From Adineta vaga (lineage: Eukaryota; Animalia; Rotifera), in assembly GCA_021613535.1 (NCBI GenBank), contig CP075493.1, positions 7,874,001 through 7,938,000 of the forward strand: a DNA stretch of 64,000 nt, in the 5' to 3' direction. A program made the position numbers and the translations under genes. Positions 1 through 64,000 of this stretch are shown here, in pieces (position 1 is the first letter of the stretch; every line of letters begins with the position of its first letter). The notes under the pieces were generated by a model that was given only the letters and a program-made list of their open reading frames with translations, ran no database searches and was not told the origin of the DNA.

Positions 1-492
1 TGAACATCCACAAAGTCGTCTTCAGATTACTTGTTCGTTTTCACAAACATCTTTTCCAGTAAATCTATTTACTCACTTCCTTTAGGTACACTTCTACTCA
101 CATCGATCATGTTTCGTTGGTCGGTATCTCGTCTCCTTCCACCAGTATCCTATTTAACATTATTAGATAAATATACATTAATATCTTTAGTTTTTATTTC
201 ACTTAATTCTATATGGCATTCAATAATTGGTTTTCTTATTCGACATACGGCCATATCAAAAATGATTGATTATTATGTTCTCAGTTTATTTACAGCATTT
301 TTTCTTATTTATCATTTTCTAATGGCATTATTTTTATTTCAAGCATTACGTAGTCGACAAGTTATGCTTGAAAGTGACCGTCAATATGCATCGAAATTAG
401 CTGGCATGTTTGAAACATTCGTACAAGGACATCATGCTGTACAACGTTTTCAAGAAAGACTAAATTCTAGTCGTACATCTCTATTTGTTTAG
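1..492 (+). CDS. Pentameric ligand-gated ion channel subunit, 3' part (M2-M4), Cys-less/Pro-loop-like; gene starts before the window
   Basis: Splicing out intron 33-85 (GT..AG) gives EHPQSRLQITCTLLLTSIMFRWSVSRLLPPVSYLTLLDKY, the M2, M2-M3 loop (LP..SY) and M3 signature. The M3-M4 loop is very short. Confidence 0.8.
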
Positions 493-574
493 CAGATCTA
501 TTTTTTATTTTACACGAAAAAGAAAAGAAAAATACATACACACACACACATATATATATATCTATTATCTGGAT

Positions 575-2669
575 TTATTTTCGTTTATATATACATATCA
601 GATTATTACTTGTAGTTAAACACAGATAAGTTTCATTGAGACTAGATGAAAGAAGACTAGGTGCTTGAGATGTTTTTGCTTGTGGCCAATTGATTTCATA
701 ACGTTTATTTTCAAACGATGCTTTCTTTGTTTTCTTATTAATTGAATTCATACGAATTTGATGATAAAAAAATGATCCATGATCACTACCAAGAATACAT
801 TCGAATGATGTATTACTCTTATCATTTTCATTCGTTGTTAAACATACAGCCATTTTCGTTGCAATTTGTCGATAAGGATTTGAAAGTGAAAGAGTCATAT
901 GTAATTGTTGACTAGGAGGAAGAGATTGTTCAAGATCAAAGCAACATATTTGATCAAGACCAAGAATATTCATTGCTATTAAACGTGTTTGACCATTGAT
1001 TAAACGAATGGATTCAATATGTTCACCAACTGTACACATAGATTTCGGAAATGTTAATCGAATTGGAGTTTGTTCATGAATAACAAATAGACCGGAAGTT
1101 GTTCCAACTAAGAGAAGATTATTCTCTCTTGTTAATGGATAACATAATAGATCCGTTATACTAAGAATTGAATCATCAGCATTATCAAAGTAATAGACAT
1201 GTGTTGATGAAACTTTATGAGTTAATACAGTTGATTCGATGTAATCGAATTGAGCTGCTGGTTTACTTTGTTTACGAATATATGAGAGAAATCGATCGAG
1301 ATACGATTGAATATTCAATAAACGAACAGTATGAAATGAACCAATAATTAATGTAGATGAATTATTCGAATGCCATGTTAAACAACTAATTGATGAAGAC
1401 TAAATTTAAATAAAACAGTCAGGTAAAGATATATATATATCGAATGACTTTCGTCCTGTATCTCTTTTTCATTTCTATAAAAAGTTTCCATCAAAAGTTA
1501 CTTACAGGTAGTTCAATATGTCCAAACATAATTTTATATTTATGCGATATAAGATAGATATGTCCATTGGTTGCTCCGACAGCTAATATTTTATGATTTT
1601 CTTTTCCATCATTGACTTCAATCCAACATAAACATGAAAAATATTCTGTCGAATTGGTTCCATTCTTATCTTTTAATTTTCTTCCTGTTGTTGGCATTGC
1701 CGTTGAACGTAATGCTGATACTTCATAGAGATGAGTCACTTCACATGTATCACAATCAATAAAACACACTTTTTGTCCTCCACAAGTTGCTAAGATATGT
1801 TGTGTTGTATTCGGTTCGAATAATCCCATTCGAACAGCTATAGTTGTTAAATCATTTTCCGTTGTTTGATGACAACGAAGAAATTTTATCGGTTCAAAAT
1901 TTGTTTTAATATCCATCATATCATTGAATTCAGCAGTTAAATGTGTTCTTAAACTTTTCTTTGGTTGTTGTAATTTTGGTGCTGATATACAAAGTTCATC
2001 AATTTTCTTTGTTATTAAATAATTTGCTAATGTTGAAAGATGAATAAGATTGAAATCAGCTTGTTTTTGGAAGATTTTTATCATTGCATGACGAAAATCT
2101 TCGAGTAATTGTTTTACAACTTGTCGATTTTTTTCATTCGTCGATTCTTGTTTATATTTATCATAGTATGAAACTGCCCAAAGACGATCGATTTTCGTTT
2201 CAATAATTTGTAACCACTGATCTAATTTTAGCTGGTCATCTTCGATTTGATCACGATTCGAATCGATTAAATGTTCAAGAGATGGACAAATATGTAAAGA
2301 TAAAAATCGTTCATTAGATCGAAGAAGATTTTCTGTAATATTTAAATGTTTTAAATGTTTCAAATCTTTAAGAAATACTAATGTTTCTAATTTATTATGA
2401 CTTAGATTTAATTTTTCAATAAAATTCTCTTTTGCTTTGGACCAATCTAAATTGATGGTAATTAATTGATTGTATGATAAATCAAGTGAATGAAGTTTAG
2501 GCAAATGTTCAAATGGAAATGTATCTATTTGAATTAATTGTAAATTCGAAAGATTTAAATCTGTTATTTGATGATAGGATGTCGATGGTAAACGTTTCGA
2601 TGAGATCATTAATGTTATAAATTCATTTTGAGAATGTTTTCGAAGACGTTTAGGTGGTGATGAAGACAT
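575..2669 (-). CDS. LRWD1: Leucine-rich repeat and WD40 repeat protein 1 (ORCA-like)
   Basis: N-terminal LRRs (LHSLDLSYNQL, LNLSHNKL), then FEPIKFLRCH...FEP...ATCGGQKVCFIDCDT resembling the LRWD1 WD40 start. Intron 1400-1505 joins the two ORFs in frame. Confidence 0.8.
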
Positions 2670-2857
2670 GATCTGAAAAAATCAATTTAGATAATTACGT
2701 CGAAATTGATTGGAAATTACATTTGTATGAAAGACAAATGACTAGGAATAAATTATATAAGAATAGAAATACGCACACATCTGACAGAAAAGAAAACAAT
2801 AACACTGTATTTTTTTCCATACGGTCGAAATAACAAAAACGAAGAAGAATCACATTC

Positions 2858-4840
2858 TTAATGATTATCAAGATTTGCTGTCATCGTAGTTATTTCATTA
2901 ATGAATGTTTCAGCAAATCGAGCAGCTGCTTCATCCATTGCCTATATAAAATAGAATAGAAATATTTTATTAAAAGAGAAAGAAATATAAGTTACGAGTT
3001 CATCTTGTTCATTACGAACTAAATTTGATAAAAATTGAATTGGATTCGAAGATGTTTTACGATTCGTAAATGATGCACTATCGACAGATTCAACATCAGG
3101 ATCACGAATAAAACGACCCAATGGATCAATGTAACCCATTGAATATTTTCTAATAAAACAAAAAATTAACTATGATATTAAAAAAAGTTTCATTTCATTC
3201 GTACCCCATGGATTTGATTGCTAATTCTTGATTTAAACTTGGACAAGATGATGAAACACTTGGATTTCTTTGCCGATTTGATTGTGTAGTTGTACATGTT
3301 GCTGTTGGAATAACTGAAGATTGTACGACATTATCCGAACTGATCGATGCTGTATCTATTTAATAATATCATTTGAATTGTATTCAATCAAAGAAAAAGA
3401 ATATCTTCTTTATACCAGATTCAACCGTTTTCACAGGTCGAGATGTTAATGCTCTTTCTTCATTACGAATTTTTAACATTAAATCACTAATATGCTCACA
3501 AAAGATCACACTTTGCAAGAATCGAGGAAAATATTCCTACAGAAATTGAAAAATCATTTTTTTTTCTACATAAACTCATCTGTCTACTTACACGTTGAAG
3601 AATAATATATATAATCCAAGCTGTTTGATCAAATGTATCACCTGATGGTCCAGCATCAACATCTGGTTGACATATACTACATTCAATTCGTGCACGAATT
3701 GCATCATCAAATCCTAATCGTTTTGGTGCTTGTAATGATATGTATCTATAAAAAGAAAATGTTCAATACATCACTGATCATTTGTATTTATAGATGCACA
3801 TACTGATCATAGATATTCAAAGCATTTTCAGTTAATGTTTGATTATCAATCATTCGATTGATAGTACTCTGATAAAAATGTTCAATTGCAAGCCAAAAAC
3901 GAACTAAATCAATAATTTTCTCTTGTTCCGCAAACTAAATTCATATAACTAATGAAACAAAATTGAAGATTCCAGTTTTTTTACCTCCATAAAATAAGAT
4001 GATGATGAATTATTATAAAGAATATCATGTAATTGAAGTTCATTACTTGTTAACATTTTCAATTGATAGTTTACATGATATGCACTAGCTAAATATGCTG
4101 GAAAAGCACTAAACAAAAAAATTGCGGTTTTTTCTTTCTTTTTCTTCGAAACAAACTTCTGTTCAATTAAATTCCAAGCATATTCTCTTGCCATTCGAAA
4201 ACAATCGGGATCTGTTGTTGTGCTATTACTCGACGGGCAAATTAAAGCTACAAGAGATCAATAAACTACGAAAAATAACAAGAATTCGACTTACAAAGTG
4301 TTGTCTGTCGAATATCATCATCAATCGATATTAAATATTTCGCGTCAATTGATAAATATCGATGAAATAGAGTTAATGCGGCTGTTTGTTGTTCGGAATG
4401 TTTGGATGAATTTTGTCGAGCTAGGTTTTCGAATGCATGAACATCGAGAATAAATTTTAAATAAGACGATAATGAACATGATTCCATATAAAGAATGAAA
4501 TAATTCAATTCATCATTTGGTGTATAGACAAGATTATAGAGAGAACGATTTAAACGGGAATGTCGTAATGAAGCAAGTTCAGATGGAATAGTGCAATGTC
4601 CTAGAAATAGTTTATAGCAATGATAGAAAATAACTTAGATGATCAATTTATCATACCTGATTGTATCGCTAAATCACGATAGTATGGCCATTGTTGAATA
4701 CCGAGAAGATTCTCAGAACGATTTCGACTTTGACTACGTTCACGGGTTTTTTCTAGATTGTAGAAAATAACATAGAAAAGAAATTATTGTTTAGAACTCG
4801 CACCTTTATTGGAATTGGTAAATATACGGAAAAACGACAT
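2858..4840 (-). CDS. AKAP10: A-kinase anchor protein 10 (D-AKAP2): two RGS domains plus C-terminal PKA-binding helix; multi-exon
   Basis: Start MSFFRIF; RGS segments (YQLKMLTSNELQLHDILY; LVRFWLAIEHFY); GYIDPLGRFIRD motif; C-terminal amphipathic helix EAAARFAETFINEI. Confidence 0.8.
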
Positions 4841-5144
4841 GATTGAAATTTACATATAAATATTGAAAAAACAAGAGCAAGTAACTGCGCGTAGTTATCG
4901 AATCCGTTCGTTCGTTCTTTCTTTCATTTCATTCATTCATTCATGACATCCATCGTCATTGATTCTCTCCTTTTTCCTGAAAAGAAGAAGATCATGACTC
5001 ATCGTCAACTTCGTTTTATCCTATCGTATATGGTTGAAAATTCTTCAATAGAGGGTGTTAGATCAACGTTAAGGAAAACATATATACTGTAAACTCGATT
5101 ATTTTTATTATGAATCAAATCATACTACAGTAAAAGAGATATTT

Positions 5145-6416
5145 TTAGAGAGAAATCATTCTCCATTTTTGAAGATCACTATTAACATCGCGCCATAAAT
5201 GTAATTGTGCACCTGGTAAAATATTATCGGCAGGAACAGATATCATTTTTGGTGCATCAGAATTACCTATCGTGTGAACATTGATAAGTTGAACAATATC
5301 AGGAGTATTTTCATCAACGATTTGTAATTTCCATAATTGATTATTTCCGCTATGATATGGCCATTGAATTAGTTTCGTACCATCAGTTGTACCCCAATTA
5401 TCACTATCTAAACCTAAACGACTGTGAGCTGCAATCAGACGAAATTGACCATGGCCTGCATATTGAACATGCCATTTCTATAATAAAGAAAACTATCTCA
5501 TTGAAAAGTATGTACAATAATGGATGATTACCTGCCAATCACCTCCATTATCATGCCATTGTAAGACACTTCTACCCCAATCATTTGATGCACTATCAAT
5601 TTCTAATAGAAGACCTGTTTGAACATTTTGAAATTTATAAAATCCATCATATTTTGGTTTCCAAACTTCAAGTAAATCTACACTCATAACTGAAGGATAA
5701 TCTGGAACATTGATAGGTGAATTCTGTGCTTTACCACCAACGCCTAATCCAATGACTAAACACATCTTATCGACTTGTTTTAATTCATCAGATTTTGTAA
5801 TTGTATTTACCCATTTATCATCATAATACCATGTAATTTGATCATAACCCCAGTCTAATCCATATCGATGAACACCATCACTTGTTTGCTTATCCACAGC
5901 AACAAAATTTTGCTCTTCAACCTCACCCTTATCATTCGTATATTTAAATCCATAAAAATAACGTGATCTGGCATCGAATGCTTCCATAACAGTAAGCATT
6001 GGAACACGTCCTGAATCTTCTGGTACGAGAAATACTGCTGGCCATGTACTTTCTGTAGCTGGTACACGTAAATTAATATCAATAAAACCGTTTTTCATAC
6101 AAAACTTTCCATTAGTATTAACAGCACCTGAAGAAAAATCAATATCAAGCGCACCGAATTCTGTCATAACACCAACTGTTGTTGATCGTTCTTGGATAGC
6201 TGTAATGTTTAAGAAACCATCTTGTGTAACTCGAACTAAACGAGGATTCGTATTAGCTCGATGAGTATAGTAAGTACCCCATGGATATCCATAATTCCAA
6301 ATAGATTTATTCATTGATGGAGGATCGAAAGTTTCATATAGTACTCGAGTTTGTCCATGAGTTAGTTGACCAGAAATCGTTGAAATAAGCAAAGCGAAGA
6401 TAAAAATACCAATCAT
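5145..6416 (-). CDS. Secreted GH16 (laminarinase-like) domain plus ricin-B/CBM13 lectin domain protein; catalytic motif degenerate; probable horizontal acquisition
   Basis: Signal peptide from ATG 6416. GH16 motifs FSSGAVNT, WPAVFL, HRYGLDW..ITWYYD. QxW ricin repeats (VLQW..QKW, LIQW..QLW, LHLW..QKW). One intron, 5478-5531. Confidence 0.85.
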
Positions 6417-7479
6417 TACTATACCCAACTCAAATTTTCAAAAGTCATGGGACAGGGCTAAGATGGGTACGTATATATATATAAATAGACAACTACTGTT
6501 GAATGAGACCATGAGAAAAACCATCTGGAAATATTTACTATTGTTCGCAACAACAGACCAGGTGTGATTTTTTCAGATTATTATGTTTAAGACGAAGATA
6601 GTTAATAAATAAATATATGTTAATTATTGAAAATATAGCAAGCAGTATCGAGTTAATGCGTACAGTCAATCAAGATAATAAAAACTTTCATTCAAATGTT
6701 TATTACGTTTATCAATACATGGGATAATTGATGCTTCTCTGATAAAATGAATACCGATGGAAAATATTCTCATAAACAAGTTATCAATCTTCAAGTTATA
6801 TGAATATGAGAGGAAAATATATACGAAAATTTAACGACGTTTCAAGCCGTATTGTCGACACTTCTCTTTGAAATGAAAATTTTCATAAATATCTTAAACT
6901 TTTACACACAAATGATTAAAGAATTAAACGTTTATACGACTCTTATGTTCAATAGACGACAATAAAAACTGAATGTTTGAATCTTGTACTTTTTACATCT
7001 CGAAAATTGTGATGGTGATTATTAAAGCGGGATCTAAAAATTGTACAAAGATTGAAAGAGAAAAACCAGAATGAATAAACGTATACGTGTGGAAATATAT
7101 ATAATAGAATAAAATTGCAATTTATTTATAAATTTCTTCGAGAAAAAATCAGAAATAAACACTTTAACAAATATTGATAGAGATAGAAAAGTTTTCACAT
7201 TCTCTCTCAGATGTTACGACAATGATTAAGAATATATAAGTAAGAATTCAATTCGAAGTTACTCTTTTGTTTATTTCTTTTTTTCTTCTATAACGTCCGT
7301 CAAATTCCAACATATACATATATATATATATATATATCATATGTTTTAAACAAATAAAATGTAGAGGACAGAATGACCGTATCGTTATTTTTTGCTCATA
7401 GAAATCGATAGTCTTTGAATGAAATGAAAAAATAAATGTACCCTTATTCTATATCATTGTTTTATTTTCAGACTAAAAA

Positions 7480-8933
7480 ATGGATTCAAAATTGAGAAAA
7501 TATCTGCTTTATCGTCGATTATTAGTTAATAATTGTTTACTTTTTCTTGGCTTTTTCTTTATGATTACATTTGTTCGTATGACTTATTTCAAAATGTCTG
7601 AATCTGATTCATATGATACTCACACTATCCTATCAAATACAGAATTCTTCGAACATTTACAACCATATTATTATCCTGTTTCTTGCCAGAAACTTTTTGA
7701 AAATGATCTGGATGAAATGCAACATGCACTGACTCTTTTGAATAACAACCATTCATATCCAATAATACTTGACAAACAATACAATATACCTAGAACAAAA
7801 TGTGATATTTATCGTTCTGAACGTTTTCATCAATCATATCATTATGAAGATTCTTTTATTAATCAACAATTTCCTTTAGCTTTTAGCATTCTTATGCATG
7901 AAAATGTTGAACAATTTGAACGTCTTTTACGTCTAATATATCGTCCACAAAATTTCTATTGTATTCATGTTGATAGTAGTGCAGACGAAAATGTGTTTGA
8001 AGCTGTTCAATCGATTGTACAATGTTTTGATAATGTATTTTTAGCAAGTAAACGTGAAAGAGTTCTTTATGCAACAATACGAAGATTACAGGCTGATCTT
8101 AATTGTATGAAAGATTTATTAAAATATCCATCGTGGAAATATTTATTAAATATGGCTAATTCGGAGTTACCATTAAAAACTAATGATGAATTAGTGAAAA
8201 TCTTATCTATTTATCGAGGATTTAATGATATCGAAGGAATATGGAAGAAGAGAAATAAGTATAGATTTGAACATGTTTATAAATTTAAAACTAATATAAA
8301 TGGAACACATGAACATTATTTAATTAGAACAGAAGAAAGAAAACGACCAGCTCCACATAATATCACGATTATTAAAGGATCTGCATATGGTATGATACGC
8401 TTTCTATTTTCTATAGATCAATTCATGATTTCGATCTTCAGGTGCATTTTCTCGTGCATTCGTGAAATATGTACAAACAGATCCCATTGCCAAAGAATTA
8501 TACAATTGGTCAAATGATACCTATAGTCCAGATGAACATTATTGGGCAACATTAAATTATAATACGCATTTAAAGGCTCCTGGCGGATATAAAGGTAATA
8601 GAATTTCTATGATAACTCAAATTTGAAGCGAATATATTCAAATTGTTCATTTCTATTTCAGCTCGAAGTGATCCTGTTCAATGGACAGCTCGTTTTGCTA
8701 ATTGGGGTGAATATCGATGTCATGGCCGTTTCGTACGTGGTGTATGTGTATTTGGCACTGGTGATTTACCATTATTAGCTAATCGTCATGAGTTCATAGC
8801 CAATAAATTCAATCTCAATATTGATCCTCTTGCTTATCAATGTTTAGAAGAAGTTCTTTTCAATCGATCTAAACTTAATGTACCATTGACTAATGCACAA
8901 TTTTACCGTCAAATGCCATTTTTATTACCTTGA
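7480..8933 (+). CDS. Beta-1,6-N-acetylglucosaminyltransferase (core-2/I-branching, GT14, GCNT family)
   Basis: Type II TM anchor; [48 protein letters not shown] motifs. Introns 8390-8441 and 8595-8661. Confidence 0.92.
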
Positions 8934-9090
8934 ATTATATGATTTCTATAGATTTAATTTGTACTAAATATCCGTTATGTTTTCTTTTGTTCTTTGCTTA
9001 GAAAGTGTTCAGTATGATTATGATGATCAAAGATCAAATAGAATTTTTTTTTATTTATTTAGTTTAGTTAACAAAAGATCATGATAACAA

Positions 9091-10638
9091 TTATTCTGAA
9101 GAATCTTGTTTAAATCTTTTAGCTGGATGTTCTTCTTCATTGTTCTTCTTTTCGAATAAAACTATTTTCGCACACATCATATCTTTCTTTGGTGCGACTT
9201 GTCGAACAAATCGACATGATATTTGGTGATCACTGAGATTCGGTAAGATAGTTTTTAAACGTTGTCGAATATCTTCATCGGGATTATCAGCTTTGGAAAA
9301 TGTATAACAATGAATATGAATAGGTAATAACCATTGTTGTTTTTCGTCGACATTCTTTTCTAACCATTCAGGAAAAACATCCAGAAATGTTAGAGCAATA
9401 TCGGGTAAATTCATTAGAACTATTATTTTATTATCAGATAAACACCAACGTTTTTCTTCATTATCAAGAATTTCTTGTTGATAAGTTTCTATACGTGGAA
9501 AAACAATTGTACGAAGAAATTCACGACCATCTAAATTGAATATATGATATTGATTTGAAGATTTTTTGCTTTGATTCGTTTTTAGATTAATTGTCATCCA
9601 TTTAACTGATTCAGGATTAATATCATTTGCATAAACATTACAACCAAGCATTAAAGCAGGTACAACAAATGGTCCAACACCGGCAAATACATCAAAAATA
9701 AGATCATTATGATGCAGAATTTTAACAATACGTTCACGTTCAGTACCTAAATGAGAATTTCGAAATGGCAATAGAAGAGAGTGTGATTATTTACTTAATC
9801 GAGGATTCCAATAGACTTTAGCAAAATCGAATTGAAATATTGCTTTACTTTCACGACATTTAACAATTGTATTGGGTTCACCGGCAAGAATTTCCAATTC
9901 AAAATTACGATGAACCGAATCGATTTCATGTAATTTATTTACGACAGTTTTCACATGCGAGAGTTTGTCAAGAACAACTTGAGCTACAATACTTAGAAGA
10001 CAATATATCTATTTTTCTATTCAAAATCGATAGTTTTTATATTTATTTGATTAATCCTTCTAGTACATGGTACATATTCATCTTTTCTAACTTTCAATTC
10101 CTTTTTTATGCGATGAACATCTCCACTCACCGATTATATGTTTATATGGTAAAACAGGATCTTTCAAATTGAAATGAGCAATATGTCCAATAAGACTATA
10201 ACCAGAACCTGTATTAATAGGTCCGTCTTTTCCTAAATCATCGGGTAAGATTGCTTTGATAATTTGTTCAATCGAATAATTCTCATAATTTACTGTCAGT
10301 TGAATAAAATCAAAAGATTCTTCAATATATTTTGTAATCGATGGTATCATTTTAATTGCGTCCTCTTTAGTTTCAATAACATCTGGATCGAGTAGAATTT
10401 GTTTATGTGTTTTCGATATCGGTTGTAAATCTCGAACATTTTTCAATGCCGGTAGAATCAATAGAGCATCTTTCCATTTCGATGTTTGAATACATTCCAC
10501 AGGAAGATTAACATACGGAACACTGATCGTTTGTTGAAACTGTTCACGATCTAGATTCGTTATACCTTTAACAGATAGAGGTAATTTCAAATGCATTTGA
10601 CGTAATGATCGAAAGAATCTATGCGAGAAAACAGACAT
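9091..10638 (-). CDS. TRMT5: tRNA (guanine-37-N1)-methyltransferase Trm5
   Basis: GYSLIGHIAHFNL, FDFAKVYWNPRL, DVFAGVGPF, ANDINP, VLMNLP, VRQVAPKK motifs. Arg/Ser-rich N-terminus resembles a mitochondrial presequence. Confidence 0.93.
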
Positions 10639-10903
10639 TCATCTGCTCTATTGTAAAGAAAGAATAATCTCTAGAATAATGATGGAAATAATATCTTTAC
10701 TAAACAATGTTTTGTTTATCAATTAAAAGAAATGAAATAAACAGAAGATGAACGGATAAAAAAATAGCAGACGCACGTGTATACACAAAAAACAACTAGT
10801 GAATAAAAAAGAAAAGGAAAACGAAAGGAGTTTATTTCAGATTCACTGGATTGTAAGAATATAAATATGGAATACCAGCGTCGAACAAAAAAATGATCAT
10901 TCT

Positions 10904-13900
10904 CTATGATTGAGATCGTTTTTTTATTGGAGTTATAGGTGGTGTTAATCCGCGATTTGTTTTACGTTTATCAATTAAAGCTTCAATACGTGACAATGGA
11001 CGTCGTGTTGTTCCTATTGAATCATCGGGAATATCGAGAATCCTTCTCTCGGCATATGATTGAGTATTTCTAAAAGTAAAAAAAATAATGTTTAAATTTG
11101 ATCAAAGAGAATTCGTTGTGAGAATTAGTAGAATTCGGCGAACATGCATTTGTTTTCTGTTTCAAGCTTCATCATGCAATTTCGAAAAAGAAAAGAGCTA
11201 CCTGTCGACGATATGTATTCGATGGAGATGTACCACGCGATGGGGATAGACCACTTTCGGCAACTGCCAAAAGAAAATCATCTGTCGAATCGGATCGTGT
11301 CGGAAAACGACGTGATGATGATGTACGAACAAAATATTGTGAAGTAGACATCAGGTTTTGACTAAAGGATTAGGATGTTTTTCTTTCTTTATTTTTCAAT
11401 TTACGAACTCGAGATTTCTTCTTATTCTCGAAACTTTCAATTTCATTCAAGGACACTTACGTTGTCTTAGCTGCACGAACAGCTTGTTCACGCCATGCTC
11501 GGATTTCTTGTAAACAGGTCTAAATGAAAAAGAAGAAAAAAATGATTCATTTTTAGAAAACATTGAATTAGTTCAATATTAACCGAGAAGAAAGTACAGA
11601 ATAATTTGAGATCAGTAAAAAATTCGGTAAGCGAATAATTTTTTAAATCAATAGCTAAGAAATCACATAAATTTTGATAAGCATTTGTCATTTCTTCATC
11701 GAGTTGTTCTAATCGAGCAACATCATCATCAGCAACACTTATAAAATCCTTTTGAAAATAGAAAATATTAGAAATCAATTTAATCATCAAAAACAAATTC
11801 ACTTCAATAGCTTCAGCAAATCGATCTCCTTCAATTTGATCTTCGTCATTTTTTGCAATAGTTAATTCTTCTCGAGCATTTTTTAATTCACGTTTGATTT
11901 CTTGTGGTTGTTTTTGAAGTTCTAATATATTAACTAAAAGAAAACAACGCATTGCTTTTCTTTCCAATCATTTCATACATACTTTTCGATACGCCATCAG
12001 CAAGAAGATAGAATTCATCAGAAAATGAAAGTAAATCTCGATGTTTATCTTGAATAGCTTGAACAATAAAATGTAATAACGAACGGCGACCATCATTAGC
12101 TTTTGTAGAATGTAACTAAAGTAAAGTGATCGACTATGAAATTTCGATAGATGAAATGTTACTTTGGGTAAAAAACTGATATCAAAACCATGAATTGGCT
12201 CATACGATTTGGCACTTGAATTCATATAATTACCAACAGTTAAAATTAATTCAAGCATTTTTTTAAATCGAATAGAATGTCGTACATGATCACATGCAGA
12301 ACGAACTTCAACAAATGCCTAAAAAAAATCAATTGAATTTAACTTTTTTTTTTCATTTGTTTTAATGAAACAAACTTTGTCTGTTTCTTCAACGGTTTCT
12401 TTATAATTTGCTTTGAATAAAAGTGTTTTCAAACGTTGTTTTAATCGTTTAATATCACCGATCTAAATATGAATAGAATAATTATTAAAAAAAACTAAAT
12501 CGATACATTGATTTCGTTTTCTTCGATAATTTACTGCACAAAAATACTGTTCGGAATATTGCAAATCATTGATTTCAATTTGATAATCAGCTAAGATTTT
12601 TAATTCTTCACTTGATGGTAAATATTTTTCTAATTGTTTTAAGAAATCATATTTTAAATTTTCATTATCACATGATAACATCCATTCCCGAAATACCGAT
12701 GGTGTTACTTTCAATTGACTAAACATGATTGCTTTAGAAGAAATATCGAGAGAGAGAGACGAATATTTATTATTTTGGTTTTAAATTCTTCAAAATTTTT
12801 TACCGAAATTTTGAGCTGCTTTTGCATCAAGTACACGTAATTCTTTCGATTTATCAACAAGTTCATGAATGGGTTGTCTACCTAGAATAATTCATTATGT
12901 TTTGTTAAATTTTAGTGAAATTAGACAATGACATACTCGGAATTATTTTACTGGCAAAATTCTTTCGTATGTCAGAAAAAAGTACATCATTAACGTATTT
13001 GTCTTCATCGACACCAACCCACATAGAGTCTTTCTTGATTGTATATGGATTTATCTGAAATATAAACCAAATAATTTTCCAACAAAGATAGAAAGTAGAG
13101 AAAACAAAAATACTAACTTTACTCCATTGAACTTTTTTAACAGGTTCTGTAACGCAATATTTCTGTTTTTTACGTAGATATTGAGGTAGCTGAAGTGGAG
13201 CTGAATATTAAAAATAAACAATGAATAATTTGTAATAAAATTTTAGCTTACCGCTAAATTCTGGCATCATTGGAGGTGGAGGTGGAGGAGTACTAAAGCC
13301 CAGTATTGCTACTGGTGCTAATTCTGTTCTAGCTTGGCAAAATGATGGTAATGGTGGAGGAAGAGGTGGTGGCGGTGGTGATGATACAATTTCATTAGGA
13401 ATTTTATCAATTTCCATAACTAGATCTGTAAGAAGTGAACGTACTTCGTCGTCGATATCGTCTGGAGATTTAAGAGAAGAATAAGATGCATATTCTTCGT
13501 CCGTTGATGAAAGTAACAATCTTGTATTGGACATATTGAATGACTAAAGATAAAACGACATGATTAAAAACTATGATTATATCTTGAACTAACTTTCGAT
13601 CACACATCCTACTGTCAATCAAAAATGATATATCTCAACATTCTCACTGACTCTATTCGTATTTGAACAGACACGTTCTTTACTTCGTAAGAATCTTTAT
13701 CGTTTGAATTGGTATTACTATTTGAACAGAAAGTTGATGGTTGTGTATTGGAATTTCTTGAATCAGAATTTAATGTTATCCATTCCAAAAGTAATTCACC
13801 TATTTAAAATACAATGTAAGAAGATCAATATGAATGAAAGAGTACTTGTAAATTTTGCATGATCGTTCTTAAATGATTGTGAAGATGTTAAAGGTGAACG

Positions 13901-14894
13901 AGCATCATCATCATCACCGGGCGACGATGAATCGTTCATATTATCATGTAAAAATAATTTTTGCATTGTTTGTCGAACAGTATTTTCATCTATACGATGT
14001 GGTGATATCGGCGAAGATGGTTTAGTATTCGAATCAGTTTTTGATACAATAAATGACGACATTGAATCAATATCAAGTGTTAACCATTTCTAATTATTAT
14101 TCATTAATATAATCGGGTTTTTTTTCCTCTTCAAAATATTCGATAATATTACCTCTATCGAAGATATGAATGTTGAATCTGTTTGAATTGATATTTCTTT
14201 TTTTTCAATCTCGCTTTCAAGATTGACTTGAGTAGATATCGAATTGCTTTCTATTTGTTGAACATCGGAATGAAAACCGTATTCACTCTAAAGATAAAAT
14301 TATAGATAAATATTTTTCTCTTACAATCGTCATATGTATATGTATATATATATATATAACATACTCTAAGAATATCCAAAATGGTTGTCGCTGTCGATGG
14401 TTTATATTTATATTCTTTAGTTTCGATCAAATGATGATGATGATTAACTATTAAAAAAAAGAATATATACGTTTAGATGAAGGTCGTACATTTTTGTTCA
14501 TATTTGTGAGTATATTGAGAGGAAAAACGAATGAGATTGATATTCTCTCTTGATTAATATGAAAATGAAGGCAGAAAGAGAAATGAGAAGATCAATAAGA
14601 GATATAAATGATAGTATAGTGTGTTATAAACGTACCAAAAGAGCAATCGACAATGATACCTGTTTGGCCTGCCTCTTTCGCTTCTTTAGTCACACTTTAC
14701 TGACTAGAACACAGAACGATATCGATATAACATCCTTCACACTTGACACGAACACAGAAAGCTTCACACCTTACACCATCATCAATAAAAAAAAGACAAT
14801 ATATACATATATACATTCACAATACATATACCAAACTCACTATCATTAATAACTGGTGATGATGAAGAAAATTCCATATCTGTATATTCATTCT
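10904..14894 (-). CDS. Formin with FH1 poly-Pro and Diaphanous-like FH2; 5' end unresolved; multi-exon
   Basis: FH1 (SPPPPPLPPPLP, TPPPPPPM) at about 13270-13380. FH2 motifs KKVQWSKI, ELRVLDAKAAQNF, LELILTVGNYMN, GFDISFLPKL. Stop at 10904. Low-complexity upstream exons splice in frame up to 14894. Confidence 0.85.
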
Positions 14895-16475
14895 CTAAAT
14901 TGTGATTAGTTGTCCATGAGTATAAGTTTTGCATCTAAGTAAGATTGAAGAGAAAAATGAGTGAAATTGATCAACATTATCAAGTAGTGACATTTGATAG
15001 AGAAGAAAAAAAATCGAGAACAAATATCAATGAGACTTGACTACAAAAAAGGCAGTTCTGTCTTCATGATGATGATGATTATATTCTGCCACATTATCCA
15101 TTTTCTCAAGTTTCTCTTTAATAACAACTTGAATATTTATCAAAACGAATGAATACAACAGTAATATGCTACGATAAAATGGATGAACATAAATCTTATA
15201 TATCAACGCATCGGTTAATCATTGCTAAACTAATACTTTTATTTATTCTCGGTTGTTTCTTTTCGATCTGTTCATGTCAACTGATTACCCGACAAATCCA
15301 TGTCGATAGAAAACGATTGGAATCTTCAAAAAACATGCAAGAAATGATCAGTACTATTTCTATTCAACAAACATGAACAATGAAATTCTTCCCCAGGTCA
15401 TAACTATTCACTAATCATTTCTTTTTATTTCGCTTTTTTTGTCTGTTAACAAAAGCCTTGATGATTAGTTTTCTTCTTTTCTTTTTTACTGTTCAGCTTG
15501 TTAATTGAACTAAATGCATAGACAACGTTCTGCACATTTGTTAGTGTAAAACATTAACATCGATCGATATCATCAATGTCGAAGGTTTTGACAGACTTGA
15601 ATGGATATGTTGAACATCAAGGTCATTTTTCATTCCAATCAAGGTAAAAATAATCAGAACAACAACTATGAATAAAAGCAATCGAGATAGACAAAAATCA
15701 CTTGAATTAATACGGTTTTTTCCGGAAAAAAAAGAAAATGATGTTTATAATTATGAGTATACATAAAATGAAACTGAATGAGTAAGAAAAAGATGATATC
15801 AACTATTACACAAACAGAATGAAAACATTTCTATAGAACGAGGTGAGATGATAACTAATGATATCTAATTCAATTCGGACAGATAGTTTGAAAGCGTGCG
15901 CGTATGCACACACGCTTCTCTATCCATATGGGATGCTTAAAGAATGACATTATAGGAAAAGAAAAATGTGTTTGTCAAACAATTTATGTCATTCACACAT
16001 CAAATACGTATTTCATCGTGTTCAATTATGTCGATATTATTGATCATTCTTACATAGATAGATAAATAGATAGAAATATATAAAGACGAATGATGGTTTC
16101 TGACACCTCTCGTTTTTTTTTCTCTTCACCTCTAACCCTTATTCATATACATCTACAGAATACAATTGATTACCTTCATCAGATGACAAGGTTTTTTACA
16201 CCTTTTTCTTCATACATGGTCGTCCGACAGTATAAATAATGAATAAAACTATTTCCAATCAAAATCGATTATCTTCCTACTAATTCTTTCGTTTCGGTAC
16301 GAATAAAAGAAAACAAGAACATAGACTATATTGGGAATAAATAATTTTAACTAAAACAAGGTTATCGACATTCACAAATGCTATTTCCCTCGAGAGTGAA
16401 TAACATAAAATCGACTAATTTGTTTTCTCTCTCTCTCCAAAGATAAGAAAACTAAATTTTAATTTTTGAACATAC

Positions 16476-16999
16476 TTGAAATAAGTCATTTTCATGTTGA
16501 TCTTCTCTATGAAGAACATCAATTCCAAGTAAACATGTACAACATTGTAAAATGATTTGTTTAATCAATGGAAGATTTTCATAGCGACCTTCGAAATGTA
16601 TTAAAAACCAATCAATTAATAATTCACCTAAAATTTATGAATTCTCTTTTTTTGTATTTTTTGTATTTGATTTTTACCCGAAAATTTCGTATGTTTATTC
16701 CATAGTAAACATGGATGAATTAATATTGGAGATATTAAATTATCATTGAAATTATTTGTTGTTATTGATTGATCGATAGAATTTTCATCAGTCGATTGAT
16801 TTGATGAAGATTTTCTATTATAAACACCGAAAAATCTTCGTAGAACTTGTCGAACATAATTTACATTATTAAAACGTTTATCATTGGAATTTGTTTGATT
16901 ACGAAAATCCATGAGAGTTTGTATTTGAATATTATTCAAATCTAAATCTGGTGTTGTTACTGTGGAAGATACATGTGATGGACAAGTTGATTTCGACAT
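16476..16999 (-). CDS. Two exons encoding a DEP-like domain; probably the 5' or alternative N-terminus of the formin
   Basis: ATG 16999 and intron 16628-16677 give ...KFSG|ELLIDWFLIHF...ILQCCTCLLGIDVLH...DLFQ. This ends at a GTATGT donor with no stop, so it must splice to something downstream. Confidence 0.55.
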
Positions 17000-17290
17000 T
17001 TTTGACTAAGAATATCGTTCCTATAGGATAGTTTTTTAGTCAAAGATTGATTTATTTTGTCATCTTATTGAATATTTCGTATGAGAATATATCAACGAAT
17101 AGAAATTTGACATTGATTGTGGCGATAAAGAAAGAATAGATGACGTTACAGGATTGTTTGGATAGAAATATAGAATATAGCTAATTGATGGAAGAAAAGA
17201 ACCAATTATGATCTTGAATGAACATTCATTGCTCATTGCACTGTTTTTTTCTTGCATGCTTTGTATCCTTCATTTTCGATACAAAACAAA

Positions 17291-18240
17291 ATGTCAGAAG
17301 ATGAAGATAATTCATGTACTGTTACGGAGACACTTCGTGAAGGTAGGAGACTATAGTATTTAATATCTAAATATTGATTTCGTTTATTTAGATACAAATG
17401 TCATTGTTGATGAAACAAAAAATCTTTTACTTGAAGCTCGTTCGAGTTTAACGACAATTATATGTAGTATATTAGGAATGTCTCTAGTGTCAATTTTTCT
17501 CTCAACTTGGCTCGCTAAAACAATCACAAATACTCATGCATCATTTGGTTCAATTGTTAGTCATTATTTTGGTTTAGATAGTAATAATACTGAACCCAAT
17601 GTAACATGGTGGACACCGAAACATATAAAACTAAATGAATTAAACTCGCGAAATTCTTCATCGAATATTAATAGTAATTCAATATCTAAACTGCTTCCAA
17701 TATCAATTCCGTATAGTGATTATCCAAATTTTCATACGATTACTTTACCATTGCTGTTTATTTGTGCGATTCTTCTGGCTGCACTTGCATATTATGGCCG
17801 TATGAAATGTACTAATCGTGATTTTGCGTGGGGTGCTGTTCCGAAAATTCCACTTGAACGTATCGATCCAAAAACAGTTGCAATCACTCTTACTAGAACT
17901 GAAGAAGCTGAACCTGGTATTGACTATACAATTGTACAAGGAACATCAGAAGAACCAGTTGTGTTCGCTTTAGCTGAAACACTCGAATCTCCACGTAAAG
18001 AAGGAGATATCGTTGACGAAGGAACTCAATATGAATCAGATGACGTTTTAAAGTAAGAGAAGTGAAACTTAAAAACATGATCAAATCGATTTTATTTAGA
18101 ATAATTACTCATGTTTCATCTGCACCTGATTTGCATATAAATGTTCAACTCGTACCGTCATTGACTCCATCTGATGAACAAAAACATATGATAGAACTCT
18201 TACAAAGAGAACCATTACCTACACTTTCACCATCAAAATA
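17291..18240 (+). CDS. Uncharacterised protein with two hydrophobic (TM) segments and an acidic C-terminal tail
   Basis: ATG 17291; introns 17343-17391 and 18053-18099 keep one frame to TAA 18240. No family recognised. Confidence 0.65.
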
Positions 18241-19821
18241 AAATCTCATCTGTGTTGTATGTATAAATCGAATTAGTCAATTTATCGTTCAGTTATCTGT
18301 GTTTTGCAAGCTCTCATTTATGTTTTGTGTTTTCTTAATATTCTATTTTATATTAATAATAGAATTTATGACAATAATAAAATCTTCCATAGTTAATACT
18401 TATCAATATTTTCATTTAAATAATCATTCTTCTTTTTTTTACAGTACTTTGCCTATCATTTGTATTTATATATTACATGAAGATGAAAGTTCATTAAATC
18501 TACTCTCATCTCCTTTTTGTCGCCTCACTTAGCAAAATTGATGCTGATGTTTCCATCCTTTTCGCAATCTATACAATGCAATGTAAATCTCGATAAACTT
18601 TTTATGACACTATGTTTTCTAACGAAACGAACTGAGATTATGTCAATTGATGAATCAGATTATATAAGACAAGGTGTATTTTTTTGTCGTTTCGAGAGAT
18701 ACTTGAACATTCCTATTAAAAAATAAAGAAACATTGAACGAAGCTAATGATGATCGAAAACTAACTGTGTTTGTGCTACCTGCCGAGTAAGATGAAGATG
18801 GTGTGTGCTTTTTCAATTCTAAATAGTTAACTAACACCTTTTAATTTCGAACAAGAAAAAAACTGTCATATTCCTTCGTCAGCATTAATGAATGTAATTC
18901 AAGAGATTCAAACGAAAGATCACGTTCGAAGTTAAGTTCATTTATTTGCTAACTGTTGTTCTTGTTCATCGAATAATATCAATAGAGAAACATGCTTCGA
19001 AATGGTGTCGATGGGCGGTATGATCTCTTCTGTTTTCCTTTTTCTTTCCTTTCCTTTCCTTTCCTTTTCCTCAAATGTTTATTTTAGAGTTTTCACTTTA
19101 TATAATGAACAGATACATGAAGTGATTGATTGACTTTTTCTCTAAATATACATAGCATCATATGCGTGCTTTTCCATCTCTTGTCTTTCGTAAATCAAAT
19201 ATTGAATGAAGACTACCATTAGGATCAACGATTGTATATTATATAAATCTATTCAATTAGTAAGGTGGAGTTCGAAGATAATGAAATCACACCCTTCAAG
19301 ATTTATATGTTTGAATATTTAAGCTGAAATTTCATTTACAATCTTTTCATTGGACAAGTGCATCAAATAATTTTTTTTTTCTTTTCCATTGGTTCGATAA
19401 TGGTGCCCATTTTAGCACACATATACATGTATATATGATGATCGTATCTATCAAATGGAGTAATTTGCGCGAAGAATTACAGCATTATTCCTTTTCAGCT
19501 GGCAGTTTTCTCGAAATAACGACATAGTTATATCGGCATAAGGAGAAGGAGAAAGAGAAAGACGAAGAAAAAGAAAATAACGCTTCACTATCATCAAGAT
19601 GATAATTACACTGTGTCTGGTTGGATAGTGGCAGAAAAAACACAGTCAGTGCGTTATACATTGTGACAACGATAGAGAAAAAGAACCTATCAGAATGCGC
19701 GAGAAGAGAGAGAAGAAGAAAACGAATAAAAAGTGAGAAAATCTATTCAGAGAGAGAGAGAGAAAGAGAAGAAAAGAAATAAGAAAGTAGATACTTCTCT
19801 ATCAAAATAGAAGAAAATATC

Positions 19822-20812
19822 ATGAGTATTACAGCAGACAATCGAATCGAAGACGAAACGATGACTGGTAAAAAACAAAACAAGTTTTTTTGCTTAAAAA
19901 AGAAATCGATTTCTTCTGTTTTACATTATAGAATCTGACAATCGAAAAAGTTTTCTTATTTCCAATCTGTTATCTGGTGAATCTATACTTGATCCAGAAG
20001 AAGAAGATGAAGAAGAAGAAGAAAATATTTCAATCAATGGTGATTCAATTGAAGAAAAACTTCCTAATGAAAAGAAATTACATCGAGCATTTCCAAAACC
20101 TTCAATGATATTTCCACGTGTAATGTCGACAAATGATTTTTCCTATCTTTATTATCTTAGTTATCAATATTTTGCTATGCAAATGTCCAAAACGCAACAA
20201 ATTCAACCAACAAATCATCCATCAATAAAAAAAACCTGTTCATTCACTCCACAAACTTCATCTTCTTGTTCATCATCATCTCCATCGCCAAATTCAACCA
20301 TTAACTCACGTTATCAGTGTGATGGATGTTCAAAATCATATTCAACATTTGGTGGACTTTCGAAACATAAACAATTTCATTGTATCGCTCAAATAAAAAA
20401 ACAATTTCAATGTAAATTTTGTGACAAAACCTACAATTCATTAGGTGCACTGAAAATGCACATTCGAACGCATACATTACCATGTAAATGTAAGATTTGT
20501 GGTAAAGCATTTTCACGTCCATGGCTATTACAAGGACATGTTCGAACACATACGGGAGAAAAACCATTTCAATGTGAAATCTGTTGTCGAGCTTTTGCTG
20601 ATCGATCAAATCTACGCGCACATATGCAAACACATTCGGATATTAAAAAGTATCGTTGTACAAAATGTTCAAAAACATTTTCACGTATGTCCTTACTTAA
20701 TAAACATATGGAAAATTGCTTGCAACAACCAACTACAACAACGATGGTAACAACAACACCGAACACTAATAGTACTGATGATTGTAGCAGTACTGCTGCA
20801 TTTTCGATTTAA
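19822..20812 (+). CDS. snail: Snail/Escargot-family C2H2 zinc-finger transcription factor (5 fingers)
   Basis: Diagnostic [59 protein letters not shown]. Exon 1 is 19822-19867, intron 19868-19931. Confidence 0.93.
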
Positions 20813-23800
20813 TATTGATTTTTCTCAAGTATTTGGCAAGTATTTTTTCTTTTTGTTGTTGTTGTTGTTGTTGTGTACCCTATTCATTCTATGGTGTATT
20901 TATTTCATTAACAGACCTTATTACATACAAACGTACACTTTCTCACTCTCGCTCTCGCTCTCTCTCTCTCTCTTTGTCATATTGTGTTCTCTTTTTTTTG
21001 TTCTTTATAATATAAAAAAGAAGAAAGATAATAAGAAGATAGTTTTGTTTTTCTTTCCGAACGAATTAATAGGAAATGAATACTTGAGTTGTATCACCGT
21101 ATCGGTATAAGACGAGTGAATTTCCGTCTCGGTCAGTTTCCTGCTCTAGGAAAACGTTTTTTTCGCTTATATAAAATCGGTGATAAGTTGTGAATTTACG
21201 AAAGATCTAACGACTATTCATCATTATTGAGAACAAACGACTTATGTGCTCATAAATCACCTTTTCTTCTTTCATTCTTTCGCTCGTTCTCTCTCTCTCT
21301 TCATCGATTAGATATATTCTCGGAAAGGCGAACAACCGTTAAATTGAATATAAGCATAGTTCTGCTTTAACGAGTGTTAATGATGAGAAAACAGACTTTA
21401 CAATTGATGCCGCTTCCGTTGAAATCTAAGAGAAAATAAGTATATGAATATTAAATTGATCTTGTTCATGATTTTGATTGACGTTTGTTTTCTGTCAAAA
21501 GAAACAAAAACGGTTGAAGAAGATAACCTGTTTGTCTAGGAAAATCATCCTATTATCTAATCCAGCAGACAAATGAGCAATAAATTGATTTTATTATACA
21601 CTATTTCTTCTTCGTCGTCATTGTTGTTGTTAATAGTTAATATTTATCACTACTTCAACAGTAAACAAGTACATGTCTATTTCTGCCCTTTTGTTGCTGT
21701 CATTTAACAGGCTGTTTTGCCAACCTGTTCGTCTTTCATTCAAACTTGCCTATTATCATCATCATTATCAGTTGGTTTTTGTAATGAGTTGATCTGAACG
21801 CGTCTGCTAGTGTTATTGCAACTGATCATTCCTCAAGAAAATGTATGTGAATGCTGTTCATTATGTATACAAAGAAAAATGTTTGTTGATTGACTAGTCG
21901 TGTGTGTTGAGCACGTATTCTTATAACTGATGATGACGAGTCTCAAACTTAACTTCTATGTATCACATCCGATCAACGTGCTTTTCTTGGTTCATGTCCA
22001 ACCTGCCAGATATTGAGCATCTGTAAGAAATGTAATATATGAGAACTTTTTGAGTGATATACCAGACTATAGTTCTATCTTTGATCTTCTTCGTCAATGA
22101 ATCGTTTAATAGCAATACTCATCTTTCTTGAACTGTATAATATAAATTTTTTATTTAGCTCAATTCTCAACGGTTCAACATAATTTTGTTTATTTGATGT
22201 TAGTCAATTGTATGTTCAGGATGAATGAAATTATATTCAATATTTTCTTTTTTCTCTGAAATCTTTGATGATCTAAATGTATCTTGTTCAATTGTTAATG
22301 TCCTTTCAGTGAGATGAGTGATGATAGATGATTCCCAGAAATCAGAATGTACGTATGCTGTCTGTCGAATGAGAATGAATAGATCTATTTAGCACGTGGA
22401 ACAGTAAGTAGCTTGAGAAAGAGAACGTATGGGTACACATAGAAAAAAGCATCTTTTCTAATTATCATTTGACATATAGCACGATTGTTGAAGAAGAAGA
22501 AGCAGAAAAAATCGTAAAGACGTCGAGCTTGATGATGACAGGCATCATCACTTTCACCATCATCGACTGGTCTGTTGTTCTAAATTCCAATGGTATATAT
22601 ATATAAACATTTTGTCTTTCAACACTTGTCGTTGCTGCAAGCCTGGTTATTAGATGCTAATATTAGAAAAAGAATAGCAAGAAAGAAAAATCAATTTCGA
22701 GTTTGTGACATTTGTATATATTTATCATCAAGAATACAAAAGGGCATCGAAGCTAATCATTAAGAATAGCAAGATATCAAGAAAAAACGGAATTGATATT
22801 TTTTTCGAAACTCTCTATTTTCGTTAGTCAACAAACGATGAATAAACATTTCTGACATTACTGTTTGACTCACATGCAAAGAGTAGATCTCCCTATATAT
22901 ATTCGACTAACAAACTGAATGACTTTGTTTGACGTTCTCATTGATTTGTCATAAAAAAAAGCGTTTTTCCTTAATATCTTCTTATCAATTCTAAAAGGTT
23001 TGTATCCATCAAGCAGAAAGGTGCATATTGGCGTGAAAAATGACTTTCTAATGGCACCACTAAGCAGGCGTGGATTTGCCATGCACATATACATAATAAT
23101 TCGTATATAATATTCTTGACGTCGTCCACCGCTCGGTCTCGATCAATCATTTTCCTTTTTCTTTCGACGTTTGTCTATCTATTATTGAAGACGAGTAATC
23201 CATATGGATAAAAACAAACAAAAGTCAACTAAATGTTAAGAAGTTTTGACTTCTTTCTCTCTCTCTCTGTCAACAGGTGGTTTCTTTCAAGGAAAATCTA
23301 AACATACGTCGATAAGCATAAGATTTACTTTCAATGAATTTTCTATGTACAAGAAAACAAAAAATTCACAATCATCATGGTCATCTGATTATCTTTTTAT
23401 CAGTTTCTATAGATCTTTCAAGTCAATGCACTGCATAATTTAATCTATGCTTCGCTAAACTCTATCTACAAAATGAAACAGGCGACAACATGCAGAAGCA
23501 CCACTAATATATGTTCGATGTAGTTGATCGTTTTTACAGATAAATCCAACAAACATCTAATAGGAAAAAACGCCAACGAGCTTGTTATCTAATGTATATG
23601 CAGTGAAGAATGTCGGCTAATTATTTTCAAAGAATTCTTTTACATACGAAACGAAGACAAATAAGATCGATCAAAGGGTAGAAAATATGGATGAATGAAT
23701 TTCTACTCATCATCTTCTTTAGTATTAGTAGCAGCAAGTTAAGCACTAGCTATAGAAGAAAGATCATATCTGATGATTAGAAAGAAAAACTCAGTGCAAA

Positions 23801-24722
23801 TCATCGTTTTAGTTTATGTTGATACAAATCAGTAGCGGCAGAATGTTGCTCATCGAATCGTTTAATTTTTCGCAGCGAAGCATATTGTTTTGATCGTATC
23901 ATCAACAGTGAACTTATAATAAAGATTGTTCATTCATCAAAGTTTATCTTTATCGGTTTGATTGAATTGTAAACTAATAACATGAAATTGAAAAAATAAT
24001 TTTATATTAGTCGATGAATAACTCAAACGAGACAGTCTATTTTTAGTACAATCAGTTGCAACTAGTAATAAGAATTCGCTCTGCATATCACGACCTTCCA
24101 TCACAGATGGAATATATACTATTCAAGTTATATTATTGCATAGAAATGTCGAAAATATACTCGATTATCTTCTAAATATGAATTATAGTTAATTTGATCA
24201 AGTCTTTTTGTTTTCTACACGAGTTTGAAATAGTCTTTATCTATTCGTTCAAAATTAAATGAAAATATCATTCTTCATTATATGATTCCCTTTCGACAAA
24301 GGGCAATAAGTATAATCTAAATGATTTTTTGCTTATAAACAAACTCAAATCATCGATAATCATACCATTACTATCAGTTAATGCATACAGAAGTGGAACA
24401 TCTGCAATGATATTATTAACTTGGTGTCGATAAGGATTTAGATTTATTTGATTCAAAGATCAACCGTCACTATTTTAATAGTAGAAATTCATTCTATAGT
24501 TATCTACTATATATATGTAGTGAGAGAAAGAGAGAGACATGATATTAAATGATGAAACTTGTAATTGATTTGAAATTCGAAATATCAGGTGCAATTTGAC
24601 ACGTTTGTTCACCTGTCAATATACGCTCCAATCAAATATTGTAGAGGGCGTTTATCTGACTTAACCTTTCGTATCAGTTTCGACGAACAAAGCAATAAAC
24701 ATTTTCATTTTTTCAATTTCAA

Positions 24723-25964
24723 ATGGCATCATTGATTGTTCATACAATCGTTGGATTCCTATTTCGACTTGTATTAATATATGTCGGAGATTTCTATGAT
24801 AAAGACATAGCCGGTGATGGACCATTGTATACTGATATTGATTATCGTGTCGTCACTGATGGTGCAAATCATGTTTTACAAAACGAAAGTCCGTATCAAC
24901 GAACAACATATCGTTATACACCATTACTTGCATATTTATTAACACCAAATTTATTTCTTGATGAAAATTGGGGAAAATTAATCTTTTCTATTTGTGATGT
25001 TCTTGTCGGTGTTTTAATTGCATGGATTTTACCAATGAAACAACGGAAATATGCATTACTTTGGTTTTATAATCCTATGTCTGCTGTTATAGCAACACGA
25101 GGAAGTTATGAATCGGTCGTAGCTGCCACTGTTCTTGCGACATTGTACAATGCAAAACAATCGAATGAACGTACATGGATTACAGGAGTATATTTGTTTT
25201 CCTTGATATAATTCTTTGTTCTAATCTGCATTTCTACTTTTTCTTTTCAGATTCTTCTTGCATTTGCTGCACATCTGAAAATCTATCCAGTTATATATTC
25301 TCTTGCATTATATTTTCATATTGAACGTCTTCCAACATTACATCTAACATATCGTCGTTTTCAACTAGTAATTTCATTCATTGTAACAACAATTCTTCTC
25401 AATGTAGGTTTTTATTATCTCTATGGTTATGAATATTTACATGAAACATATCTTTATCATATTATTCGACGTGATGCTCGTCATAATTTTTCACCATATT
25501 TTTATTTAACATATCTAAGTCCACAGCATCATATGCTGTCGTTTATAACGTTCATTCCACAAGTATTTAATACATTAGTATTTTCATATCGTTTATATGA
25601 TAAACTGGAATTATGTCTATTTGCATTAACATTTTCATTTGTTACATTTAATAAAGTCACAACATCACAATATTTTCTCTGGTATTTAATATTCATACCT
25701 TTACTCTTGCCAAATTTGTATATAAAATGGAAAACATTATTTTTATGTCTTATTGCTTGGCTAGGATCCCAAGGTTGGTGGCTTTATCAAGCATATCGAT
25801 TAGAATTTCAAGCAAAAAATACATTTATTCAAATCTGGTTAGCATCCATTATATTTGGTTTTATTAATGTGATCATTCTATGTGTAATTATATACAATTA
25901 TCGTCAGATAGAATCTGTACAAGATGTAACTGAAAAAACCAAATTGGAAAAAAAGAACGATTAA
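24723..25964 (+). CDS. PIGM: GPI mannosyltransferase 1
   Basis: YTDIDY..TDGA, SPYQRTTYRYTPLLA, HLKIYP, RHNFSPYFY, FNKVTTSQYFLWY; C-terminal KKND ER-retrieval signal. Intron 25188-25250. Confidence 0.95.
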
Positions 25965-26049
25965 AATTTGCTATCACTATCTCTTTTCATTTTGTTGTAC
26001 ATAATTATACATTCCATTTTTTGTTAATAGAAATACAGTTAGACTTTAG

Positions 26050-26092
26050 TTTATACTTAATTCCATGCTAAGCATGGATTTTGAAGTATAAA
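26050..26092. repeat. Imperfect palindrome downstream of PIG-M
   Basis: tttatactt..tccatgct-a-agcatgga..aagtataaa: perfect 9-bp outer arms and 8-bp inner arms. Confidence 0.7.
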
Positions 26093-28216
26093 ACAGAAAA
26101 AACATATTGTAATCGATAATCTATTTAGATCGTATTATAAATGAAGATCTTTAAGATCATTCATATCGGAAGAGATTTCCGGACGAAGTTATTTAATCAA
26201 TAAGTGAATATAACACATCGGAAATTCATTTAATGTATTTGAAATACTTAAAAACATTTTTGTTGATTTTAAGACGTCCTAGTTTCAACAAGTAATTTGA
26301 TCAATAGAAAATCTATATGATAGAAAAAACATTAATACTAACTTTATCTTATATTGGGAATCAAATTTCTCAATTCAATACGTTCATCAAACAATGGACC
26401 ATGTAGATAAAATTGCATGTTTAACACAATTTATACATAATTGAAAAATCTCTTTCTTGTCCGATAATATTTCGTTTAGTTTATAAATATTTATTCATTA
26501 TCTATTGACATATCATATGAATAATCAATCGAAAATCTACATGAAATGTACTGAAACATATGTCTAGTGTTAGTGTCTATCACCTAGACACCTGTGTCAC
26601 ATTTTATGTATAGATGAAAAAAAAATGATTCTGTATGTACTTTTTAACTCTGTCTCAATAGACTAATAATAGTCGAAGTGCACGTACATCCAATTGTGGG
26701 TAATAAAAGTTTGTCTTATTCATCTTTGTTGTATTTGCATTTCTTTCACACATTTCTTAGTGCATATACATACATCGATGTATACATATTTGTGTATATA
26801 TACATATATTCATTAGTAACCCTTTCGCTCTCTTGCTCTCTCCCTGGTTTTTTTCTCTCACACAACGGCGACGACTACTAAATAGGTTAGAAGAGCGGTC
26901 TGTCTAGACGTCTGTACACTCTTACTCACAAGGGTTCATGTCCATGTCGACAGCAGTAGTTGTTTCCTGCACACACATTGCTTTTTTTCTCTCTCAATAG
27001 TAGTATTTGATAATTCTCCGTCGACTGACCAAGACAATCATTGCTCGGTCATTCTCTTGCGTATACATTGTCCAGACATCAATGCAAATACATAGAAACG
27101 TCGGTACAAGTGAACGAGAGAAAGAAAAAGAAAAAGTATTGTAGTAGTATTGCGCTTCTATCTCGTTCTTCGTCTCCTTTTTTTTGAGTAATAAAAAAAG
27201 AGAGAGAGAGAGAGAAATACAAAGACAGAGAATAACGCCGACAAGCTGGTCAGTCGTTCGTTATGTAGTTCATGGTGAAGTAGAAAAATGTATGTGAGAA
27301 AGAAAAGGTGGATAGAAGAAATGTATGGAACTTAAATAGAAAAAAGTATGATCCACTACGGCAACCGACAATGACAAATGAACAATTCAAAAAGTATAGT
27401 TAATATTCTTTTTTCTTAATTTTGATGAATATATTATTTTATTTTAAGAATGTTGAAATTCACGACTCAAACCATCAATATGAATGCTGTTCAACTACCA
27501 TCGTATCGTCGGGTCAAAATTAACAATTAGGACAACAGCCGTTCAAATTCATATAACAATCATTAGTTCATATGTACAAAGTTCTCTTCTCATCATCGTT
27601 TATCCATTCTACGTGGGATCTGTTTTTCTTTGATATTACATTTACTCTTGTCTCTTTTCTTTTATTCGTTGTTTCTTATTCGATTTCTCTTCTTACATAG
27701 TTATGTGTGGAACTTGTGTTTTCTTCTTAAAAAAAAGCCCCGACGATGAACAGCGCGAGGTCCACAACAGTGATATATATGTGTACAGAGTTGGCGCTGT
27801 TGTCTTTGTCTGTATGTTTGTGTCATTATTTACTCATCTTCTTTTTCTTCTCTTACTTTTTTTCGTTCTTGTCATTAAAGTAGTATTGGGTAATATAATA
27901 ATCTTCAAATGAAATCATTATTGGATGCATCTCACGTATTACGCGTTTATTTCGTTCAGCAAGTAAATGACACTGATATGAATAACAACAGCGAGCAAAG
28001 ACAACAAAAGAAAATTGTGCTTTTAGAAAAAAAAGAGAGATATTCCATTGCGAACAGTTTATAGATATTTATAAAAAAAAGATGAAGGAAACACATCCAT
28101 TCTCTATGTGTTGTTCGCTTTGAAGATATTTACACACACACTCAGACACGCACATGTAAACACAAACATGTATAAAGAAAAGAAAAATGTGGACATGTAG
28201 ATTGAATAGTTCTTTT

Positions 28217-29821
28217 TTATTGTTGACTACGACCACGGAATCCACCACCACCACCTCCACCACGGCCACCGCCTCGTCCATAAGGTGCGCCACCACCGCG
28301 ACCACCTCCTCCACGTCGCATAGGACCACCACCGGAGGTCGAACCATAGTTTTGACCAAAACCAAATCCTGACGGTTGACCAAAGGCTCCAAAACCTTTA
28401 CAAAATAAATTACATAAAAAATATGAGTCTTTTTTTTTCAACAGAAAATATTGCTTATTTACCGTCATCGTAACCACTTCGACCACCACCACCACCACCC
28501 ATTCCGTAACCATCTCCAGCCATGGGTGCTGATCCACCGAAACCCATCATACCACCATTACCACTCATATCACTACCGTAGCCGCCACCATATGGCGGAG
28601 GTCGATTATTATAATCTCCACCACCACCATATCCACCACCACCGCCACCACCTGATCGATAACCACCATTACCGCCGCCACCGCCACCGTAATTTGGTCC
28701 GCCACCCATAGGGCCCCATCCACCACTACTACCACCGGCGCCACCGCCCATTCTTGATGGGGGTCCACCACGCATACCACCGCCACCGCCGCCACCACCT
28801 CCTGAACCGCCATATTGTGCTTGTGCCATTCGGCCACGGGCTGTTTGATCTTTTGGTAAAGCTTTTTCAACATTAACGGGGTTTCCTTTGACAACATGAT
28901 GCTTTTCAAGCACTATTTTATCTACTGGATCATAGCTAAAATATCGAAAATCTTCATATTTTTATTTTCTTGATCAAATTTTTTATTACTCATCAAATTC
29001 AACAAATCCAAAACCACGAAATTTTCCTTCGTTTGTTTTCATGATAACAGTTTGAACAATATTGCCATACTAAAGGGAGAAAAATAAAATCATGCTTATC
29101 TTTTTCTTTACTAATCTTACCTTCGAAAAGTATTCTTTTAGATCATCTTCATTTAAAGTTCCTTCTCGAATTCCACCAACAAACAATTTTTTAGCACTTA
29201 GTGATGATTCTGGCTTTCCACTTTCTTCTCTAGGTATCGCTCGTTTTGGTTCTATTTCGCGTGAATCAAGTTCATGTGGACGAGCAGCCATTAGTCGATC
29301 AACCATTGACGAAGATAGATAAGTTACAAAACCAAAACCTAATTATAAATGAATAGATATGAAATTTGCTTTTTCGTCTGTCTTACCTCGAGAACGATTA
29401 TCACGATCACGCATTATAATACAATCCTTAATAAAAGATTTTAATAAATACATTATCAATTCCATTATTATGTCTAATAAATTGAACTTACATCTATATC
29501 TCCAAATTTAGAGAAATAATCTCGAAAAGTTTGATCATCCGTTTTATATGACAAACCACCAATGAAAACTTTTCGAAGTGCTTCTGGTTCTAAGTCACTC
29601 TTATTCAATGTTGATTGACCACTTTCATCTTGTGCATTCTTAGTTAATTCTGTTTGTTCTTCTATTGCTGATTCAAATGTTCCGCTATTTAGATTATTTC
29701 CATTTGAATGTAGTAAACCATTTGTTGTTGATGCTTCTGGTTGTTCACTATTTATTGTTGCAGTCGGATTTATTTCATTAGTAGCAACTGCATCAGTTGC
29801 TGTTAATGTGTCCGTTGACAT
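28217..29821 (-). CDS. hnRNP A/B family RNA-binding protein (2 RRMs plus Gly/RGG-rich tail with PY-NLS)
   Basis: RKVFIGGL, RGFGFVTY, KKLFVGGI, RGFGFVEF, VEKAL; GGPMRRGGGGRGGGAPY resembles the M9/PY-NLS. Six exons. Confidence 0.92.
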
Positions 29822-31515
29822 CTTATGAATCAAGAAAATAAGTTACTTTTATTTTATCGATTGATGATCTAAAATGGAATCTCAACTTGTTTTTCTCATC
29901 TGTTTTTCAAGCAAATGTGTACATTTAATATCATTTTATACAAAGACATATAATATATATATATATAGTCATCTCGTTACATAACACGAACAGAAATATT
30001 TTGGTTTTTGAAAATCGAAATACAAACGCGAAGAATAAAACTTGTGTTCTGTCGATCAATATAACCGTATGCATAATGCTAGTGTATGTTTCTCTCACTC
30101 GTTCACAAGATGCATGACAACTACCGATAGACGGGCTCTTCCTATGCCTGCCTCTGTCGTCTAAATCTACAAATAGACAAAATCAGTAAAATACTCTCGT
30201 TTCTCGATACTCTTGATTATATAAATATTTTTACTCATCCCAATGTATTGTCATTGAAATTAAAGTGATTTAAAGAAATGTTCTTTTTTCGACATTTACC
30301 TTGTGACTGATTTATTTTTTTTTACATTGAAATGTTTTGCTAGTAACATCATTTTCTCTAAAATATATAAATAACAGAGTAGATCGAAGCTCATCAACTC
30401 GAATTTTCTTACTGAATAATACAGTCAATATCAATTGATTTCTATTCATATTTGTCACTAATACAATTGTCTGCAATCATTTGGATTTTAAAACTAAAAA
30501 TAAAGCGAAACTTTTTGAACATTCGTTCTATTCTTTCATGCAATTTTTGAAGTGTACGAGAATATCACATGTGATTTAGTTCTCTTTTATTCGAAACAAT
30601 GACACATCTGTATTTATTTGTACTGTAAGTTCTATTATACATCTCCTTAACATAAAATACTTACCATGAGTTTTATCATGACGAAATCTGTTTTGTATAT
30701 CTCTTGGTGAAGACATAAGTACCATAGTTTGTTTGACAATCACTTTCATCCGATTTTAAATTTTTGTTCATCTCGTACGAAAACCACTTCTCTTTGTTTT
30801 TGATAGTTGAATCAATCATTTAGTTACTCTTGTCGTGAATACATCTAGTAAAAACAAACAAAATTATGTAATTAGCCTCGATTTTCGACCAGATAAATAA
30901 AAAATGCTCATACTATTTAATTCTATGTAGAGTCACGATGTCAAGTTGTTCTTCACCACAATATGATTGATTGGTCTGATAGACTAACAAAATGTATCAA
31001 TATACATTTCAACAACGATTACTCAAAACATCTCTATTGTCTACCATCAATATGAAGTGAAGTACATATAAAGGGCAAGGAAGGGAGAAAGAAAAAAAAC
31101 AAAGGATTATTTACTTGCCTTCTGATTGGTCCAAAATCAATACGTTTATTGATAATAAACAGTCGCTTTAAACGACCCTTAGAGACATGAAATTACAAAC
31201 GAATATCACAAAAAACATCTTGTAATAACGTATTTTATCAATTATAATTCGCTCATTTCCTTACCATCTGCATTAGGGCGACCTCTATTGTCATTGAACC
31301 AAACCTACACGTTTTTTGTGCAAAGTTAACAGTTTACCGTTTCATGTAGTATAAATTCAACACTAACATGAAACCACATCTCGTTCAAATATTCCAATAT
31401 CTGTAGAACTTTTCTCTATCCATAAAATTTAACAATAATTCAATAAACAGACGAATGTTAAAGATTATGTAACTTTTATTACAGAACAAATACTAAAACA
31501 CACGAAAACGAAAGA

Positions 31516-32130
31516 TCATTGAGTCCAATCAGGATTATAATTTGGTCCATGAAGTGTTTCCAAAAGTGTTTGTATATATCGAATCGCACCATCGACTGTA
31601 TCCATACGAGACATTTTTTGACGTTTTCGACCTTTTTTGAATGGAAGTGCATTTCGTAAATCTTCATATGCTTGATTAATAATTTCCATGCGATGTCGTT
31701 CACGACGATTTGCTTCTTGTCGTTGAGGACGTGAAAGAACTCGACGTTTCTTCCGAGCTTGATAATTCTGCTCATCTGTCATTGAACCCATATTCGTATC
31801 AAATTCTTCTGTCTCACTATCGTCTAATGATCTTTTCTTAGCTTCATTAACATGTTGAATAACATTATAATTCGGTTCCTAAACAAAAACAAACATAAAA
31901 TATTAAGTAGGAGATATTATGAAGATATTTACCTTGATAAACGACGATGTTACTGGAAAGTGCGGATCAATAAAACTCGTTTCATTATTAGCACTTTCAT
32001 AACCTGATGAAGAATTTAAACTAGTTTGAATCGATGAATTTAACATTCCACCTGTAGGATAATATGGATAGGAATAATAGTTTGAAGGATAAAAAGGAGA
32101 TAGTGGAGAAGACCATCCTGATAAATTCAT
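31516..32130 (-). CDS. Class A tissue-specific bHLH transcription factor (subfamily uncertain)
   Basis: QRQEANRRERHRMEIINQAYEDLRNALP...MSRMDTVDGAIRYIQTL. Intron 31879-31932. TATATAAAA about 40 nt upstream of the ATG. Confidence 0.88.
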
Positions 32131-32667
32131 TTTTACTTGAATGAAACTATTCTATCGTACAATTTCATTTTATATATTCGTTCCACGAGAGAATCGTTCG
32201 ATAAATAATCAATTTCCACTCATGCGAATGAATATTTCGTCATCTACTCATCTAGATAAATGTTCATTAATTAAAAACGATTAGCAACTAATCATTAATC
32301 TACGAGAGAAAGAGAGAGAGAGGGAACGTTACGGATAGACTATTACGACAATGAGCGTAGCAGGCTGATGGTGACAATTTTTAGTTCCACTAACTTCTTT
32401 ATAATAGACGAACAGATGCTTCTTATCCATGACGAACAAATCATATATGAGATTTTTGTTTTAAAAATAATAAATTTTAATTAGTGTAAGTTTCTGCCAA
32501 TATGACAGTTAAAGATATTATTATTATTATTTTATAAAGTAATAACACATTCATAACAGAAAGCAATCTAATCTAACGATTTATCTACATCGAGAAAAAA
32601 AACAACACAATTCAACATGAATTAGATCTACTGTTCAAAATGAAAACTATCATTGAATCGTAGAATT

Positions 32668-32970
32668 CTATACGATCCATACGAGTAGTTGATCAACTGA
32701 CGAATGTTGTTGTTGACGTCGTCGTCGTCGTCGAAGGCTACTACTTGTATTCGGTTGATATTGATAGTATTGTAAAGTAGTTGAATGATGATGATGAGTT
32801 GGTTGTTTTGAAGTTTGTTTTGTCATTTGATTTTCTTTGAGTTTATTTTCATCGGAATTTATGGATTGAAATGCACGTTGTCTACATAATTCACATGCAA
32901 TGAAGGGACGTGTACGTCTTTGTTTAGCAAAGACTGGTGTCGAGCATCGTGGACTTTGTGGTGATTCCAT
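32668..32970 (-). CDS. Short intronless orphan protein (about 100 aa; SPRCSTP, CELC, poly-Arg, C-terminal LLVWIV)
   Basis: Open frame from ATG 32970 with higher GC than the flanks. TATA-like TATATTTA about 50 nt upstream. Confidence 0.55.
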   Translation of the reverse strand: MESPQSPRCSTPVFAKQRRTRPFIACELCRQRAFQSINSDENKLKENQMTKQTSKQPTHHHHSTTLQYYQYQPNTSSSLRRRRRRQQQHSSVDQLLVWIV

Positions 32971-33747
32971 TGCTGATGATACTGCAGATGATGAAGTGGA
33001 CAATGTCGTTGACTGAGCTAAATATAATAGAGTTGAGATGAAAAATCAATTGACAATGAAAAAAAAATGTCGGCATTGGTCTCATTTGATATTCGACTAA
33101 ATACCCAAGTCAACAAGTGTTTGAAGAGCATTCTTGTCTTCGACACATGTTTTCGTTTGTCTTTTGAACAAGAGAGAGAGAGAGAGATGCTATACCCGAG
33201 GAGGGAAAAGAAATTGAATTTTTTCATGTTCAACCCTCAAAAGTTAAATTTCATGTTCAAGTAGGGTAAATGAGAGAAGGGCGGATTAGTCTTATACAAG
33301 TTCAAAGAGATGAAAACAATCCGACAACTAAATACTTATACAATCGATCGTATCCTTCTTGATCATAACTAAATATTTAAGAAAAAGAAAATGAAGAAGA
33401 AATTTCAATCAAACAGTTTTGTGTGAAATAACTTTTTCATTGACAATAGATTTGAAATGCTTCTCGCAGCTTTTATTTATAAAATGACAATTGTTGTTTA
33501 TTGATCACAGGCTTTACTTGATACGAGAAAGAAAGAAAGAAAGAAAGAGAGAATGAAACGTGAAGTGATGCTGTTCTTTTTAGCGCTTACACACTCTCAA
33601 TATAGGACATCCTGTCGGTCTTTTTAATTCTATTGATTTTCATTTAACATAAAACTGTGACTTTTCGTCTTGATAGTCAACTCATCTCCAAGTTAATGTA
33701 TTCAAACGAATGGATGATTGACAATCAAAAACGAATGCCTTTCATAA

Positions 33748-33957
33748 TCAATTAAATATACAATGAAAATTAGCATATCTACCTGCTACTGATGTTTTTG
33801 TTCGTGGTTGTAGCGATGTTTTTGGCGTTGAAGAACGAAACAACATACCAACTGGACATCGAGATGGTTTTGTTGATATTGGTTGAAAGGAAAGATTTTT
33901 CCGTTTTTTCGTCTTTGCTGGAGAAGATGAATAGAGAATTGATGCAAGTGAATTCAT
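33748..33957 (-). CDS. Short intronless basic orphan protein (about 69 aa; KTKKRK, RSSTP, C-terminal FHCIFN)
   Basis: ATG 33957 with TATATAAA about 50 nt upstream; same orientation as its neighbours. Confidence 0.45.
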   Translation of the reverse strand: MNSLASILYSSSPAKTKKRKNLSFQPISTKPSRCPVGMLFRSSTPKTSLQPRTKTSVAGRYANFHCIFN

Positions 33958-36900
33958 TAATTCGTTTCTATGATTATCTAAAAGGAAAACGTCAGAAGAG
34001 AATAGTTTATATAGCATGAAGAAAAAAATCATCTTCAATTGACTAGAACATCAATTCGATTATTCATCATAAAAAATGAATGTACGTATCACATCGAAAG
34101 AAGATTAATCGGGCGGCACCCGATATAATTATCCTAGCAGAAACGTTTTTTTTTCTTTCCATATGACGACGTAATCAAAGTAAAAAATGTTCTACTGTCA
34201 TTATCGATGAGGCATCACATCGAATTGACGATTTATTATCAGGTGGTAATATCGTCTATGTTCTTTTCTTCTTTCCCTCTCTCTCCTCTCCTTTTCTTTC
34301 TTTCTTTCTTTCTCTCTAAAGAGAAACGCAATCGCAAGTGTTAATAACTTTTGCTGTTACGGACCTATTTGAAGTTACGTAGTGCTCGTGCATCACTCAT
34401 TCTAGCTTATCCACACCTATCGTATTCGAAATAAATAGGTGAGCAAGCCGCATCAATTGATTGACAAAAGTCAGAATAATAAAAACATCTACCTAGACAT
34501 CTTAAGATAAAAACAACGAACTCTTACAAGCGACTATTGTCATATAAATTAAGTCCGACAAATAAAGGAAGAAGGTGCTGAAGAATTAACACATCTATCT
34601 ATATACAGCTTTTCAAATAGTTCAAAAAAGAATAACATTCATTAGAGTTTAGTGAGAAAATATATAGCATATAAAAGTAGAATCAAAACAATGAAAACAT
34701 ATTAAGAAGACAATGATGGACAGTGTTTAGTTAAGATTCTATCCTCGAAATCAAAGCATGTTGAATAATTAACAATGCTCAAAATTAAACGGAAAGATGA
34801 GAGATTTATCCGAGTCTTGGATAAACCATAAACATTGTTATGTTAACTATGATTGTAGGATAAAAACAAGAAGTGATGAAATCAATTTCTCTCGTCATGG
34901 ACTTACCTATTTCTGTGACTGATTAGTATCGTTGACTGTCAAAACGAAGCGCGTCGATGTGGAAATAAATTGAATTAGAAGTTGACTGACTAACGATATC
35001 AGAGAGGTATAAGAGGAGGAGAAGAAAAAGAGCAAAAGTGATTCATTGGATATCATTTGTTCTCTTTTCTCCTTCACTCATTGGATAGAATATCTGTCAA
35101 AGGTGGCAATTGTCAAATCGATAGACTATGCGCAAAAGATATCAACACCTTTCTAATATCCGTTATACTCAAGTTTTGTCTTTTCTCGACAATATGCAAG
35201 AACGAATATTGAATTGATGATTTTTCTCACTAAAAAACTGACAAATTCGTTGTTATTAACATCTATTTACGAGAAAGCACGACGAAGAAGAAAAAGTTTG
35301 AAATGATTAATACATATATTCGTCAATCAATCGGCCGTAACGTTCAACTGCCATTGATTTTTATTTCAACTTGAACAAAATGGCTGAAATTAGTGAACCA
35401 GATGAGAATATATAGAGATATTCTGGACACCATTAAAAAAAGCTGTTGCTACAAAATATCTCAAATGGATACAATATCGTTCTTATTGAGTGGAATCTCC
35501 TGTGGTCTTTTAAAAAAATACACATACAGCGACTCTTTTTTCACTTGTTATTTTTTGTCGGCACAATCATTGTTTGTTTTTCTAAGACTAGTTCAAGAAA
35601 ATTAGCAATTTGTCTTGATTGAAGTCTCTTTCTATTCGATGCGGGAGTGAATACACGTGTGTATTGTATATATATATTTACCTTTGTTTGTCTTCAACAT
35701 ATCCATTGAGAATCATTTTCATCTAACAGATAATTATCAATTTTACTGCTTCTGTCTTCTTCTTTTTTTATTATGAATTGATTTTGATAATTTCAAGAGG
35801 CACTTCTTCTTAACTCATATGTGTGAATTCTTTTGTTGTTTTGATTTTTCTCTATTTATCAAGTTAAACAACGGTTTGTTAATATGACATCAATTTTGGA
35901 CAAAAAATTATCTCAATATATATATATATTGAAACCGGAACGATAATATGACAAATATATTCTCAGCTAGAAGTTTGAAAATGCAACCGATCGATTGTAA
36001 ACGAGAAACAGATGTAGTGAATAAAGGGGAAGAGAAAAAGGCATAGTGTTATACCAATTGAAGGATTCTATTTCATTTCCTGCCCATGGTGAGAGTTGAC
36101 CTTTTTCTTCTCTTTCTTAGAACAGCATTGAAGCGTTCAGTTAAAATCAAGCGAAAAGAAAAATTAAACATCATGCCGAGTTAAATAAGACCTAATTATT
36201 TCTACTAAAGGAGGTCAATATTACTTGGTGGTCATTGCACATTTGTGAATAGTCATCTGGTCAGCGAACAATGTGATATGGAAATTTTTATGTCAAATTT
36301 TCGTTGTGTTACATGCTAGATAGAACTACATAACTCGTAATGCAATGTGAATATATTATCTTATATTTGTCATATCTAACGCATTTTGTGACGAAAAATG
36401 AAATACATGTCGAATGTTTTTATTTATTTATTATGTATTGTTGATGTATACTATCAATATTCGGACAGTAAAGATTTTTTCTATAATCTAAACAAAGAGA
36501 ATATCACATCATTCAAAAATAATTATAGATAAATTATCGGTTAAGAATTATTCTTTTAATTAGTTGATAAAATTCTATGAACAACATCAACCCCTGGAGG
36601 CAATCATCGAATTTTACTAGAATTATAAGTAGAGATTACGAATATGAACAAGAGCAAATATTTAAACATTGATTATGAATCGAATTTTGTGCATGATTGA
36701 ACTTCGTATAATGATGATATTCAATTGAACGGATAACTCTTCTGGAAGTATATTATTCAGTGAACTTCTTGTATTGAGCATAGATTTATGAGGATAAGTT
36801 TTCAAATCTTTAGAATAATACAAGATTTGAAAACTTTGAAGATCATGTAATTGAACAAACGATACTTTCTCAAAATATAATGAGATTTCTAGTCTTTATT

Positions 36901-37975
36901 GTTGTATATTAACAACTAGTGGATAGATGCTAATTAATAATCATAATCTTGAGTCTAGTACTTTATTATCTGTCTAACAACAAAATATCGCTATATATAT
37001 ATATCTTTTCTTCTCATTAAAGTCTTGTCTCGTAATCATTGATTTATAATGATTGCCTTTAGTCTGATGTTTTTCTATCCTGAGAATATCCGAAGCAAAG
37101 AAATATGATAAACATACTCTGTATCAATCAGAATTACATACGTTTGATGTTGATAGAACAAAGATTCTTGTTACATCGACCATATGTGATCTATATCATA
37201 TTCATTTTGATCAACTCAATTGTACAACAGTTACCGAGAGAAATACAATCAAAAAATTAAATTTTTTTTTGTTAATCAGATGTTTACAAAAGAAATCGAA
37301 TTAGAACTTCTCTTTTTCAAGTAGTTGATGAAAAGGTTCTTCTTAATCATCATATTGCAACAGCTAATTTACCTCTTTTGATCTTCCAATACTAACACTG
37401 ATCGTTATCTTGTTCTTTTTCAATTGTATATTTATAAATGCAGACACGTCTTATATTATTGTTGTTTACGTCTAGTCATGAATACATAGCTTTGAGCGTT
37501 ACGTGTTCGTTTATTCAATACTTTAACATCATACGGTTCGTTGATCGTTAAGACTAACTGAACACCATCAATTGTTACTCTTGACCTTTTCCTCTTCGTG
37601 TTTGTGGTTCTTCCAAATTTGTTCTAAGATTAAGTCAGAAGAGAATGTATTTCTTTCATTTTCAGTTACTTATACATCTGTCTCGACATGATGTCTATTC
37701 ATTCTTTTGCATTTTGCGTCTTTTCATCAATAGAAGAAGGACTTAGAAAGTAGTCATGTATAGAATAATCAACACCCACTAAAGTCAATTTGACTATGTT
37801 GCATGATCAATGCACATATACATAAGAATATTTATCTCTTCTATTTCTTTCTTTCACTACTGAGGTCAATGATCTTCTTTCTCCATATAAGATGAACTGA
37901 CAATCATTTCTTTTTCTTGACATCAGGGCGGTAATTTTATTTACATGCAAACTATACTTCTCCTTTTTATTGTAG

Positions 37976-40900
37976 AGATGTTAATGGTCATTGCAAGAGT
38001 AATGATGATCTTTCTTCACCTAAGTCAATAGAATTCAATCAATCTTATACATTGATTATCGAAGAGCTCAAGGTAAGCAAAAGTAAACGAAAGAAAAAAG
38101 AAAGAGAATAAAAAAAGAAACGACTAGTAGTAACCATCACAATTTCATAACGAAAAAAAAGTATGAAATGTAAAGAAGTAGTGACACATGTTCTTTATGA
38201 TACATTACCAAATTGGATGAAATATCACCATGAAAAAGATAGTCGAATTGTTCGAAAGGTAATTTTTATTGCTACTGATCAACAGATAATTGTTCATACA
38301 AGCAGATGTTACTATTGTCAATTTCCGTTTTGATTAAATAGTCTGACCTTACTAATTTTGAACATTGAACTTCCTTCAAACATGTTCTAGACGAATATTT
38401 TAATTAACTCATGCACATATATTATACTTGATCCTAACCTTGATTACTATTCAGTTATAGTAGACAATCACTATCATAGGTTTTTTTTGTTGTTGTTGTT
38501 GTTATTGTTAGGTATATAGTATTGGTGATTTATGCTATATCAACGATTACGATCAACCATCATCGAACATGTCTAAACCACAATTTGAAAAGATCAAACG
38601 TCATCTATCGTCATCATCCAATCTAACTTTGAATAATCATACAATATTGACAAGTACTTTGGGCAAGTTATTAGTTCGAGTAAGTGCTCGTAGGAAATAG
38701 CAACTATCGATCAGAGCACGTAATTATCTTTTCTCTTCTCTGACCGACAACGTTTTATTTCCGTTACAATCGTTGAGACCTTTCGGAATAGAGAAAGAAG
38801 AAGAAGAAGAAGAATTATTCTTCGATTTGATTGAGACAATGGAAAGCAGGTGTTCATTTGTACATTTTCACTAATCGACATAGACCAGAACAATTTTCTT
38901 CGTATTTTTTTTATGTAATCATAAGAAATTAACACATCGTTCAACAACAGATGTGGCAAAAAGTACAATTGATTTGTCTCATAGTCAACGTCATGAACAA
39001 GAAAATTCTATAACAATGAACAAAAAAATGATTATGAGAGAAAATATACAATTTATTGAACGTATTGGTCAAGGAAAACTAGGCATTGGTAAGTTTGAAA
39101 TCAAATGAAAGCTAAACTTTTCATCTTTATCTTTAGTTTTCAAAGCATTCTATCGAACGAAACAAAATGAATTAGTATGTATGATAAGAATAAAAGAGTA
39201 TTGAACTATTTGTTTCTTTATATTCAGTTAACTGTTGCTGTAAAAAAACTCGATTCAAAATTTCATTATAACGAAATATCGAAAGATGTTGATGTTTTAC
39301 AAGAGATTAAACATCCACATATTCTTCAATTTTTTGGTATTACAATTTATACCGATCGTTCACTTATGTTTGTAAGTTTGAAAAGTTGATAATGTTCACT
39401 CAATGAATGATTCGATTATTTAGATTATGGAATATGCACCTATGAAAGCACTTGATGATTGTTTGCTTTCAACAAATGCGAAAAGAGAATATTCTATTCA
39501 GATTCTATTTGAATTTATTAAACAAATAACATCAGCATTGAGTTATTTAGAAAAACGATTTTTTATTCATCGAAATTTAACTTGTCGAAATTATCTGGTT
39601 TTTAACAAATCACTTGTAAGTGTTGATTTTAGAATGAATGAATAAATCTCTTTAATGTTATTATTTATATAGATTAAACTTTCCGATTGGAGTTTTGGAC
39701 ATTTAGATGCATCATGGAAAGAAAGATTAAAATTACCAATAGCATGGATGAGTCCTGAAGCGATTAAATCTCATTGTTTTTCGATCGCATCTGATGTTTA
39801 TTCATTTGGCATTTCAATGTGGGAATGTTTCAGTTATGGACAACTACCATGGCAAGGAATGACAAACGATCAAGTAAGTTTTTTCAAGAAAAAAGAAAGC
39901 ATCAACTCTTTTCTTCTATAGATTATTGAATTAATTGATGCATCGAATTATCAACAGTTACCAAGGCCATCTCATGCGACATCTGAACTATATCAACTAA
40001 TGCTTCAATGTTGGAAATATGAACCATGTGAACGTCCAACATTTTCTGAATTAGAAATAACATTAACAGAAGTAGAAACATTGTCTGAGAAAAAGAACAA
40101 TAATCTATATCATTTTCTTATTGTTCTAGATTGAATTGAAACAAGTTCAATGGAAAAACAATAATAATATATCAAAAAATCTACCTGACGATTTTCTTTC
40201 CATACAATCATGTCTACTAGGACCATTGACGATCCTTGATCGATGGTATGTGCATCAAATTACTACAACTATAAGCATATACTATTAAGAACAGAAAAAG
40301 AAGGAGAAGAAGAAGAAACGAGAGACTGAAATATGATGTGAATAAGTATTCGTATGTTGAGATTCATTGTTACATAAACATTATTCTCATTTCTTTATGT
40401 GAGTGAGCAAATAGGAGAGAGCTTTTTTATTTTGACGTGCGACGCGCTACCTTTCACGCCCTTTTATCGATTGATTTACAAATCAATTTTGTTATGATGT
40501 CCTTGAGTACAGATATTGACATACTTGAAAGAAATATGTAAAAAATATCAAACTTAAACATATTGTACATTTTGTTTCTAGCCTTGACATTCCCAGCTCG
40601 TCATCATCAATCAAGAACTTTATTCAGTGTATAGCTGTTGACGGTCAGATAGGTTTTGTTTATAATAGTGACGTTGAACCGTTACATATTATAACTCTCT
40701 CTAAACAAACAACGAATACGACAACACCAGCAATGAGTCAAATATTTTCTCGAAAAACAGGTAATTTTCGTTGTTTATGTTTTTTGACTACAGTAAAATA
40801 AACAATTGTAATTGCAAGAAGATTTCGGAGTATCTGTTGCGAAAATACTTTACATAACCTTGGAAATTGGAGATTCTTTTCTGACTTTTTGCTTCTCGAT

Positions 40901-42303
40901 TATAGGCATAAAAAAGAATTCAACAAAAACAAGATGTAAACAAATATCCAAAGACATGATCAGTTCTCCGCAAGAAGACTTTATCCATGCATTTCATCTT
41001 GGCGTAGAAGGTAACGATGAAAAAGAGAATTTTGAAATGAATGAGAAATCAATTCAAACATCATCGTTTTTAGGTGAAGCCTTTGGTGATATAAGTTGTT
41101 TAAATAAATTAGAAGATGTTGATTTAAATATGCAATTCAAGCCAAAAACTTCAATGGATGCCACAACTGAAGAACACCGATCTGTAAGAATTTATTATTA
41201 TTATTATTATTTTGCATATTTTAATCATTGATTCAATGATTTTTAGACTCCTGAACAATCTTCATCATTACTCGATGAAGTTATGCAAGCATTTACAGAA
41301 ATTTATTCTGAAACAGAAACAACAAGATCATCATCACCGCAATCATTGACAACAAATAATGTAAGTTGAATATTGAGTAATTAAATTGAAATTTTATTGA
41401 AAGAAAAATCCATTCAAATACATGACAAAAGAGAATAATTGTTCTTGTTTTAATTTAGATTCAATCGTCATCTTTCAATCTAAATCAATTTTCATCGGAT
41501 GACATGACAGGTAAATCGCAGAAGATAATTTGATATTAGACATGCGAAGGTTTATATTTTAGATTCGAGTAATCGATCATCTCCACCATTTTCGCGTCTT
41601 TTATCAAAATTAACTATTAATAAAGTCAATGAAACATCTTGTCGATTTACACGTGAACTTGCAGAACGTTCTCGAAATGGTTTGCAAGGTTCCTCATTAT
41701 CATATCATATTCTTTTATTCTCGTTTCATATTTTTCTCTAGGTAATTTAAGTGAACAAGGAAAAAGTGCTTATAATCTCTTAATTAATCGATGTACTAGT
41801 AATTCATCATCTCAATCATCAACACATGATGATCATTCATCGTCATCAGTATCATCCAATCATGAAAAATCAGATTATCATTCACATTATTCATCGATAT
41901 CAAGTTTAAATTCACGAGCATCCTCCCTAAATAAAAATGAACAACAGCAACAACAGTCAGCTACTGGACAACCTTTACCACCACCTCCAGATCTAGCTAC
42001 TTTAGGAAGTAAATTAACGACAGCAAATGTGACCAATACATTTAATCTACCTGCATCATTGATATCAAACAAATGCTCAACAAAAAGTATGATATATGAT
42101 GTTTAGCTAACAAAGTTCATTTCAATTACTTAAAGAAACATTTTGTTTGAGAGATTTTTCACTGATAATAAAAACAAAATCTACTTTTGTTAAATGTCCA
42201 TACCAATGATAGATTATGTTCTTCTTATTTCGATGAAATATGTAAGTTTTAATATATAGTATGATATTTTTTCATTTCAGAACGATTCAATTTGTTTACA
42301 TAA
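37976..42303 (+). CDS. Ack/PR2(TNK)-like tyrosine kinase-fold protein (SAM-like, kinase, SH3-like, CRIB); predicted pseudokinase; first exon not located
   Basis: GQGKLG, VAVKKL, FIHRNLTCRN, IKLSDWS, KLPIAWMSPE, SDVYSFGISMWECFSYGQLPW; CRIB-like MISSPQEDFIHAFHLG..GEAFGD. Many short introns; last exon 42281-42303. Confidence 0.8.
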
Positions 42304-42847
42304 ATCATGACGATATTTCTCAATGCAATCGGTATTGCTCGAATGTCTGATCTCCTAGTCATAGCTGACGAAACTCTTTAACTTTGCATTAATTTGTGTG
42401 TTTTATTTCTTTTCTTTTTGTTCGCTGTAACGGATGATTTCTACGAACAGTGTGTGATGTTCATTGTAATCTTTCAGAAATAAAAATTATATATAGACAA
42501 AACAAAATTAATAACGGTAGAAGAGTCTTTATTAATCTAATCTTGCGAAGATTTCATGATCCATATGAAAAAGAAAAGAGATCAAAATAATCTTTTAGAA
42601 AATAGTCATGACGTCATCAAAATGAAAATAGAATGTCATTTTATGCGACGAAGAAATCTCGTCTCGAATATGCATATAGAACAGAAGAAAAGAAAAACAA
42701 AGTCTGTCCGTAATAGGAAACTAACACCATTTCTTATTCATCAGTATTTCTGTACAAGAACAAGTAACGTTAACAAAATAAGCATAAGTCATGTGTATTG
42801 TACGTATATATTATATTGCGTATATCGTGTTTTTTTCTTTTGAAAGA

Positions 42848-43214
42848 TCTGAAACCTTTTGGATTAATATTTGAAATTTTGAAAAGAGATTATGTATATG
42901 AGATAGATTGATAGATGCAACTAATAGAGTTTCTTGGTTATTCTTTTTTCTTTAGCCGGATATTTGCCCGTGTTCTGATTCATTAGACATATGTCTTTGC
43001 TGTCTTCCACTCGATTTACTTTGTTGCTGTTTACCTTGTTGTCGACCACGGTAAAATCCGTTTTTTTCCTCTTTTTCATATATCCAGATATTGATCAAAC
43101 TTCTTTTTCTACTTCAGTGAACGAGTTGTATATGTGCCTGCGGCTCAACCAATGTATGCACCACCATCACAAGGTTATCCTTATGTTATAAGAGAACCTA
43201 TGTCACGTTATTGA
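42848..43214 (+). CDS. Small Cys-rich protein with Pro/Tyr-rich tail; 5' exon uncertain; not in the ORF track
   Basis: Exons 42848-42893, 42956-43050 and 43118-43214 splice to ..LKRDY|PDICPCSDSLDICLCCLPLDLLCCCLPCCRPR|ERVVYVPAAQPMYAPPSQGYPYVIREPMSRY*. Confidence 0.6.
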
Positions 43215-43337
43215 TTTGTTTTTAAAATGAATGAGCAAAAACAAATTTTCTTTTTATGTCTATGCTTTCGAGTTTATTCGCTTTATGAAATAAGTTTATT
43301 CACAGTTTCGCAATTACAATGAACTTCTGTTTACATT

Positions 43338-43687
43338 TTATTGATAATAAAGTTCAATACTCATGCCATCATGAATCTCTAGAATAAAGAAGACAAAAAA
43401 TGAATGAATCTATATATTCGAATAAAACTCGACTTACCATAATCCGCAAGAGTAACATTATCTTTGAAGATATTATCTGCAAATCAAATCAAAATGATCA
43501 TTAATAAATTAAAATAAAAAGAAATAAAGATTTCGTAATACTTACACCATTTTTTAAGAACGATCTTTTCAGATTTAGTACCAGTTTGTGCAGCAATTAA
43601 TTTCTTCAGATCACCAATTGTATCATCTGGATTGCATTTAACACGAACCTTTTTACCCAATCGATCATTACAGATAATTTCAATCAT
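43338..43687 (-). CDS. UBL5: Ubiquitin-like protein 5 (Hub1)
   Basis: [19 protein letters not shown]...KKW|[13 protein letters not shown]|[13 protein letters not shown], with the C-terminal YY motif. Two introns. Confidence 0.97.
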
Positions 43688-44334
43688 CGTTCAAACAAGT
43701 AAATATGTCAATTAATCAAATAAAGATGAAGAAATAATACCTATACTATATTCTTAGTAATTATTATCTATTGGTCAATTTGAATAAACCAATCATAAAG
43801 AATATGATTAAATCTGTTGTTTACAAATTTTTTCGCAAAATATTTCTACCGAATGACAAATAAAAATAGTATATTCATTTTTTTATTACCGCTACAACAT
43901 TATTTTTTCATACATGAATGATATATGTGCATTCATGTGTTTTAGGAGCAGCCATTCTAGTCTTTCTTTTGTTTCTTATCTTTGACTGGTTAGATAGAGT
44001 GTCGTGTTGAGTTTACTTGTTCGTTCTCTTCTATTACTGCTTCTTCTTGTTCTTATTCTTCTCCTTCTGCTTCTTCGTCTTTTCTTCGCTCAGTTTGTCT
44101 CTCTCTCGCTCTCTCTCCACCTGAATCGACAACAGGGTCTGTTTCTGTGTGTGTCGTCGACCAGAAATAAGCTTCTATAGTTGCTGTTTCTGTTGCTCTT
44201 ACTACTACTACTACTACCACTAGATTGTCATTGCGACAAACGACGACGAGAACGATCTTCTTCGTTTTGTTGCGTTTATATAACGCATGTCACTAACATA
44301 CGCATGTTAATCTGATATATTCTTCTTACTAACA

Positions 44335-50270
<5,936 letters not shown>

Positions 50271-50734
50271 TTTTTCTCACAATCATAATTTGTTCAAGAG
50301 TTTTCATAGCCATACATTTCGCTCTTTCTAAATTGCCCTTTTTCGAATATTCATTCCTTTTAATTTCGCTTTTTCTCTCTCACTCTTTTACTCTATGTTG
50401 TTTGAATGTCTCTCTTTGTCTGTCGACTTGTTTCTTATGACTAAAATAAATCATACATTTTTTGATGACTTGCATATCGCGTCTTCTTTTACGTGCCTCT
50501 ATGACATAATGGATTTATCATTTGTGAAAAATGTATTTATTCTATTTATTTTGTGTTTCTTTTTTTTTCGTTCACTTCTTCTTTGATCAAGACAAAACAA
50601 ATTATTCATGATTTGCTTCTTTTTCTTCTTCGTTTTTTCTGACAAAAATACAAACAAATTTATCTCTTTCTTTTTTTTTTATATTGTATGTTTATTGTTG
50701 TCGTTGTTGTTGCTGCTCATCCCTTCCTGTCTTT

Positions 50735-50738
<4 letters not shown>

Positions 50739-50799
<61 letters not shown>
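50739..50799. repeat. (CT)n microsatellite, about 30 units, in the CaMKII 3' region
   Basis: Direct reading of the sequence. Confidence 0.95.
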
Positions 50800-50802
<3 letters not shown>

Positions 50803-51597
50803 GTTTTGTGAAAAGAATTAATTATAAAACGTAATTCTTCTTCTGTTTTTTTTTGACTGATTTGCCCTCTTTTCTCTTCTCTTTTCTTTTTTTCTGGATC
50901 GGTGATGATAATCAGAAGTTTTTCTTCTATTCAAAATGGCAACCAATAAAATAATTAATAAGAATTTTCACATATTTGATGACAGAGTTCAATGAGTCGA
51001 GTTCATTGTTGTTGGTGGATGAGGTTAGAAAAGTTCGCGTATCAAATGCAAATTTCAAATATTGATTTCAATGAAAGATGAGAGATCATTTATCAAAGCA
51101 AAATTACTTCCGATTACATTGATGTTGAGGATCATTGACGTCGAACGAAATATGTGACCTAAGAAAAGAAGTTATTAGTTAGAACATTGAAGAGCTTGTT
51201 GATTGATACCTAGAAGTATTGTTGACGAGAAAATACCTGCAATCATGCGAAAAACGACTTGTCAAGGTCAGGTTTTGAAATGCAAAAGCACAGACTGTTG
51301 CTTAAATTTGATCGATTAGACTGTTATTGAAAAGAAACGGGCATGTATATTTGAAAATAGAATCTGATTGTTTCGAAGCGCCATCTATCCGTTAAAATGA
51401 ATAAGTTTTACGCATTTATCTTTCTAGTTAATTGAATTATAGATCTTATTTATATGAAATTTAATTTCGTTTAATTTCCTTCTGGAAGTTGGTTACTAAG
51501 CAATCGACTGGCCGTATTAATATATAAGTTGATTATCAACAAGAAGAAAAAAAGAGGAGTTGTCGTTGTCGATCGACACTGTGTTTCCAAGTGACAG

Positions 51598-51611
51598 GTA
51601 CCTATGACGAC
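51598..51611. promoter_or_regulatory. X-box (RFX site) upstream of CFAP20
   Basis: GTACCTATGACGAC fits RTHNYYWTRRNRAC and ends about 65 nt before the ATG of a ciliary gene. Confidence 0.6.
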
Positions 51612-51677
51612 CTTGCTTGCCACAAACTCGCATTTTTAACCATTATTCATTTATTCTCTCATATTGTCTTTTGAGAT

Positions 51678-52494
51678 ATGTTCAAAAATACATTTCAAAG
51701 TGGTTTCCTTTCGATTCTCTACAGTATCGGTAGTAAACCATTGCAAATTTGGGACAAAAAAGTATGTTCATTAGAATAATCAACGACTTTATGTTTTCAT
51801 TGAATTTCTGTTCTGTATCTTTAGGTACGAAATGGACATATCAAACGAATCACAGATAATGAAATTCAATCACTTGTTTTGGAAATAGTCGGTACTAATG
51901 TTAGTACAACATATGTAACATGTCCAGCTGATCCAAAGAAAACTCTTGGAATTAAACTTCCATTTCTTGTTATGATTATTAAAAATTTGAAAAAATATTT
52001 TACCTTCGAAGTTCAAGTAAGAGAAGATTTAGTTGTTTTTGTTTATTTTCATCAATCTTATTATTTAGGTTCTTGATGATCGAAATGTTCGTCGTCGTTT
52101 TCGTGCTAGTAATTATCAATCAACGACTCGTGTAAAACCATTTATTTGTACAATGCCTATGCGTTTGGATGATGGATGGAATCAAATTCAATTTAATTTA
52201 TCTGATTTTACACGACGTGCTTATGGTACAAATTACATTGAAACACTAAGAGTTCAAGTATGTTGAATATCTTGTTTTGAAATACAAAGCCAAACAAAAT
52301 CTATTTCATTTTATAGATTCATGCTAATTGTCGAATTCGACGTGTTTACTTTTCTGATCGACTTTATTCGGAAGATGAATTGCCGCCGGAATTTAAACTA
52401 TATTTACCGGTAAGATTTTCATATTAAAAAACTAAATTTATTAAAAACAATCATCTCTTTTTTATTTTTTATCATTCAGGTTCAAAAGAAATAA
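51678..52494 (+). CDS. CFAP20: Cilia- and flagella-associated protein 20 (BUG22)
   Basis: [28 protein letters not shown]|[11 protein letters not shown]...[17 protein letters not shown]...[17 protein letters not shown]|VQKK*. Four introns. Confidence 0.97.
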
Positions 52495-53370
52495 TCGAAT
52501 TCATTATATACTTTTCTTCTTTTCGTTCTATTTTCTTCTCTCTCTCTCTTTTTCAAAAATAATAAATAATAAACAGCATGATTATCTACCAACAATAGCT
52601 GTGTATATTTGTGATTCTTTTTTCTTCTTCTTCTTCTTCTTCTTCATTTTTCACAATGAATGTCAACTTTTGTATGTTTTTTTTTGACGCATATATCATT
52701 CGTTAACCATCAATACAAAAACAAACAAATACATATGTATAATCTTTCATTTCTTCATACGAATTGTTTATACTGAATATTGTTAGTTACCTAAACGATG
52801 ATCTTTTACAAAACGAAGAAAACATTCTTAATCTAACAAGTTAGAGAAGAAAGAATGCTTCTTTCTTTTTTTTTGAAACTATGAAGTCAGACACAAATAA
52901 TTTGTCAGTTATTCACTCAAGTACGTTTGAGGATTGCTTCACGAGTTACATCCTTCTGTTTGTATCAAGGACAAGTACTCATCGCCTAGAATAGTTCCGT
53001 ATTTTAAGAACAGAAGCTGATAAGCGATTTCTCATGCGACAAAATGCGCTAATATTTGTTCATCAATAAAACAAATGAATACAAATAAATTGATTGATGA
53101 AGTTATTGTTTATATAAATAAGAAGGAAAAGAACACATCGCACGTGTATGACAACAGATAAACAACAACTGATAGTGGTGGGAATATAGATAGGGATTAA
53201 CAGATCTGTAAATAAACTTCTTTCTATTTTGATCAAAAACATATTACTCCAGAAAGAAATATCAAATAAAAAAAATGATTTCACAACATCTAGAAAAACA
53301 ACAGATACAACATAGAAAAAAAGAACTCCAGATCTCGTTGTAATTTTCATTGTTGTTTGCTTACATCTTT

Positions 53371-54604
53371 TCAATGACAATGCTCATTATAATCAATGAC
53401 AGAGGATCGACGCCATCCGAATAAGAAATGACCCAAACCAGCGCCCAAAATAACGGCAAGAAATAGATAAACATTGAATGTCATTGCTATTAACATCAAT
53501 AAATAACTAATACCCATTTGAAGAATATGTAATAATGTTTGAATTATATGATAAGTACTTAATAAACGAGCACTAAATACAAAACAATTATTGAATGAAA
53601 GTTATAGAAATCATATGAAATCAAATAAGGATAATCAACTAATGCTCACCGTTTAGTACGATTATCTACTGTTCTAACATTTGGCAACAAATCATTATTG
53701 TTAGAACGATCATATTGTTGATCATGTTGACGTACACTAGAGTAAGAATTATATCAATCACCAAAGAAAAATCAATCAATGTCGATTATGTTAGTATTAA
53801 AGCAAGCATTTTTCTTTCTAATCAATCGAAACTTACAGTGGCGATCGACGATTATCTTCATCAGAAGAATGTCGAAGTATTTCACGTTTGGCTAAATGAT
53901 CTCGTACAGTTTTCAAACCTTCATAGAGTACAGCAACAAAAAATATGACAAACCAAGATCCGACAAAGGCTAAAACGATGCTTTTTGCTTTATAAACATA
54001 GAGAATTATGTAGAATTATATACCACCAACTGTTTTCGTATTCCATTGATCAAATAAAATCTGTTCAGAATATCCACCATGAAAAGTCATCTAGTCAAAG
54101 AGAAACGAATAGATATTCTTCGATTACAAGTATAAAAAGGTACAAAGACTATGTTATTGAGTTTTATTTAATTAGTAGAATCAATAGGAAATAGGTAAAT
54201 AGAATATTTCCCTGCTTTTATCTCTTATTAATCGAATATTGAAAGAAGTCGTATGGCTTCAAAACTTCACTTTTATTGCTTTCTTTTATGAAGGACATTA
54301 TTATTAATCAATCGTCAAAACATAAGAAAAAGAATAGAAAGTCGATTATTTCCTAAAGAATTCTATTAAAATGTATTTAGTAAGCAAAACAACTCTTCTT
54401 TTGTTCTCAATTGACAATAGTAAAACATATTCAAATACTCACTGTCATCATCATATGTTTCATATGAGAACCATGTTCACTATGAGCAGATGATGAAGAA
54501 TTCATTGTGTCCACCATGACATGATGAGCATGATTCATTACCATTGGTGATGTGGTAACAGACATTTCTCCATGATTATGATGAGCATGATGATCATGAG
54601 ACAT
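53371..54604 (-). CDS. CTR1: High-affinity copper transporter Ctr1 (SLC31A)
   Basis: His/Met-rich N-terminus, MTFHGG..ILFDQW, LYEGLK, MxxxM (YLLMLIAMTFN), C-terminal EHCH. Multi-exon. Confidence 0.93.
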
Positions 54605-56448
54605 ATTAGATTCTAAAAATATAGAGATAGTCTATAGAATAAAAAGCCGTGTTCTCCGATTTCTACATGAAAGAATAGTGCGCGCATATTTAAAACCTGA
54701 TTTAATGTGAAGGTAAAAAAGAAGAAATAATAAAATCGAAATTGTTGCGACGATAAGTCTTCTCACAAAAGATCTATTACTGCATTGAAAAGCAAACAAA
54801 AATCGATTTTCTTTTCTCTCTCTTTCTCAACAATCCATTCATCATCTAAAATCAAATCAATAGATTGATCATAAGTTAAGATAAGAAGAAAAATGTATGT
54901 CTCTGTAAAACAATACATTGATGCTTGAGAAAATGAAAAGAATAACAAAACTGTAGGCATGAAAAAGAAAAATTTCTCACAAATTCACCATAATCATTAC
55001 ATCTGACATTTTCGGGGCGAGTAGCATCGTCAAGTATTTTTACAAAAGCAGTGAAATATGCATCTTATTGGAATGAAAATGTCTGAATGGATATGGATTG
55101 AGTTAAGAAGAGAAGGAAGAATGATGATTCTTTTATGGTAGAATCAGGATGTTACAAGAATGAACCAATCGCTCGTTTACAAATGATGGCGCCTTACTTT
55201 AATGTAAGAAAGAAAGAAAGACTATACTGCATAAACTTTTTTTTATTACAGAACTGAATGAAATATTTTTTCAGAGTTTTACAATGTATTTATCATCTCA
55301 TATAAGTAGAAAAACAGTACAAAATTTATCGATTCAGTTAAATGAAACAAAGTTGATACAAACATGTTCGTTTCAATAGCTTATGATTATTATAAATATA
55401 CTTTTTGTCACACTTCATTGAATCGATATCATTGTTCATATGACTCATGTTCATGACCGTCTAGAACTTGAAAGTATAACGTTCTTAATGAGAAAACTAT
55501 TCAAATTAATGTTTTTTTTTTATATGAAAAAAAGAAAAGGAGTGTTAATTTGTGATCTAATATCGAATTTACAGCATATGAGAAAAAAAGAATTTCAGTT
55601 GATTGTAAGAGACACTTCAATTCCGGAAAAAAGTTTTCTCTTATTTTCAAAGTATTTTCAATGGAATCCTATAGAAATAAAAACTCTCGAGAAGTTCGAA
55701 GAAATGTATGATTTTTGTTTTTTACTCAAACATCGCAATAGAATATTCATTAATGTTTTGTAATATATATTAATCAGCAGAATTCATAGTTATACTCTCT
55801 ACACGTACGAATAATAAAATCCTTAGAGATATCATATTGAAGAAAGTGTGAAAAGACTCAAGGAGAAACAATTCTTGTTCGTTTCAATAGAAACTCTTCG
55901 AAAATATCTTGAATTTTAAACCATGTTATATGTCTGTAAAGTGAAATTATTTTTCTTTAAAAATAAATCTTTGTGTTTGAAAATCAAACGTCGTTTAATT
56001 ATCCGTAACAAAAATGATCTTTTATTTATATATGATAAAAGTCTTTTTTTCTTTCTTTTTTCTTTATTTTAATTGAATAAAACAAATAAAAAATTTATCA
56101 TTGCAAGACACACATCGTTCAAGTAATAATGTGAAGAATCGTCATTAGTGGAAGTAGTCATAATAGCAAACAGAAAAAAGTAAAGGGAGAAAGAGAGAGA
56201 CAGAGAGAGAGAAAATGAGGAAAAAAACGGTAGGTCTCTTGTGACAAGAACCATTTCTATCCAAATCAATTTTTTTTCTAAGACAAGAAAATTACTAATG
56301 TAGTCGAACGAGACAAAGAGAAAATAGAAAAAAAAACTAGAATTGAGATCCTGGTTATATTTTTGTATAAGTAGAGAGAAAACGACTCTCTTCCTTTTTT
56401 ATTTTATATTATTCATTTCAATTGACGTTTATATAATAGAAAGAAAAT

Positions 56449-58164
56449 ATGTTAGCCTATCATGATGCATCGGCTGCATTCGGAGGAATTCGTCGAAATG
56501 ACTTGTCATCATCGGATAATTATGGAGGTTATCCCAAGCAGCGTCGTCAAAATGAACTTGATGAATTAGAAACATCGAAATTTCGGCAATGTTTGAAAAA
56601 GACAACCAAATTTCTTTTTTCACATATTGGTTTAGTTGGTCTTGTTGTTGTCTATGCTGTTGCTGGTGGATTTCTTTTTCAATTATTAGAAGAACGTCAA
56701 GAAAGATATAATTGTCAAGAAGCTTATGGCGATCAGATTGTTCAAATAACTAAATTGAAACAAAAATTAGTGAGCTATATTCAACATAATACAACATCAG
56801 CAGCAAGTTCAACTAATGGAAAAGATAATGCGACTATTGCTTTAGCAAAAATTGGTTCAATGCTATATGAATATCGTGAATTTGTTATTCATGCAAGTTC
56901 AAGATATCGATATTATGGAGATGATTGTACATTATCAAATAAATGGACTTTTGCGAATTCATTACTTTTTGCTATTACAATTATGACAACAATTGGTTAT
57001 GGTAATGTTACGTAAGTTGAATCATTTGAAAACACAAAAAAGAGAAAATAAAATTTCTGTTTTATTCTTTATTTTTGCTAGACCAACAACATGTAAGTTT
57101 AATAGAAAGTGGTTCTTCATCAATTTTAATATAAATTTTCTAGGGGAAGGTCAATTATGTTGTATCTGCTTTGCAACAATAGGTATACCAATTTTTCTTC
57201 TGTGTGTCGCAAATATAAGTGGGGTACTTGGTGAAATGTTTCGTTTTATATATGCAAAAATCATCTGTGCACCATGTACATTAATGAAACGACGTCGTGC
57301 AACAGCCCGTAAAGCTAAAGAAGAAGAAGAAAATGGCACAAGTACAAATCCTGTGGTATGGTCAGCTCAAGATGATATTAAGAAAAATTCAATAAAACCA
57401 CCAATCAATGCCACAGGCATTGCTAATGATGTGGATGATGATATTCAACGAGAAAATCAACGTGTTGCTGTACCATTAACAGTAACCATGGTTATCATTG
57501 CTGCTTATATTTGGATTGGTTCTGTCTTATTTCATAATTTTGAAGGATGGTCAATGACAGAAGCTGGCTATTTTTGTTTTATTACATTAGGTAAGATCAT
57601 TGAATGAATTTTATAATAAAAAATTTCGTTTTCTTTTATGTAGCAACTATTGGCTTTGGTGATTTTGTAAGTCATTGAAATAGAAGACAAAGAATAGGTT
57701 TGATTGAATAATAATTTTAGGTTCCTGGTCAACGTAAAGATGATCCAAATGCTAGTGCAAAACTTATTCTTGGAGCTATTTATGTTCTCTTTGGTATGGC
57801 CATCTTAGCTATGTGTTTTGATTTAATGCAAGAGGAAATTGTCGCTAAATTTCGTTGGATTGGAACAAAAGTTGGTATTATTGAAAATGAAGATGAAAAC
57901 AATAGTCAAATAGATCGTAATTCAGAAAAGCAAGATAAACGAAATTCAACAATATCTGTACCACATGATGATCCTAATGGTGGAATGATGACAAAACGTA
58001 CTATAATTGATGATGATGGCAATGATTTACCAAGAGATCATAGTTCAAGTTCAGCACGAAAAACAAGTCCAAGAAATAATATTGCTCGTGTTCATCCATT
58101 AGAAGAAAATACATCAAATGAAGCTACTCTTCATCAACGTATTGGTTCTTCAAAAGCAAGTTGA
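56449..58164 (+). CDS. Two-pore-domain (TWiK/K2P) potassium channel
   Basis: FLFSHIGL..YAVAGG; P1 TTIGYGNVTPTT; P2 YFCFITLATIGFGDFVPG; MAILAMCFDLMQEEI. Microexons 57082-57092 and 57644-57666. Confidence 0.93.
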
Positions 58165-58868
58165 GCTTAATCTGACTATGTCATACTAAATAAACAATCA
58201 TTTACACGATATTTTTATTATTTATTTCCATCTTATTTGTGTGAAAACATTAACATATTTTATCCCTTTTTCAACAAATAAAGGATCTTACAAGCTTATT
58301 ATTGTGATAGTTTTCTTTATTTATTAAGAAACATAGTCCAGATATTTCACTATGATCTGATCGAATGTCGACAGACAATTATGCCAAGTATATGTTACTA
58401 GAGATGAATGATTCATCGTTCATGGTAGTCGATAAAATCGATACTTGAAAATATCAGACAATAAAATACGGGAGTCTATAGTCTATGTTTGTTTTAAATA
58501 CCTATCATCTATGCAAATAAAACAGAATGTCTTGTTATATTGGCATAATTAAAACTAATATTCTATTTTCGTCACTAATCATATAAACTGAATAGCTTGG
58601 TATATTTTTTGTTGACAATTGAGAAGGACACGTGTACAATAATAAATAAATCTTGTGAGATCATTCAGAATATCTTTTTGAAGAGTTGCATATTGAAATT
58701 ATGACAGACTTTAGGAACATCGTCAATAAAATTCATATTATTACAAAGATTTATTGGTAAATTAGTTATCGTCAACATTTATGTCTAAGAAAAAAATACA
58801 TCTATATATACACACACAACGTTAGTCTACTACGATAAACAAATAAACAACACGCATCTATGATTAAT

Positions 58869-59669
58869 TCAATTCGCTTTTATTTCAGTGGAAAATCTTT
58901 TCGTCGGTATATGTTGATGATGAACATTAGTTTGAGTCAGAGAATCAATTGAATCATGTCGAAATTCATCGATAAGTTCATAGAATGAATTAACAAACCA
59001 TGGGGCACTATCACGTACTTTTTCTCGAGTAATATTTCCGCCAAAACCAATGAAACCATCAGCATTTGCTTCCATATCAGTTGCACCATCACCAATCATA
59101 ATTAAACGTTTATAATTATACTTCTTCTTCAAATATTCTACAACAAGTCCTTTACCACCAGAATCCGATGTCATTTCATTTTCATCAAAGCCAGCATATG
59201 ATCCATCTGGATTAAATAATAAACGATTAGCAAAGACATTTGCTACTGGAATATTCAATTGTTCAGCAACAGGATCAACAATCGAATGAAAACCACCTGT
59301 AATTAAATAGACAGGAATTTGACGTTCATGTAATACACTGATTAATTTACTAATTCCATCAGTTAATTCGGATGGATGATGAATCAGAAATTGTTGTAGA
59401 GATTGAAGTGTTGGTTTAATAAGATTGAGACGTGCTTGTAATGCTGTACGAAAACTCATATTTCCACCCATAGCATTACGTGTAATAGCTTCAACTAATG
59501 AGCCGACTTGTTGAAATTTAGCTAATTCATCAATAGCTTCGTCAGTACAAACAGTCGAATCAACATCAAAACAAACACAATCAGCATTTAACCATAATTT
59601 ACGTATTAATTCATTTGTATCTGCTGATTCGACAGCAGAAGTCTGCTCTGTTAAGCTACGTTGTGTCAT
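58869..59669 (-). CDS. PSPH: Phosphoserine phosphatase (HAD); intronless CDS
   Basis: VCFDVDSTV, EAIDELA, LITGGF, FANRLLF, MIGDGATDMEA, FIGFGGN. Confidence 0.95.
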   Translation of the reverse strand: MTQRSLTEQTSAVESADTNELIRKLWLNADCVCFDVDSTVCTDEAIDELAKFQQVGSLVEAITRNAMGGNMSFRTALQARLNLIKPTLQSLQQFLIHHPSELTDGISKLISVLHERQIPVYLITGGFHSIVDPVAEQLNIPVANVFANRLLFNPDGSYAGFDENEMTSDSGGKGLVVEYLKKKYNYKRLIMIGDGATDMEANADGFIGFGGNITREKVRDSAPWFVNSFYELIDEFRHDSIDSLTQTNVHHQHIPTKRFSTEIKAN

Positions 59670-60199
59670 TCGTATTGAATACTACGTTATTTTACAAAAA
59701 GAAAAACAACGCTGAAGAAAATGATCAGTATCTATGTAAATAAAATAAGTAGTCTTCTTGCAATTGTCAACAAACAGAACGGACGAGAATGAGAAGCAAG
59801 AGAGAGAGAGAGAAAAAGAAAAGAATGGTACGGTTATTTTTGCACCAATCATTTTCCAATAATCATATGACTATTACCATGTGGTAGCACATTGGATCAT
59901 ATTTAACAGAAAAAAAGAAAACAATTTATGACCTTCATTTCGCGGTCATATCATTTCGGATGATGTAACGATAGAATATTTTAATGAATTGTTTCGATGT
60001 TTGACAATTCTAGTATTTACTAACACATTGAAAACGTGAAACTCATTTTAATTCGACAATTCTTTAAGAAAAAATGACTGTATCATCAAATGTTTAGTAT
60101 ATATTGTTGTTTATTCTTTATGTAAAGAAAAGTCAGATTCATTTTCATGTGTTAATTATTATTTCGTTCATCTATCTATGATTTATTTCAAATAACAAT

Positions 60200-61051
60200 T
60201 CAGTCTGTTTGTTGATACGGCATGAATCCAATACATGATGAACTTGAACAGTGGCATGGTTTTGAAAATTTGTCATCAACTATCGTTCCATAACTGTAGG
60301 ATAATTCTTCATGTTCTTGAATTTCTCTTAGAGTAAAAAATGCTAAACGTGGTGGTGTTGGTTGATCGATTCGAATTGGTACGATATGTAAATTTGGATT
60401 ACAACTATGATTTATAAATCGTGTCCAATTACCATAATAACGTGCATCAATAAATGTTTTAATAATTGATTGAGAATGATGTTCATTGTAGAGTAATAAA
60501 TAATTATGTTCAAATGTTTTTGTTTGTGCAATTCGACGATGTGCTTCTTCTTCTGAAAGAACTTCACCAACATATTCACCAATATATGTTCCTGATCGCT
60601 GAATAGGCTTGTTAATAATAACACCATTACCTTTGTTTGATGTAGATATAATTTGAACATTTTTTGATTGATCTTCTTGTTGACTAACACGATTCTGGCA
60701 TGTTTCTAATAGACAATCACATTCAGAATTACACTCCAATACAGGACCTAATTTATTGGAATTTAAACAACAATTGGAATCATAATTGAGACCAAAACGA
60801 GTTGCACATGAACAATTCGTACATGTATCTTCCGATGAACATAAACATCCTTCATATTGTTCATCTTCTTCATTAGTCGTTTGAATTAAACAAGAATCGA
60901 TATACTATGTAGAAATTAATATTAGTTTGTTTCATTTTATTTTTGAAAAAAGTTTAACAGAAAAAGAAAAACCATTTCCTACCACAAATGGTGTTTTTTC
61001 ATTTAAAGCTGCTGCTGTTGTTATGGTTTGTTGTTCAATTGTAGTTGTCAT
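60200..61051 (-). CDS. Pre-SET/SET/post-SET lysine methyltransferase, SETMAR-like (no transposase), about 257 aa
   Basis: Exon 61051-60983, intron 60905-60982, exon 60904-60200. Motifs PFV|YID, GCLC, ECNSECDC, EYVGEV, RFINHSCNPN, EELSYSYG, CHCSSSSC. Confidence 0.88.
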
Positions 61052-61389
61052 GATGATAATGGTAGAGTAAATGAAATAGCGGTTAGATCATTCGTTCGAA
61101 TCAATGCCGTTGGCATAGAACCAATTGGTGTTTGTAAATCTTGTACTAAGATTTGAGAAAAATTTGAATCTATACTAAGACAATGAGTAGCTTTTAATGA
61201 TGATTCACGATGAAAATCAAGTTCAATTGGTGAAATAGTTTTATTTTTCTGAAGATATTCAAGAACATTTAAAAAATGTGAACGTAATTCAGCACGTTTT
61301 TCTTGTTTAGACGACGAATTTTCTGGAGCTTGAGTAGCTAATGCATGACGATATGCTGCAAGACCGTCATCATTATCAATATTTGACAT
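61048..61389 (-). CDS. GEMIN7: Gem-associated protein 7 (Sm-like fold, SMN complex)
   Basis: QEKRAELRSHFL...VQDLQTPIGSMPTALIRTNDL matches my recollection of the Gemin7 signature (EQ.ARA.LR..L; LQTPIG....ALLR.SD). Confidence 0.8.
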   Translation of the reverse strand: MSNIDNDDGLAAYRHALATQAPENSSSKQEKRAELRSHFLNVLEYLQKNKTISPIELDFHRESSLKATHCLSIDSNFSQILVQDLQTPIGSMPTALIRTNDLTAISFTLPLSS

Positions 61390-61480
61390 CTGAAATAAAG
61401 GAATATCTGTAACTTAATGAGTAAGCATACGTTTTTATTAGATTGAAAGTACAAGACTGAAAAGAATAGCTTCTGTTTAT

Positions 61481-62200
61481 TTAATACGGATGCATCGATG
61501 GTGGTTGATATCCTCCCGTATTTATACGTGAACAGGCATTCATATATTCATTAAAATCTAGAACTCCTGTTTGATTAGTATCGAAACGACGAAACGTTGC
61601 TTCAGATTCACGTTCAATATCCTGCCATGCCATGTTAAGTAATGAAGAAATAAAAAGTCTTCGAAAACCTTCACGATCAATTACACCATTTGGATTCGCA
61701 TAGTTATTAAATTCATATCGAAATCGTTCGACTTCTGGAATGGAAATTCCACTTTGATTAGAAATGGAAATATTGTTTTCATATACAGATGGATGCTGAT
61801 TATTTGAGAACAATGGTGCTGCTTGCGTTGGCTGCTGATTATTTGAGAACAATGGTGCTGCTTGCGTTGGCTGCTGTTGTGCATATTGTGGCGATGGTTG
61901 TTGCATATACTGCGGTTGTTGCATATACTGCGGTTGCTGCATATACTGTGGTTGTTGCTGCTGCATATATTGTGGTTGTTGCTGCATATATTGTGGTTGT
62001 TGCTGCATATACTGTGGTTGTTGCTGCATATACTGTGGTTGTTGCTGCATATATTGAGCTGGTTGTTGTACATATTGTGGTTGCTGTGCGTACTGAGGTT
62101 GTTGTTGAGCAATAGGTCGTTGCTGAGCAGCTGGAGCTCCTGTGCCTGGTTTTGGAGTTTTTGCGAACACTCCTTTTATTCTTTGAAAAAAAGTACTCAT
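61481..62200 (-). CDS. Gln/Pro/Tyr/Met-repeat low-complexity protein with C-terminal EF-hand pair
   Basis: (QPQYMQQ)n repeats; EF loops YANPNGVIDREGF (degenerate) and FDTNQTGVLDFNEY (canonical); intronless. Confidence 0.8.
   Translation of the reverse strand: MSTFFQRIKGVFAKTPKPGTGAPAAQQRPIAQQQPQYAQQPQYVQQPAQYMQQQPQYMQQQPQYMQQQPQYMQQQPQYMQQQQPQYMQQPQYMQQPQYMQQPSPQYAQQQPTQAAPLFSNNQQPTQAAPLFSNNQHPSVYENNISISNQSGISIPEVERFRYEFNNYANPNGVIDREGFRRLFISSLLNMAWQDIERESEATFRRFDTNQTGVLDFNEYMNACSRINTGGYQPPSMHPY
61796..62106 (-). repeat. Coding tandem repeats: 18-24-nt QPQYMQ(Q) units and a 39-nt duplication (QQPTQAAPLFSNN x2)
   Basis: Direct reading of the sequence. Confidence 0.9.
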
Positions 62201-63487
62201 AATTAGTGCGTATTAGGAAATATGTTTACGCTGTGAACCCCGATATCACCACGTGATTAACAATTGTTAGTGATAGTGTTTTTTTCATCTTACGTTGAGA
62301 TATATCATCCGTAACAGAGGATAAAAATGACTGTTCTGTTACAAGGTAAAACCTACTCACATGAAACTATTTTATGTTAGCGGTTTGCTACATATGCTCT
62401 AATCATTAACGATTAATTTCAATAAATTACTGAACAGAAAATAGCACGTAAAAAAATTCTGCACAGAGACAGAGCGCATGAATAATCCAACAATAAATGG
62501 TCATGCTGCTTAACAAATAGTAAAATTTTATTTATGAAACAAATCAGTGGTGTCATCTATTGACGAGTTAAATTCTTTTCGCAAACTTTATTAGTTCATT
62601 ATGAATAAAATTTAATAGTAGATATGCTCAAAGTTTGCAATGTATACTAATTAACTCGTTGCTACTTTTACGTTGACGTTTGATTTTCAGATTTGAATCC
62701 AAATTACTCTTTATCATAGTTTTGCATTTTTTAAGAATGGAACCATGTATTCAAATATAACTGAGAAAGTATAATGTATCCTAGTTTTATTAAAAACAAC
62801 TATCTGTCATCTCATAAGATCGCAACTAATATGTAGATCGAAATACATAGTATTTACTTTCTTTCGGATACTATCGTGTATCTTATTGTTTGACGGTTCA
62901 GTTGTATACGTACGAATAATTATGAGAAAATTGGAACAAATATAAAAATAAAACAAATAAGATTCAAAAAGTAAGTCATCGATAACAACTTATACAATGC
63001 TAATAAATACGATCAAAAGACATGTTTTAAGATACTAACTTTCTCTGTATACATGTATATAACTGGAAGAATTACTTTTGATTTTTGAATTTTCTCGGAA
63101 GATTTCTATATTAAATCGTTGATTTCTACAATAATCAATTGACAAAATATCTCTCAGTCAAAGTATGTTTTTGTATTCATTCGTAAGTTTCCGAGACTTC
63201 TATTGTATTTTCTATGATTTGGATCGATAGATGTCATGAGTGAGAAGTGCTTATTCTATTGATAGGTTAAATAAGAGAACGTTTTCATCCAAACAACATA
63301 AGATATTACTGTTCGCGTACTGTATGGACTTATCGATTGACATCATAGTTCATATAGATCAATTAGGCTAGTAGAATTTTAGATCCTATGAATCGATTAG
63401 AACTATCTAATTAATTATTTGGATAATATTGAGAAATATATTTGTTGAATTAATCCAAATTTGATATTTTATAATTTTAGAAGAAAT

Positions 63488-64000
63488 ATGAGTGATAGTG
63501 AAACAGAAACGCAATTACGGAAAGATTTTGTAGAATCATCATCATTTGATTCATTACCATTGAAAAAATGGTTGAAAGATCAATGTCGTCTACTTGGATT
63601 TGATAATCCAACTCCTGTTCAACATTCATGTATTCCACGTATTCTTGAAGGTATATTTAATTCTTTCTTTTATCGAAAATGTTTATTTTATTCTTATTCT
63701 TATTTGTAGGTCAAGATATTTTAGCATGTGCAAAAACTGGATCGGGTAAAACAGCAGCATTTGCTTTACCTATTCTCGATGTACTTAGTGATGATATCTA
63801 TGGTATTTTTGCACTGGTTCTTACACCGACACGGTATATTTTAGTGTAAAAGTAAAAATACATGTTGTTTTAATCTTTAACTAGAGAACTAGCATATCAA
63901 ATTGCTGATCAATTTCGAGTCTTTGGTAAACCATTAGGTTTAAAAGACTGTGTCATTACCGGTGGAATGGGTAAGTGAATATTCATTCTATTAATTTACT
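63488..64000 (+). CDS. DDX49: DEAD-box RNA helicase DDX49/Dbp8, 5' part (runs off the window)
   Basis: Q motif [40 protein letters not shown]|[28 protein letters not shown]. Confidence 0.9.

Follow-up and report, generated by a model that had tools for sequence, protein, structure and literature searches.

How does a ribosome reach the start codon of a gene whose ATG overlaps the stop codon of the gene before it? The question is raised by a locus on chromosome 1 of the rotifer Adineta vaga, within a stretch of 64,000 nucleotides that was analysed as a whole (the window), where the TGA of a Gemin7 gene on the minus strand overlaps the ATG of a gene for a SET-domain protein. A preliminary description of this DNA had proposed that one mRNA yields both proteins by termination and reinitiation. 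All of the coordinates that it gave for the overlap held when the sequence and its reading frames were re-read, and the parts of the locus are the following.

61481 to 62200, minus strand: EF-hand gene, 239 aa, Q-rich (PQYMQQ repeats), recognised by its ORF, EF-hand Pfam matches and RNA contigs
61390 to 61400, minus strand: Gemin7 spliced-leader acceptor ctttatttcAG, with the AG at 61391-61390 abutting the ATG
61048 to 61389, minus strand: Gemin7 coding sequence, 113 codons plus TGA, 113 aa, Pfam PF11095
61048 to 61051, minus strand: ATGA overlap, with the SET ATG at 61051-61049 and the Gemin7 TGA at 61050-61048
60983 to 61051, minus strand: SET exon 1, 23 codons, MTTTIEQQ...TPFV (MTTTIEQQTITTAAALNEKTPFV)
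60905 to 60982, minus strand: SET intron 1, 78 nt, phase 0, GT at 60982 and AG at 60905
60200 to 60904, minus strand: SET exon 2, with pre-SET Cys cluster, SET domain and post-SET; TGA stop at 60202-60200

Two conserved genes and their junction

The upstream reading frame matches the Pfam profile of Gemin7, a protein of the SMN complex, over positions 2-76 of 76 (E 6.6e-16; 58.4 bits with a cut-off of 25), and its 37 homologues, 58-91% identical, are all bdelloid-like. Exon 2 of the downstream gene matches the Pfam SET profile (E 1.3e-21, 77.4 bits), its Pre-SET match of 27.4 bits lies slightly below the cut-off of 29.1, and the motifs NHSC, ELSYSYG (ELxxxY) and a post-SET CHCSSSSC (CxCxxxxC) can be read in its translation. 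The closest solved structure is the SET domain of human SETMAR (3bo5, E 2.5e-39), and EHMT2 follows at 2.6e-26; judged by these likenesses, the product is a putative enzyme, a methyltransferase of the SETMAR/SUV39 type. It shares the SET domain with human SETMAR but does not have the transposase part, which is primate-specific. The joined product of 257 aa is identical to the annotated A. vaga protein I4U23_002531. As the preliminary description had it, the overlapping ATG opens a 23-codon exon that is spliced in frame to the SET exon, a splice now found in RNA of four studies, and the protein has no other Met until near its end, the single further one lying seven residues from the terminus. 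The N-terminal peptide of exon 1 is conserved from Adineta through Rotaria to Didymodactylos; the overlapping ATG is thus supported as the SET start, and both frames are real, conserved genes. SETMAR has been reported to methylate the U1 snRNP protein snRNP70 (PMC8704517), which by analogy hints at a possible snRNP connection between the two cistrons and at functional coupling.

The ATGA overlap by itself is not significant: an A ahead of a TGA stop suffices to make it, and at the high AT content of this genome that happens by chance in roughly one case out of three. Beyond chance are the conserved, RNA-verified SET frame that the ATG opens and the persistence of the juxtaposition in several genera. 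Its conservation in related species, left as a check by the preliminary description, was found in 16 bdelloid loci that have intact copies of the two genes, where the SET start lies at -4, -1, +5 or +18 nt relative to the Gemin7 stop: the ATGA form (-4) occurs in five (A. vaga, A. ricciae, L016, L029 and L031), TAATG(A) (-1) in nine, +5 nt in A. steineri and +18 nt in L017. In TAATGA the Gemin7 frame has two in-frame stops (TAA TGA), so that without the first one it would still end on the ATG. Both sides of the junction vary by indels, the Gemin7 tail reading LPLSS, IPSL, IKS, IKSS, IKSA, IQSS or IQ and the SET N-terminus ranging from MIEEQ to MTTTTTTIEEQ. All of the offsets fall inside the span of about 20 nt that is given for reinitiation after long ORFs (PMC10275272).

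The neighbourhood is conserved as well. The same-strand cluster runs from the EF-hand gene through 91 nt to Gemin7 and then SET, and A. steineri, A. ricciae and Rotaria likewise have the EF-hand gene ahead of Gemin7. Distant SET homologues (L033 and L034, about 40% identity) are not adjacent to Gemin7, and the pairing therefore looks bdelloid-specific as far as sampled. Within the A. vaga genome, protein searches recovered no second SET orthologue, the sole other Gemin7 match is a weak remnant of a Gemin7-like sequence (contig 4, L003), and a DNA search for a same-genome ohnologue matched this locus alone, the assembly being haploid.

Spliced leader, transcripts and signals around the junction

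Trans-splicing is widespread in bdelloids, and leader genes are confirmed in A. vaga, whose genome holds 58 copies of GCTTATTACAACTTACCAAGAG followed directly by GT, as against none for the control. The Gemin7 ATG follows a canonical spliced-leader acceptor: a T-rich tract with YAG stands directly before it in 19 of 19 genomic loci, contigs of three RNA runs end exactly at 61391, in the acceptor AG, and the RNA contig L016 begins with CAAGAG, the last six nucleotides of the leader, joined to the ATG. The EF-hand gene has its own AATAAA at 61439-61434, 43 nt ahead of this acceptor, and at the step from that gene to Gemin7 the arrangement is that of an operon resolved by spliced leader. The step from Gemin7 to SET has no such arrangement: intercistronic DNA is absent, and in A. 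vaga the 88 nt upstream of the SET ATG (in L029 the 52 nt) lack an AG; a T-rich tract with YAG precedes the SET ATG in no locus examined. Most loci have an AG 25 nt ahead of the SET ATG, and in L016 and L017 one lies 1-3 nt ahead.

The RNA evidence consists of assembled contigs from four runs of four studies, and contigs of this kind, which can merge overlapping transcripts, are consistent with a single bicistronic molecule but do not prove it. The 78-nt intron is removed (joint 60904/60983) in contigs of all four runs, and an unspliced branch of 137 nt (60876-61012) is present in three. One contig of 1067 nt (X17 record 19) begins with five unmatched letters and continues as 61391-60983 joined to 60904-60252; the remaining three runs each have one continuous contig across 60983-61391, with the SET intron as the sole joint. 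Past the SET stop, where an AATAAA lies at 60187-60182, contigs extend to 60160 and 60138. There are two similar records: the L016 contig, from another species, passes from the leader tail through Gemin7 and ATGA into spliced SET, and L017 is a spliced contig that spans both genes. An assembly indel at the overlap, against which the preliminary description had warned, is excluded, because from 60983 to 61391 the contigs of the four studies contain neither an indel nor a differing letter. Three short NCBI/ENA contigs (L035-L037, 455-525 nt) considered as Gemin7-only transcripts proved to be genomic fragments with upstream intergenic DNA.

The first reading had also held that the pair leaves no intergenic DNA for a promoter or a poly(A) site. 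The absence of intercistronic DNA stands; the claim about poly(A) room was too strong, as SET intron 1 contains an AATAAA at 60941-60936, and an aligned AAAATAAAA block occurs in this intron wherever the pair is intact (14 of 14 genomic loci) but not in Didymodactylos (L015), the chance of such a block per intron being 0.11-0.56. This AATAAA could be the poly(A) signal of a Gemin7-only mRNA.

Viral reinitiation of the TURBS type depends on UGGGA motif 1, which is complementary to 18S rRNA, and on a flanking base-paired element, and neither was found here. As first noted, UGGGA is lacking; our check was a motif search alone, covering the 3'-terminal 120 nt of Gemin7 at 15 loci. The consensus fold of 13 loci around the junction reached only -3.5 kcal/mol with no covarying pairs, the single-sequence fold had a z-score of 0.13, indicating an unstructured junction region, and the last 20 Gemin7 codons showed no extra synonymous constraint. 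That these viral helper elements (motif, conserved structure and synonymous constraint) are all missing counts against reinitiation.

Routes to the SET start codon

Based on these data, we favour a leader-capped bicistronic Gemin7-SET mRNA with TURBS-independent termination-reinitiation at the Gemin7 stop, a reading drawn from sequence and contigs to which we give a probability of roughly 55%. Trans-splicing would join the 23-nt leader to the primary transcript precisely at the AUG of Gemin7, the single 78-nt SET intron would be spliced out, and polyadenylation some 40-60 nt past the SET stop would give a mature mRNA of about 1.2 kb. Ribosomes would translate the 113 Gemin7 codons and terminate on the UGA within AUGA. 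After termination, some of the 40S subunits would remain bound to the RNA, which is unstructured and A-rich here, acquire initiator tRNA and begin again at the overlapping AUG, producing the SET protein. Some transcripts may instead be polyadenylated at the intron 1 AATAAA, in competition with splicing, and so form a Gemin7-only mRNA. Reinitiation after an ORF of 113 codons is normally inefficient in eukaryotes.

The main alternative is that SET has a separate mRNA, with its 5' end inside the Gemin7 coding sequence through an internal promoter or a cryptic spliced-leader acceptor, that polyadenylation within SET intron 1 ends the Gemin7 transcript, and that the overlap reflects extreme compaction. 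We consider it unlikely, yet it deserves serious attention, since wide trans-splicing with confirmed leader genes, the conserved intronic AATAAA, the AGs at 25 nt and at 1-3 nt, and contigs that cannot tell overlapping transcripts apart would all suit it. So would Didymodactylos L015, in which SET is retained behind a decayed Gemin7; SET can therefore be expressed without an intact upstream ORF, perhaps via an AG 1 nt before its ATG, and this case, like the close AGs of L016 and L017, counts at the same time against the mechanism proposed above. However, the AG-free stretches of A. vaga and L029 and the lack of any T-rich tract with YAG leave no evident acceptor, and an RNA starting from the sole conserved AG (in the QDL codons) would keep a 22-codon upstream ORF that in A. 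vaga ends at ATGA. Nor, with separate mRNAs, is there a reason for the Gemin7 stop to have stayed at the SET start while indels repeatedly altered both flanks. In the four runs the contigs neither break nor show a loose end within 60983-61391, but this carries little weight, since assemblers trim short tips.

If the bicistronic mRNA is real, SET might still be reached by internal entry, by shunting or by leaky scanning from the 23-nt leader, all of which we hold to be improbable. In their favour, the leader makes up the entire 5' UTR and abuts the AUG, a very short leader can make it easier for ribosomes to skip the first AUG, and no TURBS-like element was found. Against this, seven ATGs lie upstream of the SET ATG within A. 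vaga Gemin7 and five to ten, in several frames, in most loci, which makes leaky scanning implausible, as had been argued from the start; no conserved structure or sequence fit for an entry site was seen around the junction, and all three leave the lasting juxtaposition of stop and start unexplained. Hardly any credence can be given to a fusion of Gemin7 with SET, whether produced through a small intron or by -1/+2 frameshifting. Three database models from Adineta steineri and Rotaria (P0002, P0004 and P0005, 350-355 aa) do carry both domains, but they omit the conserved last 16 residues of Gemin7 and the first residues of SET, and they use differing AGs with a donor GT inside a CGT codon, a donor absent from A. 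vaga because CGA stands in its place. The sole joint in A. vaga RNA is the SET intron (four runs), no slippery heptamer precedes the Gemin7 stop, and in L017 the two frames are the same, with three stops between them. The frameshift fusion offered as an alternative in the preliminary description, and likewise a spliced fusion, is thus excluded for A. vaga, where joining splice, donor and slippery site are all lacking.

Further pairs and comparison with known systems

Two further stop-start pairs were verified in the A. vaga genome, an LYR/SDHAF1-like gene followed by Tam41 (TAATG) and PAC3 followed by COX16 (ATGA). In each of the three pairs the upstream product is small: 113 aa for Gemin7, 82 aa for LYR and a PAC3-family member whose size is taken from the 87-position Pfam model, its last exon alone having been read. 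Tentatively, and with somewhat less confidence than we would need to call it probable, we suggest that bdelloids carry a class of TURBS-independent, stop-start coupled bicistronic mRNAs in which a small conserved protein is followed by a second conserved protein, with Gemin7 and the SETMAR-type SET protein, LYR/SDHAF1-like and Tam41, and PAC3/PSMG3 and COX16 as its members. Reinitiation after long ORFs has been documented mainly in viruses and retrotransposons. If the class is real, the rotifer machinery would routinely reinitiate after ORFs of about 100 codons, and coupling in the bacterial or viral style would serve ordinary animal nuclear genes on top of spliced-leader operons. The rules for reinitiation on cellular mRNAs were described as unknown in a 2023 review (PMC10275272), and we found nothing relevant on rotifer bicistronic or polycistronic mRNAs in the open-access literature. 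With conserved, recognisable proteins, both AUGA and UAAUG junctions, no viral helper and at least three pairs, the locus offers a clean cellular test case. Should the favoured reading be correct, no special RNA elements would be needed for animal ribosomes to couple a pair of full-length genes, a layer at the level of translation would be added to metazoan operons, and the fused or wrongly split models that gene predictors produce for such pairs in rotifers would be explained.

Among known systems, the TURBS-driven termination-reinitiation of caliciviruses (VP1/VP2) and influenza B (M1/BM2) at AUGA or UAAUG overlaps (PMC10275272) resembles the rotifer pair in its long upstream ORF, in a stop and start that overlap or lie within 20 nt, in the occurrence of both AUGA and UAAUG forms and in the lower level expected of the downstream product. 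The rotifer pair differs in being cellular, in having no UGGGA, conserved stem or synonymous constraint, in the leader that caps its mRNA and in the intron of its second cistron. The non-LTR retrotransposon SART1 and the hypovirus CHV1 (UAAUG stop-start coupling; PMC2699510) likewise couple two long ORFs on eukaryotic RNA without the calicivirus motif, but their coupling needs a specific RNA structure (PMC10275272), whereas the rotifer pair has no conserved structure and consists of housekeeping genes instead of selfish or viral elements. With the spliced-leader operons of nematodes, tunicates and chaetognaths (PMC12460157) it shares the same-strand cluster and the leader added at Gemin7; unlike them, the Gemin7-SET step has neither intercistronic region nor acceptor, so that trans-splicing cannot resolve the pair in A. 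vaga. The closest cellular likeness, a stop-start overlap after the main ORF, is found in the mRNAs with overlapping downstream ORFs translated by coupled termination-reinitiation (Gould et al. 2014, as cited in PMC10275272). The biological role of their downstream products is given in that review as undetermined, and, compared with these cases as they are summarised there, the rotifer pair is distinguished by two products that are both conserved, well-known proteins and by an arrangement that has been kept across bdelloid genera.

The gene pair and the RNA across its junction

The pair lies on the minus strand of the window, which is part of Adineta vaga chromosome 1 (window, G000:C1:7874001-7938000; G000 is the A. 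vaga assembly, searched as six contigs totalling 100.8 Mb), in a region of about 31% G+C with the following features.

Features of the locus, in window positions
62200-61481, minus strand: Q-rich EF-hand gene, with AATAAA at 61439-61434
61389-61048, minus strand: Gemin7, 113 aa (Pfam PF11095, E 6.6e-16)
61050-61048 (Gemin7 TGA) and 61051-61049 (ATG), minus strand: stop-start overlap, read from the sequence
61051-60983, minus strand: SET exon 1, 23 codons, opened by the overlapping ATG
60982 (GT) to 60905 (AG), minus strand: SET intron 1, splice seen in RNA
60904-60200, minus strand: SET exon 2, with a pre-SET cysteine cluster, a SET domain (Pfam E 1.3e-21; NHSC and ELSYSYG motifs) and a post-SET CHCSSSSC

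The EF-hand gene and Gemin7 are 91 nt apart, and a HAD-type phosphatase gene follows SET on the same strand about 530 nt downstream. SET exons 1 and 2 were searched separately; the spliced product was identical to the annotated A. vaga protein I4U23_002531, and among solved structures exon 2 came closest to the SET domain of human SETMAR (3bo5, E 2.5e-39), with EHMT2 far behind (2.6e-26). Within the EF-hand gene, RNA contigs depart from the assembly at a tandem PQYMQQQ-type repeat (61850-62110, minus strand): one run skips 105 nt, another has TGC inserted at 62021, and there is a loose end at 61936. These differences suggest repeat-length alleles or assembly collapse.

The RNA data were Logan contigs of four runs from four studies (X1, X4, X15 and X17), aligned to 3801 letters and taken as RNA because they carry the intron joint and lack coverage over 59843-60096. 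All four had the joint 60904/60983, which reads CT..AC on the plus and GT..AG on the minus strand. In X17 a single contig of 1067 nt comprised, in mRNA sense, five unmatched letters, 61391-60983 and 60904-60252, and thus contained Gemin7, the ATGA and both SET exons, spliced together; a contig spanning two genes is not in itself proof of a single transcript, and contig depths are not comparable. The other three runs had an unbroken contig over 60983-61391 (to 61399 in X1), and their sole branch was an unspliced 137-nt path over SET intron 1 (60876-61012), which indicates intron retention. The overlap and the 23-codon exon in frame with SET therefore stand at the coordinates first proposed, with the splice present in RNA, and the assembly indel that the preliminary description had wanted excluded is removed as an alternative, since no run had any letter difference or indel over 60983-61391.

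Conservation of the stop-start point

On its own the ATGA overlap is within chance, as only an A before the TGA stop is needed; its weight rests on the conserved SET N-terminal peptide, the splice seen in RNA and the conserved juxtaposition of the two genes. The peptide from the overlapping ATG (M-T-T-T-I-E-Q/E-Q-T-I...K-T-P-F-V-Y-I-D) was kept in A. ricciae, A. steineri, two Rotaria species, Didymodactylos and metagenomic bdelloids, and the geometry was compared over 16 loci with both genes intact.

Stop-start geometry (offset, distance from Gemin7 stop to SET ATG in nt)
ATGA, offset -4: A. vaga, A. ricciae L013, L016, L029, L031
TAATG, offset -1: Rotaria L014, L022-L028, L030
TAA + 5 nt + ATG, offset +5: A. 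steineri L012
TAA + 18 nt + ATG, offset +18: L017, a spliced contig from a Didymodactylos-like species

The overlap noticed in A. vaga thus belongs to a juxtaposition kept within -4 to +18 nt in all 16 loci, and three short contigs (L035-L037), additional to the 16, gave one more ATGA and two more TAATG junctions. The TAATG loci read TAATGA, with two in-frame Gemin7 stops, so that a single substitution interconverts the forms while stop and start stay together. Both proteins change around this fixed point: Gemin7 continues past its conserved SFT with LPLSS, IPSL, IKS, IKSS, IKSA, IQSS or IQ, and the SET N-terminus varies from MIEEQ to MTTTTTTIEEQ. SET homologues at only about 40% identity did not adjoin Gemin7. 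Elsewhere in the A. vaga genome, a weak Gemin7-like remnant with an internal TGA (L003:1504-1632; G000:C4, about 2919180-2919308; 42% identity over residues 20-61) has no SET near it and is possibly a decayed ohnologue of the locus.

Routes to the SET start codon

The bdelloid spliced leader, GCTTATTACAACTTACCAAGAG, was checked in the A. vaga genome, where this sequence followed by GT had 58 matches (29 per strand, at most 2 mismatches) and the reversed control none. These leader RNA genes are mostly inverted pairs about 156 nt apart, plus clusters, notably on contig 5 (examples, C1:2551158-2551338 and C5:9884354-9925971), with variant leaders carrying A at position 10 or 13. The Gemin7 ATG comes directly after a T-rich tract and YAG in 19/19 genomic loci, and the RNA contig L016 from another bdelloid (SRR22100215; SET 70% identical) opens with CAAGAG, the last six bases of the leader, joined to the Gemin7 ATG and runs through the ATGA overlap into a complete spliced SET ORF. 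From the acceptor and this leader tail we conclude that Gemin7 is trans-spliced at its own AUG, with the leader as its entire 5' UTR; contigs ended exactly at 61391, the A of the AG before the Gemin7 ATG, in three of four runs, and the apparent end at 61391 instead of 61389 is explained by the leader's own last two bases, which are also AG. Over 61396-61440 (minus strand), contigs of the EF-hand 3' end extend as far as 61396 in X4, within 5 nt of the Gemin7 acceptor, so that the poly(A) region of the one gene almost touches the trans-splice site of the next.

We consider a leader-capped, spliced bicistronic mRNA with TURBS-independent reinitiation the best reading (probability roughly 0.55). 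One mature mRNA would carry the leader, Gemin7 and SET with the intron removed; ribosomes would terminate Gemin7 at the UGA of the AUGA, and some 40S subunits, with no help from a TURBS element, would begin again on the overlapping AUG. The observed range of -4 to +18 nt agrees with the reinitiation window described after long ORFs (PMC10275272). A genuine bicistron in which SET is reached otherwise is quite improbable: most loci have 5-10 ATGs ahead of the SET start, so leaky scanning is disfavoured, as the preliminary description had argued. A TURBS-type element is also disfavoured, the UGGGA that the preliminary description reported missing being indeed absent upstream of the SET start. The junction had no conserved RNA structure (consensus -3.5 kcal/mol, 0/14 predicted pairs covarying, A. 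vaga z-score 0.13) and the last 20 Gemin7 codons no extra synonymous constraint, their codon diversity being as high as elsewhere. A Gemin7-SET fusion protein, as modelled at 350-355 aa in A. steineri (P0002) and Rotaria sp. Silwood1 and Silwood2 (P0004, P0005), can be given hardly any credence, since no other joint occurred between 60100 and 61400 in the four runs and A. vaga has CGA, with no donor GT, where the models take the GT of a CGT codon. Their invented mini-intron of about 60 nt deletes the conserved last 16 Gemin7 residues, and we regard these models as artefacts that the unbroken RNA coverage induced in the gene predictors; other stop-start pairs in rotifer genomes have probably been mis-annotated as well.

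That SET has an mRNA of its own, overlapping that of Gemin7 and starting inside Gemin7, is a rather unlikely alternative. It draws support from Didymodactylos carnosus, where two diverged copies divide the pair. In L018 (3725-4581) Gemin7 is intact and has its usual acceptor, SET exon 1 survives as a decayed remnant, and the remaining 530 nt contain no SET exon 2; in L015 (1860-2010) SET is intact, the Gemin7 upstream of it is a pseudogene with stops, an AG stands 1 nt ahead of the SET ATG, and the intron has no AATAAA. Gemin7 and SET can thus come apart as single genes, and an intact upstream ORF is not strictly required for SET; the split is equally compatible with the bicistron, a new acceptor having arisen after coupling was lost. 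Against separate mRNAs, the SET ATG of the compared loci is preceded by neither a pyrimidine tract nor a conserved AG. The closest upstream AG is 25 nt away in most loci, within an ACA-GCT codon pair (ACC-GCT in A. vaga), against 52 nt in L029 and 88 nt in A. vaga; trans-splicing at the SET start is accordingly disfavoured.

SET intron 1 has an aligned architecture (GTAGGAG, T-run, GTT, AAAATAAAA) in 14/14 genomic loci with an intact pair, and the AAAATAAAA block of A. vaga lies in the intron at 60905-60982 (minus strand), which also occurs unspliced in RNA contigs of three runs. AT-rich introns frequently contain AATAAA, and by shuffling its chance per intron was 0.11-0.56, figures not to be multiplied as the loci are related; the intronic AATAAA may, in competition with splicing, serve as the poly(A) signal of a putative mRNA with Gemin7 alone.

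Recurrence and known systems

Two further overlaps were verified in the A. vaga genome.

G000:C6:3680698-3681449 (L039:1181-1932): LYR-family (SDHAF1-like) and Tam41 (TAMM41), TAATG overlap
G000:C6:9207229-9207686 (L040:1486-1943), minus strand: PAC3/PSMG3 and COX16, ATGA overlap

An 82-aa LYR-family ORF (Pfam E 2.4e-5, slightly below the cut-off) ends caaTAATGtcc on the Tam41 first-exon start (E 5.3e-44), and the last exon of PAC3/PSMG3 (E 1.2e-7) ends ctATGAtt on the COX16 start (E 3e-13). The upstream product is small in all three pairs, as would suit a design limited by reinitiation; for PAC3, read in its last exon, the size is taken from the family. Gemin7 is part of the snRNP-assembly SMN complex. 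For SETMAR, methylation of the U1 protein snRNP70 has been reported (PMC8704517), and a functional link through the snRNP is conceivable.

We found no report of rotifer bicistrons in the open-access literature, which is not proof of their absence. The locus would work like the stop-start coupling of caliciviruses, influenza B, SART1 and hypovirus, although it does not qualify as a TURBS system of the calicivirus and influenza B kind. It sits inside a spliced-leader operon, sharing with compact operons of this type the near contact of poly(A) region and trans-splice site (here EF-hand/Gemin7), but its Gemin7-to-SET step is not resolvable by trans-splicing in A. vaga. The cellular stop-start cases of Gould et al. 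2014, as summarised in PMC10275272, yield products of unknown role, whereas both products of Gemin7-SET are conserved proteins.

Follow-up and report, generated by a model that had tools for sequence, protein, structure and literature searches.

Three minus-strand genes of the bdelloid rotifer Adineta vaga, coding in order for a Q-rich EF-hand protein, for Gemin7 and for a SETMAR-like SET protein, lie head to tail in the window (the whole 64-kb stretch that was analysed), and their arrangement raises the question of whether they form an operon and, if so, how each of the three proteins would be obtained from it. A sequence-only reading of this DNA had placed the ORFs, two AATAAA sites, a GTATGC string and a 91-nt spacer between the first two genes, and all these coordinates are exact on the minus strand (Table 1). 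It had also set apart, as perhaps independent, the phosphoserine-phosphatase-like HAD gene (PSPH; HAD hydrolase match E=1e-17) that starts at 59669, 530 nt beyond the SET stop, and this gene does look independent. RNA depth is zero over 59869-60035 in all three RNA-like runs (X1, X3 and X16), and the transcription unit ends in the SET 3' UTR, about 40-60 nt past the SET stop.

Table 1. Features of the EF-hand/Gemin7/SET locus, listed from upstream to downstream on the minus strand; positions are those of the window.
Feature	Position	Strand	Evidence
Conserved non-coding element (TCAATAGATGACRCYACT ... TTTTACTATTTG)	62514..62584	-	conservation in L017, L019
EF-hand 5' UTR, as far as RNA contigs extend	62201..62427	-	X1 contig 7, X3 contig 30
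Cistron 1, Q-rich EF-hand ORF	61481..62200	-	ORF list; stop TAA 61483-61481
Spacer, 91 nt, ends tttcAG-ATG	61390..61480	-	two AATAAA, branch-point-like motif, pyrimidine tract, AG
Trans-splice acceptor AG, abutting Gemin7 ATG	61390..61391	-	leader letters on X16 contig 21
Cistron 2, Gemin7 ORF, 113 aa + TGA stop	61048..61389	-	PF11095 E=6.6e-16
ATGA, SET start overlapping Gemin7 stop	61048..61051	-	sequence; SET ATG at 61051
SET exon 1, 23 codons (MTTTIEQQTITTAAALNEKTPFV)	60983..61051	-	equals N-terminus of public A. vaga model P0038
SET intron, 78 nt, GT..AG	60905..60982	-	RNA joint 60904 to 60983
SET exon 2, pre-SET + SET + post-SET, TGA stop	60200..60904	-	PF00856 E=3.9e-22
SET 3' UTR, AATAAA 60187-60182	60138..60199	-	RNA contig ends 60160 (X1), 60138 (X3)

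The first product (239 aa) carries QQPQYMQ repeats and a pair of EF-hands at the C-terminus; its matches are weak, both to Pfam EF-hand_6 (PF13405, 25.2 bits, just above the cut-off of 25) and to hippocalcin/NCS proteins (E=7.7e-9). The gene is transcribed, being covered by RNA contigs, and orthologues stand upstream of Gemin7 in most bdelloid loci. The second product matches the Gemin7 profile over its full length (58.4 bits, cut-off 25; profile positions 2-76 of 76) as well as the human Gemin7 structures 7BBL and 1Y96 (E about 7e-4); 37 relatives were found, and a look-up of the exact protein of this locus in assemblies returned no record. The exons of the third gene were searched separately, and the joined 257-aa model is known through the identical public protein P0038. 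Its best PDB match is the human SETMAR structure 3BO5 (E=2.5e-39), and the gene is without the transposase part. Exon 2 scores 79.1 bits with PF00856 and matches 'hypothetical protein I4U23_002531 [Adineta vaga]' with 100% identity, a pre-SET domain (PF05033) is annotated on the public model, and the exon 1 peptide is 62-83% conserved in other lineages. The joint that removes the intron occurs in all three RNA-like runs and not in the DNA run X14, and X1 and X3 also contain a contig that retains the intron (60876-61012). Four related Logan contigs (L022-L025), considered as possible transcripts, all retain the SET intron and are thus DNA. A search for a second (ohnologous) Gemin7 in the same assembly found none, and as Gemin7 is single-copy and the other SET matches are paralogues only 30-33% identical, no comparison within the genome is possible. 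The comparison set consists of 23 related bdelloid contigs, 22 of which reach the Gemin7 start and 21 of which have SET exon 1 behind Gemin7.

There is scarcely any doubt that the 22-23-nt rotifer spliced leader is added to the Gemin7 pre-mRNA at the AG of 61391-61390. Behind 61391 contig 21 of X16 (802 nt) continues with nine loose letters, CTTGGTAAG on the plus strand, which on the RNA strand read CTTACCAAG, then genomic AG|ATG, and thereby give the last 11 bases of the rotifer leader; the published leader ends ...CTTACCAAGAG (PMC3795323). From this leader tail the same contig runs through Gemin7, SET exon 1 and the spliced junction into 384 nt of exon 2. The chimeric leader-Gemin7 junction was searched for in genomic DNA and is absent there, and the leader followed by a GT donor has 58 matches in the genome as against 0 in a reversed control. 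The leader evidence from A. vaga is this one contig, from one of the three RNA-like runs; an RNA contig of another species (L029) starts CAAGAG|ATG, with only four informative bases beyond the AG. The trans-splicing at TTTCAG|ATG that had been proposed from the sequence is borne out by the leader tails on these two contigs and, as the acceptor AG abuts the Gemin7 ATG, the leader constitutes the entire 5' UTR. The acceptor is kept in relatives, with a pyrimidine tract and an AG directly before the Gemin7 ATG in 22 of the 22 contigs reaching that start.

Leader addition in rotifers is not limited to operons, and the relation of the EF-hand gene to the trans-spliced mRNA has to be judged from the spacer and the region upstream. 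As an overall explanation we lean towards a leader-capped Gemin7-SET bicistron set inside an operon with the EF-hand gene. The sharing of one promoter by the EF-hand gene and Gemin7-SET is somewhat favored; this promoter would be located upstream of about 62430, the AATAAA signals would direct the cleavage and polyadenylation that free the EF-hand mRNA, and the leader would cap the downstream RNA. The outcome would be a two-mRNA, three-protein operon, with one junction trans-spliced and the other translationally coupled. The most serious competitor, less probable and yet to be reckoned with, is that Gemin7-SET forms an independent unit with its own promoter or start site in the EF-hand 3' end or the spacer. 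The leader would then only trim a short outron, as in monocistronic trans-spliced genes, and the tight spacing would reflect a compact genome.

The spacer itself speaks against such an independent unit, its length being taken up by poly(A) signals, by a branch-point-like motif and by a pyrimidine tract. AATAAA is found at 61481-61476, where it overlaps the EF-hand stop in an arrangement conserved in relatives, and again at 61439-61434, 43 nt from the acceptor, and the branch-point-like TTACAGAT lies at 61412-61405. Related spacers repeat TTAAYAGAT, then a pyrimidine tract and AG, and on comparison no conserved block was found in them besides the poly(A), branch-point-like and pyrimidine-tract features. 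As the branch-point-like motif must lie in the outron, a separate start site would fall in the EF-hand 3' end region; and as X3 contig 29 extends out of the EF-hand CDS as far as 61396, which leaves 5 nt to the acceptor, such a site would sit inside another gene's transcript.

The RNA evidence takes the form of assembled contigs, from which transcript starts, ends and abundance are not readable. EF-hand contigs end at 61476, 61433 and 61396 in the three runs, ends from which poly(A) sites are not readable, and from the other side X1 contig 5, an unspliced Gemin7 RNA, extends up to 61399. By depth arithmetic the uncovered positions are 61392-61395 in X3, 61400-61432 in X1 and 61392-61475 in X16, and with the three runs pooled the spacer is covered by RNA except for 61397-61398. 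A contig bridging the spacer was sought in the three RNA runs (61392-61395 gap) and none was found, a result that favors an independent unit. The spacer lengths speak both ways: in 14 of the 17 related loci having the EF-hand gene they fall between 58 and 143 nt, as suits an operon, but in three lineages they reach 269 (L028), 609 (L027) and 1050 nt (L037), which is space enough for a separate promoter. Further in its favor, L017 and L019 retain the last EF-hand codons and the spacer, so that an element there would have survived decay of the gene, and the literature searched holds no report of rotifer operons, a 2021 methods paper within it giving none as reported (PMC7986045). A polycistronic precursor including the EF-hand gene, which the sequence-only reading had proposed, is a plausible prediction.

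The sole conserved non-coding block of the locus lies upstream of the EF-hand gene. RNA contigs extend on that side to 62427 in X1 (contig 7, 61999-62427) and to 62390 in X3 (contig 30), no leader letters being among those listed at the 5' contig end, and RNA depth is zero in the bins 62541-62874 and 63042-63375; a single chimeric contig of low depth reaches about 62976 in X1 and X16. Measured from the RNA contig end that is farthest upstream, the conserved block lies about 90-155 nt further on. L017 and L019, although they have a decayed EF-hand gene, share it at 76-79% identity over 71 nt, and L020 and L026 retain part of it. Its bipartite pattern is unique in the genome, and its half-site, taken as a repeated motif, gave 3 matches in the window versus 0.5 expected, which is not significant. 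We regard it as a candidate promoter-proximal element of the EF-hand/Gemin7/SET unit; its position ahead of the first gene, and its persistence where that gene has decayed, hint at a promoter shared by the unit.

The Gemin7-SET pair matters more than the operon question. The two ORFs share one RNA contig in two species: besides X16 contig 21, L029 is a full contig of 1132 nt with the leader tail, Gemin7, ATGA, an intron-less SET and AATAAA. As both contigs carry both ORFs, the mature mRNA is bicistronic, and we are confident that Gemin7 and SET stay together on one mature leader-capped molecule. The sequence-only reading had the last two cistrons translationally coupled; to this are now added the single mature mRNA and the overlapping stop and start, with the coupling itself still a prediction. 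In all 21 related contigs with SET exon 1 the SET start lies -11 to +4 nt from the Gemin7 stop. Together with this locus they show five junction configurations (ATGA, TAATG, TAGATG, TAAnATG and ATG-n8-TGA) and among relatives all three relative frames (0, +1, -1), and on the tree the junction type changed several times; the flanking intergenic gaps vary far more than this junction (58-1050 nt upstream, 429-1080 nt downstream). Since the adjacency of acceptor and ATG and the juxtaposition of stop and start recur in related bdelloid contigs, the layout is not a matter of chance. When the 64-kb window was scanned for further ORF pairs on one strand in which the start falls between -14 and +6 of a stop, only exon/intron artefacts came up.

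Judging from the sequence, SET is probably produced by termination-reinitiation: ribosomes finishing Gemin7 would reinitiate at the overlapping AUG, and would need no TURBS (termination upstream ribosome binding site) of the calicivirus type. Leaky scanning is unlikely because there are 2-9 ATGs inside each Gemin7 ORF. UGGGA (TGGGA) is absent within 120 nt upstream of the Gemin7 stop in 18 lineages, no conserved RNA structure was found at the junction (consensus fold -1.4 kcal/mol, one covarying pair), and synonymous sites near it are under no extra constraint; at the level of sequence, nothing marks a reinitiation-promoting element there.

It is improbable that SET is made instead from an mRNA of its own, through an internal leader acceptor or start site in the Gemin7 ORF, with the stop/start overlap of minor importance or acting only after a short residual upstream ORF. 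An acceptor-like TTTTCTCAAATCTTAG is present in the Gemin7 ORF (candidate acceptor ...TCAAATCTTAG|TACAAG near 61150), codon 80 favors ATC while other Ile codons favor ATT, and a minor SET-only transcript could be lost, as rare isoforms are dropped by assemblers. However, the contigs in three runs are unbranched over the whole Gemin7 ORF (60983 to 61391 or 61399), no joint or loose end lies inside it among those listed, and L029 is one colinear molecule from leader to AATAAA. Such an mRNA would moreover open at the in-frame AUG codon 92, with the same stop, so that reinitiation would be needed anyway, and it leaves the strict juxtaposition of stop and start in 21 related contigs without explanation.

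Very improbable is a single Gemin7-SET fusion protein, whether a short intron, reading through the stop codon or frameshifting were to link the two parts. Public models point to it, in that those of Adineta steineri and Rotaria (350-355 aa) have this form and P0039, P0041 and P0042 pass from about residue 96 of Gemin7 into SET exon 1; so does L020, where both ORFs are in frame and parted by TAG alone. Yet the RNA contigs are colinear over the junction in two species, the sole splice being that of the 78-nt SET intron, and for A. vaga and A. ricciae the public models contain SET alone, at 257 and 258 aa. The relative frame differs among lineages, and thus no single recoding mechanism fits a fusion. 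The Adineta steineri and Rotaria models fuse both ORFs via an invented intron, and a consequence for annotation is that these public models wrongly merge Gemin7 and SET. Least probable of all is the alternative that the sequence-only reading had set against its own proposal, a start site in the spacer with a 41-nt intron cis-spliced from GTATGC at 61430 to the AG at 61390, for although GTATGC could well serve as a donor and some of the related spacers also contain ACGTAT-like strings, that joint is absent from every run, X3 contig 29 is colinear from 61430 down to 61396, and what is joined at 61391 is leader sequence.

Nematodes, tunicates, flatworms and chaetognaths are known to have operons that spliced leaders resolve, and the newer part of the present arrangement is the Gemin7-SET bicistron with overlapping codons. 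To our knowledge, hardly any case of efficient reinitiation past a long ORF has been described outside viruses and retrotransposons. The nearest comparison for the trans-spliced junction is with single-leader operons having very short gaps (Ciona, Oikopleura, the described chaetognath operons (PMC12460157) and the SL1-type of C. elegans). Common to these and the A. vaga locus are co-oriented, functionally unrelated genes, a gap of less than 150 nt in which the poly(A) signal of the upstream gene is followed by an acceptor, and a downstream mRNA that gets the leader used by other genes too; unlike in those operons, one junction of the A. vaga unit is left unresolved, and the precursor is a predicted one. 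The order of poly(A) signal, roughly 100 nt and acceptor also recalls the SL2-type operons of C. elegans, but in A. vaga the second AATAAA is only 43 nt from the acceptor. A pattern search of the genome returned one leader family with single-base variants, and no operon-specific second leader is evident. The observed tail fits the common leader; its 11 bases are too few to tell the variants apart.

As to the second junction, caliciviruses, influenza B M1/BM2, the hypovirus CHV1 and the SART1 retrotransposon provide described cases in which a long ORF is followed by termination-reinitiation at UAAUG or AUGA (PMC10275272, PMC2699510). As in these cases, there are two long ORFs per mRNA, with stop and start sharing bases or a few nt apart, and the UAAUG and AUGA solutions recur among bdelloids. 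The differences are that the present mRNA is cellular and comes from an animal, that its two products are unrelated proteins of housekeeping type, and that a UGGGA/TURBS-like motif and a conserved structure are both missing upstream. Green-algal polycistrons, attributed to leaky scanning (PMC11291117), dicistronic genes of Drosophila and SNURF-SNRPN likewise have one capped mRNA with two conserved proteins; in contrast to them, the mRNA here begins with a spliced leader, and no gap separates its two ORFs, which overlap.

If the coupling is true, the pair would offer a natural system for eukaryotic reinitiation without a known tethering element, and the locus as a whole is a small, RNA-anchored test case for rotifer operons in a species with a chromosome-level genome. 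As a tentative suggestion, bdelloids may possess 'hybrid' operons, in which some boundaries would be resolved by poly(A) cleavage and leader addition and others left unresolved, with TURBS-independent termination-reinitiation; the obligate pairing of both proteins on one Gemin7-SETMAR mRNA would then be older than the bdelloid radiation, and the mechanism might perhaps operate at other loci. In Didymodactylos carnosus, contig L021 has the acceptor and ATGA followed by a broken SET exon-1-like stretch (ATG AAA TAG), and an intact SET (P0056) lies on another contig.

The mature Gemin7-SET mRNA is bicistronic: in Adineta vaga, contig 21 (802 nt) of the public run X16 carries, in order, the leader tail, the entire Gemin7 ORF, ATGA and SET exon 1 spliced to 384 nt of exon 2. 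An independent Logan contig from another bdelloid species (L029, 1132 nt), located via its full-length 253-aa SET product, is also bicistronic and is a complete molecule from leader to poly(A) signal, with CAAGAG|ATG from its first base, Gemin7 at 7-351, ATGA, an intronless SET ORF at 348-1109 and then AATAAA. The A. vaga contigs come from four public runs (X1, X3, X14, X16) aligned to positions 58700-63700 of the window (5001 nt); all RNA evidence consists of assembled contigs, not reads, and is silent on transcript starts, ends, strand and abundance. X1, X3 and X16 behave as RNA, because all three skip the 78-nt SET intron and have zero depth in intergenic bins 62541-62874 and 63042-63375, except for one low-depth chimeric contig touching ~62976 in X1 and X16. 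X14 behaves as DNA, with full coverage and no joint.

Features of the minus-strand gene unit and its flanks (window positions)
Feature	Position	Strand	Remarks
Conserved non-coding element, ~70 nt (TCAATAGATGACRCYACT ... TTTTACTATTTG)	62514-62584	-	Upstream of EF-hand gene
EF-hand/Q-rich ORF, 239 aa	62200-61481	-	QQPQYMQ repeats; EF-hand pair at C-terminus
Spacer, 91 nt	61480-61390	-	From sequence
Branch-point-like motif TTACAGAT	61412-61405	-	Window copy of TTAAYAGAT motif
Gemin7 ORF, 113 aa	61389-61048	-	Pfam PF11095, E=6.6e-16
SET start ATG	61051	-	Overlaps Gemin7 TGA (tcATGAca); opens two-exon gene
SET exon 1	61051-60983	-	From sequence
SET intron, 78 nt, GT..AG	60982-60905	-	From sequence; skipped in RNA contigs
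SET exon 2	60904-60200	-	Pfam PF00856, E=3.9e-22
HAD/phosphoserine-phosphatase-like gene	start 59669	-	530-nt gap from SET gene

Spliced-leader trans-splicing has been known in rotifers since 2005, and the sequence-only reading had placed a possible such site at TTTCAG|ATG; one A. vaga contig bears this out with the leader tail joined at 61391/61389. In X16 contig 21, nine letters behind 61391 are unmatched to the genome (CTTGGTAAG on the plus strand, CTTACCAAG on the RNA strand), and with the genomic AG (61391-61390) they read CTTACCAAGAG|ATG, the exact last 11 bases of the published rotifer leader GGCTTATTACAACTTACCAAGAG (PMC3795323, Table 1). The odds of a chance match of the nine bases are ~4e-6, and the chimeric 24-mer spanning leader tail and Gemin7 was not found in the genome with two mismatches allowed. 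A 2025 chaetognath paper (PMC12460157) mentions rotifers just in passing. Contig 28 of X3 ends exactly at 61391, and contig 5 of X1 extends past the acceptor to 61399, pointing to a precursor that had not been trans-spliced. Cis-splicing of a 41-nt intron, named beforehand as the competing scenario, is seen in none of the RNA contigs. The same reading's coordinates were all right in the sequence (AATAAA at 61481-61476 and 61439-61434, GTATGC at 61430, the acceptor and the 530-nt gap). The pattern (T)GCTTATTACAACTTACCAAGAG followed by GT has 58 matches in the A. vaga genome versus 0 for the reversed control, many of them as divergent pairs, the arrangement expected of leader-RNA genes. Such pairs are frequently ~156 nt apart (e.g. 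L001/L002, C1:2551158-2551338), clusters occur on contigs C5 and C2, and single-base variants are present (e.g. TTAAAAC replacing TTACAAC).

The assembly searched comprises 100.8 Mb in six contigs, with the window at C1:7874001-7938000. Among solved structures, the Gemin7 ORF is nearest to human Gemin7, the SET protein to human SETMAR 3BO5 (E=2.5e-39), and the EF-hand end, whose Pfam matches are weak but consistent, to hippocalcin-type calcium sensors. The SET exons were searched one by one; over the exon-2 query, 'hypothetical protein I4U23_002531 [Adineta vaga]' matches the 257-aa SET model at 100% identity. The QQPQYMQ region (61914-62033, minus strand) is length-polymorphic: 105 nt (61914 to 62020) are missing from one X3 contig, and 3 nt are inserted at 62021 in an X1 contig. 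The EF-hand protein starts MSTFFQ in A. vaga and MGNSMNK in some lineages (L032:677-1228), the latter a start of the N-myristoylation type, which neuronal calcium sensors also have.

We compared 23 related contigs drawn from metagenome, genome and Logan sequences, near-duplicates among them, with Gemin7 at 58-89% identity; the Gemin7 start is absent from L038, L040 breaks off ahead of the Gemin7 stop, and L021, from Didymodactylos carnosus, lacks an intact SET frame. A pyrimidine tract and AG directly precede the Gemin7 ATG in 22/22 contigs reaching it, and the acceptor AG is preceded at 19-35 nt, in branch-point position, by a TTAAYAGAT motif. The Gemin7-stop/SET-start junction takes five forms across the 21 contigs with SET exon 1 behind Gemin7: ATGA (the window and 8 contigs, also L021 before its broken frame), TAATG (11 contigs), and TAGATG, TAAnATG and an ATG 11 nt before TGA (1 contig each). 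In all 21 the SET start lies -11 to +4 nt from the Gemin7 stop and the relative frame takes all three values, which excludes frameshifting or read-through as a common mechanism. This points to selection on stop/start proximity as such. Flanking gaps, by contrast, vary widely (upstream 58-1050 nt, downstream 429-1080 nt). A protein tree, although poorly resolved, suggests that ATGA is widespread and that the remaining forms arose several times; in D. carnosus (L021), too, Gemin7 is followed by ATGA. The SET exon 1 protein (IEEQT...PFV) is conserved to D. carnosus (P0056) and the more distant P0057. At L021:3725-4120, Gemin7 retains acceptor|ATG and ATGA, but the SET exon-1-like stretch behind it is broken (ATG AAA TAG); D. 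carnosus has its intact SET (P0056) on another contig.

UAAUG and AUGA are classic termination-reinitiation signatures of caliciviruses, influenza B, hypovirus CHV1 and the SART1 element (PMC10275272, PMC2699510). The natural reading is that a ribosome ending Gemin7 would reinitiate at the adjoining SET AUG. The junction has no UGGGA motif within 120 nt and, in its vicinity, no conserved structure (consensus -1.4 kcal/mol) or extra synonymous constraint; reinitiation, if real, is therefore not of the TURBS type. As far as contig data go, a minor SET-only mRNA may arise from an internal acceptor, e.g. TCAAATCTTAG near 61150, but it would still begin with an in-frame AUG ending at the same Gemin7 stop. 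Leaky scanning is unlikely because every Gemin7 ORF contains 2-9 internal ATGs. Public 350-355-aa models from Adineta steineri, Rotaria sp. Silwood1 and Silwood2 (P0039, P0041, P0042) join Gemin7 residue ~96 to SET exon 1, omitting the Gemin7 C-terminus, stop and SET start; these are probably gene-finder artefacts, because RNA contigs in two species lack that splice, which was seen in no run. X1 and X3 each include, alongside the spliced form, a contig (60876-61012, minus strand) that retains the SET intron; the SET frame of such an RNA would stop after 39 codons, and the intron itself includes an AATAAA.

Whether the EF-hand gene shares a promoter with Gemin7-SET is more finely balanced, and we lean slightly towards a shared-promoter operon. 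The spacer is wholly filled by two AATAAA signals (the first, conserved, overlapping the EF-hand stop), the branch-point-like motif, pyrimidine tract and AG, and it measures 58-143 nt in 14/17 loci with the EF-hand gene. Contig 29 of X3 runs continuously from EF-hand coding sequence to 61396, beyond both poly(A) signals and 5 nt short of the acceptor, and the Gemin7-side RNA of X1 contig 5 also argues for the operon. An internal promoter for Gemin7-SET appears the less probable arrangement: since the outron must include 61412-61405, any separate start site would fall inside the EF-hand 3' end. In its favor, no RNA contig bridges EF-hand and Gemin7 in X1, X3 or X16, with 61392-61395 (X3), 61400-61432 (X1) and 61392-61475 (X16) uncovered in reconstructed depth bins, and spacer lengths in three lineages are 269, 609 and 1050 nt. 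Moreover, L017 and L019 retain the final EF-hand codons and spacer, so that any internal promoter in that stretch would have been preserved. On the side of the shared promoter, the upstream element keeps 76-79% identity in these two loci, where the EF-hand gene is remnant or lost; no other non-coding block is conserved, and this one lies ~90-155 nt upstream of the 5'-most position reached by RNA contigs (62427). It is partially retained in L020 and L026, and its bipartite pattern is unique in the A. vaga genome. Decay in one bdelloid lineage has left the EF-hand gene as a pseudogene remnant (L017:3100-3400, a FHNFDINQSDVLDFIA-stop fragment) or nearly all deleted (L019:525-834), with Gemin7-SET and acceptor intact.

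The locus contributes direct evidence of leader addition at one defined acceptor, together with a bicistronic mRNA that is verified by RNA, has overlapping codons and is conserved across bdelloids. It would combine known kinds, a leader operon, whose shared promoter we regard as marginally favored, and putative termination-reinitiation coupling.

The HAD gene looks independent, as had been surmised: the SET contigs run no further than 60160 and 60138, past AATAAA at 60187-60182, RNA depth is zero at 59869-60035, and the HAD 5' UTR contig extends to 59780. The upstream element opens a short ATG ORF (MTPLICF.../MTLLICL...) in three lineages, not in L020. On the plus strand a DEAD-box helicase gene (63461-64000) starts divergently ~1.26 kb upstream of the EF-hand ATG, a neighbor retained in L017, L019 and L020.
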